Translations under genes and position numbers: made by a program
The notes under the pieces: model-generated
The model's input: the letters and a program-made list of their open reading frames with translations, nothing else
Told to the model about the DNA's origin: nothing
Database searches by the model: none
Shown here: piece after piece, positions 1 through 64,000 of the stretch
Layout of the letters: every line of letters starts with the position of its first letter
How positions within the stretch are numbered: position 1 is the stretch's first letter
DNA from: Bacteroidales bacterium
Lineage (GTDB): Bacteria > Bacteroidota > Bacteroidia > Bacteroidales > UBA932
Length of the DNA: 64,000 bases
Assembly: GCA_017428245.1 (NCBI GenBank)
Contig: JAFRRF010000020.1
Location: 6,421 to 70,420 of the forward strand
Direction: 5' to 3'

Positions 1-1311
1 TTCCGGTTCACCGTCTCCCGCGCCATCTACAAGGGCATGCTCAAGTTCCTGGCCTGGATCAATGACTTCAAGTATGTGGTGCAGCCCTTGCCCGTGGACG
101 GCTTCGAAGCGCACCTGGAAGACGGAAACAAGGCTGTCCTGACCTGGACGCCCGTCAAGGACCCGCTCGAAAAGACAGCCGACGCGAGCGGATACATTCT
201 CTATACCCGCCGGGATGACGCAGGCTTCGACAACGGTCGGGCGCTGGAGGAAGCCCGGGCAGAAATCGAAATCGAGCCGGGGCATATCTACAGTTTCAAG
301 GTTACGGCCACAAATGCAGGTGGCGAGAGTTTCCCCAGTGAGATCCTCTCCGTGGGCCTTGTAGCCGGTGATGCGCCGACAGTTATGATTGTCAACAATT
401 TCGACCGTCTCAGCGCGCCCGTAAGCTTTGCATCGGCCGACTCCGCATACGCAGGATTCCTGAACCGGCTCGACGCGGGAGTCCCCTACCTCTACGACAT
501 CTCCTACATCGGCGACCAGCACGAGTTCCGTCGCGCCATCCCCTGGATGGACGACGACAGCGCCGGTTTCGGAGCCTCCGACAGCGACTATGAAACGAAA
601 GCCGTCGCCGGCAACAGTTTCGACTACCCGTCGGTCCACGGAAGGGCCTGGATGGAGGCAGGCCGCAGCTTCGTATCCGCCAGCCGCAGTGCCGTCGAAA
701 GGCGCCGTATCGAACTTAACCGATATCCGGTCGTCGACCTGATCTGCGGCGAGCAGCTCACCACGCAGGTGGGCCGCCGCGGTGCAGGCGCCCTCCGTTA
801 CCACGTATTCCCCGAAGGAATCCGCCGGCAGATCGAAGATCTCACGCGTGTAGGCGGAAATATCCTCGTCTCAGGAGCCTATGTCGGCTCCGACCTGTGG
901 GAACCCGTTTTCGATTTCGAAGTGGACTCCACGCTCAAGGCCGACTATTTCGAACCGGCCAAAAAGTTCGCGCAGGATGTGCTGCACTACCGGTGGATGA
1001 CCAATTCCGCAGCCGTGAAAGGCGTGGTCAAAGGGGAACAGAATCCGCTCGGTCTCACCTGGAAGAGCAGCTATTTCTTCCATACGGAACTCAACGGAGA
1101 CTGTTACGCCGTAGAGGCACCCGACGGACTCAATCCCGTGGGAGAAGGGGCATATACCGTGTTCCGCTATGCAGAAAACAACATCTCGGCCGGTACAGCC
1201 TATGCAGGTCCGTACAAGACGGTGATCCTGGGCTTCCCGGTCGAGACGCTGGACTCGCAGGAGCAGATCGACTGCCTGATCGGCGAAGTCGCCCGCTTCT
1301 TCGGGCATTAG
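1..1311 (+). CDS. FN3-domain secreted protein, C-terminal part (5' end probably outside the window)
   Basis: Frame 1 is open from base 1 up to the listed Met at 37, so the 424-aa ORF is probably the tail of a longer protein. TWTPVKDP...YILYTR...YSFKVTATNAGGES reads like a fibronectin type III repeat. Function not recognised. Confidence 0.55.
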   Translation, partial: FRFTVSRAIYKGMLKFLAWINDFKYVVQPLPVDGFEAHLEDGNKAVLTWTPVKDPLEKTADASGYILYTRRDDAGFDNGRALEEARAEIEIEPGHIYSFKVTATNAGGESFPSEILSVGLVAGDAPTVMIVNNFDRLSAPVSFASADSAYAGFLNRLDAGVPYLYDISYIGDQHEFRRAIPWMDDDSAGFGASDSDYETKAVAGNSFDYPSVHGRAWMEAGRSFVSASRSAVERRRIELNRYPVVDLICGEQLTTQVGRRGAGALRYHVFPEGIRRQIEDLTRVGGNILVSGAYVGSDLWEPVFDFEVDSTLKADYFEPAKKFAQDVLHYRWMTNSAAVKGVVKGEQNPLGLTWKSSYFFHTELNGDCYAVEAPDGLNPVGEGAYTVFRYAENNISAGTAYAGPYKTVILGFPVETLDSQEQIDCLIGEVARFFGH

Positions 1312-1883
1312 AAGTTTCCGAAATCCAACTCCGTAACGCCGGCGACCGACTCCAGTTTGAAGGAAAAGGCGCCGGCGGTTTTTATTTCTACGGTGTGGCT
1401 TCCGGCCGTGGTGTAACTGTGCTTGAGGCCGCTGGAATAGGTTTCTTCCGCACCGTCACCCCAGTTGACCTGCCCGGCCATGCTGCTGCCCGTAAAAGAA
1501 GGAAGGACGAAATCGCCCAACGTGTGCTTGATCACAAGCACCTGGTCGAAGGACGGCAGCTGCGTGACAGTAATGCTGCGGGTAAGATCCCGGCAGGTAA
1601 TCGTTACGGAACCTTTACGGGAAGTGGAACGGTCATTAGCCTGTGCCGTGACAGTAATGTTGGCGTTTCCTTTGTCTCCCGAAGCCGGTGATACCGACAG
1701 CCAGGGATCGGAAGCAGTGGCAGTCCAGGAGTAATTGGTCGTCACGCTGACGGACTTGGTACCTCCCTGGGAAGGGAATTCTACCTTCGTATTGTCGAAA
1801 TCGACGGAAGGATCTTCGCGCTCGCAGGCCATCATCCCCAGCACGGCGGCAAGCGACAGGATCAGTATACGGATCTGTTTCAT
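1308..1883 (-). CDS. Lipoprotein with one BACON domain plus a conserved C-terminal WGDG module
   Basis: Lipobox-like signal peptide (LGMMAC). BACON-like segment: FPSQGGTKSVSVTTNYSWTATASDPWLSVSPASGDKGNANITVTAQAN...GSVTI. The C-terminal part matches the paralog at 3709-4545. Start overlaps the upstream stop (ATGA). Confidence 0.8.
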   Translation of the reverse strand: MKQIRILILSLAAVLGMMACEREDPSVDFDNTKVEFPSQGGTKSVSVTTNYSWTATASDPWLSVSPASGDKGNANITVTAQANDRSTSRKGSVTITCRDLTRSITVTQLPSFDQVLVIKHTLGDFVLPSFTGSSMAGQVNWGDGAEETYSSGLKHSYTTAGSHTVEIKTAGAFSFKLESVAGVTELDFGNF

Positions 1884-3712
1884 TTCATTCCCATTTTAAG
1901 CGTCAAAGTCAACTGTTCATCAAAGCGCTTGAAGGTCAAAGTATAGTTTCCCTTCTTCAAGTCGGTCGTCACGATTTTCATCGCAGTCATCTCGTAAGTC
2001 ACGCAGTCTTTTATGGCTGCACCGGAAGCGTCTTTCAAACTCCAGTCCACCAAATCCTTGGTTTCGATGATGATTTCTCCCGAAGTCTTGTTGAACTGGA
2101 AGGAAGTCACTTCGTCGAGTTTCGTCCCGTCGGTTACGGGAATTTCCGTGGAGAGGCCGGCTTTCGGATCGAAAATCGGTTTTTCCCACACGCCGTCAGG
2201 CCAGTCCTGTGCGCGATACACCAGGCAAAGTCTGTCGCCCGGCAAAGGATACGACTGCATAAAACAGCTGATGGAAGGATACCCCCGGCCACTGCCGGCG
2301 GAGAGCTCGTTGAAGGTATTCACATTGCTCACGAACTCTTTGATCTGTCCCTCCGCATCGCAAAGGACGATGGCATATTCACCCATGAAAGGGCGAAGGC
2401 TGCCGTTGTAAAGGAAGCCGGCCCTGATTTTGAAAGAAGTGTGGGGAACGATTGTCTCATCACACTCGATTCCGTTATAGACGGTTCCGCTGCTGCTGGA
2501 AGTACCGCCCTGGAAATAGAGATATTCCAGCGACTGTCCGCCGTCCCCTTCCTTGGGTTTGAGGCCGAAAATGGCGCCGTGACTGTAGAGATACTTCCTG
2601 CTCTCGGTCGGAGTAAAGGCGGAAAGGGCGTAATAACCGTTGCTTGATCCGCCCCATCCCCAGTTGACGCTGACATTTCCCTGCTCGTCGTATCCGTCGA
2701 CAAGGAAGGCGTGGCCGCCGGTCTCCCGGCGGGCCGAATAAAGGATCGGACGTTCCTGAAGCTCAGCTTTGAGCATATCCAGCCACTGTTCGTCGCCGAA
2801 CAAGTCACGCTTATAATGATAGGCACCGGGGTCGAAGCCGAAATATTCGACGGCACAGCCGGCCATTTTCGGCGTACTGGCGCTCGTGGATTCATCGAAT
2901 TTGGCCTGCACGGCGACACCGCAGTCATACACCAGACGGGCCACAGCCTCACCTTCCTCCTGCGTATAGCCATCACGGTAATCGAACTTGATCTTGTCCC
3001 ACTCGTAAGGGTGTCCCAGGTCAAACCCTTCGATCGTACACTTCGAGCCGTTATCTAGGTCATAACTGTAACTTTCAAGTTTCCCCTCTCCCTTGGGCGG
3101 GAAACCGTAATAACGCATGATCATACCCATTGCCAGAGGCACGCAGCCGATAACGGCGTGAGCATCGCCGACCATCGGGGTCAGGCCGTTGAACGGGGCC
3201 GTCTGCTTCCAGACCGGCGTCACGTGTTTGACGGCCGGTTGAAAATCGCCACCCGCCTTGGTCCGGACGAACAGGGCGTCCCAGGATGCTTTCGCAGCCC
3301 GCTTGTCCACGGCACCCGCCCTGACAAAGGCGACCTGCTGTTCGAGTTCTTCCAGCCAATCAACGAGATTCTCCGGCATATCGGCGCCGGTCCCGAACGA
3401 TTCGTCGAACGAATAAGCCAGCACAGGGCGGCAGTCATCCTCGCCGGCAATAATCACGAAACCGCCGCCTGCACGGTTAAAAATGAAGTAGGCCGGCTGT
3501 TCGTCGCCCGCCTTGGTCAAAGGAGCGTGCGTGAGTTCCACCGCCTCAAGCGGAGCCATCCGGCGGGCGAAATTGCGGTCGTTCTGGAAAAAAGCCTTCG
3601 CCGTTTCCCCGGCCCGGAACGCATCGACCGGATCGGCCAGAACCGGGAATGCAGAGAGCCACGTCAGTAGGAGGCCTGCAAATAAAACTCGTACCCTTTT
3701 CATATGAATCAA
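1880..3712 (-). CDS. C10 family (streptopain-like) cysteine peptidase with N-terminal pro/inhibitor-like region
   Basis: Signal peptide present. Catalytic Cys context is GCVPLAMGMIMRYYGFP and catalytic His context is GGHAFLVDGYDEQGNVSVNWGWGGSSNGYYAL, both typical of peptidase C10. About 200 aa of extra C-terminal sequence. Confidence 0.9.
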   Translation of the reverse strand: MIHMKRVRVLFAGLLLTWLSAFPVLADPVDAFRAGETAKAFFQNDRNFARRMAPLEAVELTHAPLTKAGDEQPAYFIFNRAGGGFVIIAGEDDCRPVLAYSFDESFGTGADMPENLVDWLEELEQQVAFVRAGAVDKRAAKASWDALFVRTKAGGDFQPAVKHVTPVWKQTAPFNGLTPMVGDAHAVIGCVPLAMGMIMRYYGFPPKGEGKLESYSYDLDNGSKCTIEGFDLGHPYEWDKIKFDYRDGYTQEEGEAVARLVYDCGVAVQAKFDESTSASTPKMAGCAVEYFGFDPGAYHYKRDLFGDEQWLDMLKAELQERPILYSARRETGGHAFLVDGYDEQGNVSVNWGWGGSSNGYYALSAFTPTESRKYLYSHGAIFGLKPKEGDGGQSLEYLYFQGGTSSSSGTVYNGIECDETIVPHTSFKIRAGFLYNGSLRPFMGEYAIVLCDAEGQIKEFVSNVNTFNELSAGSGRGYPSISCFMQSYPLPGDRLCLVYRAQDWPDGVWEKPIFDPKAGLSTEIPVTDGTKLDEVTSFQFNKTSGEIIIETKDLVDWSLKDASGAAIKDCVTYEMTAMKIVTTDLKKGNYTLTFKRFDEQLTLTLKMGMK

Positions 3713-4545
3713 AAATCAGAAATATCTATGATGGAAATGCCGCCGATGCCCATCTCGAAGGCGGTGGCGCCAAAGAGATTGAAGGTCACGGTGACATCGG
3801 AAGCCAAATACCTGTGCGACAACGTGGGCTCATAATCCGTCCACGTGCCGTCACCCCAGTGTACTTCCCCGACAACACCGTCGCCGGTGATGAGGGGAAC
3901 GCGGAAAACCAAACAGTTGTGCTTGATCAGCAGCACCTGGGAAAGATAGGGTTTCTGGCGGACCTTATAGGTGAGACTCAAACTGTTGCACGTCACCGTC
4001 ACGGTGCCATCACGGACGATACCGGTATTATTTGCTTCCACGCTGATTTTCAAATTGATATTACCCTTTTTTCCGTACGTCGGCTCAACGATGATCCAGG
4101 AACCGGAGACCTGGGTCATCCAGTCGTGGTTGGCGGAGAGACTCACGGTTGCAGAGCCGCCTTCGCCCGGTATCTCGACGAGCGTCAGGCTTTCGGAAGT
4201 CAGGCTGGTGTCATCTTCCTGGCTCACGGAAATGCTTTTGGTCAAAGTCAGGCAGGTCACCGTCACGCTACCTTTACGAGCCTTCCCCGAACTGTTGGCA
4301 TCGACCGTAATGTTCAGCGAAGCGGTACCTTTCCGGCCAGAGGCCGGAGATACGTGAATCCAGGGATCGGAGGCGGTGGCACTCCAGCCATAATTGGTCG
4401 TCACCCCCACGCTCTGGGATGCGCCTGCGGCCGCGGCTTGAATGGAAGTGGAGCCATCGAACACGATGGAAGGCTCTTCCAGCTGGCAGGAAATCGCAAG
4501 GAGCGCTGCAAAGCCTATCGAAAGAAGCTGTTTCGTCTTCATCAT
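3709..4545 (-). CDS. Lipoprotein with two BACON domains plus a conserved C-terminal WGDG module
   Basis: Lipobox (LLAISC). Two BACON-like repeats: GASQSVGVTTNYGWSATASDPWIHVSPASG... and GGSATVSLSANHDWMTQVSGSWIIVEPTYG.... C-terminal VLLIKH...VHWGDGTWTDYEPTLSHRY is shared with 1308-1883. Confidence 0.8.
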   Translation of the reverse strand: MMKTKQLLSIGFAALLAISCQLEEPSIVFDGSTSIQAAAAGASQSVGVTTNYGWSATASDPWIHVSPASGRKGTASLNITVDANSSGKARKGSVTVTCLTLTKSISVSQEDDTSLTSESLTLVEIPGEGGSATVSLSANHDWMTQVSGSWIIVEPTYGKKGNINLKISVEANNTGIVRDGTVTVTCNSLSLTYKVRQKPYLSQVLLIKHNCLVFRVPLITGDGVVGEVHWGDGTWTDYEPTLSHRYLASDVTVTFNLFGATAFEMGIGGISIIDISDF

Positions 4546-6371
4546 TTTCCCGTTTTAAGCGTGAAGGAATAATAACCCAGTTGAGGTTCGCCTCGGTCCA
4601 GGATGATGGTATAGGTATCCTTGGAGAGCGTGGAAAACGCAATCTCGATGGTCTTGTCGGCTGTCGTGACACCCTGGGCCACAACCGTTCCCGTCGATTT
4701 CTTGACCGACCATTTCACCCGGTCCTTGGTCTTGATCGTACACTTCCCGGCCGTCTTGTCATACCTGAACGTGGTCTCGATCACGAGATACGTGTCGTCG
4801 GCCTGCACGGGGATTTCTTTCACGAGGTCGGGGTTTTCCAGGTAATACAACGGCTCCTTCCATACGCCCTCGGGCCAGTGGTCGCTGCGATAGAAGAGCG
4901 TGATCTTGTCGCCCTCCAACGGGTAACAGGTCATGTTGCAGGGGATATTCCAGAAACTCACGCCTCCCAACGGCTTTAATTCCCCGAACGATCCTTCCTC
5001 GGAAATCCTTTCCACGATATTCCCCTCCCGGTCGGTAAGGGCAAAGAAAAACTTGCCCGCGAAAGCAGTGACTCCGCCGTTCCAGACGTATGCTACGCCC
5101 ATCTTGAATTCCTGGCCCCTGACGGGCGTGGACAGGGCGTACATTCCGTGCCAGTCGTCATCACCATTCATAAAAAGGTACTCCTCGGGCTGGCCACCCT
5201 GTCCCTTGTCGGGGACGAGGCCCAGAACGGTGGTATGCGCGTATTTGAAATGGGAGTTCGCGCCGAGCACGAACGCCGACAGGGCGAAGTAGCCGTTGCT
5301 GCTTCCACCCCAGCCCCAGTTGATGCTGAGGAAGTCCTGATTGTCGTAGCCGTCGACCACGAAACCGTGGCCACTGTCTTCACTGCTTCCCGCATAAAGG
5401 AGCGGATGCTCCTGCAATTCGGTCTTGATCATGGACATCCACTCTTCGTCGGTAAAGTACATCCGCTTGATATGGTTGACATTGGGATCGTAGCCGAAAT
5501 ACTCGATGACGGCTGGAAGCAGATTCCAGAAGTTGGTATCAGTTCCTATCGAGGAGGTATATTTCGCCTTGGCAGCCACACCCACGTCAAACATCAGACG
5601 GGACACGGCCTCCGCCTCCTCCTGCGTATAGCCCTTGGAATAGTCGAGTTTCATCTTGTCCCACTGGTAGGGATAACCCAGGTCGAAGCCTGCGACGCTA
5701 CCCTTCTCGTCCTGATACGCCCAGTCGTAGGACGGAAGAGAGCCGGTGCCCGCAGCAGGATACTTGAAGAACCGCATCACGATGCACATAGCTGTAGGAA
5801 CGCATCCGGTATAACCCCGTTTGCCGCCACTGATCGTCGGACAGTACAGGTTGAAGGGGTCGCCCTGATTGAAAAGCGCCGTCTCGTGTTTCACCTCGGG
5901 TTTGAGGTTGTTTCCAGCCTTGGTGGGATACTGCGCCGACATCCACTGGGACTTGGCCAGGTCAGCGGATTTCTGCGGGACGCCTTGGGCACGGACGACG
6001 GCAACCTGCTCTTCGAAATCGGCAAGATAAGCTTCCAATGCGGGAATTCGCTCCACATCCGCAAAATCATTCTCGTAGGAATAAGCCAGAACCGGCTTGC
6101 AGAGGTCGTCGCCAGCAATGATCACGAAACCGCCGCCTTCCCGGCTGAAGATATGGAAGGCCGACGTCGCATCGCCCGACTTGGTAAGCGGCGCTTCATA
6201 CAGGTTCACGCGGTGGAACGGGGACATCCGCCGGCCGACATTCGGGTCGCTTTGGAAAAAGACGCGCGCCACCTCGCCCGCCCGGGAAGCATCGACCGGG
6301 CCGGCAAAGGCCGGCGCAACGAGGGGCAGGACGAGCAGAACGCTCAGGAAGTAACGGGTATAACGTTTCAT
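4542..6371 (-). CDS. C10 family cysteine peptidase (paralog of 1880-3712)
   Basis: Motifs TGCVPTAMCIVMRFFKYP and SGHGFVVDGYDNQDFLSINWGWGGSSNGYFAL. The N-terminal pro-region aligns with the paralog (FFQSDPNVGRRM... versus FFQNDRNFARRM...). Confidence 0.9.
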   Translation of the reverse strand: MKRYTRYFLSVLLVLPLVAPAFAGPVDASRAGEVARVFFQSDPNVGRRMSPFHRVNLYEAPLTKSGDATSAFHIFSREGGGFVIIAGDDLCKPVLAYSYENDFADVERIPALEAYLADFEEQVAVVRAQGVPQKSADLAKSQWMSAQYPTKAGNNLKPEVKHETALFNQGDPFNLYCPTISGGKRGYTGCVPTAMCIVMRFFKYPAAGTGSLPSYDWAYQDEKGSVAGFDLGYPYQWDKMKLDYSKGYTQEEAEAVSRLMFDVGVAAKAKYTSSIGTDTNFWNLLPAVIEYFGYDPNVNHIKRMYFTDEEWMSMIKTELQEHPLLYAGSSEDSGHGFVVDGYDNQDFLSINWGWGGSSNGYFALSAFVLGANSHFKYAHTTVLGLVPDKGQGGQPEEYLFMNGDDDWHGMYALSTPVRGQEFKMGVAYVWNGGVTAFAGKFFFALTDREGNIVERISEEGSFGELKPLGGVSFWNIPCNMTCYPLEGDKITLFYRSDHWPEGVWKEPLYYLENPDLVKEIPVQADDTYLVIETTFRYDKTAGKCTIKTKDRVKWSVKKSTGTVVAQGVTTADKTIEIAFSTLSKDTYTIILDRGEPQLGYYSFTLKTGK

Positions 6372-6385
6372 CGGATCGGTACAGA

Positions 6386-7990
6386 TTACATGCTTCTGAC
6401 AAAAATTTCAAGTACACGGCCCTTGAGCTCCCGCCACTTACCGGCCACCATGGCGAAGAAACTGTCGGTCTGGTCGTCGAGCAACTGCGCGACCGCCTCT
6501 TCCCTGCCCTCGGCGGGAAGCGCCTTGACTTTCTCCTGGAGCGCGGCATCCTGTTCGAACATCATCCGTTCGAAAAGCACGCGCTGGGGTTCCAGCACTT
6601 TGCGCGTCTTATCCCAGTAGATGGTGGCGATGCGGTTGGTTTCGCGGAAAGCCCAGACAGCCGCCTCGGGCCGGTAGCTGTTCTGGCCGCAGTGTCCCAA
6701 TTCCACAGGCAGCTTCGTAGCTCCGGCATAGATCGGGAAGCGCGGGCTCTGCCCCGGATTGTCGAGCGAGAACCACAGCACGCCGCCCACTTCGTCGGGC
6801 AGCCAGTCGCGGCACTGGGCAATAAAGGAATAGGAGCACTGAATCACGGCAATGGTACGGCGGTTGGTGACGGTGCCGGGGGCGATCTGGTTGAGCATCG
6901 CACGCATATCGGCCGACATCCAGTTGGAGACCGGCGTCACCTCTTCGTCATATTCGGTATAAGTCGAATTCGGATACGGCGGGCTGTTGGGATCCTTGAT
7001 GCGGCGGTGTGCCTTGATTTTCAGGTTCTGTCCCATATCGAGATCCGTCCCTTCGTAGGTCTCGCGGTAGAAGGCCAGGACGCGCTCGGGCGTGACCGGA
7101 ACTTCCGGCTTGACCGAGAACGGGAGTTCTTCATCGTCGAGCGAGAGGCCGAGCGAAGGGGCAAGGGTGCTGAGCACGAACCATTCACGGACCGAGAACG
7201 GCTTGCGGTTGGCGTCGCCCACCACTTTCCAGAACTTCAGCGGGCCCTTGCCATCCCACAGACCCAGAGCCTTGGCCTTCTTCTTCAGGTCTTTGCAGTA
7301 CATAAAATGGTCGGGATCGTTGAAATCGATGGCGCCGATGCGCGAGATGTTGGCGGAAATGCCCACGTGATCGTCGGGAATGCGCTGGGCCGCCCAGATG
7401 GCACCGGGTTCGCCCGGACCGGGACCGTTGATCTCAAACTGCCACACCTCATTGGGATCGGCAACGGTAAGGCACTCACCCCAATCGGCATAACCGTATT
7501 TCTCAGCCATCTCCCCCATCAGGCGGACGGCATCACGGGCATTGTCGCAGTACTCAAGTGCAAGACGGCACAGTTCTTCAATCCAGAACACGCCGTTCCG
7601 GTTGATCAGGTCGCGGTTTCCGTCGTAAGTGGTCTCGCCGATGGCAAGCTGCTTCTCGTTCATACACGGGTAGGCCGTATTGACGAAACGGTAGGTCTGG
7701 GCCTTGGGCGGCACGATGCGGCCCGTCTCATAGACGCCGCGGGGATCCCACGGTTCTTCCTTGTGCAGGACGTTGAAGAAATAGGGTTCCGTCTCGCCCG
7801 GAGCAAAGGTCTTGCGGGGCTCGATGGTGATGAAAGTCCTGTAGTACGAGTCGCAGCAATGGGCGGTCATCACCGACCCGTCGCTGGAGGCCTTCTTGCC
7901 GACCATAATGGAAGTGCAGGCATCGCCGGAAGGGACGGCGCAGAGCAGCAGGGCCGCTGCAGCGACGATACAGTTACTGAGCAGTTTCAT
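6386..7990 (-). CDS. C69 family dipeptidase
   Basis: The signal peptide is followed by the N-terminal nucleophile context DACTSIMVGKKASSDGSVMTAHCCDS, typical of peptidase C69. Confidence 0.85.
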   Translation of the reverse strand: MKLLSNCIVAAAALLLCAVPSGDACTSIMVGKKASSDGSVMTAHCCDSYYRTFITIEPRKTFAPGETEPYFFNVLHKEEPWDPRGVYETGRIVPPKAQTYRFVNTAYPCMNEKQLAIGETTYDGNRDLINRNGVFWIEELCRLALEYCDNARDAVRLMGEMAEKYGYADWGECLTVADPNEVWQFEINGPGPGEPGAIWAAQRIPDDHVGISANISRIGAIDFNDPDHFMYCKDLKKKAKALGLWDGKGPLKFWKVVGDANRKPFSVREWFVLSTLAPSLGLSLDDEELPFSVKPEVPVTPERVLAFYRETYEGTDLDMGQNLKIKAHRRIKDPNSPPYPNSTYTEYDEEVTPVSNWMSADMRAMLNQIAPGTVTNRRTIAVIQCSYSFIAQCRDWLPDEVGGVLWFSLDNPGQSPRFPIYAGATKLPVELGHCGQNSYRPEAAVWAFRETNRIATIYWDKTRKVLEPQRVLFERMMFEQDAALQEKVKALPAEGREEAVAQLLDDQTDSFFAMVAGKWRELKGRVLEIFVRSM

Positions 7991-9416
7991 TTTGCGGTAG
8001 TTTATGGATCTTGATATTGAAGGCAGCGTAAGCGATGGCGATCAGCGGCGTGATGAAGCAGAAGATCGCGAAAGGGAAATAGGCCATGGTGGCTACGCCG
8101 AGCACGCTCGACTGAACCACGGCACAGGTATTCCAGGGCACCAGCACGGAACTCACCGTGCCGGAATCCTCCAGCGTACGGCTGAGCACCTCCGGTGCCA
8201 GGCCGAAGCGCCTGTAGGCGGAGCGGAACATATTGCCCGGCAGCAGGATGGCCATGAACTGGTCGGAGAGCGTGAGGTTGCAGAAGACGCAGCTCAGCAC
8301 GGTGGCCGTAACCAGGCCACCCTGGCGGCGAACCCGGGAGAGGATAGCCCCGGTGATGGTCTCCACCATACCGCAGGCTGAGAGGCAACCGCCGAAGAGC
8401 ATCACGGCGATGATGATCCAGACGGTGTTGATCATGCCGCCCATCCCGTGGGTCGAGGCCAGGCGTGTGATGAGGGGATCGGAGGTCGTGATGTCGACGT
8501 TGGTCGACATCATCTGCATCAGCGATCCGAAGAACCGGCGCCAGCCGGTCACGTCAGCCCCCACGATCTGGTCGATGATCTGCGGCTGGGCGAAGAAGGC
8601 CAGGATGCCGCCCGCAAGCGCCGAAAGGAACAGCGTCACCATCGGCGGCACTTTTTTGAAAATCATCAGAATCGTCAGGACGGGAACGAGCAGGTACCAG
8701 CCGGAGATGTGGAAGGTCTCCTGCAGGACCGCCATCTGGCGGCCGATCTCGACTTCCGACGTGACGGGAACCACGAAGCCCACGATGCCGTACACCGCCA
8801 GACAGATGACGAGCGCCGGCAAGGTGGTCAACAAGGTATAGCGGACGTGCGTATACAGGTTCACGCCGGCGATGGATGCCGACAGGTTGGTCGTATCGCT
8901 CAGGGGTGATACCTTGTCGCCCAGGTAAGCGCCGGAAATGATGGCACCGGCCAGCCACCCCGAAGGAATGCCGATGAAAGTGCCTGCGCCGAAGAGCGCC
9001 ACGCCGATGGTGCCCACTGTCGTCCAGGAACTGCCTGCCAGCAGCGACACCAGCGCGCACAGCAGGAAAGCCAGCACGATGAAAATCTTCGGATGGATCA
9101 GTTTCAGGCCGTAGTAGATCATCGTCGGCACGATGCCCGAAAGCATCCAGGTGGCCGTCAGCGCCCCGATGGAGAGCAGGATGATGATGGCGGAGCTGGT
9201 GTTGCCCAGATTCTCCCCTACCTTTTCCTCGAAGGTGCGCCAAGGCACCTTGAGGCCATATAGGCCGATGAGGCAGGTCAGGACGGCCGAGGCAAAGATG
9301 GCGATCTGGGAAGGGCCGCCGGTGAGCTCGTCCCCGAAAATGAACACCCCGACCATCAGCAGGACGATCAGGAACAGCACGGGTACGAGCGACAGAAGGA
9401 GTCCGGGCTTCTTCAT
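7974..9416 (-). CDS. nhaC: Na+/H+ antiporter, NhaC family
   Basis: Polytopic membrane protein. The N-terminus MKKPGLLLSLVPVLFLIVLL...GDELTGGPSQIAIF and overall layout resemble NhaC. Its 3' end overlaps the start of the C69 gene by 17 nt. Confidence 0.75.
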   Translation of the reverse strand: MKKPGLLLSLVPVLFLIVLLMVGVFIFGDELTGGPSQIAIFASAVLTCLIGLYGLKVPWRTFEEKVGENLGNTSSAIIILLSIGALTATWMLSGIVPTMIYYGLKLIHPKIFIVLAFLLCALVSLLAGSSWTTVGTIGVALFGAGTFIGIPSGWLAGAIISGAYLGDKVSPLSDTTNLSASIAGVNLYTHVRYTLLTTLPALVICLAVYGIVGFVVPVTSEVEIGRQMAVLQETFHISGWYLLVPVLTILMIFKKVPPMVTLFLSALAGGILAFFAQPQIIDQIVGADVTGWRRFFGSLMQMMSTNVDITTSDPLITRLASTHGMGGMINTVWIIIAVMLFGGCLSACGMVETITGAILSRVRRQGGLVTATVLSCVFCNLTLSDQFMAILLPGNMFRSAYRRFGLAPEVLSRTLEDSGTVSSVLVPWNTCAVVQSSVLGVATMAYFPFAIFCFITPLIAIAYAAFNIKIHKLPQNETAQ

Positions 9417-9420
9417 GGCG

Positions 9421-10368
9421 TTACAGCATTTTCTTCTTGCGGAAGATCAGGAACACCGCCAGCACGATCAGGACCATGCCCGCCAGAATGGCCACCATGT
9501 CCCAGTTCCCTCCCAACAGCGGCAACTGGATGTTCATACCGTAGATGCTGGCAATCAGAGTAGGCGGCATCAGCAGCAGCGACACCATCGTGAAGATCTT
9601 CATGATCTTGTTCTGCTCCAGGTCAATCAGACCGAGAACGGTGTTCTGCAAGTATTCCAGACGCTCGAAACTGAAGTCAGTGTGATTGATAAGCGACGAG
9701 ATATCTTTCAGGAGGATGCCCAGCTTGCCGTTGATCACGTCGGGCGTCTTGTCGCTGCGCAGGATGCTCGAAATCATCCGCTGCTTGTCGACGATATTCT
9801 CGCGCACCAGCATCGTGTTCTCCTGCAGCTGGTTGATATCGAGGAGGAATTCCTCGTTTACGTCTTCACCCAGGCTCACACGCTTGCTGTACTGCCCGAT
9901 CTCCTTCGACATCAGCTCGATCATGTCGGCGTCCAGGTCAACCCGGTTTTCCAAGATGCCCACCAGCACGTGGAATCCCGTGGGATACAAACGTGAATTG
10001 AACAGGATACGACGCTGGATGTCGGTAAAACTGCGCAGAGGTACCTGGCGGATGGATGTAATGGTATGGCCGGTCAACACGAAGGAGACGCTCTCCATCG
10101 TGTAATTCTCTGCACTGGGAATCAAAAAGTTCGTGTTGGCAAAGATGGCGTCGAGCGTCTCGCTGTAGCGCGATGAACTCTCGATTTCCTCAGCCTGCGC
10201 CCGGCTCTGCAGGGTCGTGTGAAGGAACAGCTCCACCGCACGTTTCTCTTCCCCCGTCGGGCTGAAAAGGTCGAGCCAGAGCGCGTCTTCGCGAGAAATC
10301 TTCTTCAGGATTCCGATCGATTCGGAAACTTCCGCCTGTCCGTTAAGATTGTAAAAGATTTTGATCAT
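9421..10368 (-). CDS. corA: CorA family magnesium/cobalt transporter
   Basis: YGMN signature (ASIYGMNIQLP) before the last TM helix. I place the start at the internal ATG (MIKIFYNLNG, 10368), not the listed 10419, which abuts the mqnA stop. Confidence 0.8.
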   Translation of the reverse strand: MIKIFYNLNGQAEVSESIGILKKISREDALWLDLFSPTGEEKRAVELFLHTTLQSRAQAEEIESSSRYSETLDAIFANTNFLIPSAENYTMESVSFVLTGHTITSIRQVPLRSFTDIQRRILFNSRLYPTGFHVLVGILENRVDLDADMIELMSKEIGQYSKRVSLGEDVNEEFLLDINQLQENTMLVRENIVDKQRMISSILRSDKTPDVINGKLGILLKDISSLINHTDFSFERLEYLQNTVLGLIDLEQNKIMKIFTMVSLLLMPPTLIASIYGMNIQLPLLGGNWDMVAILAGMVLIVLAVFLIFRKKKML

Positions 10369-10419
10369 TTTCCTCGGGTTTAGTGTGTTATCACTCCGTG
10401 AAGCGGCAAGGGCCGGCAA

Positions 10420-11190
10420 TCACAGCACACATTCTCGAGGGGTCAGTTTCTCCAGGGCGACCCGCCAGAACTCGGTCAGGCCGGCGCGCTTCTCGCTGTC
10501 GAACGGGAAGGAGATATTATCCCGCAGATAAGTGCAGGCATAATCCCTGGGAAACTGATGATCATATTTTTCGACGGCCTCGGGAATATGGCGGATCCCA
10601 TATTCGAGGGCCTGGTTGAACGATTCGATGAAACGGGAATCCAGCGGCTTGTTCGCCGTCCATGCAGCGAAGACAAACGGCAGATGCTTGACGGAAATCC
10701 ACTCTTCCGCCATATCGTACACAAAGGTGAAATCCGCAGCGTGGAGCAGGGCCTTGTCGCCGATCAGCAGATAGCACTGCGACGGATCCAGCGGCTCACG
10801 GGTGAAATCGAAGGGTACGAAGCGCGGAGCAATGTGCCATTTCTCGCGGCAGAGCCAGCGCAGCAGCAGCACGGACGTGCGGCTGTCCACATCGAGCCGG
10901 ATCTCTTTCACCTCCCGGATCGGGCGTCCGGAACAGGCCAGCACGCTGGCCACCTTTCCGGTCGCTCCGATGCAGAAATCGGAAACGATATGGGGATCCT
11001 TCAGCGAAGGAATCACCGCCACGGGAGTGATGCCGACATCCGCCTTGTCTTCCAAAAGCATACGGGCGGATTCGGCTGGCGTACAGAACTGCATGGCGAT
11101 CGTTCCGGGGGCCATCCTGGCCTCCAGCCCGTAAATAAACGGGATCGTGTTCAGATAGTTGATCGCAGCAATTCTTACCATATCTTGCAA
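10420..11190 (-). CDS. mqnA: Menaquinone (futalosine pathway) MqnA-like chorismate dehydratase
   Basis: N-terminus VRIAAINYLNTIPFIYGLE and a length of about 255 aa are typical of the MqnA/MqnD periplasmic-binding-fold family. Confidence 0.65.
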   Translation of the reverse strand: MQDMVRIAAINYLNTIPFIYGLEARMAPGTIAMQFCTPAESARMLLEDKADVGITPVAVIPSLKDPHIVSDFCIGATGKVASVLACSGRPIREVKEIRLDVDSRTSVLLLRWLCREKWHIAPRFVPFDFTREPLDPSQCYLLIGDKALLHAADFTFVYDMAEEWISVKHLPFVFAAWTANKPLDSRFIESFNQALEYGIRHIPEAVEKYDHQFPRDYACTYLRDNISFPFDSEKRAGLTEFWRVALEKLTPRECVL

Positions 11191-11206
11191 AGTTACGAAT
11201 TATTTT

Positions 11207-12736
11207 TTATTCAGCGTGCTTACGCACCCGGAAAAGCCACATACCGATGAAGGTAAGCAGTCCGTTGACTATCAACAGCGTAAATCCCAGATCGAAACCG
11301 AGGTAGCGTTTGCTCAGCAGATTGAAGACCAGGCAGAGCACCGGCGCCGCCACGGCGATCCACGGCGTAGCCCCGTCGCGCACCCGGGTTTTGGTCAGGA
11401 TGCCGAAGAAGAACATGCCCAACAACGGGCCATAAGTGTAAGAAGCCAGTTTATAGACCAGGTTCACCACCGCATCGCTGCTGACGATGAAAAGCACCAC
11501 GATGATGATCAAGAACAGAAAGGCCACGCCCGCGTGGACCTTTTTGCGGACCGTCTCCTTGCGGGCTTCCGTCAAATCGCTGCGGCCGTTGAAGTTCAGG
11601 TAATCCACACAGAACGAAGTGGTCAGCGAGGTCATCGCGGCGCCCGCACTCGGGTAGGAAGCGGAAATCAGGCCGATCAGGAAGAAAATGCCCGCCCCCA
11701 CGCCGAAGTACTGGCTGGCGATGGTCGGGAACAGTTCGTCGGTCTTGGTGATGCCCAGCGCTTCAAAGCCGCCCAGACTCTGGGCATACACGCACAGCAA
11801 CGCCCCCATAAGCACGAAGAAGAAATTTACTACCACGATGATGACCGAAGTCGTATACATGTTTTTCTGCGCCGCCTTGATATCCTTGCAGGCCAGATTT
11901 TTCTGCATCATCGCCTGGTCGAGGCCCGTCATCGCAATGGTCACGAAGATACCCGATATGAATTGCTTGACCGCATTGGTGCCGTGGCTCCAGTCCCAGT
12001 CGAACCAGCTCGTGAAAGAATGTCCGTATCCCACCGTGCCGGCATTCTCGTTGATGGTTTCTCCCACAACGGAGAACATTTGGCCGAAACTCCAGCCCAT
12101 ATTTTTGCAGATGTAGTAGATGGTCAGCCCGACGGCCAGCAACATAAAGGTAGTCTGCAGCACGTCGGTCCAGATAATGGTCTTCACGCCGCCCTTATAC
12201 GTGTACAGATAGAGCAGGACCAGGAATACGGCCGTGATGATGGTGAACAGCAACACGGGGGACACCGAGGCCGAAAGGCTGCGGGGCATGAAGGCGAAGA
12301 ACACCACGATGACCACGAACACGCGGACGGCGGCGCCCAATACGCGGGACACCATAAACACGGTCGTGCCCGTCTTGTGGGATTTCGGTCCGAAACGCTC
12401 GCCCAGATACGTATAGATCGAGGTCAGGTTCATCTTGTAATAGAGCGGCAACAGCACCTTGGCGATGATGATATAGCCCCCTACAAACCCCAGCACAAGC
12501 GGCATATAAAAGAAGTTCTGCGCCCATACGTTGCCGGGAACCGAGATAAAGGTCACGCCGGAAATCGACGCGCCGATCATACCATAGGCCACTACGGGCC
12601 AGGGTGCTTTACGGTCGCCCGAGAAAAAGGAATTGGTGCCGGCCTTGCGCCCCGTCAGCCAGGAAATCAGGAACAGGAGCGCGGTATATGCCGCAAAAGC
12701 GGCCAGAAACCATACGAAAGGAAAATCGTGTCTCAT
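11207..12736 (-). CDS. Sodium:solute symporter (SSS) family transporter
   Basis: About 13 hydrophobic segments. GDRKAPWPVVAYGMIGASISGVTFISVPG is typical of the SSS N-terminal region. Confidence 0.8.
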   Translation of the reverse strand: MRHDFPFVWFLAAFAAYTALLFLISWLTGRKAGTNSFFSGDRKAPWPVVAYGMIGASISGVTFISVPGNVWAQNFFYMPLVLGFVGGYIIIAKVLLPLYYKMNLTSIYTYLGERFGPKSHKTGTTVFMVSRVLGAAVRVFVVIVVFFAFMPRSLSASVSPVLLFTIITAVFLVLLYLYTYKGGVKTIIWTDVLQTTFMLLAVGLTIYYICKNMGWSFGQMFSVVGETINENAGTVGYGHSFTSWFDWDWSHGTNAVKQFISGIFVTIAMTGLDQAMMQKNLACKDIKAAQKNMYTTSVIIVVVNFFFVLMGALLCVYAQSLGGFEALGITKTDELFPTIASQYFGVGAGIFFLIGLISASYPSAGAAMTSLTTSFCVDYLNFNGRSDLTEARKETVRKKVHAGVAFLFLIIIVVLFIVSSDAVVNLVYKLASYTYGPLLGMFFFGILTKTRVRDGATPWIAVAAPVLCLVFNLLSKRYLGFDLGFTLLIVNGLLTFIGMWLFRVRKHAE

Positions 12737-12742
12737 ATCGAG

Positions 12743-13357
12743 CTAGGGTTTGAAAAGTTGGCGGTTGGCGATCGAACGGCCCAAAGTCAGTTCGTCGGCA
12801 TATTCCAGGTCGTCTCCGAAGCCCACGCCGCGTGCGATGGCCGTGACCTTCACCGGGAAACGGGAAATCTGTTTGTACAGGAAGTAGGCTGTGGTCTCCC
12901 CTTCCATGCTGGTGCTGAGCGCCAATACCACTTCAGAGATCTCCCCTTTCTCAAGCCGTCCGCTCAATTCGCGGATGCGAAGGTCTCCAGGACCTACGCC
13001 GTCGATCGGAGAAATGATGCCGCCCAGGATGTGGTAGAGGCCGTTGTACTGTCCGGTGTTTTCGATGCTCAGCACGTCGCGCAGGCTTTCGACCACGCAT
13101 ACGACGCTCCGGTCGCGATGCGGGTCACCACAGACAGGGCAGGTATCGTCGTCGGAGATCATCCCGCAGTCAGGACAGGTACGGATGTCGCGCTTGAGGC
13201 GCGTCAGGGCGCCGGCAAACTGGTCCACGTTCTCGCGCGGCTGGCCCAACAGATGAAGGGCCAGTCGAAGGGCGGTACGACGGCCTACCCCGGGCAGCGA
13301 GGAGAGCTGGTCGACGGCCTCTTCCAGCAAGGCGGAGGAATAGTTGCGGCGGAACAT
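12743..13357 (-). CDS. recR: Recombination protein RecR
   Basis: Helix-hairpin-helix LPGVGRRTALRLA, zinc finger CPDCGMISDDDTCPVCGD, and a Toprim region VCVVESLRDVLSIE. Confidence 0.95.
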   Translation of the reverse strand: MFRRNYSSALLEEAVDQLSSLPGVGRRTALRLALHLLGQPRENVDQFAGALTRLKRDIRTCPDCGMISDDDTCPVCGDPHRDRSVVCVVESLRDVLSIENTGQYNGLYHILGGIISPIDGVGPGDLRIRELSGRLEKGEISEVVLALSTSMEGETTAYFLYKQISRFPVKVTAIARGVGFGDDLEYADELTLGRSIANRQLFKP

Positions 13358-13360
13358 CGC

Positions 13361-14173
13361 TTATTTTTTGGAGAGATAGGCATCGACGGCGCTGCGCACC
13401 GAACCGTAATGGAGCAGCATTGCCCGGGCCTCGCCGTAATCTTCGATGCCGGTCTCATCCATGATCATCTTCGTGCCGCGATCCACCAGTTTCTTGTTGG
13501 TAAGCTGCATATCCACCATCTTGTTGCCTTTGACGTGGCCCAGGCGGATCATCACGGAGGTGGAAATCATATTGAGGATGAGTTTCTGGGCGGTGCCCGA
13601 CTTCATGCGGGTGCTGCCGGTCACGAATTCGGGGCCGACCACGGCCACGATCGGAACTTCAGCGGCTGCGGCCACGGGGGCGTCGGGGTTGCAGGTGATG
13701 CAGCCCGTCAGCAGGCCGCGCTTGCGCGCCTCTTCGATGGCACCGATCACATAGGGCGTAGTGCCGGAGGCGGCGATGCCGACCACAGTGTCATCGGTCG
13801 TGGGCCCGAATGCTTCGATGTCTTTCCATCCCTGGGACTTGTTGTCCTCGGCGCCTTCGGCGGCGCGGCGGATGGCACTGTCGCCACCGGCCATCATACC
13901 GATGAACAGGTCGTAGGGAGCGCCGTAGGTCGGCGGGATTTCGGATGCGTCGAGGATTCCGAGCCGGCCACTGGTGCCGGCGCCCACATAGAACACCCGG
14001 CCGCCCCGCTTCACGCGCGGCACGATGCCGTCGACCAGTTTCTCAATCTGCGGGATACAGCCTGCCACCACTTCGGGCACGTGCCGGTCCTCGCGGTTCA
14101 TGCCTTCCAGCAATTCCCGCGTCGTCATCTTGTCGAGATTCGAGTAGTTCGAGCTCTGTTCAGTAACTTTCAT
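13361..14173 (-). CDS. murQ: N-acetylmuramic acid 6-phosphate etherase
   Basis: SIS-domain protein with the MurQ-like N-terminus (NLDKMTTRELLEGMNRED) and GAGTSGRLGILDASE. Confidence 0.9.
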   Translation of the reverse strand: MKVTEQSSNYSNLDKMTTRELLEGMNREDRHVPEVVAGCIPQIEKLVDGIVPRVKRGGRVFYVGAGTSGRLGILDASEIPPTYGAPYDLFIGMMAGGDSAIRRAAEGAEDNKSQGWKDIEAFGPTTDDTVVGIAASGTTPYVIGAIEEARKRGLLTGCITCNPDAPVAAAAEVPIVAVVGPEFVTGSTRMKSGTAQKLILNMISTSVMIRLGHVKGNKMVDMQLTNKKLVDRGTKMIMDETGIEDYGEARAMLLHYGSVRSAVDAYLSKK

Positions 14174-14213
14174 ATTTTCAGATGATTATATCAAATTATA
14201 AATAGCTTGTTCG

Positions 14214-14323
14214 CATACTTTCATCCAAAAACCTTCCGCTTCGCTTCATCCCTCCCAAGCAAGCTTGGGCCCCTCCCGTTCACATGGCCACGGGCGGCCA
14301 TGGGTTTTTTGGCTGAAAGTATG
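14214..14323 (+). repeat. Hairpin-rich intergenic element, possibly a partial relative of the 51.7/54.6-kb repeat
   Basis: A 10-bp perfect inverted repeat (catactttca 14214-14223 / tgaaagtatg 14314-14323) encloses two hairpins: cccaagc/gcttggg at 14254-14269 and catggcc/ggccatg at 14283-14302 followed by T6. It shares cttccgctt (14233-14241) and ccgttcaca (14276-14284), in the same order, with the reverse complement of copy R. Confidence 0.5.
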
Positions 14324-14331
14324 ACTCACCA

Positions 14332-15171
14332 CTATTTTTTATTCTTGTGATAATCGACCAGGCCGTCGATGGGGCCCTGCAGGACCGTACCCATCCTCAT
14401 GCCGGATGCATTGACCGCCTTTTCGAGGATATCCTTGTAATAGTAGGCGATGGAGCCCACGAAATTCACCGGATACTTCTTGTAATCATAGTGGATGATA
14501 TTGCGGCGCAGGAACTCCTCGAAGCTGCTCTTGAGCAGGTTGGCGATATGCGGATGGTTGCGGAACTCCGCGATGAAAGGAGAGAACGACGCAAGGAAAC
14601 GGCTCGGCATCGGTTCGCGGTACACTTTCTGGACAATGGCCATATAGTCAAGTCCATAGCGTTTCTTGAACGCATTCTCCACCGGCACCGGAAGCAGACC
14701 CTTGATGAAATCGGAGATCAGCCGTTTGCCCAAATAGGCGCCGCTGGCCTCGTCGCCGAGAATGAATCCGCCGGCGCGGACGTTCTCCGCAATCCCCTCC
14801 CCGTCATAGAAACAACTGTTCGAGCCGGTGCCCAGGATGCAGGCGATACCCGGCTTGTGGCCGCAAAGCGCACGAGCCGCAGCCAGCACATCCGACGCGG
14901 CTTCGCAGGTCGACCCCGGAAATACTTTTCCAAAGCAGCGCTCCAGTTTGGCAGATATCTCGCCGCCCACCATACCGGCCCCATAGAAGAAGATCGCGTC
15001 AACCTTCGTCCCGATCTCGGGCACCAGTTTTTCCGTCAGAATAGATTCGATTTCGGCATCTTCCATGAAAACCGGATTGATGCCCACGGTCTCGATCGCC
15101 CGGACCGAGCCGTCGTCCAGAATGGCCCGCCAGGAAACCTTGGTGGAGCCGCTGTCCGCTATCAGTTGCAT
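14332..15171 (-). CDS. BadF/BadG/BcrA/BcrD-type ATPase; GlcNAc/MurNAc kinase-like
   Basis: N-terminal phosphate-1 motif LIADSGSTKVSWR, and ILGTGSNSC, typical of the BadF-type sugar kinases. Sits upstream of murQ. Confidence 0.75.
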   Translation of the reverse strand: MQLIADSGSTKVSWRAILDDGSVRAIETVGINPVFMEDAEIESILTEKLVPEIGTKVDAIFFYGAGMVGGEISAKLERCFGKVFPGSTCEAASDVLAAARALCGHKPGIACILGTGSNSCFYDGEGIAENVRAGGFILGDEASGAYLGKRLISDFIKGLLPVPVENAFKKRYGLDYMAIVQKVYREPMPSRFLASFSPFIAEFRNHPHIANLLKSSFEEFLRRNIIHYDYKKYPVNFVGSIAYYYKDILEKAVNASGMRMGTVLQGPIDGLVDYHKNKK

Positions 15172-15197
15172 AAAATGTCAAATTATCGATTAACTTA

Positions 15198-15205
15198 CAA
15201 AGATA
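15198..15205 (-). promoter_or_regulatory. Candidate Bacteroidota -7 box (TATCTTTG) for the kinase-murQ unit
   Basis: The reverse complement of caaagata matches TAnnTTTG and lies 27 nt upstream of the ATG at 15171. Confidence 0.45.
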
Positions 15206-15224
15206 ATCAAATAATCCGACTTTG

Positions 15225-15887
15225 TCAATCCACATACACCCCGTTGCGGCGCCAGTTGCGGATGCCGAAAAGGGACATCACGATATAACAGACATACATT
15301 GCCGCCATCCAGTACATGCCGCTGTAGATGAAGACGCCGACAGTCAGCAGGTCGAGGCCGATCCAGATGTACCACTGGCACATATACGATTTGCTGAGGA
15401 AAAAGGTACCGACCATGCTGCCTACCGCGATGAAAGCATCCCAATAAGGCTGGCTCGGGAACAGGGCGGTGCCGTTGGCCTCCGCGTACACCCGGAGAAT
15501 GTGGGCCAGGGCGAAAAACGCCGGGACGGCGATGCCCAGGGTCCAGGCGCCCGTCCGCCAGTCGAAACGGCGGATGGCGACCTTCTGCCCCGTGGGATTC
15601 TTCTCCTCCCCGTACTCGGCGACCGCTTCCTCCTTGATTTCCTTGAACGCGTGGATGCCGTAGAAAGCCATCACGATATAATAGACCTGGATGACCGTCA
15701 TCGACAGGAAATTGTTGTGCCAGTAGACGAAGATGTTCAGGATGGATGTCAGGATGCATACGTACCAGAGCAGCCGCGTCTTGCGGATCTCCAGATACAC
15801 GTAATAGATCCCCACGACCATGGCGAGGATTTCCAGCCAACCCCAGATATCCAGGCCGGCAAAATAAGCCAACGCCTGTTCGGCCAT
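15225..15887 (-). CDS. pnuC: Nicotinamide riboside transporter PnuC family
   Basis: About 220 aa with 7-8 TM segments and a W-rich pattern (WGWLEILAMVVGIYYVYLEIR...WYVCIL) as in PnuC. Confidence 0.7.
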   Translation of the reverse strand: MAEQALAYFAGLDIWGWLEILAMVVGIYYVYLEIRKTRLLWYVCILTSILNIFVYWHNNFLSMTVIQVYYIVMAFYGIHAFKEIKEEAVAEYGEEKNPTGQKVAIRRFDWRTGAWTLGIAVPAFFALAHILRVYAEANGTALFPSQPYWDAFIAVGSMVGTFFLSKSYMCQWYIWIGLDLLTVGVFIYSGMYWMAAMYVCYIVMSLFGIRNWRRNGVYVD

Positions 15888-15890
15888 GGT

Positions 15891-16424
15891 CTAGGCTCCT
15901 TCCAGGTCGAGCACCGTTTTCACCGGAACGTCCTCTGGGAATTTCGCGACGCTGCCAAAATCTTTCAGGTAAATAATAAAACTGGCATACACCTGCTTCG
16001 GATGAAACGACTGCACAAGCTTTACGGCAGCGCCGGCTGTTCCGCCAGTTGCCAGCAAGTCGTCGTGGACAAGGACCACATCGTCTTCTGTAATGGCATC
16101 CGTATGCATTTCGATCGTGTCTGTCCCGTATTCCAGGGCATAGTCCATCCGGACCGTCTCGGCGGGCAGCTTGCCCGGCTTGCGGATCAGCACGAAACCC
16201 GCGCCCAGACGCGAAGCCAACGCCGCGCCCATCACGAATCCACGGCTCTCGATGCCGGCCACTTTCGTAATGCCCTTGTCCTTGTATTCCTCATAGAGGA
16301 TATCCTCGACCTCCTTGAAGGCTTTGGCGTCTTTGAACAACGTGGTGACATCCCAGAACAGGATGCCTTTCTTCGGGTAATCGGGCACAGTCCGCAGACT
16401 GGCGATCAGGCTTTCTTTACTCAT
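15891..16424 (-). CDS. apt: Adenine phosphoribosyltransferase
   Basis: DYPKKGILFWDVTTL and the PRPP-binding loop VVLVHDDLLATGGTA. Confidence 0.9.
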   Translation of the reverse strand: MSKESLIASLRTVPDYPKKGILFWDVTTLFKDAKAFKEVEDILYEEYKDKGITKVAGIESRGFVMGAALASRLGAGFVLIRKPGKLPAETVRMDYALEYGTDTIEMHTDAITEDDVVLVHDDLLATGGTAGAAVKLVQSFHPKQVYASFIIYLKDFGSVAKFPEDVPVKTVLDLEGA

Positions 16425-17198
16425 CTATTTCTTTTCGACTAAGGTGATACGATACATTTTCGGCCAGTATTTTCCGGTCAGCCAGATGCCTCCGCGCGCA
16501 TCGACGGCGATGCCGTTGAGCACGTCGGTGCGGGGCTTGCGGAGCGAGGCGGGCAGCAGGCCCCGGCAATTGATCACGCCGGTCACAACGCCCGACTGGG
16601 GATTGATGCGCACGATCTGGTCGGTCCCGTAGACGTTGGCCCAGATCTCGCCCTTGATGAATTCCAATTCATTGAGGTACGCCACCGGCTGCCCGCGAAG
16701 CGTGACGGTCAGGGAACGTTCCACGGCGAAGGAATCGGGATCCCGGTACGTGATCGTAGAACTTCCGTCACTCATTATCAAGCTCTTCCCATCGGTCGTC
16801 AGGCCCCAGCCCTCGCCCAGGTAGCGCAGGGTGCCGAGTTGCTTCCAGGTTGCGATATCATAGACAAAGCACTCCTTCTCCTGCCAGGTCAGCACATAGA
16901 GACGTCCGTTCAGCACACACGACCCCTCCACGAAATAACGTCCTTCGTAATTCATCCGCTGCAATACGCGCCCGGAAGCCAGGTCCACCTTGCGGAAACT
17001 CGATTCTCCGTACTGGCCCGCAGATTCGTACAGTACGCCCTCGTGGAAGAAAAGTCCCTGGGTATAGGCAGACACGTCGTGCGGATACGACTCCTCCACC
17101 TTGAAACCATAGGTCTTGACCTGCTGCGCAGAAGCACTGCACGCAGTCAGCGGCGACAGGCACAGGATTACGAAGAGAAGGAAGGAAAGTCGTTTCAT
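16425..17198 (-). CDS. Glutaminyl-peptide cyclotransferase (beta-propeller, plant/bacterial type)
   Basis: Signal peptide, then YPHDVSAYTQGLFFHEGVLYESAGQYGESSFRKVDLASG, typical of the glutamine cyclotransferase family. Confidence 0.8.
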   Translation of the reverse strand: MKRLSFLLFVILCLSPLTACSASAQQVKTYGFKVEESYPHDVSAYTQGLFFHEGVLYESAGQYGESSFRKVDLASGRVLQRMNYEGRYFVEGSCVLNGRLYVLTWQEKECFVYDIATWKQLGTLRYLGEGWGLTTDGKSLIMSDGSSTITYRDPDSFAVERSLTVTLRGQPVAYLNELEFIKGEIWANVYGTDQIVRINPQSGVVTGVINCRGLLPASLRKPRTDVLNGIAVDARGGIWLTGKYWPKMYRITLVEKK

Positions 17199-17213
17199 TT
17201 CTTTCGGACGGGA

Positions 17214-18704
17214 TTATTGGGAATATCTGCGGAAACTACCGCTCTGTTTCTTGACCGGCTCGCAGGTCAGCCCCACGCCGAGTTTCTTGAAAACCTTGCG
17301 GTCCACCTCCGTGAGCATCACGGTGCAGTGGACCTGGCAACCCTTGAGCTGCGGCAGGCAGTCGATCGCACGGCGGCAGTTTTCGTCGGACAGGCTCAGC
17401 ATCGAGATAGCCACCAGCACCTCGTCGGTATGGAGGCGCGGGTTATGGCCATGCAAGTACGACACCTTTGTCTTCTGGATCGGTTCGATCATTTCGGCGG
17501 GAATCAGCTTGACCGGATGCGGGATGCCGGCCAAATGCTTGAGTGCGTTCAAAAGCAGTGCCGCACTCGGGCCGAGGAGCGAACTCTGCTCCGCGGTAAT
17601 GACCGTACCGTCGGGGAGCTCCATGGCGGCGGCATATTCGTCGCTGCTCGCCTCGCGCTGCTTGGCAGCCACCGTCACGCGCCGGTACTCCGTCGCCAGA
17701 TTGGCCTGCTTGAGCAGGAGCGTAAGCTTGTTCACTTCTTTCTCGTTGTCCTCCCCTTCCGCCATATTGCACAAGCCCGTATAGTAGCGGCGGATCACTT
17801 CGTTGTTGGCGGCTTCCCGGCACACGTCGTCGTCGCTGATGCAGAAGCCGATCATATTGACGCCCATATCGGTGGGCGACTTGTACGGATTGCTGCCGTA
17901 GATCTGGGTGAACAGCGCATCGAGCACGGGGAAAATTTCGATGTCGCGGTTATAGTTGACGGCCACCTGGCCATAGGCCTCAAGGTGGAAAGGATCGATC
18001 ATGTTGACGTCGTCGAGGTCGGCCGTGGCGGATTCGTAGGCAATGTTTACGGGATGCTTGAGCGGCAGGTTCCACACGGGGAAGGTCTCGAACTTGGCAT
18101 AGCCGGCCTTCACGCCACGCTTTCTCTCGTTGTAAAGCTGGCTCAGGCACACGGCCATCTTGCCGCTGCCCGGGCCGGGCGCCGTAACCACCACGAGCGG
18201 CTGGGTTGTTTCCACATAGTCATTCTTGCCGAAGCCTTCGTCCGAAGCGATGAGGTTAACGTTGGTCGGATAACCTTCGATGATATAGTGGTAATAGGCT
18301 TTGATGCCCATCCGCTCCAGCCTTTCCCGGAAAGCCACGGCACTGGCCTGGCCGTTGAAATGAGTGATGACCACGGAATTGACTTTCAGGTCGCGGCTCT
18401 CGAACTCTTCGCGCAGGCGCAGCACGTCGACATCGTAGGTGATGCCCAGGTCGTTGCGGATCTTGTTTTTTTCTATGTCAATGGCCGATACCACGATGAT
18501 GATCTCCATCACGTCACGCAACTGCATCAGCATCTTTAGCTTGCTGTCAGGCTCGAAACCCGGCAGCACGCGGCTGGCATGGTAGTCGTCGAACAGTTTG
18601 CCGCCGAATTCCATGTAGAGTTTGTCCCCGAAATGAGAAATGCGTTCTTTGATGCGATCTGACTGGATCTTCAGATACTTGTCGTTGTCGAAGCCGATTT
18701 TCAT
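17214..18704 (-). CDS. DUF1846 (UPF0371) family protein
   Basis: N-terminus MKIGFDNDKYLKIQSDRIKERI...GGKLFDDYHASRVLPGFEPDSKL is characteristic of UPF0371. Confidence 0.8.
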   Translation of the reverse strand: MKIGFDNDKYLKIQSDRIKERISHFGDKLYMEFGGKLFDDYHASRVLPGFEPDSKLKMLMQLRDVMEIIIVVSAIDIEKNKIRNDLGITYDVDVLRLREEFESRDLKVNSVVITHFNGQASAVAFRERLERMGIKAYYHYIIEGYPTNVNLIASDEGFGKNDYVETTQPLVVVTAPGPGSGKMAVCLSQLYNERKRGVKAGYAKFETFPVWNLPLKHPVNIAYESATADLDDVNMIDPFHLEAYGQVAVNYNRDIEIFPVLDALFTQIYGSNPYKSPTDMGVNMIGFCISDDDVCREAANNEVIRRYYTGLCNMAEGEDNEKEVNKLTLLLKQANLATEYRRVTVAAKQREASSDEYAAAMELPDGTVITAEQSSLLGPSAALLLNALKHLAGIPHPVKLIPAEMIEPIQKTKVSYLHGHNPRLHTDEVLVAISMLSLSDENCRRAIDCLPQLKGCQVHCTVMLTEVDRKVFKKLGVGLTCEPVKKQSGSFRRYSQ

Positions 18705-18729
18705 AGTCCCGTAAAGTCTTTACGGGCTA

Positions 18730-18737
18730 CAAATATA
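18730..18737 (-). promoter_or_regulatory. Candidate -7 box (TATATTTG) for the DUF1846 gene
   Basis: The reverse complement of caaatata matches TAnnTTTG. It is back-to-back with the rnpB box. Confidence 0.4.
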
Positions 18738-18767
18738 GAAAAAAATCGCGACAAATCATTTTTCTTG

Positions 18768-18775
18768 TACCTTTG
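18768..18775 (+). promoter_or_regulatory. Candidate -7 box (TACCTTTG) for rnpB
   Basis: Matches TAnnTTTG and ends 5-6 nt before the inferred 5' end of the RNase P RNA P1 helix. Confidence 0.55.
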
Positions 18776-18780
18776 CAAGC

Positions 18781-19116
18781 GGCAAGCTATTCTGTCGCGC
18801 CGCCCTCGGGCGGTGAGGAAAGTCCGGACAGCGCAGAGCGCCTCCCTGTGGAAAGCACAGATGGGTGAAAGTTCATGGAGCGCGTAACAGAAAACAACCG
18901 CCGGTTTAGCTCGGACTTGATCCGGGTCCGGCAAGGGTGAAAACGCGGGGTAAGAGCCCACGACCGGCGTCGGCGACGCCGCCGGGGTACGCACCGGAGG
19001 GCTGCAAGGCCAAATATATCGGCGTCTGAGGGCTGCTCGCCCGAGCCGAGGGGTAGGCTGCATCAGATAAATGACAGAAGCCCGCAAGGGTACAGAATCC
19101 GGCTTACCGGCTTGCC
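18781..19116 (+). ncRNA. rnpB: RNase P RNA (bacterial type A)
   Basis: Universally conserved GAGGAAAGUCCGGAC (18815-18829), ACAGAAAACA, GGUAAGAGCCCACGA and ACAGAAUCCGGCUUA segments. The 5' ggcaagc pairs with the 3' gcttgcc (P1), and a T6 run follows. Ends are approximate (a few nt either way). Confidence 0.88.
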
Positions 19117-19128
19117 TTTTTTTAGAAT

Positions 19129-19983
19129 ATGAAACGCATTCTCATACTCCTCAGCGCCCTTCTCGGGCTTGTTTTCAACGCTTCCGCCTATGAAAAGGGC
19201 GATGCGCGCTTCACGCAGAAAGACGTGGAGAATTTCAACGAAGTGATGGACCTCGTGGCCGGCGACCGCGACCTGCCCCTCAGCGAACTGGTCATCAAGG
19301 TGGCCAAGCATTTCCTCGGCACCCCGTATGTGGCCGGCACGCTGGAAATCGAACCCGAACGGCTGACGGTCAACACCCGCGAAACCGACTGCATCCTCTT
19401 CGTGGAAATGTGCCTGGCCCTGTCCCTGACCGCCAAGGACGCGGAGCCGACCTTCGACAAATATGTGGACAACCTCCGCAAGCTCCGTTACCGCAACGGC
19501 AAGGTCGACGGCTACGCCTCCCGCCTGCACTACACCTCCGAATGGATCATCCAGGGCACAACGCGCGGCATCTTCCGCGAAGTGAGCCGGGAATGCGGCG
19601 GATCGCCCCTCGACCAGAAGTTCAACTTCATGTCGAATCATCCGGCTTCCTACAAGCAGCTCAAGGACAATCCGAAAAACGTGGCCAAGATCCGCGCCGC
19701 CGAGCAGAACCTCGAAACCTGGGACTACTGGTATATTCCCAAAGCCGATCTGCCGAAGTGCATCAAAAACATCAAGACGGGCGACATCATCGGATTCAAC
19801 AGTTCCACGCCCGGCCTGGACATCGCCCACGTGGCCTACGCCTACTGGGAAGGCGACACCCTGACCTTCATCCACGCCTCCTACAGCGACAAACAAGTGG
19901 TCATCAACAAAAAGCCGCTGGTGGAATACACCAACGGCATCAAAGCGCACAACGGCCTGCGGGTCGTCCGCCTGGCCGATTGA
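19129..19983 (+). CDS. DUF1460 domain protein (amidase-like fold)
   Basis: Signal peptide, then HFLGTPYVAGTLEIEPERLTVNTRETDCILFVEMCLAL, typical of DUF1460. Confidence 0.7.
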   Translation: MKRILILLSALLGLVFNASAYEKGDARFTQKDVENFNEVMDLVAGDRDLPLSELVIKVAKHFLGTPYVAGTLEIEPERLTVNTRETDCILFVEMCLALSLTAKDAEPTFDKYVDNLRKLRYRNGKVDGYASRLHYTSEWIIQGTTRGIFREVSRECGGSPLDQKFNFMSNHPASYKQLKDNPKNVAKIRAAEQNLETWDYWYIPKADLPKCIKNIKTGDIIGFNSSTPGLDIAHVAYAYWEGDTLTFIHASYSDKQVVINKKPLVEYTNGIKAHNGLRVVRLAD

Positions 19984-19984
19984 G

Positions 19985-20374
19985 CTAATATACCCTTCGA
20001 TAACGGCGGTGGGCATCGAATGAGGCCCACCGTTCGTATTGGGCCTGTGTAAGCACGTTGCGATACTTGCGTTCCGTACGGTTTTCAAGTCGCATCAGGT
20101 CTTCCCGCATCTGGGCGGGATTGCGGTGCGTCCTGTTCTGGAGGTTACGCAGCTGACGCTTGTGGAAGCGGTAGATCCTGTTGAACTGCTGCGGCGTGAG
20201 TCTCACCAGTCCGTCGAGACGGACAGTCTGATTGTAGGCTGTGGTTTCCGGATCCTGAATTTCGACGGCCGGAACTTGCGGACGGTGTCTGTTGTCGTGT
20301 CCCCGTCCCCTCGGCTGCGCGTAGGCGGTCAGAGCCAGTACGAGCGCCATCGTAATCGTCAAAAACCGTTTCAT
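19985..20374 (-). CDS. Small periplasmic protein with two LTXXQ motifs (Spy/CpxP-like)
   Basis: Signal peptide (ALTAYAQ), a basic helical sequence, and LTPQQ and LTQAQ motifs. Confidence 0.5.
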   Translation of the reverse strand: MKRFLTITMALVLALTAYAQPRGRGHDNRHRPQVPAVEIQDPETTAYNQTVRLDGLVRLTPQQFNRIYRFHKRQLRNLQNRTHRNPAQMREDLMRLENRTERKYRNVLTQAQYERWASFDAHRRYRRVY

Positions 20375-20418
20375 GGCAATGTTTGTTAAAAAAAATTTTT
20401 TCTTTTCTCTCTTTTGAC

Positions 20419-20426
20419 TATTTTTG
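20419..20426 (+). promoter_or_regulatory. Candidate -7 box (TATTTTTG) for tRNA-Thr
   Basis: Matches TAnnTTTG, about 38 nt upstream of the mature tRNA 5' end. Confidence 0.45.
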
Positions 20427-20463
20427 CAGTCCCAAGTTTAAACCAGACAGGTTCAAACATCAA

Positions 20464-20536
20464 GCCACTTTAGCTCAGTCGGTAGAGCAGCGCATTCGTA
20501 ACGCGCAGGTCGGCAGTCCGAGTCTGCCAAGTGGCT
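20464..20536 (+). tRNA. tRNA-Thr (anticodon CGT)
   Basis: Hand-folded cloverleaf. Acceptor GCCACTT/AAGTGGC. D arm GCTC-AGTCGGTA-GAGC. Anticodon arm GCGCA-TTCGTAA-CGCGC. Variable loop AGGTC. T arm GGCAG-TCCGAGT-CTGCC. Discriminator T. CCA is not encoded. Confidence 0.85.
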
Positions 20537-20540
20537 CAAG

Positions 20541-20582
20541 AAAAAAAAGAGAGGTTCGCGAGTTGCGAACCTCTCTTTTTTT
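20541..20582. terminator. Bidirectional intrinsic terminator
   Basis: A 12-bp perfect stem (agagaggttcgc 20548-20559 / gcgaacctctct 20565-20576) is flanked by A8 on the left and T6 on the right. It lies between the convergent tRNA-Thr and the rpmB-rpmG-DUF4295 operon. Confidence 0.85.
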
Positions 20583-20599
20583 CAAGTACCTACTCTTTA

Positions 20600-20758
20600 T
20601 TATTTCTTGAAGTAGTCGGCCACCTCGTCGGTGGGAACCAGTTCTTCCTGGAACTGATAGGCACCGGTGCGCTCAGATTTGACCATCTTGATGCACTTGA
20701 CCACATTCTTCAGCGAGGACTTGTCCCCGGAGAACGTTGCGACAGCTTTCTTTGCCAT
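20600..20758 (-). CDS. DUF4295-like small protein (52 aa), not in the supplied ORF track
   Basis: My translation is MAKKAVATFSGDKSSLKNVVKCIKMVKSERTGAYQFQEELVPTDEVADYFKK. It sits directly downstream of rpmG, where Bacteroidota typically encode DUF4295. Confidence 0.7.
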   Translation of the reverse strand: MAKKAVATFSGDKSSLKNVVKCIKMVKSERTGAYQFQEELVPTDEVADYFKK

Positions 20759-20781
20759 AGTATAATAAAGTTAAAAGGTGC

Positions 20782-20964
20782 TTACTTGATTTCCTTGTGA
20801 ACCGTGTAGCGCTTCAGGTACGGATTGTACTTCTTAAGTTCCATACGCTCGCTCGTGTTCTTCTTGTTCTTGGTCGTGATATACCGGGAAATGCCGGGAA
20901 CACCGCTTTCTCTCTGTTCGGTGCATTCGAGGATCACCTGAACTCTGTTACCTTTCTTTGCCAT
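20782..20964 (-). CDS. rpmG: 50S ribosomal protein L33
   Basis: [16 protein letters not shown]...[21 protein letters not shown] is an L33 sequence. Confidence 0.95.
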
Positions 20965-20976
20965 ATCCGTAAAAAA

Positions 20977-21219
20977 TTAAACGATGTTGATCAAACCTTT
21001 CTCCCGGGAAACCTTCAGGGTCTCGGCAAGACCGTTCTTGTAGATGGTCTTCATACCCTTGCAGGACACTTTCAGGGTCACGAAACGCTGTTCCTCTTCC
21101 AGCCAGAAACGCTTGGTCTTGAGGTTCGGGGCGAATTCGCGTTTAGTACGTCTCTTCGAGTGGGAAACATTGTTTCCAATCACCCGTTTTTTTCCTGTAA
21201 CTTGACAAACTCGTGCCAT
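20977..21219 (-). CDS. rpmB: 50S ribosomal protein L28
   Basis: MARVCQVTGKKRVIGNNVSHSKRRTKREFAPNL is the L28 N-terminus. Confidence 0.95.
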   Translation of the reverse strand: MARVCQVTGKKRVIGNNVSHSKRRTKREFAPNLKTKRFWLEEEQRFVTLKVSCKGMKTIYKNGLAETLKVSREKGLINIV

Positions 21220-21316
21220 TGGTGTATCTTTTTTTATTTTCTATTTTTCAAAGGGGCTGCAAATATCTTGATTTTTATTCAAAAAACCAAATATTATTTT
21301 CCAATTACTTATTCAT

Positions 21317-22663
21317 TTACAAAAACTTCAGCAACCTGTTCCAGCGGATGTTGCGCGGGAATTTTCCATTCGCGTCGGTCGACATCCAGATCACTCGGGG
21401 CTTGCCGACGATGTGGTCTTCGGGAACGAATCCCCAGTAACGGGAATCCAGCGAATTGTGGCGGTTGTCACCCATCATGAAGTAGTAATCCATCTTGAAA
21501 GTGTAGGTGTCGGTCGCTTCGCCATTGATGACGAACCCTCCGTCTTCTTTCACCTCAAGGGTATTGCCTTCATACACTTCGATGATGCGGCGATAGAGCG
21601 GCAGATTGTCGGCGGTCAGCTGCACAGACTCCCCCTTTGCCGGAATCCAGAGCGGGCCGTAATTATCGCGGGTCCAACCCGTTTCCACGAAGGGGAAGAG
21701 CATAAGCTCCGAATCGGGATAATCGGGCGGGAACACGTCGACATTCTGCTCGACACTTACCACGTTTGCCAAAGTCTTGATCTTTTCAAGCCGTTCGTCG
21801 GTCAGGGGCAGGGCCGGATAGCCCGGCAGCGACTGGCTGTACCAGACTTCCGACACATTGAATCCCATATCCCTCAGGACGACAGGATTGATAGCGGAAC
21901 CGCTGGTAACGACCTGCCAGGTATTCTGGATGCCCGGATAACGTTCCTGCGGAACACCGTTCACCCAAACCCAACCGTCAACGACTGAAAGCGTGTCGCC
22001 GGCCACCGCGACACAACGCTTCACATAGTGGTCCTTCTTGTCCACGGGACGGACTTTCAACGGCCCGTACGTCTTCTCGGCGTATTCACGCGAAGTCATC
22101 CGAACGTGCGTATAATAGTCCTCGGCCGGTGCCTTTGTCAGCACGGTATCTCCGTGCGGGAAGGAGAACACGACATAATCGTCGCGCTTCACATGACCGA
22201 ATCCCTTGATGCGTTTGTATCCGTATTGCAGGGCAGTCGAATAACTGTCCTTGCCGGAACCGGGCATCGTATTGTGGACGAAAGGAACGGAAAGCGGTGT
22301 CTGCGGCAGTTTGGGGCCATAGGCCGTCTTGCCGACAAACAGATAATCACCCGTCAACAGGGAACTCTCCATCGAGGAGGAAGGAATCTTGAAAGCCTGG
22401 AAGAAGAAGATGTTGATGAAGGTCACGACCACGACGGCGAAGATGATGGCATCGAGCCATCCCAACGCCACCTTGAGGCCGCGGTGCCTTTCGGAGATCT
22501 TACCGATCCAAGCCTTCAGGCGCCGGCTCACGCAGAACTCGAAAACCACCGGGAGGCCCAGGAGCCACCACCAGTTTCCGTGCCACGCGACCCAAAGCAC
22601 GTAAAGTGCAGCCCAGAAAATGAACCGCACCCAAGATTTCATATTTGTTCCCCGGACGTTCAA
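21317..22663 (-). CDS. lepB: Signal peptidase I
   Basis: S26 motifs IPSSSMESSLLTGDYLFV and GDNRHNSLDSRYWGFVPEDHIVGK. The start could instead be the Met 7 codons downstream. Confidence 0.9.
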   Translation of the reverse strand: MNVRGTNMKSWVRFIFWAALYVLWVAWHGNWWWLLGLPVVFEFCVSRRLKAWIGKISERHRGLKVALGWLDAIIFAVVVVTFINIFFFQAFKIPSSSMESSLLTGDYLFVGKTAYGPKLPQTPLSVPFVHNTMPGSGKDSYSTALQYGYKRIKGFGHVKRDDYVVFSFPHGDTVLTKAPAEDYYTHVRMTSREYAEKTYGPLKVRPVDKKDHYVKRCVAVAGDTLSVVDGWVWVNGVPQERYPGIQNTWQVVTSGSAINPVVLRDMGFNVSEVWYSQSLPGYPALPLTDERLEKIKTLANVVSVEQNVDVFPPDYPDSELMLFPFVETGWTRDNYGPLWIPAKGESVQLTADNLPLYRRIIEVYEGNTLEVKEDGGFVINGEATDTYTFKMDYYFMMGDNRHNSLDSRYWGFVPEDHIVGKPRVIWMSTDANGKFPRNIRWNRLLKFL

Positions 22664-22672
22664 GGCAACGGG

Positions 22673-23017
22673 TTATTTGACAGAGTTGACGATCGCTTCG
22701 AAAGCCTCAGGATTGTTCATCGCCAGGTCGGCGAGGACCTTGCGGTTGAGACCCACATTCTGCTGCGCGAGCTTACCCATGAACTGGGAATAGTTCAGTC
22801 CATGCTGGCGGGCGGCGGCGTTGATGCGGGTGATCCAGAGGGAGCGGAAGTTGCGCTTCTTGGTCTTGCGGTCGCGGTACGCATAGGTGAGACCCTTCTC
22901 GTAGGTATTCTTCGCTACGGTCCAGACATTTTTCCGGGCGAGGAAGTTACCGCGGGTTTCCTTCAAAATCTTCTTGCGGCGTGCTCTCGAGGCGACGCTA
23001 TTGACAGATCTAGGCAT
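22673..23017 (-). CDS. rplT: 50S ribosomal protein L20
   Basis: [30 protein letters not shown] is the L20 N-terminus. Confidence 0.95.
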
Positions 23018-23033
23018 AAATTAATGGTTTTTT

Positions 23034-23078
23034 GGACGTCAGCGCCCCGGCTCGCGGGGACTTGCCGGCTGAACGTCC
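23034..23078 (-). promoter_or_regulatory. GC-rich compound hairpin in the rpmI-rplT spacer
   Basis: Outer helix ggacgtcag (23034-23042) pairs with ctg(a)acgtcc (23069-23078), with one bulged A. Inner helix is ccccg/cgggg (23045-23049 / 23055-23059). On the mRNA strand it ends 16 nt before the rplT ATG. Confidence 0.4.
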
Positions 23079-23097
23079 GGTTCAACAATAAAATGAT

Positions 23098-23292
23098 TTA
23101 CTTGACTAACAAAGCTTTGACCCGCTTCACGTCGGCCTTGTCGATCAGGGCGAAGTGATCCAGATTCCTCTTCTGCTTTTTCGTCTTCTTGGTGAGAATG
23201 TGGCTGTGATAAGCGTGTTTTCTCTTGATCTTACCCGAACCGGTGAGCGTGAAACGCTTCTTTGAACCGGTGTTGGTCTTCAATTTAGGCAT
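23098..23292 (-). CDS. rpmI: 50S ribosomal protein L35
   Basis: [36 protein letters not shown] is an L35 sequence. Confidence 0.95.
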
Positions 23293-23317
23293 AATACTAC
23301 TAATATAAAAGTTGGTG

Positions 23318-23917
23318 TTACTTTTTCTTGATCGGGGCGATCATCATGATCATCCGCTTGCCCTCCAGTTTCGGCATCTGTTCGGCCTTGCCGAATTCCT
23401 CGAGCTCAAGTGCAAAACGCAGCAACAGTTTCTCACCCTGCTCGGAGAAGAGGATCGAGCGTCCGCGGAAGAATACATAGGCCTTGACCTTGGAGCCTTC
23501 CTGCAGGAAACTCTTGGCGTGGTTGAGCTTGAACTGATAGTCGTGCTCGTCGGTCTGCGGGCCGAAACGGATTTCCTTGATGACCACCTTCGACGCATTG
23601 GCTTTCTGCTCCTTCGCCTTCTTTTTCTGCTGATAGACGAATTTCTGATAGTCAATGATCTTGCACACGGGAGGCTCGGCGTTAGGGGCGATCTCAACCA
23701 GATCCAGTTCCCGCTCCTGAGCCATCTGCAATGCCTGTGCAATCGGATAAATACCCTGTTCGGGTACATTGTCACCCACAACGCGCACGCGCGGAGCGGT
23801 GATGGCTGCGTTGATGCGGAGACCGTCGTCCTTGTCCTTGCGGTTCTGCGGCAGGCGCGGATCCGGTTTGGCGGTCGGTTTCGGTCTCGGTTTCGGGGGT
23901 CTGTAGTTCGTAGCTAT
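23318..23917 (-). CDS. infC: Translation initiation factor IF-3 (non-canonical start; ATA at 23917 or ATT at 23953)
   Basis: Conserved IF-3 sequence [18 protein letters not shown] lies upstream of the listed GTG (23788). The frame is open up to 23956 and contains no ATG, GTG or TTG there. The ATA at 23917 is preceded by aggagga with 8-nt spacing. Confidence 0.85.
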
Positions 23918-23952
23918 AGTCGTGTCCTCCTGAGTTAAATGGTTACTGAAAA

Positions 23953-25893
23953 TTATTTAAGTTCGTTTTCTATCTCTTGTTTGATATACGCAACAAAATC
24001 TGCGACCGGCATCACGCCTTTGTCTTCCCCACCCTGCTTGCGGACGGACACGGAATCCGTCGTCTGCTCCTTTTCACCGACAATCAGCAAGAAAGGCATC
24101 CGCTTGAGTTCGTTCTCGCGAATCTTCTTGCCAATCGTGACGTTACGGTCGTCAATTGAGGCGCGAATATCGTAATTATTAAGCAATTCGCAAACTTTTT
24201 TTGCAAAATCGTTGAATTTTTCACTCACGGGAAGAATCGCCACCTGATCGGGTGCAAGCCAGAGCGGAAGCTTGCCGCCGGTGTGCTCGAGCAGCACGGC
24301 CACGAAACGTTCCATCGAGCCGAACGGAGCACGGTGGATCATCACCGGACGATGCCTCTTGTCATCGGCGCCTACATATTCCAGTTCAAAGCGCTCCGGC
24401 AGGTTGTAATCCACCTGGATGGTACCGAGCTGCCAGCTGCGGCCGATGGCATCCTTCACCATGAAGTCGAGTTTCGGTCCGTAGAAAGCGGCTTCGCCGT
24501 ACTCCACCACGGTAGGCAGGCCCTTTTCGGCAGCCGCCTCGATGATGGCCGCCTCGGCCTTCTCCCAGTTCTCGTCGGAACCGATGTACTTGCTGCGGTC
24601 CACCTTGTCGCGCAGGGAAACCTGTGCCGTGTATTTGTCGAACTTGAGTGTGCGGAAAATGTAGAGCACGATATCGATGACCTTGCAGAATTCTTCTTTC
24701 AGCTGGTCGGGACGGCAGAAGAGGTGGGCGTCGTCCTGCGTGAAACCGCGCACACGGGTCAGGCCGTGCAGTTCACCGCTCTGCTCGTAGCGGTATACGG
24801 TGCCGAATTCGGCGAAGCGGAGCGGAAGGTCGCGATACGAACGCGGTTTCGACTTGTAAATCTCGCAGTGGTGCGGACAGTTCATCGGCTTGAGCAGGTA
24901 CTCCTCCCCTTCCTGCGGTGTGGTGATCGGACGGAACGAATCCTTTCCGTACTTGGCCCAGTGACCGGAAGTCACGTAGAGTTCCTTGTTTCCGATATGC
25001 GGGGTGATGACCTGCTGGTAGCCGTATTCCTTCTGCACCTTGCGCAGGAACTGTTCCAGACGTTCGCGCAGCGCGGCGCCCTTGGGCAGCCAGAGCGGCA
25101 GGCCCATGCCCACTTTCTGCGAGAAAGTGAAGAGTTCCATTTCCTTGCCGAGCTTGCGATGGTCACGCTTCTTGGCTTCTTCCAGCATGGCCAGGTACTC
25201 GTCGAGCATGCTCTTCTTGGGGAAGGTGATGCCGTAGATGCGGGTAAGCTGTTTGTTGTGCTCGTCGCCACGCCAGTAGGCACCGGCGATGGTCAGCAGC
25301 TTGACAGCTTTGATGACGGAAGTGTTGCGCAGGTGCGGACCGCGGCACAGATCGGTGAAGGCGCCGTTCCGATAGAAGGTGATCGTTCCGTCCTGCAGGT
25401 CGCCGATCAGTTCGCACTTATACTGGTCTCCCTTTTCGGTATAGGTCTTGAGCGCATCCGCTTTGGAGACGTCCGTGCGGACGAAATTCTCCCCGCTGCG
25501 GGCAAGCTCGAGCATCTTTTCTTCAATTTGTCTCAAGTCAGCTTCCACAAGCTGCCGGTCGCTCAGATCCACGTCGTAATAGAAACCGTTCTCGATGGCA
25601 GGTCCGATACCGAACTTGATGCCGGGGAACAACGATTCGAGTGCCTCGGCCATCAGGTGGCTCGACGAGTGCCAGAAAACGTTCTTTGCCTCGCGGTCCT
25701 CCCATTTGTGGAGTCTGAGTGTCGCGTCTTCCAGGATAGGGCGTTCGAGATCATAGACTTGATCGTTCACAGATGCGCACAATACATCCGCTGCGAGTCT
25801 GGGGCTGATGCCCGACGCGATCTGGTAGGCCGTCGTCCCTTTCTCGAACTCTTTGACGTTGCCGTCAGGAAATGTAATCTTGATCATAATCAC
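23953..25893 (-). CDS. thrS: Threonine--tRNA ligase
   Basis: TGS domain N-terminus ([18 protein letters not shown]), class II motifs ([24 protein letters not shown]), and a C-terminal anticodon-binding domain. Confidence 0.95.
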
Positions 25894-25925
25894 TACAATT
25901 GATTTTTGATTTTCAGTTTAACCTA

Positions 25926-25933
25926 CAAAGATA
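25926..25933 (-). promoter_or_regulatory. Candidate -7 box (TATCTTTG) for thrS
   Basis: The reverse complement of caaagata matches TAnnTTTG, 33 nt upstream of the thrS ATG. Confidence 0.45.
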
Positions 25934-25981
25934 CATATTATATTTTAAAAAACGATATTTGCTTTTTCGGACAGGTTTCAC

Positions 25982-25989
25982 TAATTTTG
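25982..25989 (+). promoter_or_regulatory. Candidate -7 box (TAATTTTG) for the DUF1538 operon
   Basis: Matches TAnnTTTG and ends only 6 nt before the ATG at 25996. This would give a leaderless or near-leaderless mRNA. Confidence 0.4.
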
Positions 25990-25995
25990 CAAGAT

Positions 25996-27522
25996 ATGCA
26001 GAAAGCCTTGTTATTAAAACTCAAGGAAGCCCTGTCCTCCGTCCTTCCGGTCGGAGTCATCGTCCTGATTCTGTCGTTAACCCCGCTCGTCACGCTGTCG
26101 GGCCGGGAGATGACCGTATTTTGCGTCTCGGCCGCATTGTTGATCGCCGGCATCGCCCTGTTCAATCTCGGTGCCGACCTCTCGATGACGCCGATGGGGC
26201 AATTTATCGGAGAAGGACTCACAAAGAGCAAGAAAGCCAGCATTCTATTGATTGTCAGCTTCTTCATGGGGCTTCTAATTACCGTTGCAGAGCCGGATCT
26301 CTCCGTCCTGGCCGACCAGGTCAGTTCGCTGATGAATGGAACGATGCTCATCGTGACCGTCGGCCTGGGCGTTGGATTATTCCTGTTGGTCGCCGTGCTC
26401 AAAATCGTCTCCCGTGCCGACCTGACCAGCCTGCTGCTCTTCTTCTACCTCGTACTGTTCACACTGGCAACGGTACTGTTCGGAGAAGGGAAAGGCAGCC
26501 TGCTTCCCCTGTCGTTCGATTCGGGCGGCGTTACCACGGGGCCTATCACGGTGCCGTTCATCATGGCCCTCGGCGTGGGCATCGCCCTGACTGTCGGCGG
26601 CAGGCACGCCAACGAGAACAGTTTCGGCCTGATCGCCCTGTGCTCGATCGGCCCCATCATCGCCGTCATGGCGCTTTCCATCTTCTCGCAAGGGACGCTG
26701 AGTTATACCCTGCCCGACTACTCGATGGAATCGGTACTCGAGGAGGGCGTATGGCATCACGTTCTCGAAACGATGGGCGATGTGGGCAAGTCTCTGCTGC
26801 TGATCGTCGCGTTTTTCCTGCTCCTGCAGTTTACGATCCTCAAGCTCCCGAAACGGATGCTGGCAAAAATCGCAATCGGCATCCTGCTGACATTCCTGGG
26901 GCTGGTGGTCTTCCTCACATCCGTGGTGGTGGGATTCATGCCGATCGGTTTCAAGATCGGCACCCAACTGGCGGGCTACAATGAGACGCTGCTCATCGTC
27001 GTCAGTTTCATTCTCGGTTTCGTGGTGGTACTCGCCGAGCCGGCCGTTCACGTACTCAACCAGCAAGTGGAAGAAATCACCAACGGCCAGGTAACCCGGC
27101 GGCAGATGATGGCGGCCCTTTCCATAGGCGTCGGCATCTCCATCGGGCTTTCCATTATCCGGATCATTTTCAGGTTCTCCCTGCTGTACTACCTCATTCC
27201 CGGCTACCTGCTTTCGCTGGGGCTTTCCTTCTTCGTTCCGAAACTTTACACGGCCATCGCATTCGACTCCGGCGGTGTGGCCAGCGGCCCTCTGACCTCC
27301 AGTTTCATCCTTCCGTTGTCGATCGGGGCCTGCGTGGCCCTGCACTCCCAGGCCGACGTCCTTTCGCTGGCATTCGGCATCGTGGCAATGGTGGCCATGA
27401 CACCTCTGATCACCATCCAGACCCTCGGCTTCCGCTCCGTCCTCTCGAGACGGGCCCGCAGCCAGGCCGCGATGCGCAAAATCCTTGCGGCCGACGACGA
27501 ACAAATCATCTATTTCGAGTAA
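25996..27522 (+). CDS. DUF1538 family polytopic membrane protein (two tandem DUF1538-like halves)
   Basis: Start moved to MQKALLLKLKEAL (25996). The two halves share AEPDLSVLADQV / AEPAVHVLNQQV and FDSGGVTTGPITVPF / FDSGGVASGPLTSSF. Confidence 0.8.
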   Translation: MQKALLLKLKEALSSVLPVGVIVLILSLTPLVTLSGREMTVFCVSAALLIAGIALFNLGADLSMTPMGQFIGEGLTKSKKASILLIVSFFMGLLITVAEPDLSVLADQVSSLMNGTMLIVTVGLGVGLFLLVAVLKIVSRADLTSLLLFFYLVLFTLATVLFGEGKGSLLPLSFDSGGVTTGPITVPFIMALGVGIALTVGGRHANENSFGLIALCSIGPIIAVMALSIFSQGTLSYTLPDYSMESVLEEGVWHHVLETMGDVGKSLLLIVAFFLLLQFTILKLPKRMLAKIAIGILLTFLGLVVFLTSVVVGFMPIGFKIGTQLAGYNETLLIVVSFILGFVVVLAEPAVHVLNQQVEEITNGQVTRRQMMAALSIGVGISIGLSIIRIIFRFSLLYYLIPGYLLSLGLSFFVPKLYTAIAFDSGGVASGPLTSSFILPLSIGACVALHSQADVLSLAFGIVAMVAMTPLITIQTLGFRSVLSRRARSQAAMRKILAADDEQIIYFE

Positions 27523-27524
27523 CT

Positions 27525-27908
27525 ATGGCGGCAAGCAACGAATCCTACATAAAAAACATCGCTCCCGAGAAACTGGAGTTGCTCATTGCCATCGTCAATG
27601 CGCCAAAGGTCCGCTTCTACACCAACCTTATCCAGTCCTCCGAAGCCAACCTGTATCTTTCGGTACCGGCCAGCGGCACTTCGGAAAAGGCCATCATGAA
27701 CTATCTCGGTCTCAACCAGTCGAACCGCACGGCCATTTTCAGCGTCGTTCGCGAAGATAAGGTCAAAGACCTGTTGGAACTCCTCGACGAAAACTTCTCA
27801 ACGATCAAAGGCGGCGGCGGCATAGCCATCTCCGTTCCCCTCTCCAGCCTCATCGGCAAATTGGTTTACGGTTTCTTAAGCAACGACAAGCGCACAATCA
27901 AGCAATGA
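27525..27908 (+). CDS. Divergent PII-like (GlnB-fold) protein
   Basis: About 127 aa. LELLIAIVNAPKV...SVPASGT...TAIFSVVREDKVKDLLELL...GIAISVPL follows the beta-alpha-beta x2 pattern of PII-like proteins. It starts 3 nt after the DUF1538 stop. Confidence 0.55.
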   Translation: MAASNESYIKNIAPEKLELLIAIVNAPKVRFYTNLIQSSEANLYLSVPASGTSEKAIMNYLGLNQSNRTAIFSVVREDKVKDLLELLDENFSTIKGGGGIAISVPLSSLIGKLVYGFLSNDKRTIKQ

Positions 27909-28249
27909 ACAAGAAAAAATACGAACTCATCTTCTGCATCGTCAATGCCGGTTTCGCCATTGAAGCGATGGAAGTGGCCCGCAAGGCCGGTGCGAAGGGC
28001 GGCACCATCATCCGCGCCAGGGGAACCGCCAATCCCGAAGCGGAGGAATTCTACCAGATTTCCATCCAGCCCGACAAGGAGATTCTCTGGCTCATCGTCC
28101 CCAAGGACATCAAGGACGACGTGATGCACAAGTTGTATCAGGACGTAGGTCTTTCGACCAAAAGCAAAGGCATCGCTTTCTCCGTCCCCGTCTCGCACGC
28201 CGTGGGCCTCCACGAAGAAGATGAAGAACCCAAAGAAGCAGCAAAATAA
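27905..28249 (+). CDS. PII-like (GlnB family fold) protein
   Basis: YELIFCIVNAGFAIEAMEVARKAGAKGGTIIRARGT...EILWLIVPKDIKDDVMHKLYQDV...GIAFSVPV. ATGA overlap with the upstream gene. Confidence 0.7.
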   Translation: MNKKKYELIFCIVNAGFAIEAMEVARKAGAKGGTIIRARGTANPEAEEFYQISIQPDKEILWLIVPKDIKDDVMHKLYQDVGLSTKSKGIAFSVPVSHAVGLHEEDEEPKEAAK

Positions 28250-28803
28250 TGGAAAACACCGAACCCGTCTCCAAATGGAGCATGGCCGCCAGGGACGGTC
28301 TCATCCTGGCCGCCGTCACCGTCGTCGTCTCGACGCTTACCTTCCTGACCAAGAACACCTTCCTTGGCATGCTGCTATGGCTTGTCAAGTTGGTGGGCAG
28401 CATCTGGCTCCTGTGGGTCATCATGAAACGCTACGGAAAGGCCCACCCGAATGAGTCGACCTTCGGTTATGGCGTAATCGTCTGCGTGCTGTCGGCCATC
28501 GTCTGTTCCGTATGGGCATTCGTCGAGTACCAGTTCCTGTTTCCGAATGCTGTAGCCGAAGCATTCGAACAGATGTACACCGGTTTCGAGCAGATGGGCT
28601 CAATGCTTCCCGACACGTTTACCGACGTCATGCTGAAGATGGAAGACAATTATGCGCAGATCAACTGCATTTCTTCCTTCTTCTGGTGCGTGCTGCTCGG
28701 GCTGGTCTTCAGCGCCATCCTCTCCCGTTCGACATCCGGCAACCGTTCCGTCTTTACGCCGGAAGAAATGAACCGGAACCAGGACGACGAATTCAATTTT
28801 TAA
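28249..28803 (+). CDS. DUF4199-like membrane protein
   Basis: Four hydrophobic segments. The size and the position immediately upstream of a GT2 gene are as in many Bacteroidota. TAATG overlap with the PII-like gene. Confidence 0.65.
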   Translation: MENTEPVSKWSMAARDGLILAAVTVVVSTLTFLTKNTFLGMLLWLVKLVGSIWLLWVIMKRYGKAHPNESTFGYGVIVCVLSAIVCSVWAFVEYQFLFPNAVAEAFEQMYTGFEQMGSMLPDTFTDVMLKMEDNYAQINCISSFFWCVLLGLVFSAILSRSTSGNRSVFTPEEMNRNQDDEFNF

Positions 28804-28807
28804 TCCC

Positions 28808-29761
28808 ATGGATCTCTCGATTGTCATCTCGCTTTACAACGAAGAGGAATCACTCCGCGAACTGGTCGCCTGGATTGACCGGGCGTTGGCGCCGCACGAT
28901 TACGAATATGAAATCATAATGGTCGACGACGGCAGCCGCGACCGTTCCTGGGAAGTCATTTCCGAGCTTTCGGAGAAATATCCGCAGATCCGCGCCATCG
29001 GATTCCGGCGCAATTACGGCAAGTCTGCAGCCTTGTACTGCGGCTTCGAAGCGGCAAAGGGCGACATCGTGGTCACGATGGACGCCGACCTGCAGGATTC
29101 TCCCGAGGAGATTCCCGAGATGATGCGGATGATCCGAGAAGAAGGCTACGACCTGGTCTCCGGATGGAAGAAAAAGCGTTACGACAACGTTGCGACCAAG
29201 AACCTGCCGTCGAAGCTTTACAACGCCACGGCGCGCAAGGTAACGGGCATCAAGCTTCACGACATGAACTGCGGGCTGAAGGCTTACCGCAACGAGGTCG
29301 TCAAAAACATCGAGGTCTATGGCGAGATGCACCGTTTCATCCCCTATCTTGCCAAGCAGGCGGGATTCGACAAGATCGGTGAAAAGGAAGTCCATCACCA
29401 GAAGCGGAAATACGGAAAGAGCAAATTCGGACTGGACCGTTTCATCCACGGTTTCCTCGACCTGCTTTCCATCTGGTTCCTGCAGAAGTTCGGCAAGAAA
29501 CCGATGCATCTGTTCGGCGGCATCGGCACGCTGACATTCCTGGTCGGCGCGGTTATCGCCATCTGGCTGATCGTCGACAAACTGGTATCGCAGGCGCACG
29601 GTGCCTATTTCCGTCCCGTGGCCGACCAGCCGTTGTTCTACCTGGCACTCGTAGCCGTCATCCTCGGTGCACAGCTTTTCCTCACCGGCTTCCTCGGCGA
29701 GCTGATTGCCCGCAACGCCACAGACCGGAACCGTTACAACATAAAACGAACCATCCGCTGA
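28808..29761 (+). CDS. Family 2 glycosyltransferase (polyprenol-phosphate glycosyltransferase, DPM1/GtrB/ArnC-like)
   Basis: LSIVISLYNEEESL, EIIMVDDGSRD, VTMDADLQDSPEEIP (DxD region), and two C-terminal TM helices. Confidence 0.9.
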   Translation: MDLSIVISLYNEEESLRELVAWIDRALAPHDYEYEIIMVDDGSRDRSWEVISELSEKYPQIRAIGFRRNYGKSAALYCGFEAAKGDIVVTMDADLQDSPEEIPEMMRMIREEGYDLVSGWKKKRYDNVATKNLPSKLYNATARKVTGIKLHDMNCGLKAYRNEVVKNIEVYGEMHRFIPYLAKQAGFDKIGEKEVHHQKRKYGKSKFGLDRFIHGFLDLLSIWFLQKFGKKPMHLFGGIGTLTFLVGAVIAIWLIVDKLVSQAHGAYFRPVADQPLFYLALVAVILGAQLFLTGFLGELIARNATDRNRYNIKRTIR

Positions 29762-29775
29762 CCGCGGATGGTTCG
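29746..29775 (-). terminator. 12-bp perfect hairpin spanning the GT2 stop codon; probable terminator for the convergent minus-strand unit
   Basis: cgaaccatccgc (29747-29758) pairs with gcggatggttcg (29764-29775). On the minus strand it is followed by TTTTAT. There is no T-run on the plus strand. Confidence 0.45.
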
Positions 29776-29805
29776 ATGCAGGATATCGACAGGACTTGAC
29801 AGGAC

Positions 29806-30144
29806 TCAGTCCATCTTGGAAGACTTGCCGCGGTTCTGCCAGCCGGCCTCGCTCTTGGTACGGGTGTAATAGATGACGATGTCGGCTTCGGACTTGGTAG
29901 TGGTGAAATAGACCTTCTTTTTGGCCTCGCTCGAGGAGCTGACGAAATACCAGAGCCCCTTGTTGCCCGATGCATCGCTCTTGGTGTCGCATTTGTACAC
30001 CACCAGGTCGGCTTCGCTCTTGCTCTGCGTCACGTAGACTTTCACATTGGCGTCGCTCTTGGAACTGGTGGAATACACCGTCTGGGCATTGGCCACACCG
30101 ATACCCAGCAGAAGCAGCGCACAAAGAATGAATAATTTCTTCAT
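29806..30144 (-). CDS. Small secreted protein built from six (K/S)S(D/E)A...VY repeats
   Basis: Signal peptide (GIGVANAQ). Repeats are SKSDANVKVYV, SKSEADLVVYK, TKSDASGNKGLWYFV, SSSEAKKKVYF, TKSEADIVIYY and TKSEAGW. Confidence 0.6.
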   Translation of the reverse strand: MKKLFILCALLLLGIGVANAQTVYSTSSKSDANVKVYVTQSKSEADLVVYKCDTKSDASGNKGLWYFVSSSSEAKKKVYFTTTKSEADIVIYYTRTKSEAGWQNRGKSSKMD

Positions 30145-30155
30145 AGCATATCGAT

Positions 30156-31544
30156 TTAAATATGAATGGCTTCTCCATGGACGGCCGCAGCCGCTTCCAT
30201 CAGGGCCTCGCTCATCGTCGGATGCGGGAACATCGAACCGGCCAGTTGCTTCGCGGTGACGCCGAGATTACGGGCCGCCACGATGCCGCCGATCATCTCG
30301 GAGACATTGTCACCGACCAGGTGGGCGCCGAGGACCTTGTCCGTCGCGGCATCTACCACCAGTTTCACGAAGCCGTCGCGTGCGCCGGCGGCCGTCGCCT
30401 TGCCGGAAGCCGTGAACGGGAACTTGCCGATCTTATACTCGATGCCCAGTTCTTTCGCCTTGCGTTCCGTCATACCGACCGAAGCCACCTCCGGCGAAAT
30501 ATAGGTGCAACCAGGAATATTGTCGTAATTCACCGGCGCAGGATTCAGTCCGGCAATCGCCTCGACACAGCAAACAGCCTCCGCCGAAGCGACGTGCGCG
30601 AGCGCAGGTGTAGCGATGATGTCGCCGATGGCATACACTCCTTCGACCGAAGTTTTGTAGAACGTATCCACCGGAACCTTTCCGCGATTAAGTTCGATGC
30701 CGAGCGCCTCCAGGCCCAGTCCTTCGGTATTCGGACGGACACCGACAGCCGAAAGAACCTTCTCGGCCTCGACAATCTCCTCCCCTTTCCTGGTCTCTAC
30801 CGTCAGCCGGCAGAGTTCGTCGGACGTATCGACCGATTTCACCGACGAGGAGACCATCACCTTGATGCCCGCCTTGCGGAGCGAACGGCTCACCTGCGCG
30901 CAGGTATCGTCGTCTTCGATGGGCAGCACACGGTCCATGAACTCGATGACCGTCACCTCAACGCCGAGTGAGCGATAGAAGAACGCGAACTCAGTGCCGA
31001 TGGCGCCGCTGCCGATGACGGCCAGACTCTTGGGGAGCGCCTCCGGCGCGAGGGCCTGGTAGTAGCACCATATCTTCTCTCCGTCGATGCGGGCGAAAGG
31101 CAACTCGGCCGGACGTGAACCCGTGGCCAGAATGATGTGGTCAGCCTCATGGACCTCAACCGGTCCTTCCAGCGGTGAAACTTCGACACGCTTGCCGGCA
31201 AGTACCTTTCCGCTGCCCTTGATGACGGTCACCTTGTTTTTCTTGAACAGATACTCCACGCCCTTGTTCATCGTAGCGGACACACCTCGGCTGCGTGCGA
31301 CGATGGCAGTCAGGTCCGCTGTGACATTCTCTGCAGTAAAGCCATAGTCCGAGCCCCGCTCGGCATAATGAAGCGCCTGTGCGCTCTTGAGCAACGCCTT
31401 GGTCGGAATGCAGCCCCAGTTGAGGCAGATACCGCCCAGTTCACTGCGTTCCACAACGGCTGTATTGAATCCGAGCTGCGCTGCCCGGATGGCGGCTACG
31501 TAGCCCCCGGGGCCCGCGCCGATGACGATCACATCGTATTTCAT
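30156..31544 (-). CDS. lpdA: Dihydrolipoyl dehydrogenase
   Basis: MKYDVIVIGAGPGGYVAAIRAAQLG, redox-active GGICLNWGCIPTK, and C-terminal HPTMSE. Start placed at 31544, one nt after the secA stop, not the listed 31643. Confidence 0.9.
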   Translation of the reverse strand: MKYDVIVIGAGPGGYVAAIRAAQLGFNTAVVERSELGGICLNWGCIPTKALLKSAQALHYAERGSDYGFTAENVTADLTAIVARSRGVSATMNKGVEYLFKKNKVTVIKGSGKVLAGKRVEVSPLEGPVEVHEADHIILATGSRPAELPFARIDGEKIWCYYQALAPEALPKSLAVIGSGAIGTEFAFFYRSLGVEVTVIEFMDRVLPIEDDDTCAQVSRSLRKAGIKVMVSSSVKSVDTSDELCRLTVETRKGEEIVEAEKVLSAVGVRPNTEGLGLEALGIELNRGKVPVDTFYKTSVEGVYAIGDIIATPALAHVASAEAVCCVEAIAGLNPAPVNYDNIPGCTYISPEVASVGMTERKAKELGIEYKIGKFPFTASGKATAAGARDGFVKLVVDAATDKVLGAHLVGDNVSEMIGGIVAARNLGVTAKQLAGSMFPHPTMSEALMEAAAAVHGEAIHI

Positions 31545-31545
31545 A

Positions 31546-34500
31546 TTATGCTTCTTTACCGTGACAATTCTTATACTTCTTGCCGCTTCCGCAGGGGCAG
31601 GGATCGTTGCGTCCGACCTTCTTCTCCACGTGGATCGGCGCATTCGTCTTGGGTTCTGAACTGTTGGTCAGCAGGTCCGGGCGGCTCGTCTGCATCCGGC
31701 TCATATCCGACCGTTTCTCGTGGCCTTCCGTCACAACGTCCTCAGGCTGCTGCTCCTGACGCAGGAAAAGCTGCGTACGGAGCAGGAATGCGAGCACGTC
31801 CTTGCTCAGATTCTCAAGCATCGTGATGAACAGATTGTAGCTTTCAGTCTTATACACGACGATCGGGTCTTTCTGCTCGTAAGCCGCATTCTGAACGGAC
31901 TGCTTCAGATCGTCCATCTCGCGGAGATGGTTCTTCCAGTATTCGTCGATCACACGCAGCGTAATGGTCTTTTCGACGGCCCGGATCAGTTCCCGGCCCT
32001 TTGTCTCGTAAGCCTTTTTCAGATCGACCAGTACGGTATAGCCCATCTTGCCGTCGGTAATCGGGATGGCGATATTCTGATAGAACATGCGCTTGGTCTC
32101 ATACACGTATTTGATGATCGGCCAGGAACGTTCGACCAGGGTGTCGAAACGGCGCTGCATCACGGCAAGGATCGTCTGCTGGAGTCTTTCCACCAGCTGG
32201 TCCCGCTTGGCATGCTCGTAGAATTTCTCGTCGAAATCGGGTTCCACGGAAAGGGTCTGGCGAAGCTGTTCACAGAACAGGTCGAAATCGCTGTCGCGGT
32301 TCTGCTCGACAAACATCTCACAATAGTCCGTGGCCATGTTGAGCACATCCACGTCGATACGTTCGCCCGTAAGGGCACTGCGGCGCTTGGTATAGACCAC
32401 CTCGCGCTGATTGTTCATCACATCGTCGTAATCGACCAGACGCTTACGGGTGCCGAAATCGTTCTCTTCGACCTTCCGCTGGGCGCGTTCGATGGCACTC
32501 GAGAGCATCGATGCCTCCAGGGCTTCGTTCTCGTTCATGCCCATACGGTCCACGATGCTCGAAATCCGTTCGCTTCCGAAGATACGCATCAGGTCGTCTT
32601 CCAGCGACACATAGAAGATCGAGCTGCCCGGGTCACCCTGTCGGCCGCTACGGCCGCGGAGCTGACGGTCCACGCGGCGGCTGTCGTGGCGTTCCGTACC
32701 GATGATGGCCAGACCGCCGGCCGCCTTGACTTCGGGCGTCAGCTTGATATCGGTACCACGACCGGCCATATTGGTTGCGATGGTTACGGTAGCCGGCTCG
32801 CCGGCGTGCGCAACGATCTCCGCCTCACGGGCGTGCTGCTTCGCATTCAGGACCTGATGCTTGATGCCGCGCAATTTCAGCATTCGGCTCAGCAATTCGG
32901 ATATCTCGACGGAAGTCGTACCCACCAGCACCGGACGGCCCTGGGAGATATACTCCTGGATCTTATCGATGACGGCGGCGTACTTGCCTTTCTTCGTCTT
33001 GTAGATCAAGTCGTTCTGGTCGTCACGGATTACCGGCCGGTTGGTCGGGATCACCACGACGTCGAGTTTGTAGATGTCCCAGAACTCCTTGGCCTCGGTC
33101 TCGGCCGTACCGGTCATGCCGGAGAGTTTGTGGTACATACGGAAATAGTTCTGCAGCGTGATGGTCGCGAATGTCTGCGTGGCCGCTTCGACCTTCACGT
33201 TCTCCTTGGCCTCAACAGCCTGGTGCAGACCGTCGCTCCAGCGGCGGCCCTCCATGATGCGGCCCGTTCCCTCGTCGACGATCTTGATCTTGCCGTCGAT
33301 GATCACATAATCCACATCCTTGGCGAACATCGCATAGGCCTTGAGCAACTGGTCAACCGTATGCATACGTTCGGCCTTGAGGGAATAATTGGCATAGAGT
33401 TCGTCCTTGAGCCGCTGTTTCTCCTCAGGCGTGCCTTCGCCCTTCTCGATGCGCGCCACCTCGTCGCCCAGACGGGGCATCAGGAAGAAATCCTTGTCCC
33501 CCACGGCCTGCGCCAGCACATCGTTGCCCTTGTCGGTCAGCTCCACGGTCCGCTGCTGCTCGTCGATGACGAAGAAGAGTTCGTTGGTCACCACGCGCTG
33601 CTCGATGTCCTTGTCCTGGAAAGCGGCGCGGATGACTTTGCTCTCGGCGTTCTGCAGGATCTGCTTGATACCGGGCTCGCTGAGGTATTTGATCAGCGGC
33701 GGATACTTGGGGAGTCCCTTGTGGGCGCGCAGGAGCAGGATTTCACCCTTGTCGTTGATCTCGCCGGCCGCGATCAGTTTCTTGGCTTCGTTCAGGGTCT
33801 GGTTGACGAAATTCTTCTGCGCGTTGTAGAGGCGCTCTACATAGGGCTTATATTCGATAAAGGTCTCGTCGCCGGCGCGTTCCACAGGGCCGGAGATGAT
33901 GAGCGGGGTACGGGCGTCGTCGATCAGGACGGAGTCCACCTCGTCCACAATGGCGAAATGGTGCTTCCGCTGCACAAGGTCCTTGGGGTTGATCGCCATA
34001 TTGTCGCGCAGGTAGTCGAAACCGAACTCGTTGTTCGTACCGAAGGTGATGTCGGCCTGATAAGCCGCCCTGCGGGCGTCGGTGCTGGGCTGGTGCTTGT
34101 CGATACAGTCCACGCTCAAGCCGTGGAACATATAGAGCGGGCCCATCCACTCGGAGTCTCGTTTCGACAGATAGTCGTTGACCGTAACTACGTGGACGCC
34201 TTTTCCGGCGAGCGCATTGAGGAACACGGGAAGCGTAGCCACGAGGGTCTTGCCTTCACCGGTGGCCATCTCCGCGATCTTGCCCTGATGCAGGACAATA
34301 CCGCCGATCAGCTGCACGTCGTAGTGCACCATGTCCCAGGTGATGACGTTGCCGCCCGCCATCCAGCTGTTGCGCCAGAGAGCGTAATCGCCGTCCACAT
34401 TCACGAAATCGTGCTTCGCACTCAGGTCCCGGTCAAAATCGGTCGCCTTGACGCGGATCTTTTCGTTTTCCTTGAAACGGCGCGCCGTCGACTTGACGAT

Positions 34501-34836
34501 GGCGAACGCTTCGGGAAGGACCTGGTCCAGTATCTCTTCTATTTTTTTGTCGATGGTCTTGGTCAGTTCGTCGAGTTCGGTCGCAAGTTTCTCCTTGCGC
34601 GAAACTTCCATCTCCGGATCGGAGAGTTGTTCGCGGATCTGCGCCACCTTCTCCTCTTCAGCAGCCGTGTATGCACGTACCTTTTCACGCAGCGCGGCGC
34701 TCTCGGCACGCAGGTCGTCGTCACTCAGCTTATCGATGCGGTCATAGGCCGCCAGGACCAGCTTCAGAGTCGGCGTGATCTGCTTGACATCACGCTCAGC
34801 TTTGCTGCCGAACAGTTTCTTCAGTAAATTTGCCAT
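31546..34836 (-). CDS. secA: Preprotein translocase ATPase SecA
   Basis: MATGEGKTLVATLP Walker A, DEVDSVLIDDARTPLIISG, TNMAGRGTDIKL, and the C-terminal zinc motif CPCGSGKKYKNCHG. Confidence 0.97.
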   Translation of the reverse strand: MANLLKKLFGSKAERDVKQITPTLKLVLAAYDRIDKLSDDDLRAESAALREKVRAYTAAEEEKVAQIREQLSDPEMEVSRKEKLATELDELTKTIDKKIEEILDQVLPEAFAIVKSTARRFKENEKIRVKATDFDRDLSAKHDFVNVDGDYALWRNSWMAGGNVITWDMVHYDVQLIGGIVLHQGKIAEMATGEGKTLVATLPVFLNALAGKGVHVVTVNDYLSKRDSEWMGPLYMFHGLSVDCIDKHQPSTDARRAAYQADITFGTNNEFGFDYLRDNMAINPKDLVQRKHHFAIVDEVDSVLIDDARTPLIISGPVERAGDETFIEYKPYVERLYNAQKNFVNQTLNEAKKLIAAGEINDKGEILLLRAHKGLPKYPPLIKYLSEPGIKQILQNAESKVIRAAFQDKDIEQRVVTNELFFVIDEQQRTVELTDKGNDVLAQAVGDKDFFLMPRLGDEVARIEKGEGTPEEKQRLKDELYANYSLKAERMHTVDQLLKAYAMFAKDVDYVIIDGKIKIVDEGTGRIMEGRRWSDGLHQAVEAKENVKVEAATQTFATITLQNYFRMYHKLSGMTGTAETEAKEFWDIYKLDVVVIPTNRPVIRDDQNDLIYKTKKGKYAAVIDKIQEYISQGRPVLVGTTSVEISELLSRMLKLRGIKHQVLNAKQHAREAEIVAHAGEPATVTIATNMAGRGTDIKLTPEVKAAGGLAIIGTERHDSRRVDRQLRGRSGRQGDPGSSIFYVSLEDDLMRIFGSERISSIVDRMGMNENEALEASMLSSAIERAQRKVEENDFGTRKRLVDYDDVMNNQREVVYTKRRSALTGERIDVDVLNMATDYCEMFVEQNRDSDFDLFCEQLRQTLSVEPDFDEKFYEHAKRDQLVERLQQTILAVMQRRFDTLVERSWPIIKYVYETKRMFYQNIAIPITDGKMGYTVLVDLKKAYETKGRELIRAVEKTITLRVIDEYWKNHLREMDDLKQSVQNAAYEQKDPIVVYKTESYNLFITMLENLSKDVLAFLLRTQLFLRQEQQPEDVVTEGHEKRSDMSRMQTSRPDLLTNSSEPKTNAPIHVEKKVGRNDPCPCGSGKKYKNCHGKEA

Positions 34837-34844
34837 ATTGCTTC

Positions 34845-35972
34845 TTATAGTTTTTTCTGGTATTTGTCAATCAGTTCCGAGGCCGCCGAGAACGACTCCA
34901 AGTCGCCCCGCAGCACCGCATCCTCGTACTCCGGAATCAGCCGCTCGATGCGTTCATCCTCGTAGAACATATTCTTCAGGCTTTCGTTGATACTTTCATA
35001 CATCCAGTAACGGGCCTGTTCACGCCGCTTTTTCCGGTAGAATCCGTTTCCCTTGACCAGCGCGAAATACTCTTCGATCTTTTTCAGGATCTCCGGGAGG
35101 CCTTCCTTCGTGACGGCCGACGAAGTGACGGCTGTCGGCACCCAACCCGACTCGGTAGGCGGGAAAAGATGCAGGGCGTTCGCATAGAGCGCCCGGGCCA
35201 TCTGGGCATTCTCCACATTCGTACCGTCAGCCTTCGTGATGGCGATCAGGTCGGACATTTCCATAATGCCGCGCTTGATACCCTGCAGGTCGTCGCCGGC
35301 ACCGGAAAGCATCAGCAGCAGGAAGAAATCGCTCATCGAGTGGACGGCTGTCTCACTCTGTCCGACGCCCACCGTCTCGATGAAGACTACGTCGAAACCG
35401 GCCGCCTCGCACAGAAGGATCGTCTCACGGGTCTTACGCGCCACACCGCCCAGCGAACCGGCGCTCGGACTGGGCCGGATGAAAGCGTTCGGATCGTGGC
35501 AGAGCGTCTCCATACGCGTCTTGTCGCCCAGGATGCTGCCCTTGCTTTTCTCGGAACTCGGATCGATGGCCAGTACCGCCAGGCGATGCCCTTCGCTCGT
35601 CAGATATGAGCCGAATGCCTCGATGAAGGTACTCTTGCCTGCACCGGGCACACCGGTGATGCCGATGCGCATCGTCTCCTTTTCGTTGGAAATGGCCTGG
35701 CAGCGCTGGATGATCTGCTGCGCCACGGCACGGTGACCGGGCAGCGAACTCTCCACCAGCGTGATGGCCTGGCTCAGCACGGTCGTGTCGCCCCGCTGTA
35801 TGCCTTCCATATATTCGTCTACGGACTTGACGGCCGGACGCTTCTTGAAAACGTTTTTCAGATAAGGATTGACGATCGGAGGCTGTTTTACTCCGTCGTT
35901 GATGATCAGGCTGGAATCTTCGTTATGATAGTCGTCAAAAAAATCGCCTTGGTGCGTTTTGTCGATAGCCAT
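34845..35972 (-). CDS. meaB: Methylmalonyl-CoA mutase-associated GTPase MeaB/ArgK
   Basis: P-loop GITGVPGAGKSTFIEAFG, FIETVGVGQSE, and ITKADG (NKxD-like). Confidence 0.85.
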   Translation of the reverse strand: MAIDKTHQGDFFDDYHNEDSSLIINDGVKQPPIVNPYLKNVFKKRPAVKSVDEYMEGIQRGDTTVLSQAITLVESSLPGHRAVAQQIIQRCQAISNEKETMRIGITGVPGAGKSTFIEAFGSYLTSEGHRLAVLAIDPSSEKSKGSILGDKTRMETLCHDPNAFIRPSPSAGSLGGVARKTRETILLCEAAGFDVVFIETVGVGQSETAVHSMSDFFLLLMLSGAGDDLQGIKRGIMEMSDLIAITKADGTNVENAQMARALYANALHLFPPTESGWVPTAVTSSAVTKEGLPEILKKIEEYFALVKGNGFYRKKRREQARYWMYESINESLKNMFYEDERIERLIPEYEDAVLRGDLESFSAASELIDKYQKKL

Positions 35973-35975
35973 ATG

Positions 35976-37091
35976 TTATTTGACGTTTCCGGTGATGAAC
36001 AGGTTCAGGATAGGTTTGGACGGGGCGTTGGTGATGACGGTCAGTACCTCGATCACTTCGCCGGTATAGTCGAGCGAAGCCGTCTTGAGACGGACTTTCA
36101 CCTCGGCCTTTCCGCCCGGCTTGATGGTGAGCGGCAACTGCGTCTGGATCTCCGCTGCACCCTGGCCTTCGATATGATGGATCACCAGCGGGTTCTTTCC
36201 TTTGTTGCGGATAGTATAACTTGCCTGGACGGTCGCGCCTTTCTTCACTTCACCGAACTCATAGTAGCTGCGTTCGATGACCGGAATGCCGGCCTGCTCG
36301 ATCTGGGCTTTCGAGAGATTCTCGAAATAATCCTTGATCACGCCCGTGACTGCCAATTTGTCGGAATATTCCCTGCCATTAAGGCGGAACGACGCCTCGA
36401 AACGTTGCTTGCCCCAGGATGTCTTCTCCATCCGGGCCGGATCGACGGCATAGTTGAGACGGGCCATGCTTCGGGCGGGAATCGGGTTGGGTGTCACGGT
36501 GACCGTCAGGCCCGGCGTAACCGCGAACGGCTCGACCGTCAGTTCGGTTTTCGAGAGATTGGCCACCTGCATCTGGTCGGACTTGACCACGCCCTGGTCG
36601 ATATATCCGATCGAGGTCTGGACCTTCCGCATGCCCAGCGGGCCGATCTGCGTGACGAAGATCTCGTCAAGGTCCTTCTTCTTTTCGTGCGATACACCCC
36701 GTAGCCGCAGGAGTACGGGCCGCTCAAGGCTGGATTTCCCCACGCCGACATAGACGGTCAGCGTCTTGTCGAAGGGATAAGGGCCCTGGTCGTTGCTGAA
36801 CGTGGCCTGGATCGTCCCTGTGGAACCGGGGCGGACCGGTTCGCGGGTCCACTCGGGCGTGGTGCATCCACACGATGAAATCACATTCTGGACGACGATC
36901 GGCTGAGTCCCTATATTGGTGAAAGTGAAGACGCAGGACACGGCTCCCTCGGCAATCAGCACGTCGCCGAAATCGTGGATTTTCTTATCGAAACGAACCA
37001 CGTCGGCCTCCTTGTAATAGATCTCCTCCTGAGCGGAAAGCCCGGCGGAAAAGAGCAGGAGAGCAGACAGGGATATGAGTATTTTCTTCAT
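35976..37091 (-). CDS. DUF1573 domain-containing secreted protein (three repeats)
   Basis: Signal peptide. HDFGDVLIAEGAVSCVFTFTNIGTQPIVVQNVISSCGCTTPEWT is the DUF1573 signature. Two further related repeats follow. Confidence 0.8.
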   Translation of the reverse strand: MKKILISLSALLLFSAGLSAQEEIYYKEADVVRFDKKIHDFGDVLIAEGAVSCVFTFTNIGTQPIVVQNVISSCGCTTPEWTREPVRPGSTGTIQATFSNDQGPYPFDKTLTVYVGVGKSSLERPVLLRLRGVSHEKKKDLDEIFVTQIGPLGMRKVQTSIGYIDQGVVKSDQMQVANLSKTELTVEPFAVTPGLTVTVTPNPIPARSMARLNYAVDPARMEKTSWGKQRFEASFRLNGREYSDKLAVTGVIKDYFENLSKAQIEQAGIPVIERSYYEFGEVKKGATVQASYTIRNKGKNPLVIHHIEGQGAAEIQTQLPLTIKPGGKAEVKVRLKTASLDYTGEVIEVLTVITNAPSKPILNLFITGNVK

Positions 37092-37107
37092 TTTATTTTT
37101 ATTTGTG

Positions 37108-37115
37108 CAAAGATA
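37108..37115 (-). promoter_or_regulatory. Candidate -7 box (TATCTTTG) for the DUF1573-meaB-secA-lpdA unit
   Basis: The reverse complement of caaagata matches TAnnTTTG, 17 nt upstream of the ATG at 37091. Confidence 0.45.
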
Positions 37116-37128
37116 CCATTTGTTTGAT

Positions 37129-37136
37129 TATTTTTG
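37129..37136 (+). promoter_or_regulatory. Candidate -7 box (TATTTTTG) for the M16 peptidase gene
   Basis: Matches TAnnTTTG. A TTTG at 37102-37105 could serve as a -33 element. The ATG is at 37166. Confidence 0.45.
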
Positions 37137-37165
37137 CCTCAAATTTACATAAATCAAGCCAAGTT

Positions 37166-40066
37166 ATGAAACGCATCACCACCCTGCTCCTGATGGCAGT
37201 CCTTGTGCTCACCGCCGCATCCTGCAGCAAGTACAAGTATGAGACTGTCAAGGGAGATCCCACCGGCGCGCGCATCTACACGCTGGACAACGGTCTCAAA
37301 GTCTACATGATTGTCAACAAGGACGAACCGCGCATCGACGCGCACGTCGCCGTGAAGGTCGGCAGCAAGAACGACCCGCAGGAGACCACCGGTCTCGCCC
37401 ACTATTTCGAACACCTGATGTTCAAGGGTACGAAACAGCTCGGCACGACGGACTACGCCAAGGAGGAACCGCTCCTCAATGAGATCGAGTCCCTTTTCGA
37501 AGTGTATCGCAAAACCACCGATCCCGAGCAGCGCAAGGCCATCTACCACCAGATCGACTCCATTTCGTATGAAGCCTCCAAGATCTTCATCCCCAACGAG
37601 TACGACAAGGCGATGGCGGCCATCGGCGGCCGCGGAACCAACGCCTACACCAGCAACGACGTGACCTGCTATACCGAAAACATCCCTTCCAACCAGCTGG
37701 AGAACTGGGCCAAGATCCAGGCCGACCGTTTTGAGAACGTCGTTCTCCGCGGCTTCCACACCGAGCTGGAAACCATCTACGAGGAATACAACATGTATGC
37801 GGTGATGGACCAGGAGAAAGTCCAGGAAGCGGCCTTCGCCGCCCTGTTCCCGAAGCACCCCTACCACACCCCCGTCATCGGCTGGGGCGACCACCTCAAG
37901 AACCCCTCGATCACCAACGTAAAGAAATATCACGACCAGTGGTACGTGCCCAACAATATGGCCGTATGCCTCGCGGGTGACTTCAATCCCGACGAAGCCA
38001 TCAAGGTCATCGACAAGTATTTCGGCCCGCTGAAGCCCAACAAGGACCTCAAGAAGATGGAATTCGAGCCTGAAGACCCCATCACCGCCCCGGTGGTGAA
38101 GGACGTCCTCGGCCTTGAATCGCCCAACATTCTCCTCGCCTGGCGCTTCCCGGGCGCCAACAGCCCCGAAGCCAAATACATCGACCTGATCGGTTCCATC
38201 CTGACCAACGGCAAGGCCGGCCTCATCGACCTCGACGTGAACCAGCAGCAGAAGGTTCTGAGCATGTACGCGGTGGCCGAGACCATGGCCGATTACTCCG
38301 CCTTCGTGGTGATGGGTGAGCCGCTCCAGGGCCAGAGCCTGGAAGAAGTCAAGCAGATCGCTCTCGCCGAGATCGAGAAGGTCAAGAAAGGCGAATTCGA
38401 CGAAGACCTGCTGACCGCCATCATCAACAACGCCAAACTCCGGTTCATGCAGCAGTGCGACCGCTCCCGTTTCCTGGTGAGCGCTGAAGTGAACTGCTTC
38501 ATCAACGACATCGAGTGGAAAGACTTCGTCCACGAGATCGACGAGCTGTCAAAGATTACGAAAGACGACCTGGTCGCCTTCGCCAACGAGCACTTCAAAG
38601 ACAACTACGTGCAGATCAACAAGCTCGAGCAGCCCGATCCGACCGACACCCGCATCGCCAAGCCGGCCATCACGCCGATCATGATGAACCGCGACGCGTC
38701 CAGTCAGTTCCTGCGCGACCTCCAGGCCTCGACCGTCACACCCATTGAGCCCGTGTTCGTGGACTACAAGAAAGATATGTCGATCCTCAGTGCGAAGAAC
38801 GACATCCCCGTGCTCTACAAGAAGAACGTGAGCAACGGCACCTTCCAGTTGACCTACTACTTCGAGACCGGAAGCTACGCAGACAAGGTGATGCCTTTCG
38901 CTGCCAACTACCTCAGTTTCCTCGGCACCGATGACATGACGCCGGAAGAAGTGCAGAAAGCCTTTTATAAACTGGCCTGCAATATGAGTGTCAACTGCAT
39001 GGGCGAAGAGACCCAGGTGACCCTGAGCGGCCTTGCAGAGAATATGGAAGAGGCCATGGAACTTGTCGAGAAGGTCATCGCCCACGCGAAGGCCAACCCG
39101 GAAGCCCTTCAGATGCTCAAGTTCAACACCCTCTACGAACGCCGCAACGCAAAACTCAACCAGCGAAGCAACGCCCAGCGGATGTCCGCCTACGCCATGT
39201 ACGGTCCGAAGAACCCGCAGACCAACATCCTCTCCGCCGCCGAACTGATGCAGCTTGACGATGAAGCCCTGCTCGAGAAGATCCATCACATCTTCGACAA
39301 TGAGCACAAGGTGCTCTACTACGGCCCGCTCGCCGAAAACGAACTCGTCGACGCCGTCAACCGCATCCACCAGGTGCCCGGCCAGCTCAACCCCGTGGTC
39401 AAGGGCGATCCGTTCGCCTATCTGCCTACGGAAACCGACGCCGTTGTCGTGGCCCCGTACGACGCCAACCAGCTCAATCTGCAGGCCTTCTACAACACCG
39501 GCCTGAAGTTCAACGTGGAGACCGCCCCCATCATCCGGCTCTACAACGAGTACTTCGGCGGCGGAATGAACTCCATCGTCTTCCAGGAGATCCGTGAAGC
39601 CCGCGGCCTGGCCTACAGCGCCCGCGCCAACTACTCGATCCCGTCCGACCTGGACCACCCGTCGCTGTTCACCTATTCCATCGGCACGCAGAACGACAAA
39701 CTGATCGACGCCCTGAGCGCCTTCGACGAGATCATCAACAATATGCCGGTCTCCGAGAACGCCTTCAACATCGCCAAGGAGTCGCTGATCTCGAACCTCC
39801 GCACGGCCCGTACCGTCAAGGGCAACGTCCTGGCTTCGTACCTTGCTGCCCAGAAGCGCGGTCTCGACTATGACCTCAACAAGGTCATCTACGAGAAAGT
39901 CCCCTCCCTCACGCTCGACGACGTGATCAAATTCCAGCAGGAATTTGTCAAGGACAAACCGTACACCATCGGCATCCTGGGCCGCAAGGGCGACCTCGAT
40001 CTCAAGGCACTGGAGAACTACGGCAAGATCAAACAGGTCTCGACCGACGAAATTTTCGGTTATTAA
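37166..40066 (+). CDS. M16 (insulinase/pitrilysin) family zinc peptidase lipoprotein
   Basis: Start moved to MKRITTLLLMAVLVLTAASC (lipobox). Inverted zinc motif HYFEHLMFKGT (HxxEH). About 965 aa, the two-M16-unit size. Confidence 0.85.
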   Translation: MKRITTLLLMAVLVLTAASCSKYKYETVKGDPTGARIYTLDNGLKVYMIVNKDEPRIDAHVAVKVGSKNDPQETTGLAHYFEHLMFKGTKQLGTTDYAKEEPLLNEIESLFEVYRKTTDPEQRKAIYHQIDSISYEASKIFIPNEYDKAMAAIGGRGTNAYTSNDVTCYTENIPSNQLENWAKIQADRFENVVLRGFHTELETIYEEYNMYAVMDQEKVQEAAFAALFPKHPYHTPVIGWGDHLKNPSITNVKKYHDQWYVPNNMAVCLAGDFNPDEAIKVIDKYFGPLKPNKDLKKMEFEPEDPITAPVVKDVLGLESPNILLAWRFPGANSPEAKYIDLIGSILTNGKAGLIDLDVNQQQKVLSMYAVAETMADYSAFVVMGEPLQGQSLEEVKQIALAEIEKVKKGEFDEDLLTAIINNAKLRFMQQCDRSRFLVSAEVNCFINDIEWKDFVHEIDELSKITKDDLVAFANEHFKDNYVQINKLEQPDPTDTRIAKPAITPIMMNRDASSQFLRDLQASTVTPIEPVFVDYKKDMSILSAKNDIPVLYKKNVSNGTFQLTYYFETGSYADKVMPFAANYLSFLGTDDMTPEEVQKAFYKLACNMSVNCMGEETQVTLSGLAENMEEAMELVEKVIAHAKANPEALQMLKFNTLYERRNAKLNQRSNAQRMSAYAMYGPKNPQTNILSAAELMQLDDEALLEKIHHIFDNEHKVLYYGPLAENELVDAVNRIHQVPGQLNPVVKGDPFAYLPTETDAVVVAPYDANQLNLQAFYNTGLKFNVETAPIIRLYNEYFGGGMNSIVFQEIREARGLAYSARANYSIPSDLDHPSLFTYSIGTQNDKLIDALSAFDEIINNMPVSENAFNIAKESLISNLRTARTVKGNVLASYLAAQKRGLDYDLNKVIYEKVPSLTLDDVIKFQQEFVKDKPYTIGILGRKGDLDLKALENYGKIKQVSTDEIFGY

Positions 40067-40089
40067 TTGAAGATTCGCAAAATTGGTAT

Positions 40090-40097
40090 TATCTTTG
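40090..40097 (+). promoter_or_regulatory. Candidate -7 box (TATCTTTG) for the ferredoxin gene
   Basis: Matches TAnnTTTG, 47 nt upstream of the ATG at 40144. Confidence 0.4.
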
Positions 40098-40143
40098 CCT
40101 ATCCGGACGAACGAAATCAAAACAACACTTAAACTTTTCAACC

Positions 40144-40311
40144 ATGGCTTACAAAATCACTGAAAATTGCGTTGCTTGCGGTACCTGCATCGATGAATGC
40201 CCGATGGGCGCCATCTCCGCCGGCGACATCTACAAGATCGATCCTAACGCTTGTGTCGACTGCGGCACCTGCGCCGGTGTCTGCCCTCAGGGCGCCATCG
40301 AACAGGAATAA
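40144..40311 (+). CDS. 2x[4Fe-4S] ferredoxin (55 aa), not in the supplied ORF track
   Basis: My translation is MAYKITENCVACGTCIDECPMGAISAGDIYKIDPNACVDCGTCAGVCPQGAIEQE, with two CxxCxxCxxxCP motifs. Confidence 0.88.
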   Translation: MAYKITENCVACGTCIDECPMGAISAGDIYKIDPNACVDCGTCAGVCPQGAIEQE

Positions 40312-40330
40312 TACTCCTGTGGATCAAAAC

Positions 40331-40362
40331 AAGAAGGGCGGCCGTCGGCTGCCCTTCTTTTG
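40331..40362. terminator. Intrinsic terminator between the convergent ferredoxin and Na/Pi transporter genes
   Basis: An 8-bp stem agaagggc (40332-40339) / gcccttct (40351-40358), followed by TTTT on the plus strand and preceded by an A-rich run. Confidence 0.55.
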
Positions 40363-40376
40363 TATTCCGGAATCCG

Positions 40377-42068
40377 TTATCGTTCGCTCTCCCGATGGGA
40401 AGTGCCCAGACGGGCTTCCACGACGTTGATGATGTAGTCGCCGCATTTCTCGGCCTCATTGACAAGGTCCATATAAATACTGCCGCTGTCGTAGGTATAT
40501 ACGTGGTTGTCCACATCGCGCAGGTTCTGCTCCTTGAGCCGCTCGCGGCACTCGTTGATGCGGGCTTCGATCTCTTCCGAAGGATTGAAGTCGAAATCCT
40601 CGCGACGGCCCGTCAGCATCTCCAGCATACGGGCGCCGGCCTCCTGGGAAAGGCCGAACATCTGCTTGACGCCTTCTTCCTGTTCCGGTGTAAAATCAAT
40701 CTTCGCTTCATATTTGCGCCGAAGGATGCGCGCCATATTGAATCCGCTGTCGCCGATGCTCTCCAACTCGCCGATCTGACGAAGCATCGCGCGAATCTTC
40801 TCCTTGGTATCATCGCTCAAGTGCGCCTCGCCCACCTGACCGAGATACTTGCCGATCTCATTCTCCATATTGTCGCTGATCTGCTCATATTTTTCAAGCC
40901 GGTCGAAGATCTTCTTGAAAGCAGCCTCGTCGGTAGTACGGTACAGATCCTTCACCATATGTGACATCTTCATCATACGCTCGCCGAACACGGCGATCTC
41001 CTTCTGGGCCTGCAGCACGGAGATTTCCGGCGTCTTCATCAGACCGCCGCGGATATACTTCAGGCGGAACTCCTCGTCTTCTTCGCTCTGCTTGGGTTTG
41101 ATGAGCCGGCAGACGAATTTCTCGATCTGGGGGATAAACCAGATCAGGATCATCGTATTGGTGACGTTGAAGGCGGTATGGAAAGTCGCCAGCGCGAAAG
41201 AGAGCTGGGTCGGCGACTGCGTATCGGCCGTCGGGTCAAGGCCGACGATGCGGCAGACCATACGAACGAAGGGGAAGAAACAACACAGGATCCACGTCAC
41301 GCCGAAAACGTTGAACAGCAGGTGGGCGGCTGCAGCCCGGCGAGCCTGCGTATTGGCCGACATCGCCGCGATATTGGCCGTCAGCGTGGTACCGATATTC
41401 TCTCCCATAACCAGGGCTATGCCCTGGAAGATGGAAATCGCACCGGTGGAGCAAAGGACCATCGTGATGGCCATGATGGCAGCGGACGACTGGGCGATGA
41501 AGGTCAGGATCGTGCCGACAAGCAGGAACAGCAGGATTGTCAGGTAGCTGCCGGAATCGAACGAAGAGAAAAAGTTCACGACGGCCGCATTGTTGGCCAG
41601 ATCCATCTCACGCCCGGTAGCATTGAGCATGCCCAGAGCGAAAAGCAGGAACGAAAGACCGAAGAGGAAATCTCCCACATATCGGTGCTTGCCGATCTGG
41701 ATCAGGATGATGCCCAGCAGGAAGGCAGGCCAGACGATATTTGTGATATTGAACGAGAATCCGGCCGACATGATCCAGGCCGAAAGCGTGGTACCGATAT
41801 TGGCACCCATGATGATCGAGATGGCCTGGGAGAGGGACAGCAGGGCGGCGTTGACGAAAGAGACCGTCATTACCGTGGTCGCAGCTGAAGACTGTACGGC
41901 AACCGTCACCAGCGCACCGGTCGCCACCCCCGTGAAACGGTTTGTGGTCATCGCCCCGAGGAGGTGTCGCAACTGCGGGCCCGCCATCTTCTGGAGCGCC
42001 TCGCTCATCACCTTCATACCATACATCAAAAGGGCAATCGACCCCAGCAGTTTCAGTGCAATCAACAT
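40377..42068 (-). CDS. Na/Pi cotransporter family protein with C-terminal PhoU-like region
   Basis: LKLLGSIALLMYGMKVMSEALQKMAGPQLRHLL...VQSSAATTVM, and a second repeat AQSSAAIMAITM. The C-terminal helical domain is PhoU-like. Confidence 0.85.
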   Translation of the reverse strand: MLIALKLLGSIALLMYGMKVMSEALQKMAGPQLRHLLGAMTTNRFTGVATGALVTVAVQSSAATTVMTVSFVNAALLSLSQAISIIMGANIGTTLSAWIMSAGFSFNITNIVWPAFLLGIILIQIGKHRYVGDFLFGLSFLLFALGMLNATGREMDLANNAAVVNFFSSFDSGSYLTILLFLLVGTILTFIAQSSAAIMAITMVLCSTGAISIFQGIALVMGENIGTTLTANIAAMSANTQARRAAAAHLLFNVFGVTWILCCFFPFVRMVCRIVGLDPTADTQSPTQLSFALATFHTAFNVTNTMILIWFIPQIEKFVCRLIKPKQSEEDEEFRLKYIRGGLMKTPEISVLQAQKEIAVFGERMMKMSHMVKDLYRTTDEAAFKKIFDRLEKYEQISDNMENEIGKYLGQVGEAHLSDDTKEKIRAMLRQIGELESIGDSGFNMARILRRKYEAKIDFTPEQEEGVKQMFGLSQEAGARMLEMLTGRREDFDFNPSEEIEARINECRERLKEQNLRDVDNHVYTYDSGSIYMDLVNEAEKCGDYIINVVEARLGTSHRESER

Positions 42069-42092
42069 AGTATCCGAAAATTTAACGCAAAA

Positions 42093-43442
42093 TTAAGACA
42101 GTTCCGCGAAATAGCAAACAGAAATCACCGTATCGATATCCTCCACTTGCGAAACGGGAAGGGTAACGGTCAGGAATCCGTCTTTCGAGACGGAATAGTC
42201 CAGTTTCTCTCCGGAAAGCAGGGAAACGGCTCCCCTGCGGGCCGGTACGACACCGTCCGGCAGCGGGACCACAAGTTTGTACAGGCCGTCGCGGAGCGGC
42301 AGGGCATCAGGATCGAGCACGTGCAGGAAGATATGTCCGCTGTTCTGCGTCGTCACGCCCCAGGCCTGCGGCGGGATGACCGTGGATGTCGTACCGTCGA
42401 CTGAGACGGAATGGCCCCGCATCCAGACTCCGAGCCCGCGCAGGCGGTCGAGGGCCTGCGGTGGAAGTTCACCGTTGGCCATCGGACCGATGTTGAGCAG
42501 GAGATTGGCGTTTTTCGCTGCCGCACGCACCAGCAGGTGCACCAGTTCTTTCACGCTCTTGTACTGTGTGTCGGTGATCCGGTAGCCCCAGGCACCGTTC
42601 ATCGTCTCGCAAGTCTCCAGGGGAAGCCGGCTGATTCCCTGCCCCGACAGCCCTGCCTTGTTCTCACCGGGCAGGTCGCGCTCGAACATCTGGAAGTCCT
42701 CTCCCTCGAAAGGTGCGATATGATGGTTGTTGCCGATCAGGCATTCCGGCTTGATCGAATGGATATAAGCGTAAAACTCCGGCATCCGCCAATCAAAGTC
42801 CGGATCACCGTCGTGATCCCAGATGCCGTCGAACCATAGGGCGCTCAAATTGGGATACTGTGCCAGAAGTTCACGGACCTGGGTTTTCATAAAGTTGAAA
42901 TAGTGGTCATAATCCTGGCGGTCGCCTTTCCGGCCGGTCTGCAGGCCGGTCCGGCCCTGCGGATAATCTTCCCTGATCCAGTCGAGCGTCGAATAGTAGA
43001 GATGGAAACGCAGCCCGGACGCGGCACAAGCTTCCGCGAGCTCTCCCGTCACATCCCGGCCGAAAGGCGTAGCGTCGACAATATTGTAATCAGACGCGGA
43101 CGTCTTGAACATGGAAAAGCCGTCGTGGTGCCGGGAAGTCAGGGTGACATAACCGGCGCCGGCATCCCGGAAGGCGGCCACCCAGTCGGCCGCATTGAAT
43201 TTTACGGGGTTGAAATACTGGGCCGCCACAGAATAGGAAGCATTGTCGATTCCGGAAGTCTGCAGATACCATTCGCCCTGTGCATAGGTGGAATAAATGC
43301 CCCAGTGAAGGAAAATGCCGAGCCGGTGCTGCTGGAAGTCCGCCCGTTGCCGGAGATTATCGGGTGAGGGCTCATAGCTCTGAGCTGCGGCAGAGCCGCC
43401 CAACAACAGGACGGCGGCAAGGAAAAGAACGAAGCGTTTCAT
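42093..43442 (-). CDS. GH29 alpha-L-fucosidase
   Basis: Signal peptide. FQQHRLGIFLHWGIYS, TSRHHDGFSMF and LWFDG are typical of GH29. Confidence 0.85.
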   Translation of the reverse strand: MKRFVLFLAAVLLLGGSAAAQSYEPSPDNLRQRADFQQHRLGIFLHWGIYSTYAQGEWYLQTSGIDNASYSVAAQYFNPVKFNAADWVAAFRDAGAGYVTLTSRHHDGFSMFKTSASDYNIVDATPFGRDVTGELAEACAASGLRFHLYYSTLDWIREDYPQGRTGLQTGRKGDRQDYDHYFNFMKTQVRELLAQYPNLSALWFDGIWDHDGDPDFDWRMPEFYAYIHSIKPECLIGNNHHIAPFEGEDFQMFERDLPGENKAGLSGQGISRLPLETCETMNGAWGYRITDTQYKSVKELVHLLVRAAAKNANLLLNIGPMANGELPPQALDRLRGLGVWMRGHSVSVDGTTSTVIPPQAWGVTTQNSGHIFLHVLDPDALPLRDGLYKLVVPLPDGVVPARRGAVSLLSGEKLDYSVSKDGFLTVTLPVSQVEDIDTVISVCYFAELS

Positions 43443-43462
43443 TTTTTTGTGTTCAGTTTCAC

Positions 43463-43470
43463 AAATTTAC
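43463..43470 (-). promoter_or_regulatory. Candidate -7 box (TAAATTTG) for the fucosidase gene
   Basis: The reverse complement of caaattta matches TAnnTTTG, 21 nt upstream of the ATG at 43442. Confidence 0.4.
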
Positions 43471-43482
43471 GGAAATATCCTT

Positions 43483-43490
43483 ATATTTGA
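43483..43490 (+). promoter_or_regulatory. Candidate -7 box (TATATTTG) for the GlsB/YeaQ-like gene
   Basis: Matches TAnnTTTG, 20 nt upstream of the ATG at 43511. Confidence 0.4.
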
Positions 43491-43510
43491 AATACTAAAA
43501 ACAAACCATT

Positions 43511-43753
43511 ATGAACATCATTATCAGTATCCTTGTCGGAGCCCTGGCCGGTTTTCTGGCCGGCAAGATTGTGAAAGGCTCCGGTTCCGGCTTCCTGTTG
43601 AACCTCATCATCGGCATCGTCGGCGGCTTCATCGGCGGCAACGTGCTGAAATGGCTGGGCGTCAACTGGGGTGCCACCATCTGGGGCTGCCTCCTGACCG
43701 CAGTCATCGGCGCCTGCCTGCTGCTGTGGATCGTATCGCTCTTCAGAAAGTAG
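43511..43753 (+). CDS. GlsB/YeaQ/YmgE (transglycosylase-associated) family small membrane protein
   Basis: ILVGALAGFLAGKIVKGSGSGFLLNLIIGIVGGFIGG is the family signature. Confidence 0.8.
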   Translation: MNIIISILVGALAGFLAGKIVKGSGSGFLLNLIIGIVGGFIGGNVLKWLGVNWGATIWGCLLTAVIGACLLLWIVSLFRK

Positions 43754-43780
43754 CATTATCATCCGGAAGGTCTTGACCCT

Positions 43781-45376
<1,596 letters not shown>

Positions 45377-45380
45377 TCCG

Positions 45381-46877
45381 ATGGAACGCAGTTATCTGGC
45401 CATCGACCTGAAGTCTTTCTACGCTTCAGTCGAGTGTGTGTCGCGCAGTTTCGACCCGCTCGACATCAATCTGGTCGTGGCCGATGCCAGCCGTACGGAA
45501 AAAACCATCTGCCTGGCCGTCTCCCCGCCGCTCAAAGCCTGCGGCATCGCCGGAAGGCCGCGGCTCTTCGAAGTGGTGCAGCAGGTGCGGGAAATCAACC
45601 GGAAGCGGCTGCAGACCGCGCCCGGCCACCGTTTTTCCGGCAAATCTTCCTCAAGCGCCGAACTGGCCCGACATCCAGACTGGGAAATGACATTCGAGAC
45701 GGCCACGCCCCGGATGGCTCATTATATCGAGGTCAGTGCCCGGATCTTCGACATCTACCTCGACTATGTCTCCCCCGAAGACATCCACGTTTATTCCATC
45801 GACGAAGTCTTCATCGACGCCACCGAATATCTCCGTCTATACGGTGTTTCCGCACGTGAACTGGCCTCCCGCATCATCGGCGACGTGTACCGCCGGACCG
45901 GCATCACCGCGACTGCGGGTATCGGCACGAACCTCTACCTGTGCAAGGTGGCGATGGATATCCTCGCCAAGCATATGGCGGCCGATGAAAACGGGGCCCG
46001 GATCGCGGAACTCGACGAGATGTCCTACCGTCGTCAGCTCTGGAACCATCGCCCGATGACCGATTTCTGGCGCGTGGGACGCGGCATCGCCCGGCGGCTG
46101 GAACAATACGGAATCGATACGATGGGCAAGCTGGCCCGATGTTCCCTCCAGGACGAAGAACTGCTGTACGGACTCTTCGGCATCAACGCCGAACTGCTTA
46201 TCGATCACGCCTGGGGCTGGGAGCCCTGCACGATGGCTGCCATCAAGGCCTATCGCCCCGGGAGCAATTCGCTCAGCAGCGGTCAGGTGCTGGCCGAACC
46301 GTACGACTGGCGCAAAGCCCGTGTCGTCGTAAAGGAGATGGCCGATGCCGCAGCACTAGAACTGGAGCGTCAGCACCGGGTTACCGACCAGGTGACCCTG
46401 ACCATAGGTTACGACGCAGCCAGCCTGCAGCAGTCTGCCGGCCGCTATCAAGGAGAAACGGCGACCGACTACTACGGCAGACAGGTTCCGAAACACGCCC
46501 ACGGAACGTCCCGGATCGGCCGGCAGACGGCCAGCGCCCGCCTGATCATCAAAGCCTCACTCGAGATATTCGACCGGACCGTCAATCCGGACCTGCTCGT
46601 CCGCCATATCACCCTGACCACCGACCACGTCGTGGACAGGGCGCTGGCCGGACAGAAGACGGAACCCGTCCAACTCGACCTGTTCACCGACTATGAAGCA
46701 CTGGAGCGGGAAAGGGAGGCCGAAGAAGAGGCGCTGGAAAAGGAACACCGCCTGCAGCAGACACTGCTCCGGCTCAAAGAACAATACGGGAAAAATGCTG
46801 TGCTCAAAGGAATGAATTTCGAGGAAGGGGCCACCGGACGCGACCGCAACCAACAGATCGGAGGACACAAAGCCTGA
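45381..46877 (+). CDS. Y-family DNA polymerase (UmuC/DinB/UvrX-like)
   Basis: YLAIDLKSFYASVE (catalytic Asp), YSIDEVFID (DE motif), and GIGTNLYLCKVA. Start moved to MERSYLAIDL (45381), after the stop of the upstream gene. Confidence 0.85.
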   Translation: MERSYLAIDLKSFYASVECVSRSFDPLDINLVVADASRTEKTICLAVSPPLKACGIAGRPRLFEVVQQVREINRKRLQTAPGHRFSGKSSSSAELARHPDWEMTFETATPRMAHYIEVSARIFDIYLDYVSPEDIHVYSIDEVFIDATEYLRLYGVSARELASRIIGDVYRRTGITATAGIGTNLYLCKVAMDILAKHMAADENGARIAELDEMSYRRQLWNHRPMTDFWRVGRGIARRLEQYGIDTMGKLARCSLQDEELLYGLFGINAELLIDHAWGWEPCTMAAIKAYRPGSNSLSSGQVLAEPYDWRKARVVVKEMADAAALELERQHRVTDQVTLTIGYDAASLQQSAGRYQGETATDYYGRQVPKHAHGTSRIGRQTASARLIIKASLEIFDRTVNPDLLVRHITLTTDHVVDRALAGQKTEPVQLDLFTDYEALEREREAEEEALEKEHRLQQTLLRLKEQYGKNAVLKGMNFEEGATGRDRNQQIGGHKA

Positions 46878-47041
46878 TGAAAGACCCTTTCGAAGATATC
46901 ATCAACCTGCCCCATCCCGTATCGAAACGGCATCCGCAGATGTCCCTGGAGCAAAGGGCGGCCCAGTTCGCCCCGTTTTCAGCCGTCACAGGCTACGAAG
47001 CGGCCATCCGGGAAACGGCACACCGCCACGCGGAAGACTAG
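46877..47041 (+). CDS. Short YolD-like ORF (54 aa), translationally coupled to the polymerase; possibly truncated
   Basis: TGATG overlap with the polymerase stop. My translation is MKDPFEDIINLPHPVSKRHPQMSLEQRAAQFAPFSAVTGYEAAIRETAHRHAED. The RAAQFAPFSA(V/L)TGY segment resembles the YolD-like family found next to Y-family polymerases. Not in the ORF track. Confidence 0.5.
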   Translation: MKDPFEDIINLPHPVSKRHPQMSLEQRAAQFAPFSAVTGYEAAIRETAHRHAED

Positions 47042-47691
47042 ATTTCAGCGATAAGCGACAGGACAGCCTTGACCTCATCCCCCACCTTCACGCAGATCCG
47101 CGCTTCGAGGGGAAGATAATAGTCAATCCGGGAACCGAATTTGATGATGCCGCACTGTTCTCCGGCACGCACCGGCTTTCCTGTTTCCGCGTGACAGACG
47201 ATGCGGCGGGCAAAACCGCCGGCCAGCTGCTTGAACATAACTTCCTGGCCCGATTCCGTACGGACAGCCGTGCAGCAGTGCTCGTTTTCTTCGGAAGCCT
47301 TGGGCTTGAAAGCCAGCAGATGCTTGCCCGGGAAATACTCCGTATAGGATACCGTTCCCGTCACCGGCCAGAAATTGGCGTGCAGGTCCCAGAAATCCAT
47401 ATAGACCGACACCAGCTGCGCCTCGCGTTTGAGGTACCCGGGTTCAAAGACGGTTTCAATCCGGACCACCTTTCCGTCGGACACGGCAGAGATACGGTGT
47501 GAATCGCCGACGGGATCCCGGTCGGGAACCATATGGAAATACGTCTGCCAGCCCGCTACCCAGAGCAAAGCGAGCGACAAGGGCCATTTAACCCATCCGT
47601 AAGGGACGAAAAGCAACAGAGCGGCGATTCCGGCCACACAAACCAGATAGACCAGCAAAACGGTTCCGTAGGTATCTTTGTCCAGTTTCAT
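47038..47691 (-). CDS. psd: Phosphatidylserine decarboxylase proenzyme (short type)
   Basis: N-terminal TM helices. FGSRIDYYLP contains the G-S self-cleavage site context. Confidence 0.8.
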   Translation of the reverse strand: MKLDKDTYGTVLLVYLVCVAGIAALLLFVPYGWVKWPLSLALLWVAGWQTYFHMVPDRDPVGDSHRISAVSDGKVVRIETVFEPGYLKREAQLVSVYMDFWDLHANFWPVTGTVSYTEYFPGKHLLAFKPKASEENEHCCTAVRTESGQEVMFKQLAGGFARRIVCHAETGKPVRAGEQCGIIKFGSRIDYYLPLEARICVKVGDEVKAVLSLIAEI

Positions 47692-48515
47692 AGAAGGCCG
47701 AAAAGAAGCAGGTAAAGGGTTGAAAGCGGAAGGGTGAACAGGGCGTCGTCAAAACGGTCGAGTACGCCGCCGTGACCCGGGATCAGGTTGCCGGCGTCCT
47801 TCACTTTCGCGTGACGCTTGATGAGCGACTCGAACAGGTCACCGAAAACGCCGAAAACGGAGACGATCAGCGCGAGCGCGAACCAGTGTATCAGGGGAAG
47901 GACGGACGCACCCCAGATTGCAAAGACCGCCCAGGCGGCGATAAATGAAAAGAGGGTTCCGCCTGCCACGCCGATCCAGGATTTCTTCGGCGAAAGGGCC
48001 GGGAACAGCTTACGGCTGTCCGGCCGCTGTCCGAACGACATTCCCACGATATAGGCGCCGATATCATTCATCCAGATAATCACGAAAATCCCAAGCAGCA
48101 GACGCCAGGAGAAAACGCCCGACGGCCAGGCCAGCATCAGCAGGGCAGCCAGCGGCAAGGTCACGTAAAGCAGCGGAAAAAAGAGTGCGGTTGGAAACGC
48201 GTGATCCCCGGCCGCATCGAACAGCAGGAAGATGAACGCAGCCATTACCGGAAGGAAACCCAGCGCGGCAAAGCGGACGGGAATACCGCTTTGGAGATGG
48301 AAAAACAAGAGAATCAGCACGACGAGGGAACCCAGCGAAAGGCAAATCATCTCCTTGCGGAAACGACGGTCCACCGTCAGCCTGTAAAACTCATGGAAAA
48401 GCGCTGCGGAAAGGAAACAGACCAGTACCAGGATCCCCCAGGGAACCAGCATGCATCCTATCAGGATGGCGGAATACAGTAATCCGAAAACCGTGCGTTT
48501 CAGCAGCGTTCCCAT
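47688..48515 (-). CDS. cdsA: Phosphatidate cytidylyltransferase
   Basis: Signature SLIKRHAKVKDAGNLIPGHGGVLDRFD. Polytopic membrane protein. ATGA-type overlap with psd. Confidence 0.88.
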   Translation of the reverse strand: MGTLLKRTVFGLLYSAILIGCMLVPWGILVLVCFLSAALFHEFYRLTVDRRFRKEMICLSLGSLVVLILLFFHLQSGIPVRFAALGFLPVMAAFIFLLFDAAGDHAFPTALFFPLLYVTLPLAALLMLAWPSGVFSWRLLLGIFVIIWMNDIGAYIVGMSFGQRPDSRKLFPALSPKKSWIGVAGGTLFSFIAAWAVFAIWGASVLPLIHWFALALIVSVFGVFGDLFESLIKRHAKVKDAGNLIPGHGGVLDRFDDALFTLPLSTLYLLLFGLL

Positions 48516-48517
48516 CG

Positions 48518-50467
48518 TCAGGCCTCCCCTTCTTCTTCGCGCAGCATCTTATTGGGATCGATACCGCCCTTGCGCGGACCGAAGATTTCTTCAAGGTCTT
48601 CCGAAAAGACCACTTCGCGTTCCAGCAGCAGTTTTGCCAGCCGCTCGAACCCTTCGCGGTTTTCGGTCAGCACCCGCGTAGCCGTGACGTGCGCCTGGTC
48701 AATGAGCCGCTTGACCTCTTCATCGATGAGTTCTGCCGTCTTTTCGCTGTACGGCTTGCTGAAAGCCATATCGCGGCTGCCGGTAGAATCATAATACGAA
48801 AGATTCCCTACCCGCTCGCTCATACCGAAATACGTGACCATAGCATAGGCCTGTTTGGTCAGTTTTTCCAGGTCGCTCAGCGCACCGGTGGAGATTCGGC
48901 CGTTCACCAGCTCCTCCGCCACACGCCCGCCAATGGTCGCCGCCATTTCGTCCATCATCTGCTCGGTTGTCGTAAGCTGCCGCTCTTCGGGCAGATACCA
49001 GGCCGCACCCAGACTCTGGCCGCGCGGGATGATGGTAACTTTCAGCAACGGGTTGGCATTGGGAAGCAGCCAACTGACCGTGGCGTGGCCCGCCTCGTGA
49101 TGGGCGATCGTTTTCTTCTCTTCGGGCGTGATGATCTTGCTCTTGCGTTCCAACCCGCCCACGATCCGGTCGATGGCATCGAGGAAATCCTGTTTTTCCA
49201 CGACTTCCTTGTTCTTGCGGGCCGCAATCAGAGCCGCCTCGTTGCAAACGTTGGCGATATCGGCACCGCTGAAACCCGGTGTCTGTTTGGCCAGAAAATC
49301 GATTTGGAATCCAGGGGCCAGTTTAATGCCGCGAAGATGCACCTTGAAGATATCGAGGCGTTCCTTGAGTTCGGGCAGGTCGACGTGGATCTGCCGGTCG
49401 AAACGGCCGGCACGCATCAAGGCCTTGTCGAGGATGTCGGCCCGGTTGGTGGCCGCCAGGATGATGACACCCGAATTGGAGCCGAAGCCGTCCATCTCGG
49501 TCAGCAATTGGTTGAGTGTGTTTTCCCGCTCATCGTTCGACGTGAAACCCGCATTCTTGCTGCGGGCCCGGCCCACTGCGTCGATCTCGTCGATAAAGAC
49601 GATGCAGGGTGCCTTCTCCTTGGCCTGACGGAAAAGATCGCGGACACGTGAAGCGCCTACGCCGACGAACATTTCCACGAAATCGGAACCCGACATCGAG
49701 AAGAACGGAACGTCCGCCTCACCGGCCACTGCCTTTGCCAGCAGGGTCTTGCCGGTACCCGGAGGGCCGACCAGCAGCGCTCCCTTGGGAATCTTGCCGC
49801 CCAGATTCGTATATTTCTTCGGATTCTTGAGGAAATCCACGATTTCCTTCACTTCCACCTTCGCCTCTTCCATACCGGCCACGTCCTTGAACGTGACTTT
49901 CACATTTCCCGCTTTTTCATAGAGTTTGGCCTGGGATTTCCCGACATTGAAGATGCCGCCGCCGGCTCCGCCGCCCATATTGCGCATCGGACGCATAAAG
50001 AGGAAGAACATGAACAGCAGCATCAGCGGAAACAGGATCCATTCGATGATCGGACCCCAATAGTTCCTGTGCTCCTCGACCACGACCTTGAACCGCTGAT
50101 CCGCCGGAAGAGACTCGACCAGCGTGTCGAGCTGGTTCTCGGCGTCAAATTTCTCGGATACCAGGAAATAGAAATGCGGGCCGGCCTTCGGTTCCCGGCC
50201 GCCGTACAGATTCTTGTACTTGTCCAATGATGCCTGTTTGAGATAAATCTCACCCTTATGCTCGTTGCGGACATACACCAGTTTCTCTACGTCACCGCTG
50301 GCAAGCAGGGTCTCTTTCACGTCGAGCCACTCCTTTTTGAGCGGATCGGATGTTCCCGTGGACGACCACATATAGGCCAGTCCCAGCAGCAGGAACAGAT
50401 AGACCAGCGAGAACCAGTTGAAACCACGGCGCTGCTGCCGCGGATTGCGCTGTTTGTTATTTTCCAT
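48518..50467 (-). CDS. ftsH: ATP-dependent zinc metalloprotease FtsH
   Basis: [29 protein letters not shown], and zinc site HEAGHA. Start placed at MENNKQRN (50467), overlapping the rsfS stop as TAATG. Confidence 0.95.
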
Positions 50468-50826
50468 TATGATTGATTGTCGGAGTAAGTGGTTTTGACG
50501 GCATCGGCCCACAGGTCTTCAAGACGGTAGAACATACGCTGGTCCGTCTTGAAGATATGGACGACGATATCGCTATAATCGAGGATAATCCAGAAAGCAT
50601 TCTCCCGTCCTTGCTTACGGAGCGGACTACGGTCGCAGTGTTTCTCCATCATTTCCTCCACATTGTCGGAAATGGCCACGACCTGCGTCGTCGAGTCGGC
50701 ATGGCAGATGACGAAGGCGTCTGCAATGGCCGTTCCTATTTTCGTCAGATCGAGGGAAACTACGTCCTGGGCTTTCTTTTCCAGCATCGCGTCGGCAATG
50801 ACGCGGATTTCATCGTTCATATTCAT
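50467..50826 (-). CDS. rsfS: Ribosome silencing factor RsfS (iojap)
   Basis: DVVSLDLTKIGTAIADAFVICHADSTTQVVAISDNV...WIILDYSDIVVHIF is typical of RsfS. Confidence 0.9.
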   Translation of the reverse strand: MNMNDEIRVIADAMLEKKAQDVVSLDLTKIGTAIADAFVICHADSTTQVVAISDNVEEMMEKHCDRSPLRKQGRENAFWIILDYSDIVVHIFKTDQRMFYRLEDLWADAVKTTYSDNQS

Positions 50827-50837
50827 TCAAAATCGAT

Positions 50838-50845
50838 TATCTTTG
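50838..50845 (+). promoter_or_regulatory. Candidate -7 box (TATCTTTG) for birA
   Basis: Matches TAnnTTTG. It forms an 8-bp perfect inverted repeat with the minus-strand box at 50860-50867. Confidence 0.45.
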
Positions 50846-50859
50846 CATAAATTATCTTA

Positions 50860-50867
50860 CAAAGATA
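50860..50867 (-). promoter_or_regulatory. Candidate -7 box (TATCTTTG) for rsfS-ftsH
   Basis: The reverse complement of caaagata matches TAnnTTTG, 34 nt upstream of the rsfS ATG at 50826. Confidence 0.45.
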
Positions 50868-50910
50868 TAATATTCTTACAAATTTCCAGCCATACGTCAG
50901 AACTGAAATT

Positions 50911-51675
50911 ATGGCAGATTTTATCCGATGGTTTGACACGGTTGACTCGACCAATACCCGCCTGATGGCAGACAAGGCCGATCTGGCCGACCGCAGCGTC
51001 TATGCCGCTATGTTCCAGACCGCCGGAAGGGGCCAGAAAGGAAACCGCTGGGAGAGCCGCTCCGGCGAAAACCTCACTTTTTCCATTCTCCTGAAACCCT
51101 CTTTCCTGCCGGCATCCGAGCAGTTCATCCTCTCTCAGGTCGTCGCTCTCGGGCTGACCGACTATCTGCTGGAGCAAGGTGTGGAGGCGACCATCAAATG
51201 GCCCAACGACATCTATGCCGGCGACCGGAAGATCTGCGGGACCCTGATCGAGAACACGCTTTCGGAAGGCCGGATCGCCGCCGCAGTGGCAGGCATAGGC
51301 CTGAACGTCAATCAGCGGGAATTCGACCCTTCCCTGCCCAATCCCACCTCGCTGTCCCTGCAGACCGGGCGGGAATACGACGTACGGGAGGAACTTCCCA
51401 AACTGCTGGCCTGCATCTTCCGCTATTACGAGCGGCTCGACTCGCCCTATGCCCGCAACGGATTCGACGCGATGTATCTGGAGAAACTCTACCGACGCGG
51501 TTGCTGGCATTCTTTCGAGGAGATGCCCGCCAGCGACATCCCGACCGAACACAGGTCGGGCCGCCGCATCGAAGCCCGGATTCTGGGCATTGACACGGAG
51601 GCCCGGCTGTTGCTGGAGCTCCGCGACGGAACGCTCCGGCACTACGGATTCAAGGAAATAAAATATCTCCTCTAG
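50911..51675 (+). CDS. birA: Biotin--[acetyl-CoA-carboxylase] ligase, group I (no N-terminal HTH)
   Basis: GRGQKGNRWESRSGENLTFS (GRGRxGRxW-type motif) and KWPNDIYAGDRKICGTLIE. At 254 aa it starts directly in the catalytic domain. Confidence 0.9.
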   Translation: MADFIRWFDTVDSTNTRLMADKADLADRSVYAAMFQTAGRGQKGNRWESRSGENLTFSILLKPSFLPASEQFILSQVVALGLTDYLLEQGVEATIKWPNDIYAGDRKICGTLIENTLSEGRIAAAVAGIGLNVNQREFDPSLPNPTSLSLQTGREYDVREELPKLLACIFRYYERLDSPYARNGFDAMYLEKLYRRGCWHSFEEMPASDIPTEHRSGRRIEARILGIDTEARLLLELRDGTLRHYGFKEIKYLL

Positions 51676-51682
51676 CATTTCA

Positions 51683-51886
51683 GCCGTTCCGTGACGTGGC
51701 TGCTCCTCATGGCTCGCGACAGGGGCGTCCTTCGCTCCAGTCCCTTGACGGCTAACTCCTCCCTCTTAGGCTCGCCTAAGGCAAGCCTAACGGTCGTCAA
51801 ACACACGCCGTCACTTTGACGGGACTTCCGCTTGTCCGCCTCTTTCCTGCCGCTCGCAAATCGTCGCATCCACGTTACGGAACGGC
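51683..51886 (+). repeat. Structured intergenic repeat, copy L
   Basis: The 168-nt core (51703-51870) is enclosed by a 17-bp closing stem, gccgttccgtgacgtgg (51683-51699) / ccacgttacggaacggc (51870-51886), with one G-T pair. The core matches the reverse complement of 54507-54673 with 17 substitutions and one 1-nt indel (hand alignment). Confidence 0.9.
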
Positions 51887-54496
51887 ATGTCCAGTATTCT
51901 TCCATATGAATATTTTCGTATTTTTGCAGGAAAGCACTACGAATTCTGTTCTGATCAAATGCTGTATGTTGTTCTCATACTGCTCTCTGTTGTCATCTGT
52001 TTTTGGGTGTCGATTCGGATTCGTGCAAAGAGAGAGGAAAGAATTCATCGCTTAGAGACCCTCATCCATATTCAGCCACTTGTTGAGGCAGCGCTTGACG
52101 AACTCATTTCTTTTTACAGTTATAGCCATTTCATCACTGAATCCGAGCGCATCGCCCTGAACGAGAAATATACCGACCTGTTCAAAGAAGTATCCTCCAT
52201 TATTTCTTGTAAGGAATTGGAAGAATCTCCGCATAAGGAAAGCATCCTTCGCTTCTATAATGCGATGTCCGACAGCCAGGGCCACAAAAAGGCCAACAAT
52301 GATCATTTTATTGAAAACCAACTGATTGTTTGCTCCCGGTATTTCGATACTGTGCTCTCATATCCACTTGATGGGCAACAACGGGAATCGGTTTTGTCTC
52401 TGGAAGATAATGTACTGGTCATCAGTAGTGCCGGAAGTGGCAAGACAATGACAACCGTCGGAAAGGTACGCTACCTGATTGATGTTCAAAAAGTCTCCCC
52501 AGAGAAGATCCTGCTGATAACCTTCACCCGAAAGGCAGCAGAGTCCCTGTCTGAACGCTTGGGAGAGAAGAAACTCAAATGCAACACCTTTCACAAACTT
52601 GCTTTGGATATCATCGGCGAAGCAACTGGGGAGAAGCCAAGCATAACCGGCAAAGACTTCTCTGTTCAAGTATATCACAAACTCTTCCAAGAAAACGATT
52701 CGTTCCGCCAGGCGGTTGCGGATTACATTATTCGAGCCCGCTACAAAATGAAGGATCAGTTCGAGTATACTTCGATGCAAAAATATATGCAGGACCGCAA
52801 AAAGCATGGCATTCCAGCATACTTCAAGGATATTGATGGTCATCCCGTTTTCTGCAAATCTGATGAAGAAAGCCAGATATGCGATTTCTTGGGTTCCCGA
52901 GGCATCAAGTTCCGATATGAAGAGAAATACGAGATACCCACAGTGGATTCCGATCATCGACAGTATTGCCCGGATTTCTCAATTTACATTGACAATCCAT
53001 CCGGCAAATCCAGACGTGTTTATCTTGAGCATTTCGCTGTCAATGAAAACGGCCATTGCCCAGCATTCTTCACTTCGGAAGATGAACATAAATACAAATC
53101 CGGTATCATCTGGAAACGCCAATTACATCAGCAGAATGGGACCACCTTGATTGAAACCACTAGTGCAGGATTCCACCGAGGTGATGTATTTCATGTCCTG
53201 ACCCAACAATTAAAGGACTTAGGAGTCGTCTTCAATGAATCTATAAACCAAAATCTTTCCCGGGAATTGGTCAGACAGGAAGAGAGTATCCTGAATATGC
53301 TGACATCCTTCAATTTCTTATTAAAATCTCGCGATAAAAGTATTGAATCAATCCGTCGGCAAGCATTCATGACTATAGACTGGTTCACAGTAAATGAACT
53401 CGTCACTCCGTTTATCGAAGCTTACCGAAAAATGGAAAAGGATAATAATCTCATCGATTTCACCGATGCTATCATCCGTGCTACTGAACTCTGCAACAAC
53501 GGATATCGCCCAGACTACGATTACATTCTTGTGGATGAGTTTCAGGACATCTCCCTGGACCGATATCATTTCCTTCAGTCACTTCGTCGTGAGAAACCGC
53601 TTACAAAACTCTTTTGCGTCGGTGACGACTGGCAGTCCATTTATCGCTTCGCCGGTAGTGATATGGCTCTTTTCAAGCACTTTGAGGACTACTTCGGCTA
53701 CACGAAGAAATGTCTGATGGAAACAACCTATCGTTTCGGGGAACCGGCGATAGAGCAGTCATCAAAATTCATCCTCGCCAATCCGGAACAGGCCGTTAAG
53801 AAAGTCCATCCCTTCCGGCATGAATCCGAAACCAAATTGGACTTCATACCTACACAAAGCCGGGATGATATAGTGAGAACCATCAAGAGACTGTCGGACC
53901 AGACTTCTCCAGATAAAGAAATTCTGCTGCTCGGCCGTTACTCATTCGATATCAACGTCTTCAAAAACACTGACATATCCATTCACGACGGAGCAGACTA
54001 TATATCATACGGACAACGGAAAATGCGTTACATGACTGTCCACCAATCCAAAGGTTTGGAGAGCGACTATGTCATCTTGATCAACTGCAATGGTGGAACG
54101 ATGGGCTTTCCGGCTGATATCTCGGACAGTCCTGTACTCAGATATGTTCTGACTGAACCGGATGCCTATGTATTCAGCGAAGAACGTCGTGTCTTCTATG
54201 TTGGAATAACCCGGGCAAAAAAACATACCTGGGTACTTTACGACCAAAACAATCCTTCGCCTTTCGTCAAGGAGTTTGTAGATATTGATGAAGAAGAAAA
54301 CGAAAACATCATCCCCGAATCAGAGCGCTGCCCGAAGTGTCACTGCGGCCGAATCATCGTGGCTAAAAGAGGAAAAGCCGTCAACGGTAATCCCTATTCT
54401 GTGCTGATCTGCTCCAATGAAAAGTACGGATGTGATTACAGGGAAACTGTGTTCGTGAACCTCAACAAACCCAGACAGTACCCAAAAAGAAAGTAA
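51887..54496 (+). CDS. Membrane-anchored SF1 UvrD/Rep/HelD-like helicase with an inserted PD-(D/E)xK-like module and a C-terminal topoisomerase-type zinc ribbon
   Basis: Walker A SSAGSGKTMT (52427-), Walker B ILVDEFQD, VGDDWQSIYRFAGS, TYRFG, MTVHQSKGLESDYVIL and VFYVGITRAKK. The insert contains QYCPDFSIY...RVYLEHF. C-terminus is CPKCHCGRIIV...LICSNEKYGCDY. An alternative start is at 51959. Confidence 0.85.
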   Translation: MSSILPYEYFRIFAGKHYEFCSDQMLYVVLILLSVVICFWVSIRIRAKREERIHRLETLIHIQPLVEAALDELISFYSYSHFITESERIALNEKYTDLFKEVSSIISCKELEESPHKESILRFYNAMSDSQGHKKANNDHFIENQLIVCSRYFDTVLSYPLDGQQRESVLSLEDNVLVISSAGSGKTMTTVGKVRYLIDVQKVSPEKILLITFTRKAAESLSERLGEKKLKCNTFHKLALDIIGEATGEKPSITGKDFSVQVYHKLFQENDSFRQAVADYIIRARYKMKDQFEYTSMQKYMQDRKKHGIPAYFKDIDGHPVFCKSDEESQICDFLGSRGIKFRYEEKYEIPTVDSDHRQYCPDFSIYIDNPSGKSRRVYLEHFAVNENGHCPAFFTSEDEHKYKSGIIWKRQLHQQNGTTLIETTSAGFHRGDVFHVLTQQLKDLGVVFNESINQNLSRELVRQEESILNMLTSFNFLLKSRDKSIESIRRQAFMTIDWFTVNELVTPFIEAYRKMEKDNNLIDFTDAIIRATELCNNGYRPDYDYILVDEFQDISLDRYHFLQSLRREKPLTKLFCVGDDWQSIYRFAGSDMALFKHFEDYFGYTKKCLMETTYRFGEPAIEQSSKFILANPEQAVKKVHPFRHESETKLDFIPTQSRDDIVRTIKRLSDQTSPDKEILLLGRYSFDINVFKNTDISIHDGADYISYGQRKMRYMTVHQSKGLESDYVILINCNGGTMGFPADISDSPVLRYVLTEPDAYVFSEERRVFYVGITRAKKHTWVLYDQNNPSPFVKEFVDIDEEENENIIPESERCPKCHCGRIIVAKRGKAVNGNPYSVLICSNEKYGCDYRETVFVNLNKPRQYPKRK
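51919..51926 (+). promoter_or_regulatory. Candidate -7 box (TATTTTTG) inside the listed 5' end of the helicase ORF
   Basis: Matches TAnnTTTG. If it is used, the helicase starts at the in-frame ATG at 51959 (MLYVVLILLSVVICFWV, a TM helix). Confidence 0.4.
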
Positions 54497-54687
54497 TCAA
54501 GGCAGGGATACGACGATTTGTGAACGGCAGGAAACAGGCGGACAAGCGGAAGCCCCGCCAAAGTAACGGCGTGTGTTTGACGACCGTTAGACTCGCTTTG
54601 GCGAGGCTAAAAGGGAGGAGTTAGCCGTATAGGGGCTGGAGCGAAGGACGCCCCTGCCGCGAACCATGAGGAGAATCCCTGCCTTGA
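54497..54687 (-). repeat. Structured intergenic repeat, copy R (inverted relative to L)
   Basis: The core (54507-54673) is enclosed by a 13-bp perfect closing stem, tcaaggcagggat (54497-54509) / atccctgccttga (54675-54687). It starts at the nucleotide after the helicase stop codon and lies 27 nt downstream of the rpe stop on the minus strand. Confidence 0.9.
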
Positions 54688-54713
54688 TTAGGCAGTAAAG
54701 GATAGACAGAACA

Positions 54714-55373
54714 CTATTTCGCTTCCATCAGAGCCTTGATGGCAGCTTTCGGATCGTCTGCGGAGAAAGTGGCGGAACCGGCCACGAAGACGCCGGCACC
54801 CAGCCGCTCAAGCTCCGCGATATTCGACACATTCACGCCGCCGTCCACCTGGATGAAGCAGTCGGCTTCGGCGCCGGCGATCATCTCGGCGAGCACACCC
54901 ACTTTCTCGGTAGTCTCGGGAATGTATTTCTGGCCGCTGTAGCCCGGATGTACGCCCATCACCACCACATAGTCGATGTCGCGCAGATAAGGAATCAGCA
55001 CCTCGGCCGGAGTCTCCGGATTCACAGCCACGCCGGCTCCCATCCCGAAATCGTGAATCATCTTGATGCACTCCTTCAAGTGACGGTCGTTACACGCCTC
55101 ATAATGAACGCTAAGATACTTTACACCGAGCGCAGCGAAGCGCTCGATATAACGACACGGCTCGATAATCATCAAGTGCGCGTCGAGCGGCTTTTTCGCC
55201 ACTTCGGCAATAGCCTTGCACACCGGGAAACCGAACGAAATGTTCGGAACGAAAACACCGTCCATCACATCGAGATGGAACCAACCCGCCGCACTCCGGT
55301 TCACGAGACGGCAGTCGCGATGCAAATTGCCGAAATCGGCGGAAAGCATCGAAGGAGCAATCACCCGGGGCAT
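54714..55373 (-). CDS. rpe: Ribulose-phosphate 3-epimerase
   Basis: IAPSMLSADFGNL, HLDVMDGVFVPNISFG and MGVHPGYSGQKYI. Start moved to MPRVIAPS (55373), not the listed 55526, which overlaps pepD. Confidence 0.92.
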   Translation of the reverse strand: MPRVIAPSMLSADFGNLHRDCRLVNRSAAGWFHLDVMDGVFVPNISFGFPVCKAIAEVAKKPLDAHLMIIEPCRYIERFAALGVKYLSVHYEACNDRHLKECIKMIHDFGMGAGVAVNPETPAEVLIPYLRDIDYVVVMGVHPGYSGQKYIPETTEKVGVLAEMIAGAEADCFIQVDGGVNVSNIAELERLGAGVFVAGSATFSADDPKAAIKALMEAK

Positions 55374-55375
55374 GG

Positions 55376-56806
55376 CTAGATGTTTTTGAGAACGTCGAGC
55401 AGGACAGCCCAGAAACGGTCGAGCGAGGCCAGGTCGAGCCGCTCGCCGGGCGCGTGGACGCCACGAAGCGTAGGTCCGAAGGCGATCATATCCATATCCG
55501 GGAATTTTTCCGTAAACAGGCCGCACTCCAGACCGGCATGGATGGCGCGGACAATCGGCTCACGGCCGAACAGACGCTTGTAAGACTCCACGCAGACATC
55601 TTTGATGTGGGAATTCATATTCGGCTTCCAGCCAGGATATCCATCTGAATGCTTGACCTTTGCACCAGCAAGCTCAAGTACCGCAGCAACACGTTCCGAC
55701 AGGAAGATGCGCTGGCTGTTGACCGAACTGCGCTGCATCGTTCCCACCAGGATCTTATGCCCTTTCGCCATCTTTACGGATGCCAGGTTCGTTGAAGTCT
55801 CGATCAGGCCCGGAATATCCGCACTCATGGCCTCGACACCGTGCGGGATGGAAATCAGGGCACGGATCAGACGGACGGCCGTACCGCGGTCGATCGCCCC
55901 ACCCTCCCATTCGATGGGTTCAGCCTGGAAATACAGGCCGGGATCGGTCACGGCATATTCCGCTTTCAGACGGGCGGCAAAGTCATTGAACACGGCAACG
56001 ACCTTTTCTTCGCGACGGGCGGGAATGGCTACCACCACCTCACCGCCACGTGCAATGGCGTTCCGCTTGTTTCCGGCGCCGATATGGCAGAGGTCGATGC
56101 GATAAGGCCAGATTTCGTTGAGGAAACGGGCAATCTGCTGGACAGCGTTGATACGTCCCTTGTCGATATCGTCTCCGCTGTGGCCGCCCTGGCCGCCACC
56201 GATGGTAAACTTCGTCACCACGAAGCCAGGCAGCAGTTTCCTGTCCCGATATGTGAATGTACCGACCGTATCCATGCCGCCGGCGCAGCCGACACAGAAA
56301 TAGCCCTCGTCTTCATCGTCGAGATTGATGAGCGTCTTTCCGGTGACGAATCCCTTCTTCACGGCGCGGGCGCCGTCCAGCCCCGTCTCTTCGGAAACGG
56401 TGAAAAGGCATTCGACACGCGGATGCTCGATCGTGTCGTCATCGAGCACAGCCATCGCCGCCGCCACACCGATGCCGTTATCGGCGCCAAGCGTCGTGTC
56501 ATGGGCGATCATCCATCCGTCCTCAATCACATATTGGATCGCATCCCGGGAAAAATCGAAACCCGAAGTGCTTTTTTTCTCGCACACCATATCGGTATGT
56601 CCCTGAAGCACGACGGTCGGACGGTTTTCATACCCTTTCGAGGCCGGCTTTGCGATCATCACGTTGCCGACCCTGTCGGTCTTGCATTCCAGGCCGCGGT
56701 CCGCGGCGAATTTCTGCAGATAGGCGATGATTTGTTCCTCATGCCCGGACTCCCGCGGGATACGGGTAATCTCGCGGAAGAAGTTCAAAACTCTGTCTGT
56801 ATTCAT
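55376..56806 (-). CDS. pepD: Aminoacyl-histidine (Xaa-His) dipeptidase, M20C
   Basis: FFREITRIPRESGHEEQI, VVLQGHTDMVCEK, GADNGIGVAAAMAVL and the overall length are typical of PepD. Confidence 0.85.
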   Translation of the reverse strand: MNTDRVLNFFREITRIPRESGHEEQIIAYLQKFAADRGLECKTDRVGNVMIAKPASKGYENRPTVVLQGHTDMVCEKKSTSGFDFSRDAIQYVIEDGWMIAHDTTLGADNGIGVAAAMAVLDDDTIEHPRVECLFTVSEETGLDGARAVKKGFVTGKTLINLDDEDEGYFCVGCAGGMDTVGTFTYRDRKLLPGFVVTKFTIGGGQGGHSGDDIDKGRINAVQQIARFLNEIWPYRIDLCHIGAGNKRNAIARGGEVVVAIPARREEKVVAVFNDFAARLKAEYAVTDPGLYFQAEPIEWEGGAIDRGTAVRLIRALISIPHGVEAMSADIPGLIETSTNLASVKMAKGHKILVGTMQRSSVNSQRIFLSERVAAVLELAGAKVKHSDGYPGWKPNMNSHIKDVCVESYKRLFGREPIVRAIHAGLECGLFTEKFPDMDMIAFGPTLRGVHAPGERLDLASLDRFWAVLLDVLKNI

Positions 56807-56808
56807 AT

Positions 56809-58236
56809 TTATGCGTTGAGCGCCCGCTCGATGTCATGGACGAAACCGCGGAAACTGCGGTCGGTATCCATCAGGTCATTGACCGTGTTGCAGGCGTGAA
56901 GTACCGTCGCATGGTCCTTGCCGCCCAACTGGGCGCCAATGGACGAAAGGGAGGTCTTTGTCAGATTGCGGCTCAGATACATCGCAATCTGGCGCGCCTG
57001 CACGATTTCGCGCTTGCGCGTCTTGGAAAGGAAAATTTCGTCGGTAATGCCGAAATAGTTGCAGACCGCTTCCTGGATCCGCGGAACCGTGATTTCGCTC
57101 TTGGGATCGGTGACGATCTTGTCGACGAGCCGCTGGGCGAGATCCAGCGTGATTTCCTGATGATTGAAAGTGGCGTTGGCGATCAGGGAGAAAAGGATGC
57201 CCTCCAACTCACGGATATTCGTCTTGACGCTCCGCGCTACGAACGCAAGCACGTCCTCGGCAATTTCCACACCCTCTCGGGCACATTTCGCCTGAAGGAT
57301 CGCAAGACGCGTCTCATAGGCCGGCGGAAGCAGTTCCGCAGAAAGTCCCCACTTGAAACGGGAGAGAAGACGCTGGTCAAGGCCCTGCAGGTCCACGGGC
57401 GGCTTGTCGGAGGTGAGGATCAACTGCTTTCCGCTCTGGTGCAGATAGTTGAAGATGTGGAAGAATGCACCCTGCGTGCCCTTCTTTTCAGCGAATTCCT
57501 GAACGTCATCGATAATCAGGACGTCGATGAGCTGATAGAAGCGGAGGAAATCGGCCACCTTGTTGCCGTTGTTCGCGCTCTTGGCCGAACAGGCGGCGTT
57601 CATATACTGGTTCTGGAAAGTATTGGCGCCCACATAAAGCACCACCTTCTCAGGAAAACGCTCCTTGACCGCAATGCCGATGGCCTGCGCCAGATGGGTC
57701 TTGCCCAGACCGGGACCGCCATAGATGAACAGCGGATTGAAAGTGCTCCGTCCGGGGTTGGCAGCGATGCTCTCACCGGCGGAACGGGCCAGCCGGTTGC
57801 AACTGCCTTCGATAAAATTCTCGAAATTATAGATCGGATTGAGACAGGGCTCGATGTTCAGCCGGCGGAGACCCGGAATGGCATAGGCGCTGCCCGTATA
57901 ATGCGCGCCCGCCTCGGGAATCGGCAGTTCCGCATTGCGGATCCGGCCGCCCTTGGGACGCTGCTCGATGAAAATGTCGTCGAGGATGCGGACTTTGTAA
58001 ACCAGGGAGGCGGAAGGTCCGATCTCACGGCGGAGCACCTTGCTCAGCAGGCCGATGAAATGCTCTTCGATATACTCCCGCCAGAAGTCAGACGGTACCT
58101 CGATCGTAAGCCGCTGGTCCTCCAGGGAGATCGGCTTGATCGGTCCGAACCAGGTCTTGAAAGTCTCTTCGTTCAGGTTATCCCTGAGGATTTCAAGGCA
58201 ACGGGTCCAAACTTCTGTCTGTCTTTCGGGAATCAT
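56809..58236 (-). CDS. dnaA: Chromosomal replication initiator protein DnaA
   Basis: NPLFIYGGPGLGKTHLAQAIG, LIIDDVQEF, and the C-terminal DNA-binding domain (REIVQARQIAMYLSRNLTKTSLSSIGAQLGGKDHATVLHA). Confidence 0.97.
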   Translation of the reverse strand: MIPERQTEVWTRCLEILRDNLNEETFKTWFGPIKPISLEDQRLTIEVPSDFWREYIEEHFIGLLSKVLRREIGPSASLVYKVRILDDIFIEQRPKGGRIRNAELPIPEAGAHYTGSAYAIPGLRRLNIEPCLNPIYNFENFIEGSCNRLARSAGESIAANPGRSTFNPLFIYGGPGLGKTHLAQAIGIAVKERFPEKVVLYVGANTFQNQYMNAACSAKSANNGNKVADFLRFYQLIDVLIIDDVQEFAEKKGTQGAFFHIFNYLHQSGKQLILTSDKPPVDLQGLDQRLLSRFKWGLSAELLPPAYETRLAILQAKCAREGVEIAEDVLAFVARSVKTNIRELEGILFSLIANATFNHQEITLDLAQRLVDKIVTDPKSEITVPRIQEAVCNYFGITDEIFLSKTRKREIVQARQIAMYLSRNLTKTSLSSIGAQLGGKDHATVLHACNTVNDLMDTDRSFRGFVHDIERALNA

Positions 58237-58340
58237 ACTCGGGTCTAAGTTTCGACAACAAAATTGGGGAAAAAAAGGTGATAAAAAAAACTTTTTTTGA
58301 TTGTTTTTTTCAAAAAAAACGCAAGTGCCTAATTATCAAG

Positions 58341-58376
58341 AAAAAAAAATTTCAGGTTTTTGTTTTTACCTGAAAA
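58341..58376 (-). terminator. Intrinsic terminator downstream of the amidase gene
   Basis: On the minus strand, the stem tttcaggt/acctgaaa (58350-58357 / 58368-58375) is followed by T9 (the complement of the A-run at 58341-58349). Confidence 0.75.
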
Positions 58377-58460
58377 TCAGCAAATTACAAGCGCACGAAG
58401 TGGCTACATTATTGAAAATAATAGAGTTAGAAAAACAGTACGGTTGAAAGACCGGCAGCG

Positions 58461-59555
58461 TTACTCCACCGCGATGACGAAAGCTCCGGAAAATTTCTTC
58501 CTAATCTCGGGAAGCCGGGCCAATGCAGCTTCGCGCGTCGGGAAATTACCAACAGAATATTTGTACATTCCGTTGATAAGTCTGCATTGGTATTGTGTCA
58601 CCCCTTTCAACTCGGCCGATCCGTTTTTCAACTTTTTCGAGGTGGCCAGAATCTGGATTTCATAGTGCGGTCCGGCAATGGCCGCCTGCTCGTCGACAGG
58701 CTCCGTCGGGGAGAGCATCGACTCGTCGATTTCAATGACGGCGTCGGAATCGTACTGCTGTTTGAATGTGGAGAAAGCCCTGAAAATATCATCGGCGATC
58801 TTCTGGCGGTTGGCGGCATTATTGAGCGTCGTACGGTCGTTGGCATTGGAAAGGAAACCCACCTCGACAAGAACCGAAGGCATCGTAGTGCGCCAAAGCA
58901 CCATAAGCGGCGCCTGACGGATACCCCTGCTCTTCCGTATCGGTCCGTTTTTGACAAACTGCTGCTGTATCAGCGCGGCGAAAGCGATGCTCTGTTCGAA
59001 ATGCGCGTTCTGCATCAGGTTGAAAATGATATAGGATTCCGGATTGTTCGGATCGAATCCTTCGTACGTAGTGGAATAATCGTCTTCCAGCAGGATCACA
59101 GAATTCTCCCGCTTGCACACCTCCATATTCGACTGGCTCTTGTCGGTACCCATCACGAACGTTTCCGTACCCGAAGCGGCAGTACTTCTAGCCGAATTCA
59201 CGTGGATGGAAATGAACAGGTCGGCATGGTTCCGGTTGGCGATGTTGCCACGCTCGGCAAGTTCGACGAAGCGGTCGGTCTTCCTTGTATAGATTACTTT
59301 CACATCCGGTAATTCCTTCTCGATGCGGGCCCCAAGCTTCAATGCGAGATCCAGGTTGATCTGCTTCTCGCTCATCTTGCTGCTCTTGGAAATCGCTCCC
59401 GGGTCGTGTCCGCCGTGACCGGCGTCTATGACCACCGTACGGAGGCGGATTCCGCCATCCTGTGCCTGAGCCAGTGAAGAAGGAAAAAGCGCCGGCAGGA
59501 GCGCCAGCAGCAGGATTCCAGACCGTCGGAGAAGGTATTTTACGCGAGATGGCAT
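58461..59555 (-). CDS. N-acetylmuramoyl-L-alanine amidase (Amidase_3) with C-terminal SPOR domain
   Basis: Start moved to MPSRVKYLLRRSGILLLALL (59555). VVIDAGHGGHDPGA, ISIHVNS and GFLSN. C-terminal YEIQILATSKKL...YKYSVGNFPTREAALARL is SPOR-like. Confidence 0.85.
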   Translation of the reverse strand: MPSRVKYLLRRSGILLLALLPALFPSSLAQAQDGGIRLRTVVIDAGHGGHDPGAISKSSKMSEKQINLDLALKLGARIEKELPDVKVIYTRKTDRFVELAERGNIANRNHADLFISIHVNSARSTAASGTETFVMGTDKSQSNMEVCKRENSVILLEDDYSTTYEGFDPNNPESYIIFNLMQNAHFEQSIAFAALIQQQFVKNGPIRKSRGIRQAPLMVLWRTTMPSVLVEVGFLSNANDRTTLNNAANRQKIADDIFRAFSTFKQQYDSDAVIEIDESMLSPTEPVDEQAAIAGPHYEIQILATSKKLKNGSAELKGVTQYQCRLINGMYKYSVGNFPTREAALARLPEIRKKFSGAFVIAVE

Positions 59556-59575
59556 ATTAGTTGCTGAAAAATTAT

Positions 59576-59583
59576 TAATTTTG
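59576..59583 (+). promoter_or_regulatory. Candidate -7 box (TAATTTTG) for the LptD-like gene
   Basis: Matches TAnnTTTG. It faces the minus-strand box at 59592-59599. Confidence 0.4.
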
Positions 59584-59591
59584 CCTTTCTG

Positions 59592-59599
59592 CAAAGATA
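59592..59599 (-). promoter_or_regulatory. Candidate -7 box (TATCTTTG) for the amidase gene
   Basis: The reverse complement of caaagata matches TAnnTTTG, 37 nt upstream of the ATG at 59555. Confidence 0.4.
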
Positions 59600-59610
59600 A
59601 GAATTTTGTT

Positions 59611-62322
59611 TTGCAAAACATAAGATTATCCATCCGACCCGGATTACGGGGGCTTCTGATATTGATCCTGCTGCTGGCGGGGGGACTGTCCCTGTCGGCG
59701 CAAGAGCCTGATTCCCTGCTTTTCGCGCCGCCGCCCGATTCCCTGCAGCTGCCTGTCCCTCCGCCCGACTCACTCTCTGCGGAAGGGGATACACTGGCCG
59801 TACCCCCGAAGGGGGCCATCGACCGTCCGGCCTTCTCCGCCGCCCGCGACTCCGTAATCGAGGATCTGGAACGGAATATCATCTACTATTTCGGGGATGT
59901 CACCGCCCAATACCAGGATATGGAACTGAAGGCCGACTATATGGCCTACAATACCCAGCTGAACGTGGTCTATGCCAAGGGGACGCTCGACACCATCACC
60001 AACACCCTCACCGGCCGTCCGGTGATGACCACGGGCGGAAAGAACTATGAGATGGATGAAGTCTATTATAACTTCAACACCCGGAAAGCCAAGATCAAAA
60101 ACATGGCCACCCAGCAGGACGACGGAAAACTGATCGGCCAGAAACTCAAGATGATGCCGGACCAGTCCATCAACATCTCCGGTGGCCAGTATACGGTATG
60201 CGATGCGGAACATCCGCATTATTACCTGAAAATGACCACGGTCAAGGTGATGACCGAACCCAAGCAGCGCACGATGTTCGGGCCGGCCTACGCCGTCATC
60301 GAAGACGTGCCGCTTCCGGTCATCATCCCCTTCGGCTTCGTCCCCGAAAAACCCGACCGCGCCAGCGGCATCCTCGTACCGACCTACGGCGAGGAACAGG
60401 CCCGCGGCCTTTACCTGCGCGATTTCGGTTATTCCTTCGTCATCGGCGACTACCTGGACCTGGCCCTTACCGGCGACATCTACACCTATGGTTCCTGGGC
60501 CGCGAGGGTAACGTCCCGATATAAAAAGAGGTACGCTTTCGACGGCTCCCTGGCCATCAATTATTCGAATGACATCACGGGAGAAAAGGATACGCCGTCT
60601 TACTCCCAGTCAAAGAATTTCGGTATCACCTGGAACCATTCGCAGGATGCAAAGGCCCGCCCCGGTACGACATTCCGTGCATCCGTCAATTTTTCCAGCC
60701 CGTCGAACAACCGGTACAATTCGGCCAGCGTAAGCGACGCACTCCAGAACCAGGCCTCGTCGTCCATTTCCTATTCCAAAGCCTGGAGCGGCGTATCCCT
60801 CTCGCTCAACCTGCTGCACTCACAGAATTCCCGCGACAGTTCGTACTCGTTCACCCTGCCGAACGTCACCCTCAACGTCAACCGCTTTTATCCGTTCAAA
60901 CGCAAGCACCGCGTCGGAAAGGAGCGCATCTACGAGCAGATTTCGCTCAGCTACAACGCCACGATGCAGAACAAGATCGCTTTCAAGGCGAGCGAATTCG
61001 GTTTTAACCGGGAGATGGTCAACCGGATGCAGAACGGCGTCAACCACAGTTTCACCATCGGCCTGCCAAACTTCACGCTGCTGAAGTATTTCCAGTTTAC
61101 TCCAAGCGTACGATACGGAATGAACTGGTTCTTCCGGGAGCAGTATCGCGAATATAACCCGGAAACCAACAAGGTAGAAACGATGTGGACCGACCAGTTC
61201 AGCCGTTTCGGCGTCACGCAGACCTATTCGGGCGGCATTTCGATGAACACGCGCATCTACGGTATGTTCAATTTCGGGAAACGGAGCAAACTGCAGGCTA
61301 TCCGGCACATGATCACGCCTTCGATGAGTTTTTCCCTGAGCCCGAACCTGGCAACGAAGAGCAATGGCTATACGTCCTACGTGTATACCGACAAGGACGG
61401 TGTGGAGCGGACCGTCGATTATAACAGGTACGCCGGCCAGCTGTACTCACCTCCGGGTACCGGACGGCAGGCTGCCCTGTCTTTCTCCATTGCCAATAAC
61501 CTGGAGGCGAAAATCCTCAAATCACAGGATCCGATGGCGGAAGAACCCAAGGACCCGAAGTCGAAATACGAAAAGATCAAACTGCTCGACCAGCTGAACC
61601 TCAGAGGTTCATACAACTTCCTGGCCGATTCGATGCGGCTGTCGAACATCGACGTTACGGCCAGCACCACGATTTTCGGGAAACTCGGCCTGAACGCGAA
61701 CTGCTCGCTCGACCCGTATGCAATCAATGAGCGTGGCCAGCGCATCAATACCTTCAACGTGATGAAAACCGGACGCCCGGCCAGACTGACCAATGCCAGT
61801 GCCTCACTCTCCTATTCCATCAACGGAGAAGGGAAAAAGAAAGGAAACGACGGGCATAACGACGGATATCAGCGCGACAGCAATTCGAACTCCGACTATG
61901 CCCGCATCTACTACCATCCGGTCACCGGAGAATACATTCCCGGCGGATGGGTGTACTATCTCAATCCCGAGATTCCCTGGTCGCTGAGTTTCAACTACAA
62001 CTATTCCTATTCCCGCACCTACCAGTACGTGAATGAACAGTTGCAGACCAAGCATAGCCATATCCAGACCCTCAGCATGTCCGGACAACTCCGCCTGACC
62101 AAAGCAATGAACTTTAATTTCAACTCCGGTTTCGACCTGACCAAAATGAAACTGACCACAACCCAGATCAGCGCGACATACGACCTGCACTGTTTCGCCA
62201 TTTCCGTATCCTGGGTTCCGACGGGCCAGTGGGAAAGCTGGAGTTTCCGCATCGCGGCCAAGGCTTCTGCCCTGGCAGACATCCTGCAGTTCAAGAAATC
62301 GGCCAGTTATTGGGATAGATAA
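59611..62322 (+). CDS. Large outer-membrane beta-barrel protein, LptD/OstA-like (start codon uncertain, non-ATG)
   Basis: Signal peptide LRGLLILILLLAGGLSLSAQ. OstA-like N-terminal region (IIYYFGDVTAQYQDMELKADYMAYN...). A long region of aromatic-rich alternating strands follows. There is no in-frame ATG before the signal peptide; TTG is present at 59581 and 59611. Confidence 0.7.
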   Translation: MQNIRLSIRPGLRGLLILILLLAGGLSLSAQEPDSLLFAPPPDSLQLPVPPPDSLSAEGDTLAVPPKGAIDRPAFSAARDSVIEDLERNIIYYFGDVTAQYQDMELKADYMAYNTQLNVVYAKGTLDTITNTLTGRPVMTTGGKNYEMDEVYYNFNTRKAKIKNMATQQDDGKLIGQKLKMMPDQSINISGGQYTVCDAEHPHYYLKMTTVKVMTEPKQRTMFGPAYAVIEDVPLPVIIPFGFVPEKPDRASGILVPTYGEEQARGLYLRDFGYSFVIGDYLDLALTGDIYTYGSWAARVTSRYKKRYAFDGSLAINYSNDITGEKDTPSYSQSKNFGITWNHSQDAKARPGTTFRASVNFSSPSNNRYNSASVSDALQNQASSSISYSKAWSGVSLSLNLLHSQNSRDSSYSFTLPNVTLNVNRFYPFKRKHRVGKERIYEQISLSYNATMQNKIAFKASEFGFNREMVNRMQNGVNHSFTIGLPNFTLLKYFQFTPSVRYGMNWFFREQYREYNPETNKVETMWTDQFSRFGVTQTYSGGISMNTRIYGMFNFGKRSKLQAIRHMITPSMSFSLSPNLATKSNGYTSYVYTDKDGVERTVDYNRYAGQLYSPPGTGRQAALSFSIANNLEAKILKSQDPMAEEPKDPKSKYEKIKLLDQLNLRGSYNFLADSMRLSNIDVTASTTIFGKLGLNANCSLDPYAINERGQRINTFNVMKTGRPARLTNASASLSYSINGEGKKKGNDGHNDGYQRDSNSNSDYARIYYHPVTGEYIPGGWVYYLNPEIPWSLSFNYNYSYSRTYQYVNEQLQTKHSHIQTLSMSGQLRLTKAMNFNFNSGFDLTKMKLTTTQISATYDLHCFAISVSWVPTGQWESWSFRIAAKASALADILQFKKSASYWDR

Positions 62323-62333
62323 AAAAATATTCC

Positions 62334-62341
62334 TATATTTG
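62334..62341 (+). promoter_or_regulatory. Candidate -7 box (TATATTTG) for rho
   Basis: Matches TAnnTTTG, 62 nt upstream of the rho ATG. Confidence 0.45.
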
Positions 62342-62403
62342 TCCGTTCAAAATACCAAACCGGCCACGCAGGCTTCACGCGTCCCGGTTTCCAATCCGAA
62401 TAA

Positions 62404-64000
<1,597 letters not shown>

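Follow-up and report, generated by a model that had tools for sequence, protein, structure and literature searches.

We identify a family of lipoproteins, recognizable by a C-terminal segment here termed the WGDG module, as dedicated partners of peptidase C10 proteases. This partnership is strongly supported, because pairing with C10 genes recurs across related loci, and the most likely role of the lipoprotein is that of a membrane anchor or guard of the protease. Gut and rumen Bacteroidales commonly encode C10 (SpeB-like) proteases, whose handling at the envelope is poorly understood; a partner for one large C10 class, distinct from inhibitors of the known type, offers a concrete experimental handle.

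The locus lies within a 64,000-nt stretch of a Bacteroidales genome (the window; contig JAFRRF010000020.1), where ORFs and Pfam assignments agree on the gene order proposed in an earlier note made from the sequence: C10 protease, lipoprotein with two BACON domains, C10 protease, lipoprotein with one BACON domain, all on the minus strand. The first gene, C10_A (4542-6371), encodes a 609-aa streptopain-family cysteine protease zymogen with an SPI-type signal lacking a lipobox, an I69 pro-domain (aa 23-123), a C10 domain (aa 167-362) with predicted catalytic dyad Cys190 (nt 5802-5804) and His335 (nt 5367-5369), and a C-terminal extension of ~240 aa without domain assignment. Its cognate partner BAC_B (3709-4545) is a 278-aa lipoprotein whose lipobox LAIS/C is followed by QLEEPS, then by BACON 1 (nt 4216-4473), BACON 2 (nt 3952-4209), and the C-terminal WGDG module (nt 3712-3954). 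C10_C (1880-3703 when counted from ATG) is a 607-aa paralogue of C10_A with an SPI-type signal, I69 pro-domain, C10 domain (predicted dyad Cys187, nt 3143-3145, and His331, nt 2711-2713), and a C-terminal extension likewise without assignment. Its cognate partner BAC_D (1308-1883) is a 191-aa lipoprotein with lipobox GMMA/C followed by EREDPS, one BACON domain (nt 1560-1811), and the WGDG module (nt 1311-1556).

A Pfam search of all four proteins found the expected domains: Peptidase_C10 (PF01640; 191.1 bits for C10_A and 175.9 for C10_C, cut-off 26), the Inhibitor_I69 pro-domain (54.8 and 72 bits, cut-off 25), and BACON (PF13004; 75.9 bits for BAC_B and 50.1 for BAC_D, cut-off 25), the last resolved as two domains in BAC_B and one in BAC_D. 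The proteases had been called paralogs with common catalytic Cys and His contexts, and this holds: they share 44% identity from end to end, and their GCVPTAM and GHGFVVDGYD motifs align with TGCVATAT and GHAFVIDGY of SpeB and interpain A, so bringing the dyads into register. Both belong to peptidase C10, with predicted proteolytic activity. The relationship seen between the lipoproteins is also borne out, at 50% identity in the first BACON domain and 38% over the last BACON domain plus tail, as is their common C-terminal module, which is the WGDG module.

ATGA overlaps of start and stop codons had been described at all three junctions. They are present between C10_A and BAC_B (4542-4545) and between C10_C and BAC_D (1880-1883), but the sequence at 3709-3712 is TTGA. 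At this BAC_B/C10_C junction (3701-3712, minus strand), the TGA stop of BAC_B (3711-3709) overlaps a TTG (3712-3710); an alternative C10_C start, the ATG at 3703-3701, follows the BAC_B stop after a 5-nt spacer and is the likelier of the two. A C69 dipeptidase gene encoding a signal peptide (6386-7990, minus strand) lies 14 nt upstream of C10_A, and an NhaC-family transporter gene (7974-9416, minus strand) runs 17 nt into the C69 start, the overlap falling at 7974-7990 as previously noted. NhaC is a constant neighbour, upstream of the protease/lipoprotein module at 13/13 orthologous loci of the genus; the C69 dipeptidase is an optional neighbour of the C10 slot, since it was found at 7 of these 13. 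The suggestion of a protein-to-dipeptide catabolic locus has limited support. No TAnnTTTG promoter box was found on the minus strand between positions 1 and 11194, and scans with sigma-70 and terminator consensuses returned sites no more numerous than in shuffled sequence.

The WGDG module comprises ~83 aa, falls in no Pfam family, and always occupies the extreme C-terminus of its lipoprotein, the point farthest from the anchor. It is the invariant element of the partner. BACON, by which the partner had been characterized, is present in BAC_B and BAC_D but is not a defining trait, because the number per partner varies from 0 to 5: about 20 partners have no BACON domain, and some stalks consist of ~600 aa of other sequence. 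The shortest partners, of 117 and 140 aa, are a signal peptide and module only, and one of 861 aa carries five BACON domains.

The core of the module (positions ~27-68) holds a PKD-type motif, W-x-(F)-G-D-G ... H-x-Y ... G-x-Y-x-V, that also occurs in thousands of multi-PKD proteins, and the core is bordered by sequences specific to C10 partners (QxLxIKH... and ...SxxGVTEIDFxxF). A module profile matched the PKD domain of ColH with an E value of 1.5e-4, over positions 30-68 only, and PKD_4 scored 16.9 bits on the module, under its cut-off of 27. A Foldseek search of the PDB with the module model (pLDDT 94) returned no PKD structure and no significant match (best E 0.16). With the whole BAC_D model, the top match was the BACON domain of BoGH5A (3zmr; E 1.4e-6, rmsd 2.2 Å, 91 columns), in a list dominated by the BACON domain and generic two-Ig-domain proteins. 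Homology of the module to staphostatin or Bfi-type inhibitors was considered and excluded: staphostatin families gave no match to it at E values up to 10, no staphostatin chain was among its Foldseek matches, and hhalign against the small lipoproteins beside classical C10 genes of the same genomes gave probabilities below 1%.

We traced the family with whole-genome profile searches, counting ORFs that carry the WGDG module at their C-terminal end. Single-protein searches of the genome collection with BAC_D and C10_A had given no match, alignment A1 offered no segment of sufficient conservation for a scan, and a word-index protein search with the module gave only 15 close relatives. In an exhaustive search of representatives, profile A3 was overwhelmed by giant multi-PKD proteins similar to the module core only, and was therefore useless for counting the family. 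The whole-genome searches yielded 69 terminal-WGDG ORFs in 34 genomes, spanning six genera within a single uncultured family of rumen/gut Bacteroidales. A C10 gene lies on the same strand within 60 nt of 65 of these ORFs, which decides the earlier note's own co-occurrence check in favour of the pairing. The other four, namely two in three-gene operons, one at a contig end, and one in a fragmented gene, either fit the pairing or carry no information on it. The protease-then-lipoprotein order of our locus is not general, the partner being upstream at 19 loci that include two more in this genome. Protease/partner junctions with 4-nt overlaps number 16. In this genome all four WGDG-module genes adjoin C10 genes, accounting for four of its six C10 genes, an arrangement far beyond chance. 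Weak internal matches to the module in other genera (L066, L067, and L069) had no C10 neighbour, and we take them to be ordinary PKD-like domains. With co-occurrence at 65/69 loci and no similarity to staphostatin-like inhibitors, the proposal that the lipoprotein is a distinct kind of protease partner is sustained.

Partners and proteases have also diversified together. Partner type and gene order follow well-supported C10 clades, with 21 label changes compared to 53 in shuffles, and the closest relatives of BAC_B and BAC_D are the partners of the closest relatives of C10_A and C10_C. Module distances correlate with distances in the C10 C-terminal extension (r 0.79-0.80) more strongly than with those in the pro and catalytic parts (r 0.64-0.70), a difference that may reflect just faster evolution of the extension. 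In sister C10 clades the paired gene instead encodes a surface-structure protein, an Mfa-like fimbrillin or LRR lipoprotein; serpins, as recognizable inhibitors, adjoin short lipoprotein C10s.

Lipidation is complementary within the pairs. A lipobox Cys is present in all 65 partners and absent from 60 of the 64 partnered C10s, the signal peptides of the other four containing an ambiguous Cys; among the short unpartnered C10s of the same genomes, 5/6 are themselves lipoproteins. An acidic stretch follows the partner Cys (e.g. CEREDP, CQLEEP, and CRPELD), with a mean of 2.1 Asp/Glu in the next seven residues. The Bacteroides lipoprotein export signal directs surface and vesicle localisation (bioRxiv 10.64898/2026.10.02.756314), and from the resemblance of the partner motif to it we predict surface exposure of the partner. 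Por_Secre_tail, the mark of T9SS cargo, was found in none of the C10 proteins, and the whole genome gave one sub-threshold match of 24.8 bits. A reading of the C10 C-terminal end as a T9SS sorting domain was accordingly set aside: Por_Secre_tail does not match there, and such cargo is all but absent from the genome.

Our preferred reading, to which we give a probability of about 0.45, is that an anchor-stalk-dock lipoprotein retains the C10 zymogen or enzyme, itself not lipidated, at the outer membrane. In this reading C10_A with BAC_B and C10_C with BAC_D are cognate two-gene units, protease gene then lipoprotein gene, and the unit was duplicated in tandem earlier than the divergence of today's species. 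The protease would leave via Sec, directed by a conventional signal peptide, as a zymogen blocked by its pro-domain and without a lipid anchor. In the partner, a lipidated Cys with an acidic export-type motif after it would serve as anchor, and the invariant ~83-aa C-terminal WGDG module as dock; the stalk between them is variable, consisting of 0 to 5 Ig-like BACON domains or of ~600 aa of non-BACON sequence. The module is presumed to bind the protease physically, and the domain bound would probably be the ~240-aa C-terminal extension. The protease would thus be held on the outer membrane and derived vesicles at a set distance from the membrane. Adjacency, complementary lipidation, a terminal module on a variable stalk, the export motif, co-diversification, and the partners of the sister clades together lend this tether tentative support, and the absence of a T9SS-type cargo signal, leaving no alternative secretion route, may be counted on the same side. 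Against it, a Sec/SPI signal should leave the protease in the periplasm, but an export signal should take the lipoprotein to the cell surface, and the model does not account for a meeting of the two. The precedent among C10-coupled genes is inhibition (Spi and Bfi/Bti), and the minimal partners of 117-140 aa match those inhibitors in size. We consider it rather unlikely that the WGDG module and the C-terminal extension of ~600-aa C10s form a previously unknown non-covalent docking pair in which stalk length sets the distance between enzyme and membrane.

The same precedent leads to a reading that we regard as unlikely but as a serious competitor, namely that the partner is a membrane-anchored inhibitor or guard whose WGDG module occludes the active site when the protease is activated too early. 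An unrelated fold would then do the work of Spi, staphostatins, and Bfi/Bti, with coupling giving one inhibitor per enzyme; the occurrence of both gene orders among the surveyed loci, the 16 junctions with 4-nt overlaps, and the reduction of the 117- and 140-aa partners to signal peptide and module all fit this. Yet the module shows no similarity to staphostatin families or structures or to the small lipoproteins near classical C10s, and the proteases already have an I69 pro-domain. Moreover, long and very variable stalks are superfluous for inhibition, the predicted export signal would separate the partner from a periplasmic zymogen, and inhibition leaves the missing lipid anchor of the partnered C10s unexplained. 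We think it improbable that the partner is a substrate-recruiting or adhesive accessory without stable protease binding, in which a BACON or PKD-like module presents a glycoprotein or cell-wall substrate and the two genes are co-regulated only through that common substrate. The module core does have the PKD motif known from accessory domains in ColH and ColG, two collagenases, BACON was first predicted to bind carbohydrate or mucin (cited in PMC11216935), and adhesin-like LRR and fimbrillin-like lipoproteins pair with sister C10 clades; but BACON is dispensable, one-to-one adjacency and co-diversification are stronger than a common substrate would predict, and the terminal module was never found apart from a C10 gene in the survey.

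Failed attempts to express soluble or active Bacteroides C10 protease in E. coli, among whose explanations Thornton et al. name a missing chaperone (PMC3462683), could point to a helper needed for folding, activation, or export of the zymogen and then released, and translational coupling is compatible with such a helper. We find this quite improbable: a lipid anchor and long stalk are unexpected in a folding helper, and the partner has no likeness to known chaperones, its PapD-like Foldseek matches having rmsd values of 9-14 Å and reflecting generic two-Ig-domain geometry. Genes are tightly packed in this genome, in long co-directional runs where unrelated surface lipoproteins might come to lie beside protease genes by accident. 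That the pairs arose so is barely credible and is effectively refuted by the survey; the pairing is not accidental, because 65/69 loci are adjacent, across six genera and many genomic contexts, and partners co-diversify with proteases.

The coupling of a cysteine protease gene to a dedicated partner gene recalls SpeB-Spi and staphopain-staphostatin, the precedent for an inhibitor. Spi and staphostatins are cytoplasmic, Spi resembling the protease pro-domain and staphostatins being lipocalin-like barrels; the partner described here, in contrast, is an exported lipoprotein of unrelated predicted fold. Among solved structures, interpain A of Prevotella intermedia (PDB 3bb7/3bba) and SpeB are nearest to the catalytic and pro parts (E 1e-36 to 1e-38). 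The ~240-aa C-terminal extension of C10_A and C10_C lies outside their solved chains, and we know of no partner lipoprotein for either. In Bfp/Bfi of B. fragilis and Btp/Bti of B. thetaiotaomicron, C10 proteases are co-transcribed with small staphostatin-like lipoproteins (PMC2873492, PMC3462683). Like our pairs, these systems link a pro-domain streptopain-family protease to a small envelope lipoprotein gene, upstream or downstream, and have paralogous copies in clusters. Bfp and Btp proteases, however, are lipoproteins of ~430-480 aa, while those here are non-lipoproteins of ~600 aa with a C-terminal extension, and unlike Bfi and Bti the partner has a variable stalk, lacks staphostatin similarity, and is defined by its PKD-motif module.

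In BoGH5A (3zmr), which matches BAC_D residues ~25-110, a lipoprotein signal likewise precedes BACON Ig-like sequence, and its BACON domain has been proposed as a membrane spacer (PMC11216935); there the spacer is fused to the enzyme, whereas here spacer lipoprotein and enzyme are separate polypeptides. PKD domains of the clostridial collagenases ColH and ColG (e.g. PDB 4jgu) have a motif in common with the WGDG module, but the similarity extends over under half of the module length and scores too low for the Pfam cut-offs, and the flanks are those of C10 partners. The cohesin-dockerin scaffoldins of cellulosomes are an analogy only: the WGDG system, which has no sequence or fold relationship to them, would follow the same logic of cell-surface anchor, spacer, and terminal module that captures an enzyme secreted separately.

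If docking is true, the pairs would give Bacteroidales without type IX secretion a way to display soluble enzymes on the surface and on vesicles, functionally a cohesin-dockerin-like system for proteases; if inhibition is true, the module would represent a new structural class of cysteine-protease inhibitor. Co-expression of the pair may give soluble enzyme. The WGDG module also provides a simple sequence marker for annotating such pairs in metagenomes, in which partners are presently annotated just as "BACON domain-containing protein".

Four co-directional genes, all on the minus strand, make up the arrangement proposed in the earlier note, which stands: C10_A (4542-6371, 609 aa) and C10_C (1880-3703 counted from its ATG, 607 aa), both proteases of the C10 (streptopain) family, are paired respectively with the BACON lipoproteins BAC_B (3709-4545, 278 aa) and BAC_D (1308-1883, 191 aa). 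The note also placed an ATGA stop/start overlap at every junction; this is correct for C10_A/BAC_B (4542-4545) and C10_C/BAC_D (1880-1883) but not for BAC_B/C10_C, where 3709-3712 reads TTGA and the ATG at 3703, five bases past the BAC_B stop, is the better start for C10_C. The Pfam domains are Inhibitor_I69 and Peptidase_C10 in both proteases and BACON in the lipoproteins, twice in BAC_B and once in BAC_D. The proteases are 44% identical over their full length, and the lipoproteins 50% identical in the first BACON domain and 38% in the last BACON domain plus tail. Interpain A and SpeB are the nearest solved relatives of the proteases, with catalytic Cys and His aligned; the ~240 residues C-terminal of the catalytic domain matched no Pfam family. 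At 1308-1311 (plus strand TTAG), the BAC_D stop (TAA, minus) overlaps the stop (TAG, plus) of a convergent Golvesin_C/fn3 gene, leaving no space for a terminator between the two.

Both lipoproteins terminate in a segment of ~83 aa, here termed the WGDG module, with the consensus QxLxIKH...P..TG....V.WGDG..E.Y...L.H.Y...G.HTV.I......F...S..GVTEIDF..F; its Pfam matches are to PKD, all sub-threshold. AlphaFold2 gave confident models (pLDDT 89.6 for BAC_D, 93.8 for the module alone), that of BAC_D comprising a BACON Ig-like domain, whose best Foldseek match is the BoGH5A BACON (3zmr), and then a seven-stranded beta module. For the module alone, Foldseek found nothing significant in the PDB (best E 0.16), and the matches listed include no PKD domain and no staphostatin. 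In sequence, the 40 central positions of the module align with the PKD domains of collagenases ColH and ColG (E 1.5e-4), and thousands of giant multi-PKD proteins match there too. We read the module as a specialised PKD-superfamily derivative with flanks of its own. Kinship with the small lipoproteins that follow classical lipoprotein C10 genes was rejected, the two being unrelated on comparison within the surveyed genomes. The module's last strand (..GVTEIDFSxF) resembles the beginning of DUF285/BspA-type LRR repeats.

The window's ThrRS gene is nearest to those of uncultured Bacteroidales MAGs (94%), among them the RUG-series MAG RUG12415, and shares 75-79% identity with records labelled Rikenellaceae, Alistipes and Candidatus Cryptobacteroides. 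The window's own genome has six C10 genes and, according to tblastn and ORF maps, two further module-terminated lipoproteins (contigs C26 and C48), each directly upstream of another ~610-aa C10 gene; thus module genes adjoin C10 genes in all four cases, with both gene orders present. Orthologous loci recovered through exact-protein look-up show either NhaC, C69, C10 and a 193-aa partner lipoprotein, or NhaC followed by two C10-partner units (GCA_001603505.1). Of 37 genomes of the genus put through whole-genome profile searches, 20 have the module, and a 200-genome sample of the order gave only weak, partial PKD-like matches to the module profile. With a broader profile, 12 of the 37 genera sampled across the family proved to have the module, and C-terminal matches were strong in five genera besides the window's own. 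In 78 fetched loci whose ORFs we mapped using C10, BACON, and module HMMs, 65 of 69 module-terminated ORFs (34 genomes, 6 genera) lie within 60 nt of a same-strand C10 gene, the partner being downstream in 46 and upstream in 19, with a 4-nt overlap at 16 C10/partner junctions. The remaining four comprise two three-gene operons with one intervening lipoprotein (L018, L027), a contig end (L035), and a fragmented partner behind three tandem C10 genes (L078). Chance adjacency is excluded, and the evidence as a whole establishes C10 and partner as a dedicated functional pair, whose members very probably act together.

The two three-gene operons (L027:3323-7976 and L018:3119-7841) run BACON-WGDG lipoprotein, 677-680-aa lipoprotein, C10, and the middle protein of L027 carries DUF285 and BspA-type LRR domains. 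Other loci (L046:3134-11025, L047:3240-17352, L078:1965-9375) are tandem arrays within single genomes, made up either of two to three units of C10 plus partner or of three C10 genes and then one fragmented partner, and one metagenome-assembled genome, G225, has 17 C10 genes in 1.9 Mb.

When 85 C10 protein sequences are placed on a maximum-likelihood tree, both the type of partner and the gene order sort by well-supported clade (21 label changes, compared to a mean of 53 with shuffled labels). In the GCA_001603505.1 tandem, the first protease clusters with C10_A and the second, together with single-copy orthologues, with C10_C, so the tandem duplication predates these species. Since the nearest relatives of the BAC_B and BAC_D modules are the partners of the nearest relatives of C10_A and C10_C, each gene pair is itself conserved. 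Module and C10 distances correlate (r 0.77 overall), and within the clade to which the window belongs the observed correlations were not attained in any of 2000 permutations. The C10 C-terminal extension gives the highest correlation (r 0.79-0.80, as against 0.64-0.70 for the pro and catalytic regions), a difference that is no more than suggestive, since correlations are larger where a region evolves faster.

Partners range from a signal peptide plus module alone (117 and 140 aa), through one or two BACON domains plus module (188-308 aa), to two to five BACON domains (471-861 aa) or roughly 270-600 aa of non-BACON sequence (352-694 aa in total) ahead of the module; BACON is therefore optional and the module invariant. 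A lipobox Cys is common to all partners, and an acidic motif usually comes next (e.g. CEREDP, CQKEEP, CRPELD); the lipoprotein export signal of Bacteroides is a motif of negative charge that follows the Cys and directs lipoproteins to the surface and to vesicles (bioRxiv 10.64898/2026.10.02.756314). The proteases differ: among 64 partnered C10s, 60 bear an ordinary signal peptide without a lipobox, whereas of the six short C10s (410-500 aa) without a partner in these genomes, five are lipoproteins, as reported for the Bacteroides Bfp and Btp enzymes.

We favor, at a probability of about 0.45, an anchor-stalk-dock tether: the protease, which has no membrane anchor, would use that of the lipoprotein, BACON domains would act as spacers, as proposed for the BoGH5A BACON (PMC11216935), and the protease would attach to the terminal module, perhaps via its own C-terminal extension. 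Topology is the weakest link of this tether, in that a Sec-exported soluble protease should be periplasmic and a lipoprotein with the export signal should be at the surface; T9SS-type cargo is essentially absent from the genome on a genome-wide look, which rules out type IX secretion as the route. The main rival, a membrane-bound inhibitor of new fold, follows the precedent of Spi, staphostatins, and Bfi/Bti (PMC3462683), and we consider it rather unlikely. Sister C10 clades bear on the choice: their partners are Mfa-like fimbrillin lipoproteins (~415 aa) with an S41 peptidase ahead of them, a DUF285/LRR lipoprotein, and, for the short C10s that are lipoproteins, either serpin lipoproteins or small ones. 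Inhibitors that can be recognised as such thus accompany lipidated proteases, and surface-structure-type proteins the non-lipidated ~600-aa ones. The pairing would also accommodate substrate recruitment by the partner, which seems improbable, or a partner that helps folding or maturation, to which we give still less credence. In full-text literature searches, no paper connected C10 proteases to partner lipoproteins of BACON or PKD type, and public annotation names the partner only "BACON domain-containing protein"; a protease with a coupled envelope partner is an already known kind of system, and the partner module here is previously undescribed.

At L077:3101-4318 and 5784-6986 and L088:5193-6497, serpin-family lipoproteins (PF00079, E 1e-57 to 1e-75) flank short C10 lipoproteins of 465-478 aa, in what looks like a C10-serpin pairing within the same genus. 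A Mfa-like ~415-aa lipoprotein precedes a ~600-aa non-lipidated C10 at L070:8330-11405, in L073, L079, L085, and L089, and in the window's own genome (C33:20703-23840). In all of these but the last, a ~540-550-aa signal-peptide protein is encoded further upstream, identified by Pfam in L070 as S41/PDZ. Type V pilins require proteolytic maturation, and these loci may reflect a pilin-protease link.

At each of the 13 orthologous loci, one or two C10-partner units occupy the slot bounded by the NhaC-family transporter and the convergent Golvesin_C-domain gene, and seven of these loci also have the C69 dipeptidase. The co-directional run is ordered MqnA-like, CorA, NhaC, C69, C10, BAC, C10, BAC, and within bases 1-14000 the minus strand has a single Bacteroidetes-type (-7 type) TAnnTTTG box (11188-11195), which lies upstream of the whole run, just before the MqnA-like gene; this is compatible with a long transcript, though no more than a motif count. 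The link to peptide catabolism drawn in the earlier note is plausible if weakly supported. A distant C69 paralogue (30% identity) directly upstream of a different C10-partner pair (L025:6962-8137) is a second, independent C69-C10 linkage.

Follow-up and report, generated by a model that had tools for sequence, protein, structure and literature searches.

A helicase gene in the window, by which we mean the whole 64-kb stretch of Bacteroidales DNA analysed here, lies between two copies, both facing inward, of a hairpin-forming DNA repeat of ~200-260 nt, which belongs to a previously undescribed family and is named element E here. On balance, and with some reserve, element E is best taken as a polar element that bounds defence cargo or serves as its landing pad; such a family-wide boundary marker was not foreseen in an earlier note made on this DNA from its letters. 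The order found in the window is birA / E(+) / promoter + helicase / E(-) / rpe, with the 5' side of each copy toward host DNA and the 3' edge as the junction at which cargo would be inserted, retained and exchanged.

Repeat pair between birA and rpe

Copies L (51703-51871, + strand) and R (54506-54673, - strand, a 168-nt unit) were compared by BLASTN and global alignment. Over 169 aligned nt the identity was 89.3%, with 17 mismatches and one gap (BLASTN E = 3e-60), which reproduced the ~89% identity, 17 substitutions and one 1-nt indel counted by hand in the earlier note. A repeat search of the window recovered the pair as two gap-split arms (I1 and I2), and no third copy of the L/R repeat was found in the 64 kb using BLASTN or an nhmmer search with the family core.

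Each copy lies within a complete hairpin unit. For L this unit, detected as inverted-repeat pair I3, is ~204 nt long (51683-51886, + strand), reads 5' to 3' from the birA side to the cargo side, and folded at -91 kcal/mol (z = -6.4). It is closed by a 17-bp stem, including one G·T, in which GCCGTTCCGTGACGTGG (51683-51699) pairs with CCACGTTACGGAACGGC (51870-51886). For R, inverted-repeat pair I4 delimits a unit of ~197 nt (54494-54690, - strand) that reads 5' to 3' from the rpe side to the cargo side; it folded at -84.5 kcal/mol (z = -7.2) and is closed by a perfect 16-bp stem (54494-54509 with 54675-54690). Single-strand folds of the ~200-nt L and R units gave z-scores of -6.4 to -7.8. The R stem had earlier been placed from 54497; it starts at 54494, and its inner arm overlaps the TAA stop of the helicase gene (54494-54496). 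A T-rich run follows the 3' arm of R in R's own orientation.

The family-wide conserved core was located at 51740-51814 in L (+ strand; nhmmer E = 1.5e-22, conservation over 108 copies, covariation count) and at 54564-54635 in R (- strand; nhmmer E = 1.6e-20). In L it contains helix P_a (51746-51752 with 51807-51813) and the variable hairpin P_b (51766-51776 with 51780-51790), and its conserved strands are ACGGCTAACTCCTCCCT and TAACGGTCGTCAAACACACGCCGTC. The closing stems of L and R are unrelated in sequence. The 169-nt subfamily unit was also found with other closing arms at further loci (numbered L010, L029 and so on): L030, L029 and L054/L070/L096. The arms of L are homologous to those at L030, and a compensatory base-pair change and a compensatory indel are seen between them.

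The left host gene is birA (biotin-protein ligase; 50911-51675, + strand; Pfam BPL_LplA_LipB, E = 1e-17), which was also called on metagenome contigs and ends in a TAG stop at 51673-51675. The right host gene is rpe (ribulose-phosphate 3-epimerase; 54714-55373, - strand; Pfam Ribul_P_3_epim, E = 9e-62), called as 219 aa on metagenome contigs. The interior has a GC content of 41-47% and the flanks 55-62%, in agreement with the AT-rich interior and GC-richer flanks noted earlier. No integrase or transposase was found among the flanking genes (rsfS, ftsH, birA, rpe, M20 peptidase, dnaA), and the sole tRNA lies at 20464, with none at the birA/rpe locus. The earlier statement that the locus has no integrase, transposase or tRNA target, and is neither a classical island nor an IS, was upheld; the structure is an inserted, horizontally acquired cassette. 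An integrase-mediated island at a tRNA or small-RNA gene was rejected, since the locus is without integrase and tRNA and the flanking copies are full-length and inverted.

Helicase gene

The insert's only gene encodes a UvrD/PcrA-family SF1 helicase of 845 aa (51959-54496, + strand; GC 41-47%) with the Pfam domains UvrD-helicase, AAA_19 and UvrD_C, together with an N-terminal hydrophobic segment, an insert of ~170 aa without assignment and a C-terminal Cys4 zinc ribbon. The longest ORF opens at 51887, and the earlier note had the L stem ending at 51886 and abutting the helicase ORF; the stem end was correct and the abutment is an artefact of longest-ORF extension. Homologues have only 51913-54467 in common, a block that includes the promoter-like TTTTCGTATTTTTGCA and the start ATGCTGTATGT. 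Because homology is limited to this block with its conserved start, the true start is almost certainly ATG 51959, which yields 845 aa as on the metagenome contigs. The onset of helicase-locus homology lies ~25 nt beyond the L stem.

The Bacteroidetes -7 promoter box has the consensus TAnnTTTG, which is matched by TATTTTTG (51919-51926, + strand) in a block conserved upstream of homologous helicases in unrelated contexts (L154-L156). This box is likely the promoter of the helicase gene and arrived with the cargo.

More than 1,600 homologues of the helicase were found, with identities of at most 80% outside the birA/rpe locus; the nearest (78% at the nucleotide level) lie on contigs of 44-46% GC without element E. 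The best PADLOC matches were RTasHel and GajB, and the best PDB matches were UvrD, PcrA and Rep, with GajB weaker. The likeness to Gabija GajB and to UvrD/PcrA/Rep resides in the SF1A UvrD-type helicase core, whereas the hydrophobic N-terminus, the ~170-aa insert, the zinc ribbon and the missing GajA set the cargo apart. Gabija was rejected in spite of the GajB-like PADLOC match, as no gene for GajA (the OLD-type ATPase-nuclease) adjoins. The gene is best explained as a horizontally acquired single-gene cargo of putative anti-phage type.

Insertion polymorphism

The segment between the birA and rpe stops (51676-54713; 3,038 bp), made up of the two elements, the helicase gene and short spacers, is missing from empty-site relatives. 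In a conspecific strain (L010), with flanks 99.3% and 97.8% identical to those of the window, the match extends to 51677 and resumes at 54721, and the two stops overlap as CTAG. The same junction was found at L158-L161, and the overlapping CTAG stops were seen in two related lineages whose birA proteins are 90% and 82% identical to that of the window; in a third (L162/L163; birA protein 81% identical) birA and rpe are 47 nt apart. The module was also found in a second strain (L095). Presence/absence polymorphism at an orthologous site is therefore established for the birA/rpe block by the search for empty sites that the earlier note had proposed. The 3.04-kb block is a derived insertion, whether it arrived at once or stepwise, and the ancestral birA/rpe junction, as read from these alignments, was tight. 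The last ~25 nt of rpe (54717-54737) differ from the empty-site strain in the mismatch map. No clear target-site duplication was found against the empty sites; an apparent TTTC repeat can be put down to natural variation of the rpe 3' end, as in L162.

Elements without cargo also occur at this site. A lineage only 79% identical (L030) has a solo L-type element after birA, a full-length match of 91% with homologous arms, although closer relatives have an empty birA/rpe site. At L082 a solo element of a different subfamily lies between birA and rpe.

Three scenarios had been put forward in the earlier note. Insertion of the helicase between pre-existing elements gains some support from the solo copies at L030 and L082 and from four other hotspots, where a resident element is retained and the cargo at its 3' edge differs, but the closest relatives are without both the elements and the helicase. 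A mobile unit with terminal inverted repeats is consistent with the all-or-none polymorphism and with the inverted pairs that enclose other cargo at L021, L032, L012 and L085. It is opposed by the differing outer tips of L and R, by the closest helicase homologues, which lie elsewhere without the repeats, and by the failure to find a transposase. The third scenario, in which the 2.6-kb segment would be phase-variable and flip by recombination of the 169-nt inverted repeats, is very improbable. Repeats of 89% identity could support flipping, invertible DNA is common in gut Bacteroidales and whole solo elements are inverted between lineages. The helicase, however, has one orientation in all contigs shown for the locus and in L095; the promoter lies inside the segment, so that a flip would not switch the helicase; an invertase is absent nearby; and the polarity of the cargo-adjacent copies is fixed. 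Membership of the invertons or shufflons was rejected on the single orientation in the contigs shown and in L095 and on the lack of a recombinase nearby.

Extent and structure of the element family

More than 130 copies were found via two independent motifs, all in assemblies of uncultured organisms: MAGs of rumen Bacteroidales account for 22 loci and metagenomes for more than 120. The copies are dispersed, intergenic and mostly single, and are host-like in GC. Two MAGs have copies on two contigs each, and two copies each are present on a 242-kb and a 44-kb contig. About half of all copies are solo and lie between ordinary housekeeping genes. Convergent junctions are enriched among the classified contexts (42/98), solo copies at orthologous sites occur in opposite orientation between lineages, and L047 has tandem direct copies. 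No match to element E was found in phage, plasmid or viral contigs.

A near-invariant, asymmetric core of ~75 nt lies inside long self-complementary arms that differ by locus. Among L, R, L029 and L054 the inner unit is 85-91% identical, yet the outer arms have no relation to each other, and other subfamilies are alike in this. The core helices are paired in 90% of cells compared with 75% in shuffles (0/500 shuffles as high), the covariation score is 0.328 compared with 0.096, and pairing falls to 26-48% when the helix partners are slid. G·U accounts for 1/601 cells of the core helices, and one-sided changes are absent. The arm mismatches (54 G·T, 74 A·C and 111 of all other kinds) have no RNA-strand bias. 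Covariation of the core helices almost without G·U fits action as DNA (hairpin or cruciform) better than action as RNA. No match to Rfam 15 was obtained at the gathering score or up to E = 10, and a structured non-coding RNA family was rejected on this result, the 1/601 G·U and the arm mismatches without strand bias.

A role at the transcript level, as a strong structured terminator, insulator or RNA-stability element that would protect host genes and toxic defence genes against read-through and be co-selected at foreign-gene borders, is improbable. It would suit the very stable single-strand fold, the frequent position just 3' of a co-oriented stop (78 co-oriented and 41 opposed by crude gene calls, median 126 nt), the placement of each window copy after a convergent essential gene and the T-rich run beyond the R 3' arm. 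The near lack of G·U and of one-sided changes in the core helices and the unbiased arm mismatches argue against it, as does the failure to match any Rfam family even at E = 10; in several polar cases the 5'-side host gene is divergent (rnhB in L011 and L060), so that the element is not its 3' UTR, and termination does not require a 45-nt invariant core.

Polarity, cargo and hotspots

Base composition was compared on the two sides of 72 copies over 1.5 kb. With a cut-off of >0.06 the 3' side was lower in GC in 32/72 copies and the 5' side in 1/72; with a cut-off of 0.08 the counts were 30 and 0. The cargo on the 3' side or between paired copies included Cas9, type ISP R-M, Mrr and McrB-like systems, an AAA_15 ATPase with PLD-SNF2, a WYL regulator with a PHP-AAA ATPase and a restriction-type endonuclease, a Mokosh-like helicase with DUF2726, a Schlafen-type helicase, UvrD-like helicases, and HTH with HNH; most of the cargo at the 3' edge consists of defence genes. 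The repeats form a dispersed family, and the case considered in the earlier note, of REP-like repeats without preference for inserted genes, does not accord with their very strong polar association with inserted low-GC defence genes.

Inverted pairs (+ then -) enclose different low-GC cargo at L021/L071, L032, L012 and L085, and at L021 and at L032 each partner has the other as its closest relative. At each of four hotspots, one host flank with an orthologous element E is followed by different cargo, and homology breaks off at the 3' edge of element E, +156 to +211 nt counted from the start of the core. Locus pairs with only one flank in common share the 5' side in 47 cases and the 3' side in 20. 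No cargo was seen with the same ends at a second locus.

Element E might instead be an ordinary, self-spreading palindrome of REP/ERIC/MITE type that settles between genes, convergent ones above all, so that the helicase would have landed between two copies or the copies beside it. The association with foreign DNA would then stem from a common preference for permissive or recombinogenic intergenic sites and not from a part in capture; we regard this as rather unlikely. The many solo copies among housekeeping genes, the enriched convergent junctions (42/98), the L082 solo at the birA/rpe junction, which is of a different subfamily, the solo L-type copy at birA (L030), the oppositely oriented solos at orthologous sites and the tandem copies of L047 all speak for it, and insertion of DNA between the members of REP dimers has been described (PMC3733652). 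A polarity of 32:1 (or 30:0) toward low-GC DNA, however, is unexpected under independent settling, the breakpoints of cargo swaps fall at the 3' edge, the closest relative is without both copies and cargo together, the partners within L021, and likewise those within L032, are specifically related, and arms that vary by copy are unfit for MITE ends read by a transposase.

Proposed role

Under the boundary reading that we favour, element E would be a cis-acting site mediating the capture or exchange of cargo, and the solo copies may be landing pads or scars after cargo loss. Two routes can be envisaged: a putative trans-acting enzyme may recognise the folded core, or recombination between strains and between loci may use element E as a portable homology anchor. 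Several observations count against this explanation, namely the unrelated outer arms of L and R, which are unlike classical transposon ends, the solo state of about half of the copies, the heterogeneous pair at L012, the L-type element after birA in the distant L030 where closer relatives have the empty site, and the larger cargo regions, in which a second copy of element E is absent within 6-9 kb. Mobilisation is unproven, as a search of ~150 loci yielded no recombinase, transposase or HUH enzyme.

A more specific reading, which is possible but which we hold only tentatively, is that element E is the cis site of an undescribed hairpin-DNA gene capture or exchange system in Bacteroidales, a functional analogue of integron attC/attI or REP-RAYT with an architecture of its own. 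A trans-acting enzyme would recognise the folded invariant core and join foreign DNA at the 3' edge, which could result in dispersed polar defence hotspots and small cassettes between inverted hairpins; the perfectly paired locus-specific arms, compensatory indels and flipped solos might be by-products of hairpin copying or resolving. A regex search for an ORF with the HUH...Y..NP motif was negative in ~150 loci and in the window, and no RAYT or integrase was among the top families listed for 128 neighbouring ORFs compared with Pfam.

How defence systems move into and between chromosomes without an integrase or transposase is an open question, and hotspots are usually defined by conserved flanking genes only. 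Element E marks the exact junction of host and cargo with fixed polarity at many loci and in many species of uncultured rumen Bacteroidales, for cargo as varied as Cas9, restriction systems and several systems built on helicases. It provides a sequence handle by which defence cargo, unknown systems among it, can be found in metagenomes of Bacteroidales, makes it possible to look for the enzyme that would recognise it, and allows hairpin DNA gene-capture sites to be tested for outside integrons. If element E is merely a passive repeat, its polarity still needs explaining.

Comparison with known systems

Element E resembles REP, BIME and REPIN sequences in being a dispersed intergenic hairpin-forming DNA repeat whose structure is kept while stem sequence varies, and in occurring as singles and inverted doublets, sometimes with DNA between, as in the REPtron, a gene bracketed by inverted copies. 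Bacteroidetes RAYT genes of subclass 2.6 are reportedly bordered by 'atypical secondary structures', which turn up at other places in the genome too (PMC6006769). CGTC motifs of the REP kind are present in the core of element E, but inside helix P_a. Element E is 5-10x longer than REP (200-260 nt vs 20-40 nt), has a large asymmetric invariant core and, unlike the REPtron, brackets defence cargo rather than a RAYT, with an HUH motif ORF found in no locus; REP sequences are not known for a polar association with foreign DNA. Assignment to the REP palindromes of 20-40 nt with an unpaired GTAG/CGTC tag was rejected, the units in the window being 197-204 nt long with a core of ~75 nt.

With MITEs, mobile insertion cassettes and MITE-flanked integrons, element E shares a non-autonomous nature, inverted copies around passengers and insertion polymorphism with a clean empty site, but its outer ends are not conserved and no cognate IS is known. 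A MITE or composite transposon with common terminal inverted repeats was rejected, as the outer arms are unrelated among copies.

Integron attC sites (e.g. Vibrio VCRs) are likewise host-specific structured palindromic sites bordering foreign, often defence, ORFs, with structure partly more conserved than sequence, the junction at the site edge and strain-variable cassettes at one place. Element E differs in that its pairs are inverted rather than direct, its copies are dispersed rather than arrayed beside intI/attI, and it is longer and conserved at the centre rather than the ends. The attC boxes RYYYAAC...GTTRRRY are not present as a pair; GTCTAAC occurs once in the core, without an inverted GTTRRRY partner, and the ends vary. 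An integron array beside intI/attI was rejected, as the copies are inverted and dispersed and no integrase is among the families listed for neighbouring ORFs.

The pdif sites are 28-bp XerC/XerD sites on Acinetobacter plasmids that lie in inverse orientation around accessory modules without a recombinase. The likeness is a discrete accessory-gene module between inversely oriented sites with no recombinase carried; element E is set apart, on a reading of its sequence, by a length of at least 200 nt, a chromosomal location and no dif-like sequence. Core-genome defence hotspots, finally, also have different defence systems or none at one position, depending on the strain, but the border at element E is a specific structured repeat with fixed polarity rather than conserved genes or a tRNA/integrase att alone.

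The inverted repeat pair

The helicase gene between birA and rpe is bracketed by two inverted copies of a hairpin-forming repeat, L (51683-51886, plus strand), which follows birA, and R (54494-54690, minus strand), which precedes rpe. The 3' edge of each copy faces the cargo and the 5' side faces the host gene. BLASTN and global alignment of L (51703-51871) with the reverse complement of R (54506-54673) gave 169 aligned nt at 89.3% identity (E = 3e-60), with 17 mismatches and one 1-nt gap, reproducing the figures of the earlier note for the inverted copies (17 substitutions, one 1-nt indel, about 89%). No third copy was found elsewhere in the 64-kb window by BLASTN or profile search. The closing stems, which have no sequence in common, comprise 17 bp with one G·T in L (51683-51699 with 51870-51886) and 16 perfectly paired bp in R (54494-54509 with 54675-54690). 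The R stem had been placed from 54497, after the helicase stop codon, but it begins at 54494 and includes the TAA. Folding of each unit of about 200 nt against shuffled controls gave z = -6.4 to -7.8. GC content was 41-47% within the bracket versus 55-62% outside, in line with the AT-rich interior and GC-richer flanks that had been described by eye. Metagenome gene callers placed a 77-aa ORF across L, on the strand opposite to it (51672-51905, minus; 6762-6995 in contig L005); because R has no counterpart ORF of at least 80 aa, the call is very likely an artefact of the repeat.

Insertion polymorphism between birA and rpe

In L010, one of the contigs encoding an identical BirA, birA directly adjoins rpe, the two stop codons overlapping (CTAG, 2744-2747); both repeats and the helicase are absent, and identity to the window is 99.3% in the left flank and 97.8% in the right. 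The overlapping-stop junction was also present in lineages with BirA 90% and 82% identical (L158, ~1925-1928, and L160, ~5762-5765, are insertion-free relatives of this kind), and a lineage with 81% identical BirA has a birA-rpe spacer of 47 nt. These junctions supply the empty site sought by the earlier note. At the overlapping-stop junctions, neither intergenic DNA nor a terminator lies between the convergent genes. Because a conspecific strain and related lineages have the abutting (or 47-nt) junction, the abutting arrangement is ancestral and 51676-54713 (3,038 bp) a derived insertion. L095, a second strain, has this module too, with flanks 98.2-98.9%, cargo 99.2%, R 100%, and L 96.6% identical. 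Over the last ~25 nt of rpe, the window differs from L010 at 8 positions and resembles the rpe end of the 81% lineage, which suggests that the occupied allele has moved between lineages by homologous recombination.

A candidate 4-bp target-site duplication (TTTC) was dropped because relatives with the same rpe 3' end have no insertion; MFE-based boundary extraction for the duplication scan was too noisy. Derivation of the closing arms from target or cargo was also rejected, as no intergenic DNA exists at the empty sites and the arm sequences do not occur at the 5' or 3' ends of helicase homologues.

Four states of the locus were observed. The junction may be empty, may carry the module of the window, or may hold a solo element from a different subfamily, co-oriented with rpe (L082/L124); in L030, birA is followed by a solo L-type element and then by native-GC genes other than rpe. 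Two histories are possible for the window. L, the helicase, and R may have arrived as a single block, as favoured by their joint absence in the closest relative, or the helicase may have been placed between two resident inward-facing elements, as favoured by the L030 and L082 solo copies and by the elements retained at the hotspots described below. Inversion of the cassette by recombination between L and R, which the earlier note had listed as a scenario, is not supported, as the helicase orientation is identical in the contigs shown for the locus and in L095.

The insertion lies ~2-3 kb from dnaA (56809-58236, minus). In the intergenic region upstream of dnaA, GC drops to 39-45% (58000-58800), and this low-GC region could be the replication origin. 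Rfam searches of the whole window at the gathering score, and of the locus at E up to 10, returned nothing relevant to the repeat; the sole Rfam and ARAGORN matches in the window, unrelated to the repeat finding, were a class A bacterial RNase P RNA (18779-19122, plus; 199.9 bits) and a tRNA-Thr(CGT) (20464-20537, plus).

The helicase cargo

The cargo protein was identified through Pfam and PDB matches as a UvrD/PcrA/Rep-type SF1 helicase. Its best PADLOC matches were the DRT-associated helicase model (RTasHel) and GajB, and it carries a ~170-aa insert without family assignment and a C-terminal Cys4 ribbon. Homologous helicase loci align with the window from 51913 onward only, and have in common the block TTTTCGTATTTTTGCA and the start ATGCTGTATGT. 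Within the block, TATTTTTG (51919-51926) fits the Bacteroidetes -7 promoter box, TAnnTTTG. Because homology begins only at 51913 and the start is conserved, the true start is almost certainly the ATG at 51959, giving a protein of 845 aa, a call also made by gene callers on metagenome contigs. The start formerly placed at 51887, against the L stem, holds for the longest ORF and not for the gene.

More than 1,600 homologues of the helicase were found. The nearest outside the birA/rpe locus (74-80% aa identity) lie on contigs of 44-51% GC in other contexts, one beside an ORF6N gene, and the repeat was absent from beside every one of them. On these grounds, travel of the helicase with the repeats was rejected, and the gene and its promoter derive from a lower-GC source and do not normally accompany the repeat. 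A 74%-identical homologue on L157 (1-4443, 5001-7565) lies in an integrative element with genes for a tyrosine integrase, an excisionase-like HTH_17 protein, an AAA_25 protein, and a DUF6371 protein, which shows that the helicase family is also carried by conventional mobile elements. Occurrence of the same cargo at several loci was considered and rejected, as element-adjacent cargo homologues are only 28-66% identical, and the sequences give no sign of recent transposition of one single module.

The repeat family and its structure

A 20-mer taken from the 3' portion of the core identified 22 true loci in rumen Bacteroidales MAGs, and an independent, degenerate one taken from the 5' portion identified >120 metagenome loci among the matches listed; each motif was conserved in the set ascertained by the other. 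All loci were ascertained through exact core motifs in assemblies of uncultured organisms, and several are strain variants of one another, so that the counts overstate independent events; the four hotspots and the five or six pair modules are independent loci. Conservation is hierarchical, with a universal core of ~75 nt, GACGGCTAACTCCTCCCTTTTA-[variable hairpin]-TAACGGTCGTCA(A/G)ACA(C/G)ACGCCGTC, a subfamily-specific inner unit, and locus-specific arms. The 169-nt inner unit of L and R is also present in L030, L029, and L054/L070/L096, and the outermost arms have near-perfect self-complementarity of up to ~60 bp.

Covariation was analyzed for two core helices, P_a and P_b, in 38 diverse cores. 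Of the cells, 90% were paired, versus 75% in shuffles, with none of 500 shuffles reaching the observed value; the covariation score was 0.328 versus 0.096, and pairing fell to 26-48% upon sliding the partners. One-sided changes occurred in no pair, and G·U in 1 of 601 cells. Isolated arm mismatches comprised 54 G·T, 74 A·C, and 111 of other types, and two compensatory differences separate the arms of the orthologous copies L and L030, an A-T to G-C change and an indel affecting both arms. In 99 of 108 copies the more stable fold is that of the reverse strand, which is the G-rich one. Because pairing is strictly Watson-Crick with no strand bias, the element fits an RNA less well than a DNA hairpin or cruciform; an ncRNA reading was dropped in view of arm mismatches without clear bias and core helices without G·U pairs beyond that one cell.

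A phage or plasmid origin was rejected, as phage and plasmid collections contained no match to the element and motif scans of 2.9 million IMG/VR viral contigs found none. No canonical Bacteroidetes promoter was seen by eye in the core on either strand, and a full-text literature search found no published description of the element. Contig ends inside or beside copies were common (L008, L019, L023, and L085 among them), and many contigs bearing birA homologues were just 1-3 kb long. Short-read assembly evidently fails at the repeat, and inverted pairs are for this reason probably under-counted.

Placement, polarity, and defence cargo

Most copies are single and intergenic, most commonly between convergent genes, and many are neighboured by ordinary housekeeping genes. 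No recurrent transposase or integrase was found near the copies by a Pfam scan of 128 neighbouring ORFs or by an HUH-motif regular expression; gene calls in the bulk analysis were crude ORF calls. Polarity was assessed for 72 copies with at least 1 kb on both sides, using the GC content of 1.5 kb per side. GC was lower by >0.06 on the 3' side in 32 of the 72 and on the 5' side in one; at a cut-off of 0.08 the numbers were 30 and 0. The element is sharply polar toward foreign defence cargo, and its polarity is fixed.

The defence functions encoded by the low-GC DNA on the 3' side include Cas9 (L041), type ISP restriction-modification (L107), Mrr (L058), an McrB-like ATPase (L130), an AAA_15 ATPase with PLD-SNF2 (L111), a WYL regulator with a PHP-AAA ATPase (L085, L054; in L085 also a restriction-type endonuclease), Schlafen-type helicases (L018, L068, L086), HKD+Snf2 (L029), and HNH (L119). 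The Cas9 gene of L041 (1,371 aa; 1439-5551, minus) has its start 288 nt away from an element copy, on the 3' side (core at 5839-5910); its sister locus L077 has the flank and element in common and different cargo.

Other low-GC cargo is bracketed by inverted pairs that face inward (+ then -) as in the window. These pairs, of the kind the earlier note had proposed to look for, enclose a Mokosh-like helicase with DUF2726 (L021/L071), HTH and HNH genes (L032), a TPR protein (L012), and the WYL, PHP-AAA, and endonuclease trio of L085. L115 and L018 are better taken as opposite ends of one module with Mokosh-like and Schlafen-type helicases bounded by inverted elements, a reading that displaced inversion of the Schlafen/Mokosh segment. 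The partners in L021 and in L032 are mutually closest (92.5% and 89.5%, with the next best at ~80%), L and R fall in one small subfamily, and the L012 pair is mixed.

Two direct arrangements were seen, in L098 and in L047, where copies at 1558-1628 and 1830-1900 (both minus) stand in tandem ~270 nt apart. Solo elements at orthologous sites can have opposite orientations: at gmk|nadD (L013 versus L035, and L089) the whole 187-nt element is inverted between lineages with collinear flanks, and is 90% identical versus 78-83% for the flanking coding DNA.

Hotspots and breakpoints

Of the locus pairs sharing one flank only, 47 had the 5' (host) side in common and 20 had the 3' side. At four positions, the host flank and orthologous element are constant and the cargo differs between strains: beside a rubrerythrin gene (Mrr, type ISP restriction-modification, or a UvrD-like helicase), a 196-aa gene (a Schlafen-type helicase, followed in L018 by a Mokosh-like helicase; McrB-like; HNH; or an unannotated fourth cargo in L142), a DUF2200 gene (UvrD-like, Mokosh-like, or other), and the L041-type flank (Cas9 or other). 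In every hotspot comparison, homology ends +156 to +211 nt from the core start, which is the end of the 3' arm; cargo turnover occurs exactly at the 3' edge of the element. In L058, ~200 nt of host flank just 5' of the element is directly repeated just 3' of it (-289 to -91 and +204 to +404, counted from the core start at 3666; 90% identity to the L107 flank), which looks like a long duplication around the element.

Interpretation and comparison with known systems

These data show a dispersed family of structured DNA repeats, with an insertion polymorphism in the window. We infer that the element is a cis-acting site for cargo capture or exchange, at which a trans-acting enzyme might read the folded core or which might serve as a portable homology anchor. 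'Atypical secondary structures' have been reported around Bacteroidetes TnpA_REP subclass 2.6 genes (PMC6006769) and may offer a lead to a candidate enzyme. Because the arms are self-complementary, an inverted pair with common arms would also contain direct repeats, and if the direct repeats recombined, the cargo would be lost and a single copy would remain, in one orientation or the other; hypothetically, such deletion could account for the solo copies and flipped orthologues. Possibly, a new mechanism of capture acts at the element.

The element shares different traits with REP/REPIN, MITE-bounded cassettes, integron attC, and pdif modules, and lacks traits that define each of them. We place it with the dispersed hairpin repeats, among which it has one unusual property that is well supported, that of forming a polar boundary of defence cargo.

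Follow-up and report, generated by a model that had tools for sequence, protein, structure and literature searches.

The attC sites of integrons are imperfect palindromes that border cassettes poor in promoters or made up of a single gene; their structure is conserved while their stem sequence is not, and their active form is a folded single strand. Mobile insertion cassettes and other MITE-flanked composites (e.g. MIC231) carry transposase-less passengers between inverted short repeats, which are also found solitary. ERIC/IRU, Correia/NEMIS, BOX and REP/BIME repeats are transcribed intergenic palindromic units that lie at gene 3' ends and fold as RNA, and some of their members have insertions at fixed points. 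The tRNA and tmRNA genes that serve as island sites are conserved structured genes with one defined end facing a variable island, and the invertons of Bacteroidales consist of a 150–200 bp segment between perfect inverted repeats of 16–30 bp. How small, recombinase-less defence genes enter precise, non-disruptive chromosomal sites is an open question.

Here we describe a folded element that resembles these systems in several of the respects just named and that is present as two inverted copies, L and R, in a 64,000-nucleotide stretch of Bacteroidales DNA, the whole of which we refer to as the window. In their anatomy, L and R are members of an undescribed family of quasi-palindromic folded elements of about 200 nt from a rumen/gut Bacteroidales clade, and the element is a conserved, foldable marker of non-disruptive insertion sites of this kind. 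The original prediction, made from the letters of the window, had suggested a structured RNA read toward the cassette from both sides, fitting a 3'-UTR element or a small RNA as well as a DNA-level repeat.

Results

Two inverted copies around a helicase cassette

The features of the locus are listed in Table 1. L and R match each other as inverted copies over two arms, one of 94 nt (89% complementary) and one of 83 nt (88%), and they are the only copies in the 64-kb window, where chance would be expected to yield none. Both copies form rods, each closed by a stem of its own, which in L consists of GCCGTTCCGTGACGTGG / CCACGTTACGGAACGGC (17 pairs, including one G.T) and in R of TAATCAAGGCAGGGAT / ATCCCTGCCTTGATTA (16 perfect pairs). 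The two stems had been described as unrelated in sequence, which they are, and the 17 bp with one G-T pair given for L were correct; the 13 bp given for R were too few. The internal differences between the copies were as predicted. In the helix formed by 51712–51723 and 51846–51857, a C-G pair of L is replaced by T-A in R and an A.C mismatch of L by G-C, with one additional G.T in R; the hairpin at 51808–51822 is kept in R as CCGTTA...TGGCGG through two T.G (G-U) pairs; and the central hairpin at 51766–51790 is retained in both copies. The spacers that separate the copies from the flanking stop codons, previously put at 8 nt (birA) and 27 nt (rpe), measure 7 and 23 nt, respectively. Overall, the similarity of L to R is of subfamily level, as is that of R to copies at other loci.

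Table 1. Positions of the two copies, their parts and the surrounding genes in the window.
Feature	Position	Strand	Remarks
Copy L	51683–51886		204 nt; covariance-model match 51729–51824 (+), 92.6 bits
L closing stem P1, outer arm	51683–51699		pairs with 51870–51886: 16 Watson-Crick pairs and 1 G.T
L closing stem P1, inner arm	51870–51886		adjoins the cassette
Near-invariant core of L	51746–51813		P4 TGACGGC / GCCGTCA around loop TAACTCCTCCCT(C/T)TTA, hairpin P5 and loop TAACGGTCGTCAAACACAC
Hairpin P5 of L	51766–51790		C.A mismatch on + is G.U on -
Copy R	54494–54690		197 nt; covariance-model match 54553–54647 (-), 86.9 bits
R closing stem P1, inner arm	54494–54509		first 3 bases are the helicase stop codon TAA
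R closing stem P1, outer arm	54675–54690		16 perfect pairs with 54494–54509
Core of R	54564–54630		P4 weakened: G-C replaced by T.T
Inserted block, ~3.04 kb	51676–54713		7-nt spacer, L, cassette, R, 23-nt spacer; compared with the empty site of L127–L138
birA, host flank	50911–51675	+	
-7 promoter box of cassette	51919–51926	+	TATTTTTG, Bacteroidetes-type; conserved upstream of helicase homologues at unrelated loci
UvrD/GajB-like SF1 helicase gene	51959–54496	+	845 aa; GC ~44% against ~58% in the flanks
rpe, host flank	54714–55373	-	

The promoter box TATTTTTG corresponds to the Bacteroidetes-type -7 consensus TAnnTTTG. Comparison with homologues elsewhere indicated that the helicase cassette carries only this box and its own ORF. 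Helicase homologues of 72–80% identity at six other loci are without the element, and a homologue (85% identical) of the PHP-AAA protein of another cassette, described below, is likewise without it at L140 and L141; the idea that the element is a part of the helicase cassette was rejected on these grounds.

The rpe–birA junction in three states

The gene order of the window (dnaA, M20 peptidase, rpe, birA, rsfS, ftsH) recurs in three related species clusters in which rpe is 88–91% identical and no element was found. In these relatives the stop codons of rpe and birA overlap on opposite strands (GCTTAGAGG; positions 5154–5157 of L127, also L131 and L135), with zero intergenic DNA between the two genes. 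Because the stops overlap without the element in relatives, window positions 51676–54713 represent an insertion. All contigs with an identical rpe, and hence from the same species, carry the same block.

An origin of L and R as ancient 3'-UTRs of birA and rpe was rejected on account of the empty site. The 3'-UTR reading is weakened further by several other loci at which an intrinsic terminator separates the upstream gene from the element, and by L016, where the strand proposed for the RNA is antisense to both neighbouring genes. Two further explanations were discarded: insertion of the unit into a pre-existing terminator palindrome, considered as a source of the unique stems, does not agree with an empty site that has no intergenic DNA, and a recent duplication in this window does not agree with subfamily-level similarity and unrelated stems.

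In another species (L054, L079 and L102) the same junction holds one element, which belongs to a different subfamily and has a perfect 28-bp stem. L139, from a close relative of that species, has identical outer flanks and two inverted copies with the same 28-bp stem, between which lie genes for a WYL regulator, a PHP-AAA protein and a restriction-endonuclease-like (REase-ARP) protein; L056 carries the same cassette. One junction therefore occurs in three states, namely empty with overlapping stops, with one element, and as element–cassette–element, and this series makes the process of cassette gain and loss directly testable.

Some additional observations concern this junction. Between positions 6378–6604 of L054 and 75–300 of L139 the arms and outer flanks are the same and the interior of the element is in opposite orientation. 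In L056, the sequence just inside the left copy (AACAAAACATCGAT) is similar to that flanking the L054 element on its rpe side (AACAAGACATCGAT). Synteny with L119 indicates that the M20 peptidase gene (55376–56806, minus strand) and dnaA (56809–58236, minus strand) adjoin rpe in the window, an order that places an insertion hotspot two genes from dnaA.

Size, anatomy and novelty of the family

Genomes of uncultured Bacteroidales from cattle, buffalo, deer and reindeer contain an exact 20-mer of the core at 22 true loci. Each species genome holds 1–3 exact-motif matches, which is a low copy number. One match outside this group, L018 (Rhodobacterales), was set aside as a chance occurrence of the 20-mer (covariance score of 16.7 bits). 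A second, independent pattern identified 89 metagenome stretches, with 84 matches in metagenome contigs, and a covariance model of the core detected 104 copies at 47–104 bits.

The elements measure 197–280 nt, typically about 200 nt. Closing stems of 12–33 bp, mutually unrelated, are present in 19 of the 26 sampled copies, several being perfect over 27–30 bp. The closing stem (P1) and helices P2 and P3, which differ between subfamilies, enclose the core and hairpin P6. A three-way junction carries the nearly invariant core of 68 nt, in which, as aligned on the strand proposed for the RNA (L read on the plus strand and R on the minus strand, hereafter the proposed strand), P4 encloses loop TAACTCCTCCCTTTTA, the variable hairpin P5 and loop TAACGGTCGTCAAACACAC. 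P6 adjoins the core and ranges from 3 bp to an insertion of ~70 nt. In the family alignment, similarity peaks in the centre and falls toward both ends.

One of the core loops, the invariant CU-rich CUCCUCCCUUUU (window 51753–51768), is complementary to the G-rich 5' arm of the neighbouring helix, which reads GGGAGG or AAAAAGGG depending on the subfamily (P2 and P3 of other copies), and this complementarity suggests an alternative pairing. The same loop resembles the 3' end of 16S rRNA.

Searched against Rfam 15 at gathering scores, the window yielded only RNase P RNA and a tRNA. These matches lie at 18779–19122 (RNase P RNA class A, 199.9 bits) and 20464–20536 (tRNA, 60.3 bits). At E ≤ 10 over 51600–54800 there were two chance matches only, and six further loci from other subfamilies also gave no family match at the element. 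A keyword search of the literature returned no description of it.

Covariation across the family

For the core helices P4 and P5, 91.7% of cells were paired in 84 distinct sequences, as compared with 77.5% in shuffles, and the covariation score was 0.285 vs. 0.076 in shuffled and at most 0.092 in slid controls. One P4 pair occurs as U-A, C-G, G-C or G-U, and P5 positions show up to four pair types each across the family. With a full-length model of 60 pairs in 22 copies, which were aligned by sequence only and one of which supplied the model, 83.5% vs. 75.1% were paired, 29 of the 60 pairs were altered on both sides and 17 of the 22 P1 pairs covaried. None of 500 shuffles was as high in the fraction of paired cells for the core helices, and none in the number of pairs altered on both sides for the full-length model. 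Helix-supporting covariation of this kind is a general feature of structured non-coding RNAs. Compensatory changes in P1, including one inserted base pair, were also evident among the birA-linked orthologues (window, L060 and L020) and the related copy of L019, the birA-linked copy being retained with such changes in a species whose BirA is only 78% identical. The conserved folded element of the original prediction, and the covariation that it implied, are thus borne out at the scale of the family. Taken together, these comparisons show that the fold of the element is under selection, and that it is neither a chance palindrome nor a known MITE.

The same data bear on whether the element could be a decaying non-autonomous transposon (MITE) or a composite transposon, its pairing being that of terminal inverted repeats. 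Pairing of this sort would not account for compensatory changes in internal helices, nor for similarity that is highest centrally and decays to both ends. Terminal sequences are different at every locus, conserved terminal inverted repeats being absent both in the 19 sampled copies with unrelated stems and between L and R. No direct repeat marks a target-site duplication when the window junctions are compared with the empty site GCTTAGAGG, and L011 and L139 likewise show none. Bursts of near-identical copies are absent, the only such copies being local pairs, and the viral contigs, phages and plasmids searched contained no match. We consider such an origin very improbable, notwithstanding that a block inserted at an otherwise empty site, with transposase-less cargo between inverted copies as in mobile insertion cassettes and with single copies elsewhere, is what it would produce.

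Strand preference of the fold

On the proposed strand L folds at -89.5 kcal/mol (z of -6.7 vs. shuffled sequence) and R at -83.8 kcal/mol (z of -8.0), each far better than shuffled sequence. The call of the RNA strand, on the other hand, was not upheld. The opposite strand was the more stable in all four copies folded, with -108.1 kcal/mol (z of -8.8) for L, -92.5 kcal/mol (z of -8.1) for R, and -118.1 vs. -104.5 and -138.6 vs. -126.1 kcal/mol for two further copies. Its z scores were equal or better in all four (both strands together spanning -6.7 to -9.2), and its consensus energy over 22 copies was -60.8 as against -44.4 kcal/mol.

The strand call had rested on the claim that all wobble pairs are G-U only on the proposed strand, which proved selective, as the central hairpin of L has a C.A on that strand and its internal helix an A.C, each of which would become G.U on the other. 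In P1 the ratio of G.U to A.C, in counts read by eye from tables, is about 9:11 on the proposed strand and 19:6 in an alignment of the opposite strand, and P5 of L, of L060 and of one whole subfamily has A.C on the proposed strand. Contrary evidence comes from the CCGUCA / UGRCGG hairpin and from P4, which show U.G on the proposed strand in several lineages. The evidence on strand therefore appears to run both ways, and the counts of wobble vs. A.C pairs do not favour the proposed strand. This missing asymmetry is unusual for an RNA acting from one strand.

These results have to be set against the possibility that the element is an independent functional RNA gene (a small RNA that RNase III frees from a long processing stem, or a new ribozyme or aptamer-like RNA) that serves as a preferred landing place for islands. 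Several observations would fit: a core that does not vary, peripheral helices that covary and insertions that differ between copies, about 1–3 matches per genome, orthologous retention with compensatory changes, the recurrent change of U-A to U.G in CCGUCA / UGRCGG together with G.U in P4 on the proposed strand, and the likeness of the CU-rich loop CUCCUCCCUUUU to an anti-Shine-Dalgarno or seed sequence. We nevertheless regard an RNA gene as unlikely. Folding energies favour the opposite strand. Neither strand yielded a conserved promoter or terminator, and visual inspection of the upstream sequence for TAnnTTTG gave inconsistent results on both. Stable bacterial RNAs seldom contain perfect duplexes of 27–30 bp, and the element is not always oriented in the same way with respect to the genes beside it, L003 and L016 being opposite. 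Moreover, absence of the element from close relatives argues against a housekeeping RNA.

Pairs, cargo and genomic context

Five independent pairs were identified (window, L011, L022, L002 and L056/L139), and in all five the same end, the 3' end of the proposed strand, faces the accessory cassette; back-to-back pairs were not seen. Their cargo comprises a UvrD/GajB-like helicase, a Mokosh-like helicase-nuclease, XRE and HNH proteins, WYL and AAA proteins, and a TPR protein. Single elements have a gene for a Schlafen-like helicase, a WYL protein or an RHS protein, or an orphan gene, on the inward side and core genes on the opposite side, and the element of L048 marks a step down in GC content from 60% to 47%. 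The elements, whether paired or single, mark borders of inserted accessory genes, mostly of defence type. L007 has the cassette of L022 and its right-hand copy, the left-hand copy being absent and the left flank different; L002b is a partial copy, and at least 13 contigs end in or beside an element, both of which we take as signs of fragility or variability.

Several loci showed further peculiarities. L029, from a host of lower GC content, has two tandem direct copies with a common closing stem (1548–1639 and 1820–1911, 272 nt apart), the sole tandem direct pair seen. At L022 an unrelated direct repeat of ~180 nt (75% identity; 3235–3416 and 5244–5425) with an internal hairpin TTGCCGCCT...GAGGCGGCAA lies just inside both copies, and at L002 three tandem 22-nt repeats (GGCRCAGGTCAGTA...) are found upstream of copy a (5400–5475). 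L019 and L020 have homologous closing stems beside an M48 peptidase gene; their relative orientations are opposite and their neighbours different, which suggests that the element served as a breakpoint in rearrangements.

Almost every copy is located at the 3' end of a gene, in most cases between two convergent genes, with L beginning 7 nt past the birA stop and the inner arm of R overlapping the helicase stop. Such placement would be expected of a cis-acting RNA border structure, that is, a rod that terminates, insulates or 3'-stabilises transcripts arriving from either side and that would isolate foreign cassettes from convergent host genes. If both strands are transcribed both must fold, which they do (z of -6.7 to -9.2), and the lack of G.U-over-A.C asymmetry is a prediction of this two-strand constraint. 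On the other side, no U-tract follows the stems, terminator-like sites are at chance level (3 in 51500–54900, where 3.4 are expected, and none at a closing stem), and in L011b, L007/L022b and L022a the upstream gene is already followed by a canonical intrinsic terminator before the element is reached. In addition, 35 invariant unpaired bases would be superfluous for a simple insulator, and neither pairs with the same end inward nor a second copy with the same locus-specific stem is explained by a border that acts as RNA. We therefore judge this explanation somewhat unlikely.

Discussion

We tentatively favour, at a little short of an even chance, the reading that the element is a folded cassette-border element acting in cis, most likely at the level of DNA. 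It is preferred because the second copy arises locally and has the stem peculiar to that locus, because the stems are long, perfect inverted repeats, because both strands fold with wobble pairs favouring neither, and because gain and loss occur between close relatives. A hairpin or cruciform at the cassette border might be recognised, or might be fragile, during cassette gain or loss, and the conserved core would then be bound by a putative factor whose gene lies elsewhere in the genome. As each closing stem is itself an inverted repeat, two inverted copies set its arms as direct repeats (a..a'..a..a'). Recombination between stem arms could excise the cassette, and the one element left behind might have either orientation, which would explain both the varied orientation of single elements and the interior flip between L054 and the left copy of L139.

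A number of points count against this DNA-level reading. In none of the cassettes did we detect a recombinase, a transposase or a nuclease, and neither target-site duplications nor shared terminal bases are present. Because the junctions with the cassette fall outside the variable closing stem, sequence-specific crossover is unlikely there, and a circular molecule integrated conservatively would leave its copies in direct rather than inverted orientation. An architecture in which several helices meet at a junction, and in which invariant unpaired loops are combined with hairpins that vary in length, is typical of functional RNAs, and the retention of the birA-linked copy with compensatory changes (BirA 78% identical) fits a selected, gene-like unit. 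The origin of the second copy, finally, is a step for which the DNA-level reading has no explanation.

A more specific and rather doubtful proposal is that Bacteroidales possess a new cassette-capture system, integron-like in function and unlike integrons in construction, which recognises or processes the element. A factor from elsewhere in the genome would bind the invariant core of the folded hairpin of ~200 nt, foreign genes would be inserted at the base of the closing stem with the making of an inverted second copy, and cassettes would later be lost through recombination of the stem arms. As an alternative reading, the core may represent a new class of self-cleaving ribozyme or aptamer tied to defence islands. 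If the element proves to be RNA, it will be a large, well-supported orphan motif from an uncultured clade.

Comparison with described systems sets the element apart in several ways. Whereas attC sites measure 57–141 nt and have R'' and R' boxes at their ends and a variable centre, the element has an invariant centre and variable ends, and at 197–280 nt it shows no conserved sequence corresponding to R'' (RYYYAAC) or R' (GTTRRRY) at its ends. The arrays of attC sites run in one orientation beside intI and attI; the element forms inverted pairs (5 of 5, apart from the one tandem direct pair), and no integrase was seen in the flanks examined. MIC231-type composites have conserved terminal inverted repeats that match an IS, and target-site duplications; the element has neither, nor was a transposase found in its cassettes. 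ERIC, Correia, BOX and REP repeats are high-copy, near-identical within a genome and conserved at their ends. By contrast, the element is found in few copies that have diverged deeply, its invariant core is not a palindrome, and it is associated with the borders of cassettes. Against REP, REPIN and BIME units in particular (20–40 nt, hundreds per genome, RAYT), the low-copy unit of ~200 nt stands apart, and no reverse transcriptase domain of the kind expected for retrons occurs in the Pfam-scanned proteins or the gene tables of the loci examined.

Islands at tRNA genes are accompanied by an integrase and a short direct repeat of the 3' part of the tRNA, whereas the second copy of the element is inverted, often complete and endowed with the same locus-specific stem. 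One comparison (L054 vs. the left copy of L139 and L056) shows an apparent interior flip between the same arms, as might be expected of an inverton; the element differs in having inverted repeats without a recombinase consensus, covarying interior helices with no clear promoter, and an orientation that is stable among the orthologues of the window, L060 and L020. Without the defining features of either, the element would resemble attC sites and MITE-flanked cassettes in role, and it is probably closest in kind to a structured border repeat of gene cassettes.

Follow-up and report, generated by a model that had tools for sequence, protein, structure and literature searches.

Known as early as 1987, DNA helicase IV is still functionally obscure, and no structure of it has been solved (PMC8655204). 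The E. coli enzyme, HelD, is the closest named relative (34% identity over the motor) of a protein encoded in a 64,000-nt stretch of DNA from a Bacteroidales bacterium, hereafter the window, to which all positions below refer. DNA helicase IV (PRK11054) was also its best NCBIfam match, with 371.6 bits over two separate aligned stretches, but the curated cut-off is 543 bits and we rejected membership in this equivalog. BLASTP against HelD aligned only residues 103–243 and 480–777, and we likewise rejected the domain layout of HelD, because the insert between the aligned blocks spans 237 aa versus 83 aa in HelD (ca. 150 aa extra) and there are about 70 additional C-terminal residues. Fragments of the family are named 'DNA helicase-4' by JGI. 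We found no description of the architecture reported here in the literature linking helicase IV to defence, to zinc ribbons or to endonucleases, and no characterised member of the family.

Motor and terminal domains of the window protein

The maximal open reading frame is intact and spans positions 51887–54496 of the forward strand (869 aa). Database homologues, however, begin at the methionine encoded at 51959 (P0001, 845 aa, 100% identical), and a Bacteroidetes-type −7 box, TATTTTTG, was found by motif search at 51919–51926 (+), 33 nt upstream of this ATG; because the box sits inside the longer frame, the internal start is favoured. The true start is thus most likely 51959, a start that the first-pass annotation had considered, and the coding sequence would run from 51959 to 54496 (+; 845 aa). 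The AlphaFold2 (AF2) model of the full protein had a pLDDT of 89.1 and a pTM of 0.80.

All the motifs of an SF1 helicase are present where they had been annotated. Motif I (Walker A, SSAGSGKT) lies at 52424–52447 (+), and its G159, G161 and K162 are invariant in an alignment of 40 homologues with 29–74% identity. Motifs II (LVDEFQD) and III (VGDDWQSIYRFAGS) occupy invariant columns of the same alignment within 53528–53659 (+), with DEFQD contained in 53528–53548 and VGDDWQSIYRFAGS at 53618–53659; they are followed by TYRFG (53726–53740) and, within 54041–54220 (+), by motifs V (HQSKGLESD, 54041–54067) and VI (YVGITRAK, 54197–54220), identified from the homologue alignment and by motif search. 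The protein passed the cut-offs of Pfam UvrD-helicase (PF00580; 144.9 bits, cut-off 23) and UvrD_C (PF13361; 69.1 bits, cut-off 25.6), and the best Foldseek matches of the full model were UvrD, PcrA and Rep, at E = 1e-20. It is therefore a member of the SF1A UvrD/Rep/PcrA superfamily with intact motifs I to VI; by analogy with helicase IV, the motor would have 3'–5' polarity.

Residues 2–19 (51962–52015, +) form a transmembrane helix, as deduced from hydrophobicity and homologue conservation: this N-terminus, MLYVVLILLSVVICFWV, has a mean Kyte-Doolittle value of 2.9, and an equivalent hydrophobic segment occurs in 33 of the 40 homologues, in agreement with the membrane anchor proposed previously. 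The stretch RIRAKREER follows directly, indicating from its richness in Arg and Lys that most of the protein lies in the cytoplasm, and AF2 models residues 2–52 as one continuous helix. Many proteobacterial and actinobacterial members lack the transmembrane helix and membrane tethering is, therefore, not essential to the family. The alignment and the AF2 model define next a helical N-terminal domain (aa 25–131; 52031–52351, +), whose last 30 or so residues align with residues 163–190 of E. coli HelD; searching the isolated N-terminus retrieved no Pfam family for this domain.

The opposite end carries a putative four-Cys zinc ribbon (CPKC ... C-x6-C; 54329–54433, +). Its residues C791, C794, C818 and C825 are kept in at least 90% of the 40 homologues, and AF2 places three beta-strands across residues 798–832. 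The aligned region of 16 of these homologues matched Pfam Zn_ribbon_Top1 (PF01396; best E = 5.5e-22), in line with the topoisomerase-type ribbon read earlier from the sequence, although the window protein itself has no Pfam match at its C-terminus even at E ≤ 10.

The domain nested at the 1B position

The spacing from Walker A to DEFQD was 365–400 aa in all the loci that matched both patterns, out of 80 scanned. Foldseek of the full model returned motors only (UvrD, PcrA, Rep, AddA and RecB) and nothing on the insert, which we therefore modelled separately. The resulting AF2 model was an alpha-beta-beta-beta-alpha-beta arrangement with a pLDDT of 96.6 (helices at model residues 18–29 and 89–109; strands at 33–36, 56–61, 67–75 and 112–117). 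Foldseek against the PDB placed TnsA on top (probability 0.96, TM 0.54), followed by VRR-NUC and RecU, with E-values of 0.056 and above that fall below significance; significance was reached with BFVD, where we retrieved 19 viral nucleases at E ≤ 1e-3 and TM 0.55–0.66, annotated as restriction enzyme, DUF2726, DUF559, Vsr or endonuclease. In profile comparisons with the PDB, T7 endonuclease I was the sole family matched (E = 1e-4), and its residues E20, D55 and E65 were aligned by the insert profile. The corresponding Pfam family, PF05367, scored 12.8 bits with the full protein and 16.0 bits with the insert alone, under its gathering threshold of 29.1, and membership was rejected; together with the profile match, this indicates a distant relative of T7 endonuclease I rather than a member of its family. 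As modelled, the insert has a PD-(D/E)xK (restriction-endonuclease-like) fold, with the T7 endonuclease I-like domain at aa 296–405 (52844–53173, +). All the matches in a further search with the insert profile were short fragments belonging to this helicase family, with no sign of the domain in a different architecture.

Eleven positions of the insert are invariant in the 40 homologues (S301, E304, Y320, E321, Y336, P338, D339, F340, Y355, E357 and H358) and K386 is near-invariant. The key residues are E304, situated on helix 1 (52868–52870), D339 (52973–52975), the pair E357-H358 (53027–53032) and the pair W385-K386 (53111–53116), all on the forward strand. The nuclease-like module of the first-pass annotation was thus right in its fold and in its location between motifs Ia and II, and three acidic residues of it (E304, D339 and E357) are invariant; as a correction, the third motif reads E-H-F instead of E-x-K. 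Indeed, the Lys position is F, Y or W (E-H-F/E-Y-F) in all the members inspected. The family thus lacks the Lys that is catalytic in E-x-K, and nuclease activity is not assured: from the sequence, cleavage could be absent or could use another residue, such as K386.

This raises the alternative that the insert is catalytically dead and serves as a module for the recognition of branched DNA or junctions, within a structure-specific translocase or remodeller that would block or displace its target instead of cutting it, in defence or in repair. The K67A mutant of T7 endonuclease I is inactive, and it is precisely the equivalent of K67 that is aromatic across the family; moreover, T7 endonuclease I, the nearest relative of the insert by sequence, binds four-way junctions, which would suit such a role. 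Nevertheless, E304, D339 and E357, and many residues around them, are invariant across phyla at overall identities of about 30%, as is typical of an active site that is being maintained. Activity is also known in PD-(D/E)xK enzymes whose Lys has been substituted or has moved elsewhere, for example BglII and BamHI, and the part of the missing Lys could be taken by K386 or H358, both of which are conserved. We thus consider a dead insert unlikely, although it is the most probable of the alternatives.

The birA-rpe insertion and the distribution of the family

The gene belongs to an insertion of 3,038 nt (51676–54713, unstranded) that extends from the birA stop to the rpe stop and comprises a left palindromic element, a promoter, the helicase gene and a right element. 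In the window species, the gene was present in every listed contig with an identical BirA that extends past birA, and we found no empty site among the contigs with identical BirA; for this reason, we turned to relatives with 81–90% identical BirA. The synteny rsfS-birA-rpe-M20-dnaA is kept in relatives whose BirA is 90%, 82% and 81% identical, and in them birA and rpe are either overlapping (CTAG) or separated by 47 nt, with both the helicase gene and the palindromic element absent from the junction. The helicase gene is, consequently, an insertion between birA and rpe. Its GC content is 0.444, against 0.55–0.56 in the flanks, with a GC3 of 0.50 against 0.70–0.76, and the insertion is the sole long low-GC tract within the window. 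These results bear out the low-GC insertion noticed at first, and horizontal transfer of the gene on a self-contained 3-kb cassette is their best explanation.

The same architecture occurs in hundreds of loci from many phyla and is widespread rather than unusual, as it had initially been described. A homologue is carried by 113 plasmids, and around 60 IMG/VR contigs (predicted proviruses) contain near-full-length members. Homologues with 70% identity appear in four unrelated housekeeping contexts, each time as a lone gene, and neighbour clustering of 80 loci of many phyla found no conserved partner gene, with a serine recombinase in 5 of the 80. By raw recurrence, the recurrent neighbour families were NERD, T5orf172, HipA, AbiEii and PLDc_2, and PADLOC identified AbiE, PtuB, bSEFIR and PDC as candidate systems near family loci; members thus often adjoin genes for defence or toxins, and many other neighbours are housekeeping genes. 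For instance, the homologue in plasmid pAb-C102_1 of A. baumannii adjoins a multiubiquitin/ThiF/DUF6527 operon, DUF3800 and IS5, and that of a Hymenobacter plasmid adjoins a restriction endonuclease and an HNH nuclease.

The distribution of the gene also bears on whether it is simply a housekeeping orthologue of helicase IV, working in RecF-pathway recombination or in fork repair and with its extra domains as lineage-specific decoration. The PRK11054 match, the motor identity to HelD, the JGI label and the presence of the gene in all the listed window-species contigs with identical BirA that reach past birA fit this reading, and helicase IV is itself a recombination and repair enzyme. We nonetheless judge it improbable, since the score stays under the equivalog cut-off, E. 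coli HelD has neither the insert nor the transmembrane helix nor the zinc ribbon, plasmids and predicted proviruses often carry members of the family, and the homologues are not a syntenic core of normal composition: the gene is low-GC, non-syntenic and missing from the relatives with 81–90% identical BirA.

The two elements that delimit the insertion are imperfect palindromes of about 200 nt. The left copy (51676–51886, +) contains a conserved asymmetric core at about 51740–51825 and forms a single long hairpin when folded (z = −6.4 on the forward strand and −7.8 on the reverse); the right copy (54494–54700, −) begins at the helicase stop codon and is inverted with respect to the left one, with 88–89% identity. 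An Rfam search of positions 51400–54900 (E ≤ 1) gave no match for the elements, and its single match was a chance sRNA inside birA. The core was found in 36 metagenome contigs. Elsewhere, the element borders low-GC cargo that includes RHS toxins, a type ISP restriction enzyme, an Mrr nuclease and an SF1 helicase fused to a DUF2726 nuclease; polysaccharide and glycosidase genes also occur 3' of the element, indicating that its cargo is not only defence-related. One 67%-identical homologue of the helicase is separated by about 900 nt from a further copy of the element, which was not found around the 70%-identical homologues in other contexts, in any other family locus examined (L002–L089) or in viral contigs. 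The inverted, cruciform-capable palindromes bracket the gene precisely and cruciforms are the type of substrate of T7 endonuclease I, which, together with the 67%-identical homologue near another copy and the fact that the whole unit is an insertion, could suggest that the helicase-nuclease mobilises its own cassette by extruding the palindromes as cruciforms and resolving them, for excision or insertion; however, this is very improbable, because the elements also bracket cargo devoid of the helicase family (the RHS toxin and the SF1-DUF2726 protein) and are missing from the other family loci, and because known transposases show no resemblance to the family.

Proposed role and relation to known systems

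The architecture of the protein and its location on 3 kb of foreign DNA missing from close relatives make it look like a defence or conflict gene and not like a housekeeping repair gene. Our preferred reading, which we consider to have an even chance of being correct, is that of a helicase-nuclease from the helicase IV branch, anchored in the membrane, contained in a single polypeptide and carried on a transferred cassette, that acts against invading DNA. The N-terminal helix would tether the enzyme at the cytoplasmic face of the inner membrane, the entry point of foreign DNA, where the Topo-I-type zinc ribbon and the motor would engage single-stranded or branched DNA. The ATP-driven motor would then move 3'–5' along the DNA, and the T7-endonuclease-I-like domain nested at 1B, near the junction of single- and double-stranded DNA, would recognise and probably cleave the branched or unwound substrate, such that the invading phage or plasmid DNA would be destroyed or its replication blocked. 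The two hairpin elements that delimit the cassette probably insulate its transcription from that of birA and rpe. This putative defence role had been advanced cautiously from the outset, and the context of the family, with its defence-type neighbours and carriage by mobile elements, supports it well.

A broader reading, which is tentative and in our opinion rather unlikely to hold in full, would join two linked novelties, a new and very widespread class of single-protein immune effector and a new type of Bacteroidales cassette. The effectors may combine a helicase IV-like motor with Topo-type zinc ribbons and with a junction nuclease that is nested and T7-endonuclease-I-like; the members from Bacteroidota and Patescibacteria would be anchored at the membrane, where they would intercept incoming DNA. 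The cassettes of rumen and gut Bacteroidales, in turn, may end in inverted elements of about 200 nt with an asymmetric core and co-varying stems, and may deliver single defence or toxin genes into conserved housekeeping junctions. Independently of this reading, our results show that the labels 'helicase IV' and 'UvrD-helicase domain-containing protein' cover, in large part, a separate architecture that joins helicase and nuclease and bears the hallmarks of conflict genes. If it proves protective against phages or plasmids, it would be a compact one-gene system, abundant in gut and rumen Bacteroidales and also present in plasmids of Acinetobacter, Vibrio and Rhizobium and in prophages, and it would provide an example of an SF1 motor whose 1B position, which contacts the fork, houses a nuclease. 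Likewise, the clean filled and empty sites and the hairpin-bounded cassette offer a tractable entry to the insertion of single accessory genes between Bacteroidales core genes.

With respect to known repeats, the window element resembles ERIC and MITE-like sequences in being an imperfect palindrome of ca. 130–240 nt that is dispersed in intergenic regions and forms a long hairpin. It differs from them in its conserved and asymmetric centre, in arms that vary yet remain self-complementary, in its consistent orientation to low-GC cargo, and in that pairs of copies bracket cassettes.

The window protein and E. coli HelD belong to the same sub-branch of SF1A; their 34% identity covers 1A, 2A and part of the pre-motor region, they share the motif spellings DEFQD, VGDDWQxIYRFxG and TYRF, and neither has a large 2B domain. 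Unlike the window protein, HelD has a segment of just 83 aa at the insert site, no transmembrane helix, no C-terminal zinc ribbon and a different N-terminal domain, of about 160 aa; it is also chromosomal in E. coli, whereas the window gene is an insertion. With T7 endonuclease I (PF05367; PDB 1m0d, 2pfj and 3cae) the insert shares the restriction-endonuclease fold, an S-x-x-E helix, a G-I-x-[FY]-x-Y-E strand, Y-x-P-D-F and the Glu that follows. However, K67 of T7 endonuclease I is replaced by an aromatic residue in the insert, and the phage enzyme is a free domain-swapped dimer instead of a domain nested inside a helicase.

Among defence systems, the UvrD-type core is shared with GajB of Gabija, as seen with PADLOC GajB models (1e-39) and PDB 8jqb (2e-8), but these matches are partial and limited to the motor. 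The gene is flanked by birA and rpe, with no adjacent GajA OLD-family nuclease and no conserved partner across the 80 loci, and we rejected its assignment to Gabija (GajA plus GajB). The best matches in PADLOC-DB v2 were RTasHel (142.8 bits, partial) and GajB models, again over the motor only; all the best 25 matches listed were to one or the other, with no dedicated helicase-nuclease model among them, and a catalogued single-gene helicase-nuclease system was rejected for lack of a full-length, system-specific match in this database. As in RecB/AddA-type enzymes and in Nhi/Hhe-type fusions, an SF1 motor and a PD-(D/E)xK nuclease domain are found here in one polypeptide, and a logic of translocating and then cutting is proposed for them all. 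In these systems, unlike in the window protein, which has no partner subunit, the nuclease is terminal and RecB/Cas4-like or Vsr/DUF2726-like, whereas that of the window protein is T7-endonuclease-I-like and nested at position 1B.

An inserted helicase gene between birA and rpe

The ORF flagged in the first-pass annotation is real, spanning 51887..54496 (+; 869 aa), and every helicase motif listed there was found at the coordinates reported. Because identical database proteins start at the second Met, at 51959, and because a Bacteroidetes-type -7 box, TATTTTTG, was located by motif search at 51919-51926, within the longer ORF, we adopted the numbering of the 845-aa protein (P0001). The gene has a GC content of 0.444, versus 0.55-0.56 in its flanks, and a GC3 of 0.50, versus 0.70-0.76 in birA and rpe. 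It is the sole long low-GC tract of the 64-kb window; a short one, with a minimum of 0.443, occurs at 20401-21600.

The helicase gene is bracketed by inverted repeat arms (51698-51871 and 54506-54678) that are 88-89% identical and belong to an inverted pair of elements at 51676-51886 and 54494-54700. Relatives with 90%, 82% and 81% identical BirA keep the order rsfS-birA-rpe-M20 peptidase-dnaA-amidase, with the birA and rpe stop codons overlapping (CTAG) or with 47 nt between both genes, and contain neither the helicase nor the repeat. Therefore, the 3,038 nt at 51676-54713 were inserted, specifically in this lineage, at the junction of two convergent genes. The helicase was present in all the listed contigs with an identical BirA that extend beyond birA. 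Gene dnaA (56809-58236, -) is situated ca. 2.3 kb from the insertion and is followed by a short low-GC tract (58001-58800), possibly the replication origin, in which case the cassette lies very close to oriC.

Motor, nested nuclease fold and termini

The window protein matches Pfam UvrD-helicase, AAA_19 and UvrD_C with scores far over the cut-offs. Its AlphaFold2 model, for which the alignment input was 40 diverse homologues, was confident (pLDDT 89.1, pTM 0.80), and the Foldseek neighbours of the modelled 1A/2A motor were UvrD, PcrA and Rep (E about 1e-20). Residues 2-52 form a single long helix that starts with the hydrophobic segment (18 residues), and a helical bundle extends up to about residue 131. 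Residues 302-401 fold as a compact alpha-beta-beta-beta-alpha-beta unit within the helical region in the 1B position, between motifs Ia and II, and residues 798-832 form three short strands.

A Vsr or restriction-endonuclease fold had been proposed for this insert, and the proposal was correct, because its structural neighbours are of nuclease type. Modelled separately (pLDDT 96.6), its best PDB neighbours were all PD-(D/E)xK enzymes, with weak E-values: TnsA (probability 0.96, TM 0.54), a bunyavirus cap-snatching endonuclease, VRR-NUC, RecU and MspI. Comparison with predicted viral structures gave 19 matches at E<=1e-3 (TM 0.55-0.66), annotated as restriction enzyme, homing endonuclease, DUF2726, DUF559, Vsr-type mismatch endonuclease and T7-like endonuclease. 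Likewise, T7 endonuclease I (3cae at 1e-4; 2pfj, 1m0d, 1fzr) was the only match of an insert-only profile against all PDB sequences; the alignment spans the S-x-x-E helix, the GIxFxYE strand, YxPDF and the next Glu, and the aligned Glu/Asp positions of the insert correspond to the catalytic residues E20, D55 and E65.

Across an alignment of 40 homologues with 29-74% identity, residues S301, E304, Y320, E321, Y336, P338, D339, F340, Y355, E357, H358, Y379, H390 and T395 were invariant, and W385 and K386 nearly so. Such strict invariance of three acidic residues in different phyla speaks for a metal site that has been maintained. The third nuclease motif is E-H-F, or E-Y-F or H-E-H-W in some clades, with an aromatic residue at the position of the canonical E-x-K Lys in all members inspected. 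The absence of this Lys argues for caution on DNA cutting by the insert domain, and keeps alive the alternative that the protein is a nuclease-dead, junction-binding translocase.

At the N-terminus, hydrophobic MLYVVLILLSVVICFWV (mean Kyte-Doolittle score of 2.9) precedes SIRIRAKREERIHR, so that the bulk of the protein is predicted to be cytoplasmic by the positive-inside rule. An equivalent segment exists in 33 of the 40 aligned homologues, and is missing from many proteobacterial and actinobacterial members. Residues C791, C794, C818 and C825 are kept in at least 90% of these 40 sequences. The C-terminus of the window protein had no Pfam match; Zn_ribbon_Top1 (PF01396) was matched by 16 of the 40 homologues (best E = 5.5e-22), with two to four copies in some.

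Distribution of the family and cargo of the flanking elements

The nested-nuclease architecture is not a rare one: exhaustive HMMER searching at E<=1e-30 retrieved 2,295 clusters (50% identity), many with full-length proteins, and scanning one genome per species with a pattern yielded at least 580 confirmed loci, including Bacteroidota, Bacillota, Pseudomonadota, Actinomycetota, Patescibacteria, Myxococcota and a Thermoplasmata archaeon. Among the best 80 of these loci, 66 contain the strict PD[FYW]...xEH pattern. Members are labelled 'DNA helicase-4' for fragments (JGI) or 'UvrD-helicase domain-containing protein' (NCBI), and our literature search found no paper on this helicase-nuclease architecture. 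No dedicated PADLOC model matched, the 25 best hits listed being only generic GajB and RTasHel matches to the motor, and no GajA-like partner is present beside the window helicase.

Homologues with 70-74% identity occur as a lone gene in four unrelated housekeeping neighbourhoods, with GC below the flanks in three of the four loci, and no partner gene proved to be conserved when the neighbours of 80 diverse loci were clustered. A Pfam scan of 150 immediate neighbours recurrently retrieved (raw counts) NERD (four), T5orf172 (three), and HipA, AbiEii, PLDc_2, DUF4357 and MUG113 (two each); the sole recurrent families not of conflict type were MFS_1 and GNAT acetyltransferase, with two members each. 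PADLOC identified AbiE, PtuB, bSEFIR, an HKD-Snf2 protein and several PDC candidate systems among the neighbours, and the remainder were mostly ordinary metabolic genes.

The family is carried by 113 PLSDB plasmids, including Acinetobacter (33), Rhizobium (13), Vibrio (13) and Escherichia (10). In A. baumannii pAb-C102_1 (NZ_CP051863.1, 1-14130; locus L134), the member adjoins a multiubiquitin/ThiF/DUF6527 operon, DUF3800 and IS5, in an island with a second UvrD-domain protein (1,130 aa) adjoining a sigma-70 factor gene; in a Hymenobacter plasmid, it is flanked by a restriction endonuclease and an HNH nuclease. Near-full-length members occur on about 60 IMG/VR contigs, and curated phage genomes contain essentially none. 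A large serine recombinase within two to three genes in five of 80 loci (L044, L050, L069, L070, L073) hints that some members travel on integrative elements.

Each arm flanking the window helicase is an imperfect palindrome of ca. 200 nt, with an outermost 12-15 bp that differ between copies but remain self-complementary, and both fold far better than shuffled controls (z = -6.4 and -7.8). A 77-aa ORF wholly inside the left element (51672-51905, -), annotated as a gene in L129 and L133, is most probably a spurious ORF created by the GC-rich hairpin. The window has only these two copies and no recombinase inside the cassette; the element had no Rfam match and was absent from all other helicase loci scanned (L002-L089). 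We found its 25-nt core in 36 metagenome contigs; viral contigs yielded no match. Including these copies (L090-L125), elements measure ca. 200-240 nt and share the near-invariant blocks GCTTGACGGCTAACTCCTCCCTTTTAG and CCTAACGGTCGTCAAACACACGCCGTCA, the latter containing the search string. The hairpin between both blocks has 19 different sequences in 37 copies, every one of which pairs (e.g. CCCGCC/GGCGGG, CTCGCC/GGCGAG, CTTGC/GCAAG), and the outer arms vary by subfamily with pairing always kept.

Among 22 non-redundant copies flanked on both sides, GC was lower by >0.04 on the 3' side in ten and higher in one (Wilcoxon p = 0.0015), with a median ORF GC of 0.47 on the cargo side versus 0.565 on the host side. 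Low-GC accessory DNA thus sits 3' of the element, and inverted pairs enclose cassettes of ca. 3 kb. One such pair, on a single contig stretch, encloses a second, unrelated helicase-nuclease (L102, 667-3363, -), an 898-aa SF1 AAA_11/AAA_12 helicase fused to a C-terminal DUF2726/MTES_1575 nuclease; another contains an RHS-type toxin C-terminus and a small downstream ORF, possibly its immunity gene (L124, 2210-4969). Contig R24__coassemble_200 contains two copies in opposite orientation (L093, L097), with an RHS-repeat protein with a toxin C-terminus (L093, 3098-5116) on the 3', cargo side of one. A 1,047-aa type ISP/IIG restriction-modification enzyme (N6_Mtase + Type_ISP_C; L112, 2675-5815) is the immediate neighbour, on the low-GC side, of the copy at 6830-6916 (-). 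Single copies also adjoin genes for DUF4007, an Mrr nuclease and a homologue with 67% identity to the window helicase, as well as LicD, PEP-mutase, glycosyltransferase and glycosidase genes. From this varied cargo and the GC orientation, the element is an edge marker of accessory DNA that is rich in, and not limited to, conflict genes.

Proposed function and relationship to helicase IV

The architecture, conservation, insertion and context of the window helicase are shown by this analysis, and the reading they support best is that the gene was acquired horizontally and encodes a single-protein helicase-nuclease, from the helicase IV branch, that acts in genome conflict; the first-pass interpretation is supported to the extent that sequence analysis allows. 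The enzyme would be tethered at the membrane by its N-terminal anchor, would engage single-stranded or branched DNA with its motor and zinc ribbon and, by analogy with helicase IV, would translocate 3'-5', and its junction-nuclease-like domain at the 1B position would recognise, and probably cut, the substrate. A role as a housekeeping repair helicase is disfavoured by the empty sites in relatives and the mobility of the family. Self-mobilisation of its own cassette is likewise disfavoured, given that other cargo is also carried by the elements, which are missing from most of the family. The hairpin-bounded cassette may be a more novel feature than the helicase itself.

[quoted passage not shown] The NCBIfam PRK11054 score was 371.6 bits, below the 543-bit equivalog cut-off, and direct BLASTP with HelD of MG1655 showed 34% identity in two blocks (query 103-243 and 480-777; HelD 163-307 and 390-677). 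Between these blocks there are 83 aa in HelD and 237 aa in the window protein, whose C-terminus also reaches ca. 70 aa past that of HelD; the latter has neither the PDF...EH motif nor the terminal Cys cluster. Similarly, Walker A and DEFQD are separated by about 220 aa in HelD, in contrast to 365-400 aa wherever both motifs matched the pattern in the best 80 of the at least 580 family loci. The family is a widespread, apparently undescribed form of helicase IV-like motors, with a nested nuclease, a zinc ribbon and, often, a membrane anchor.
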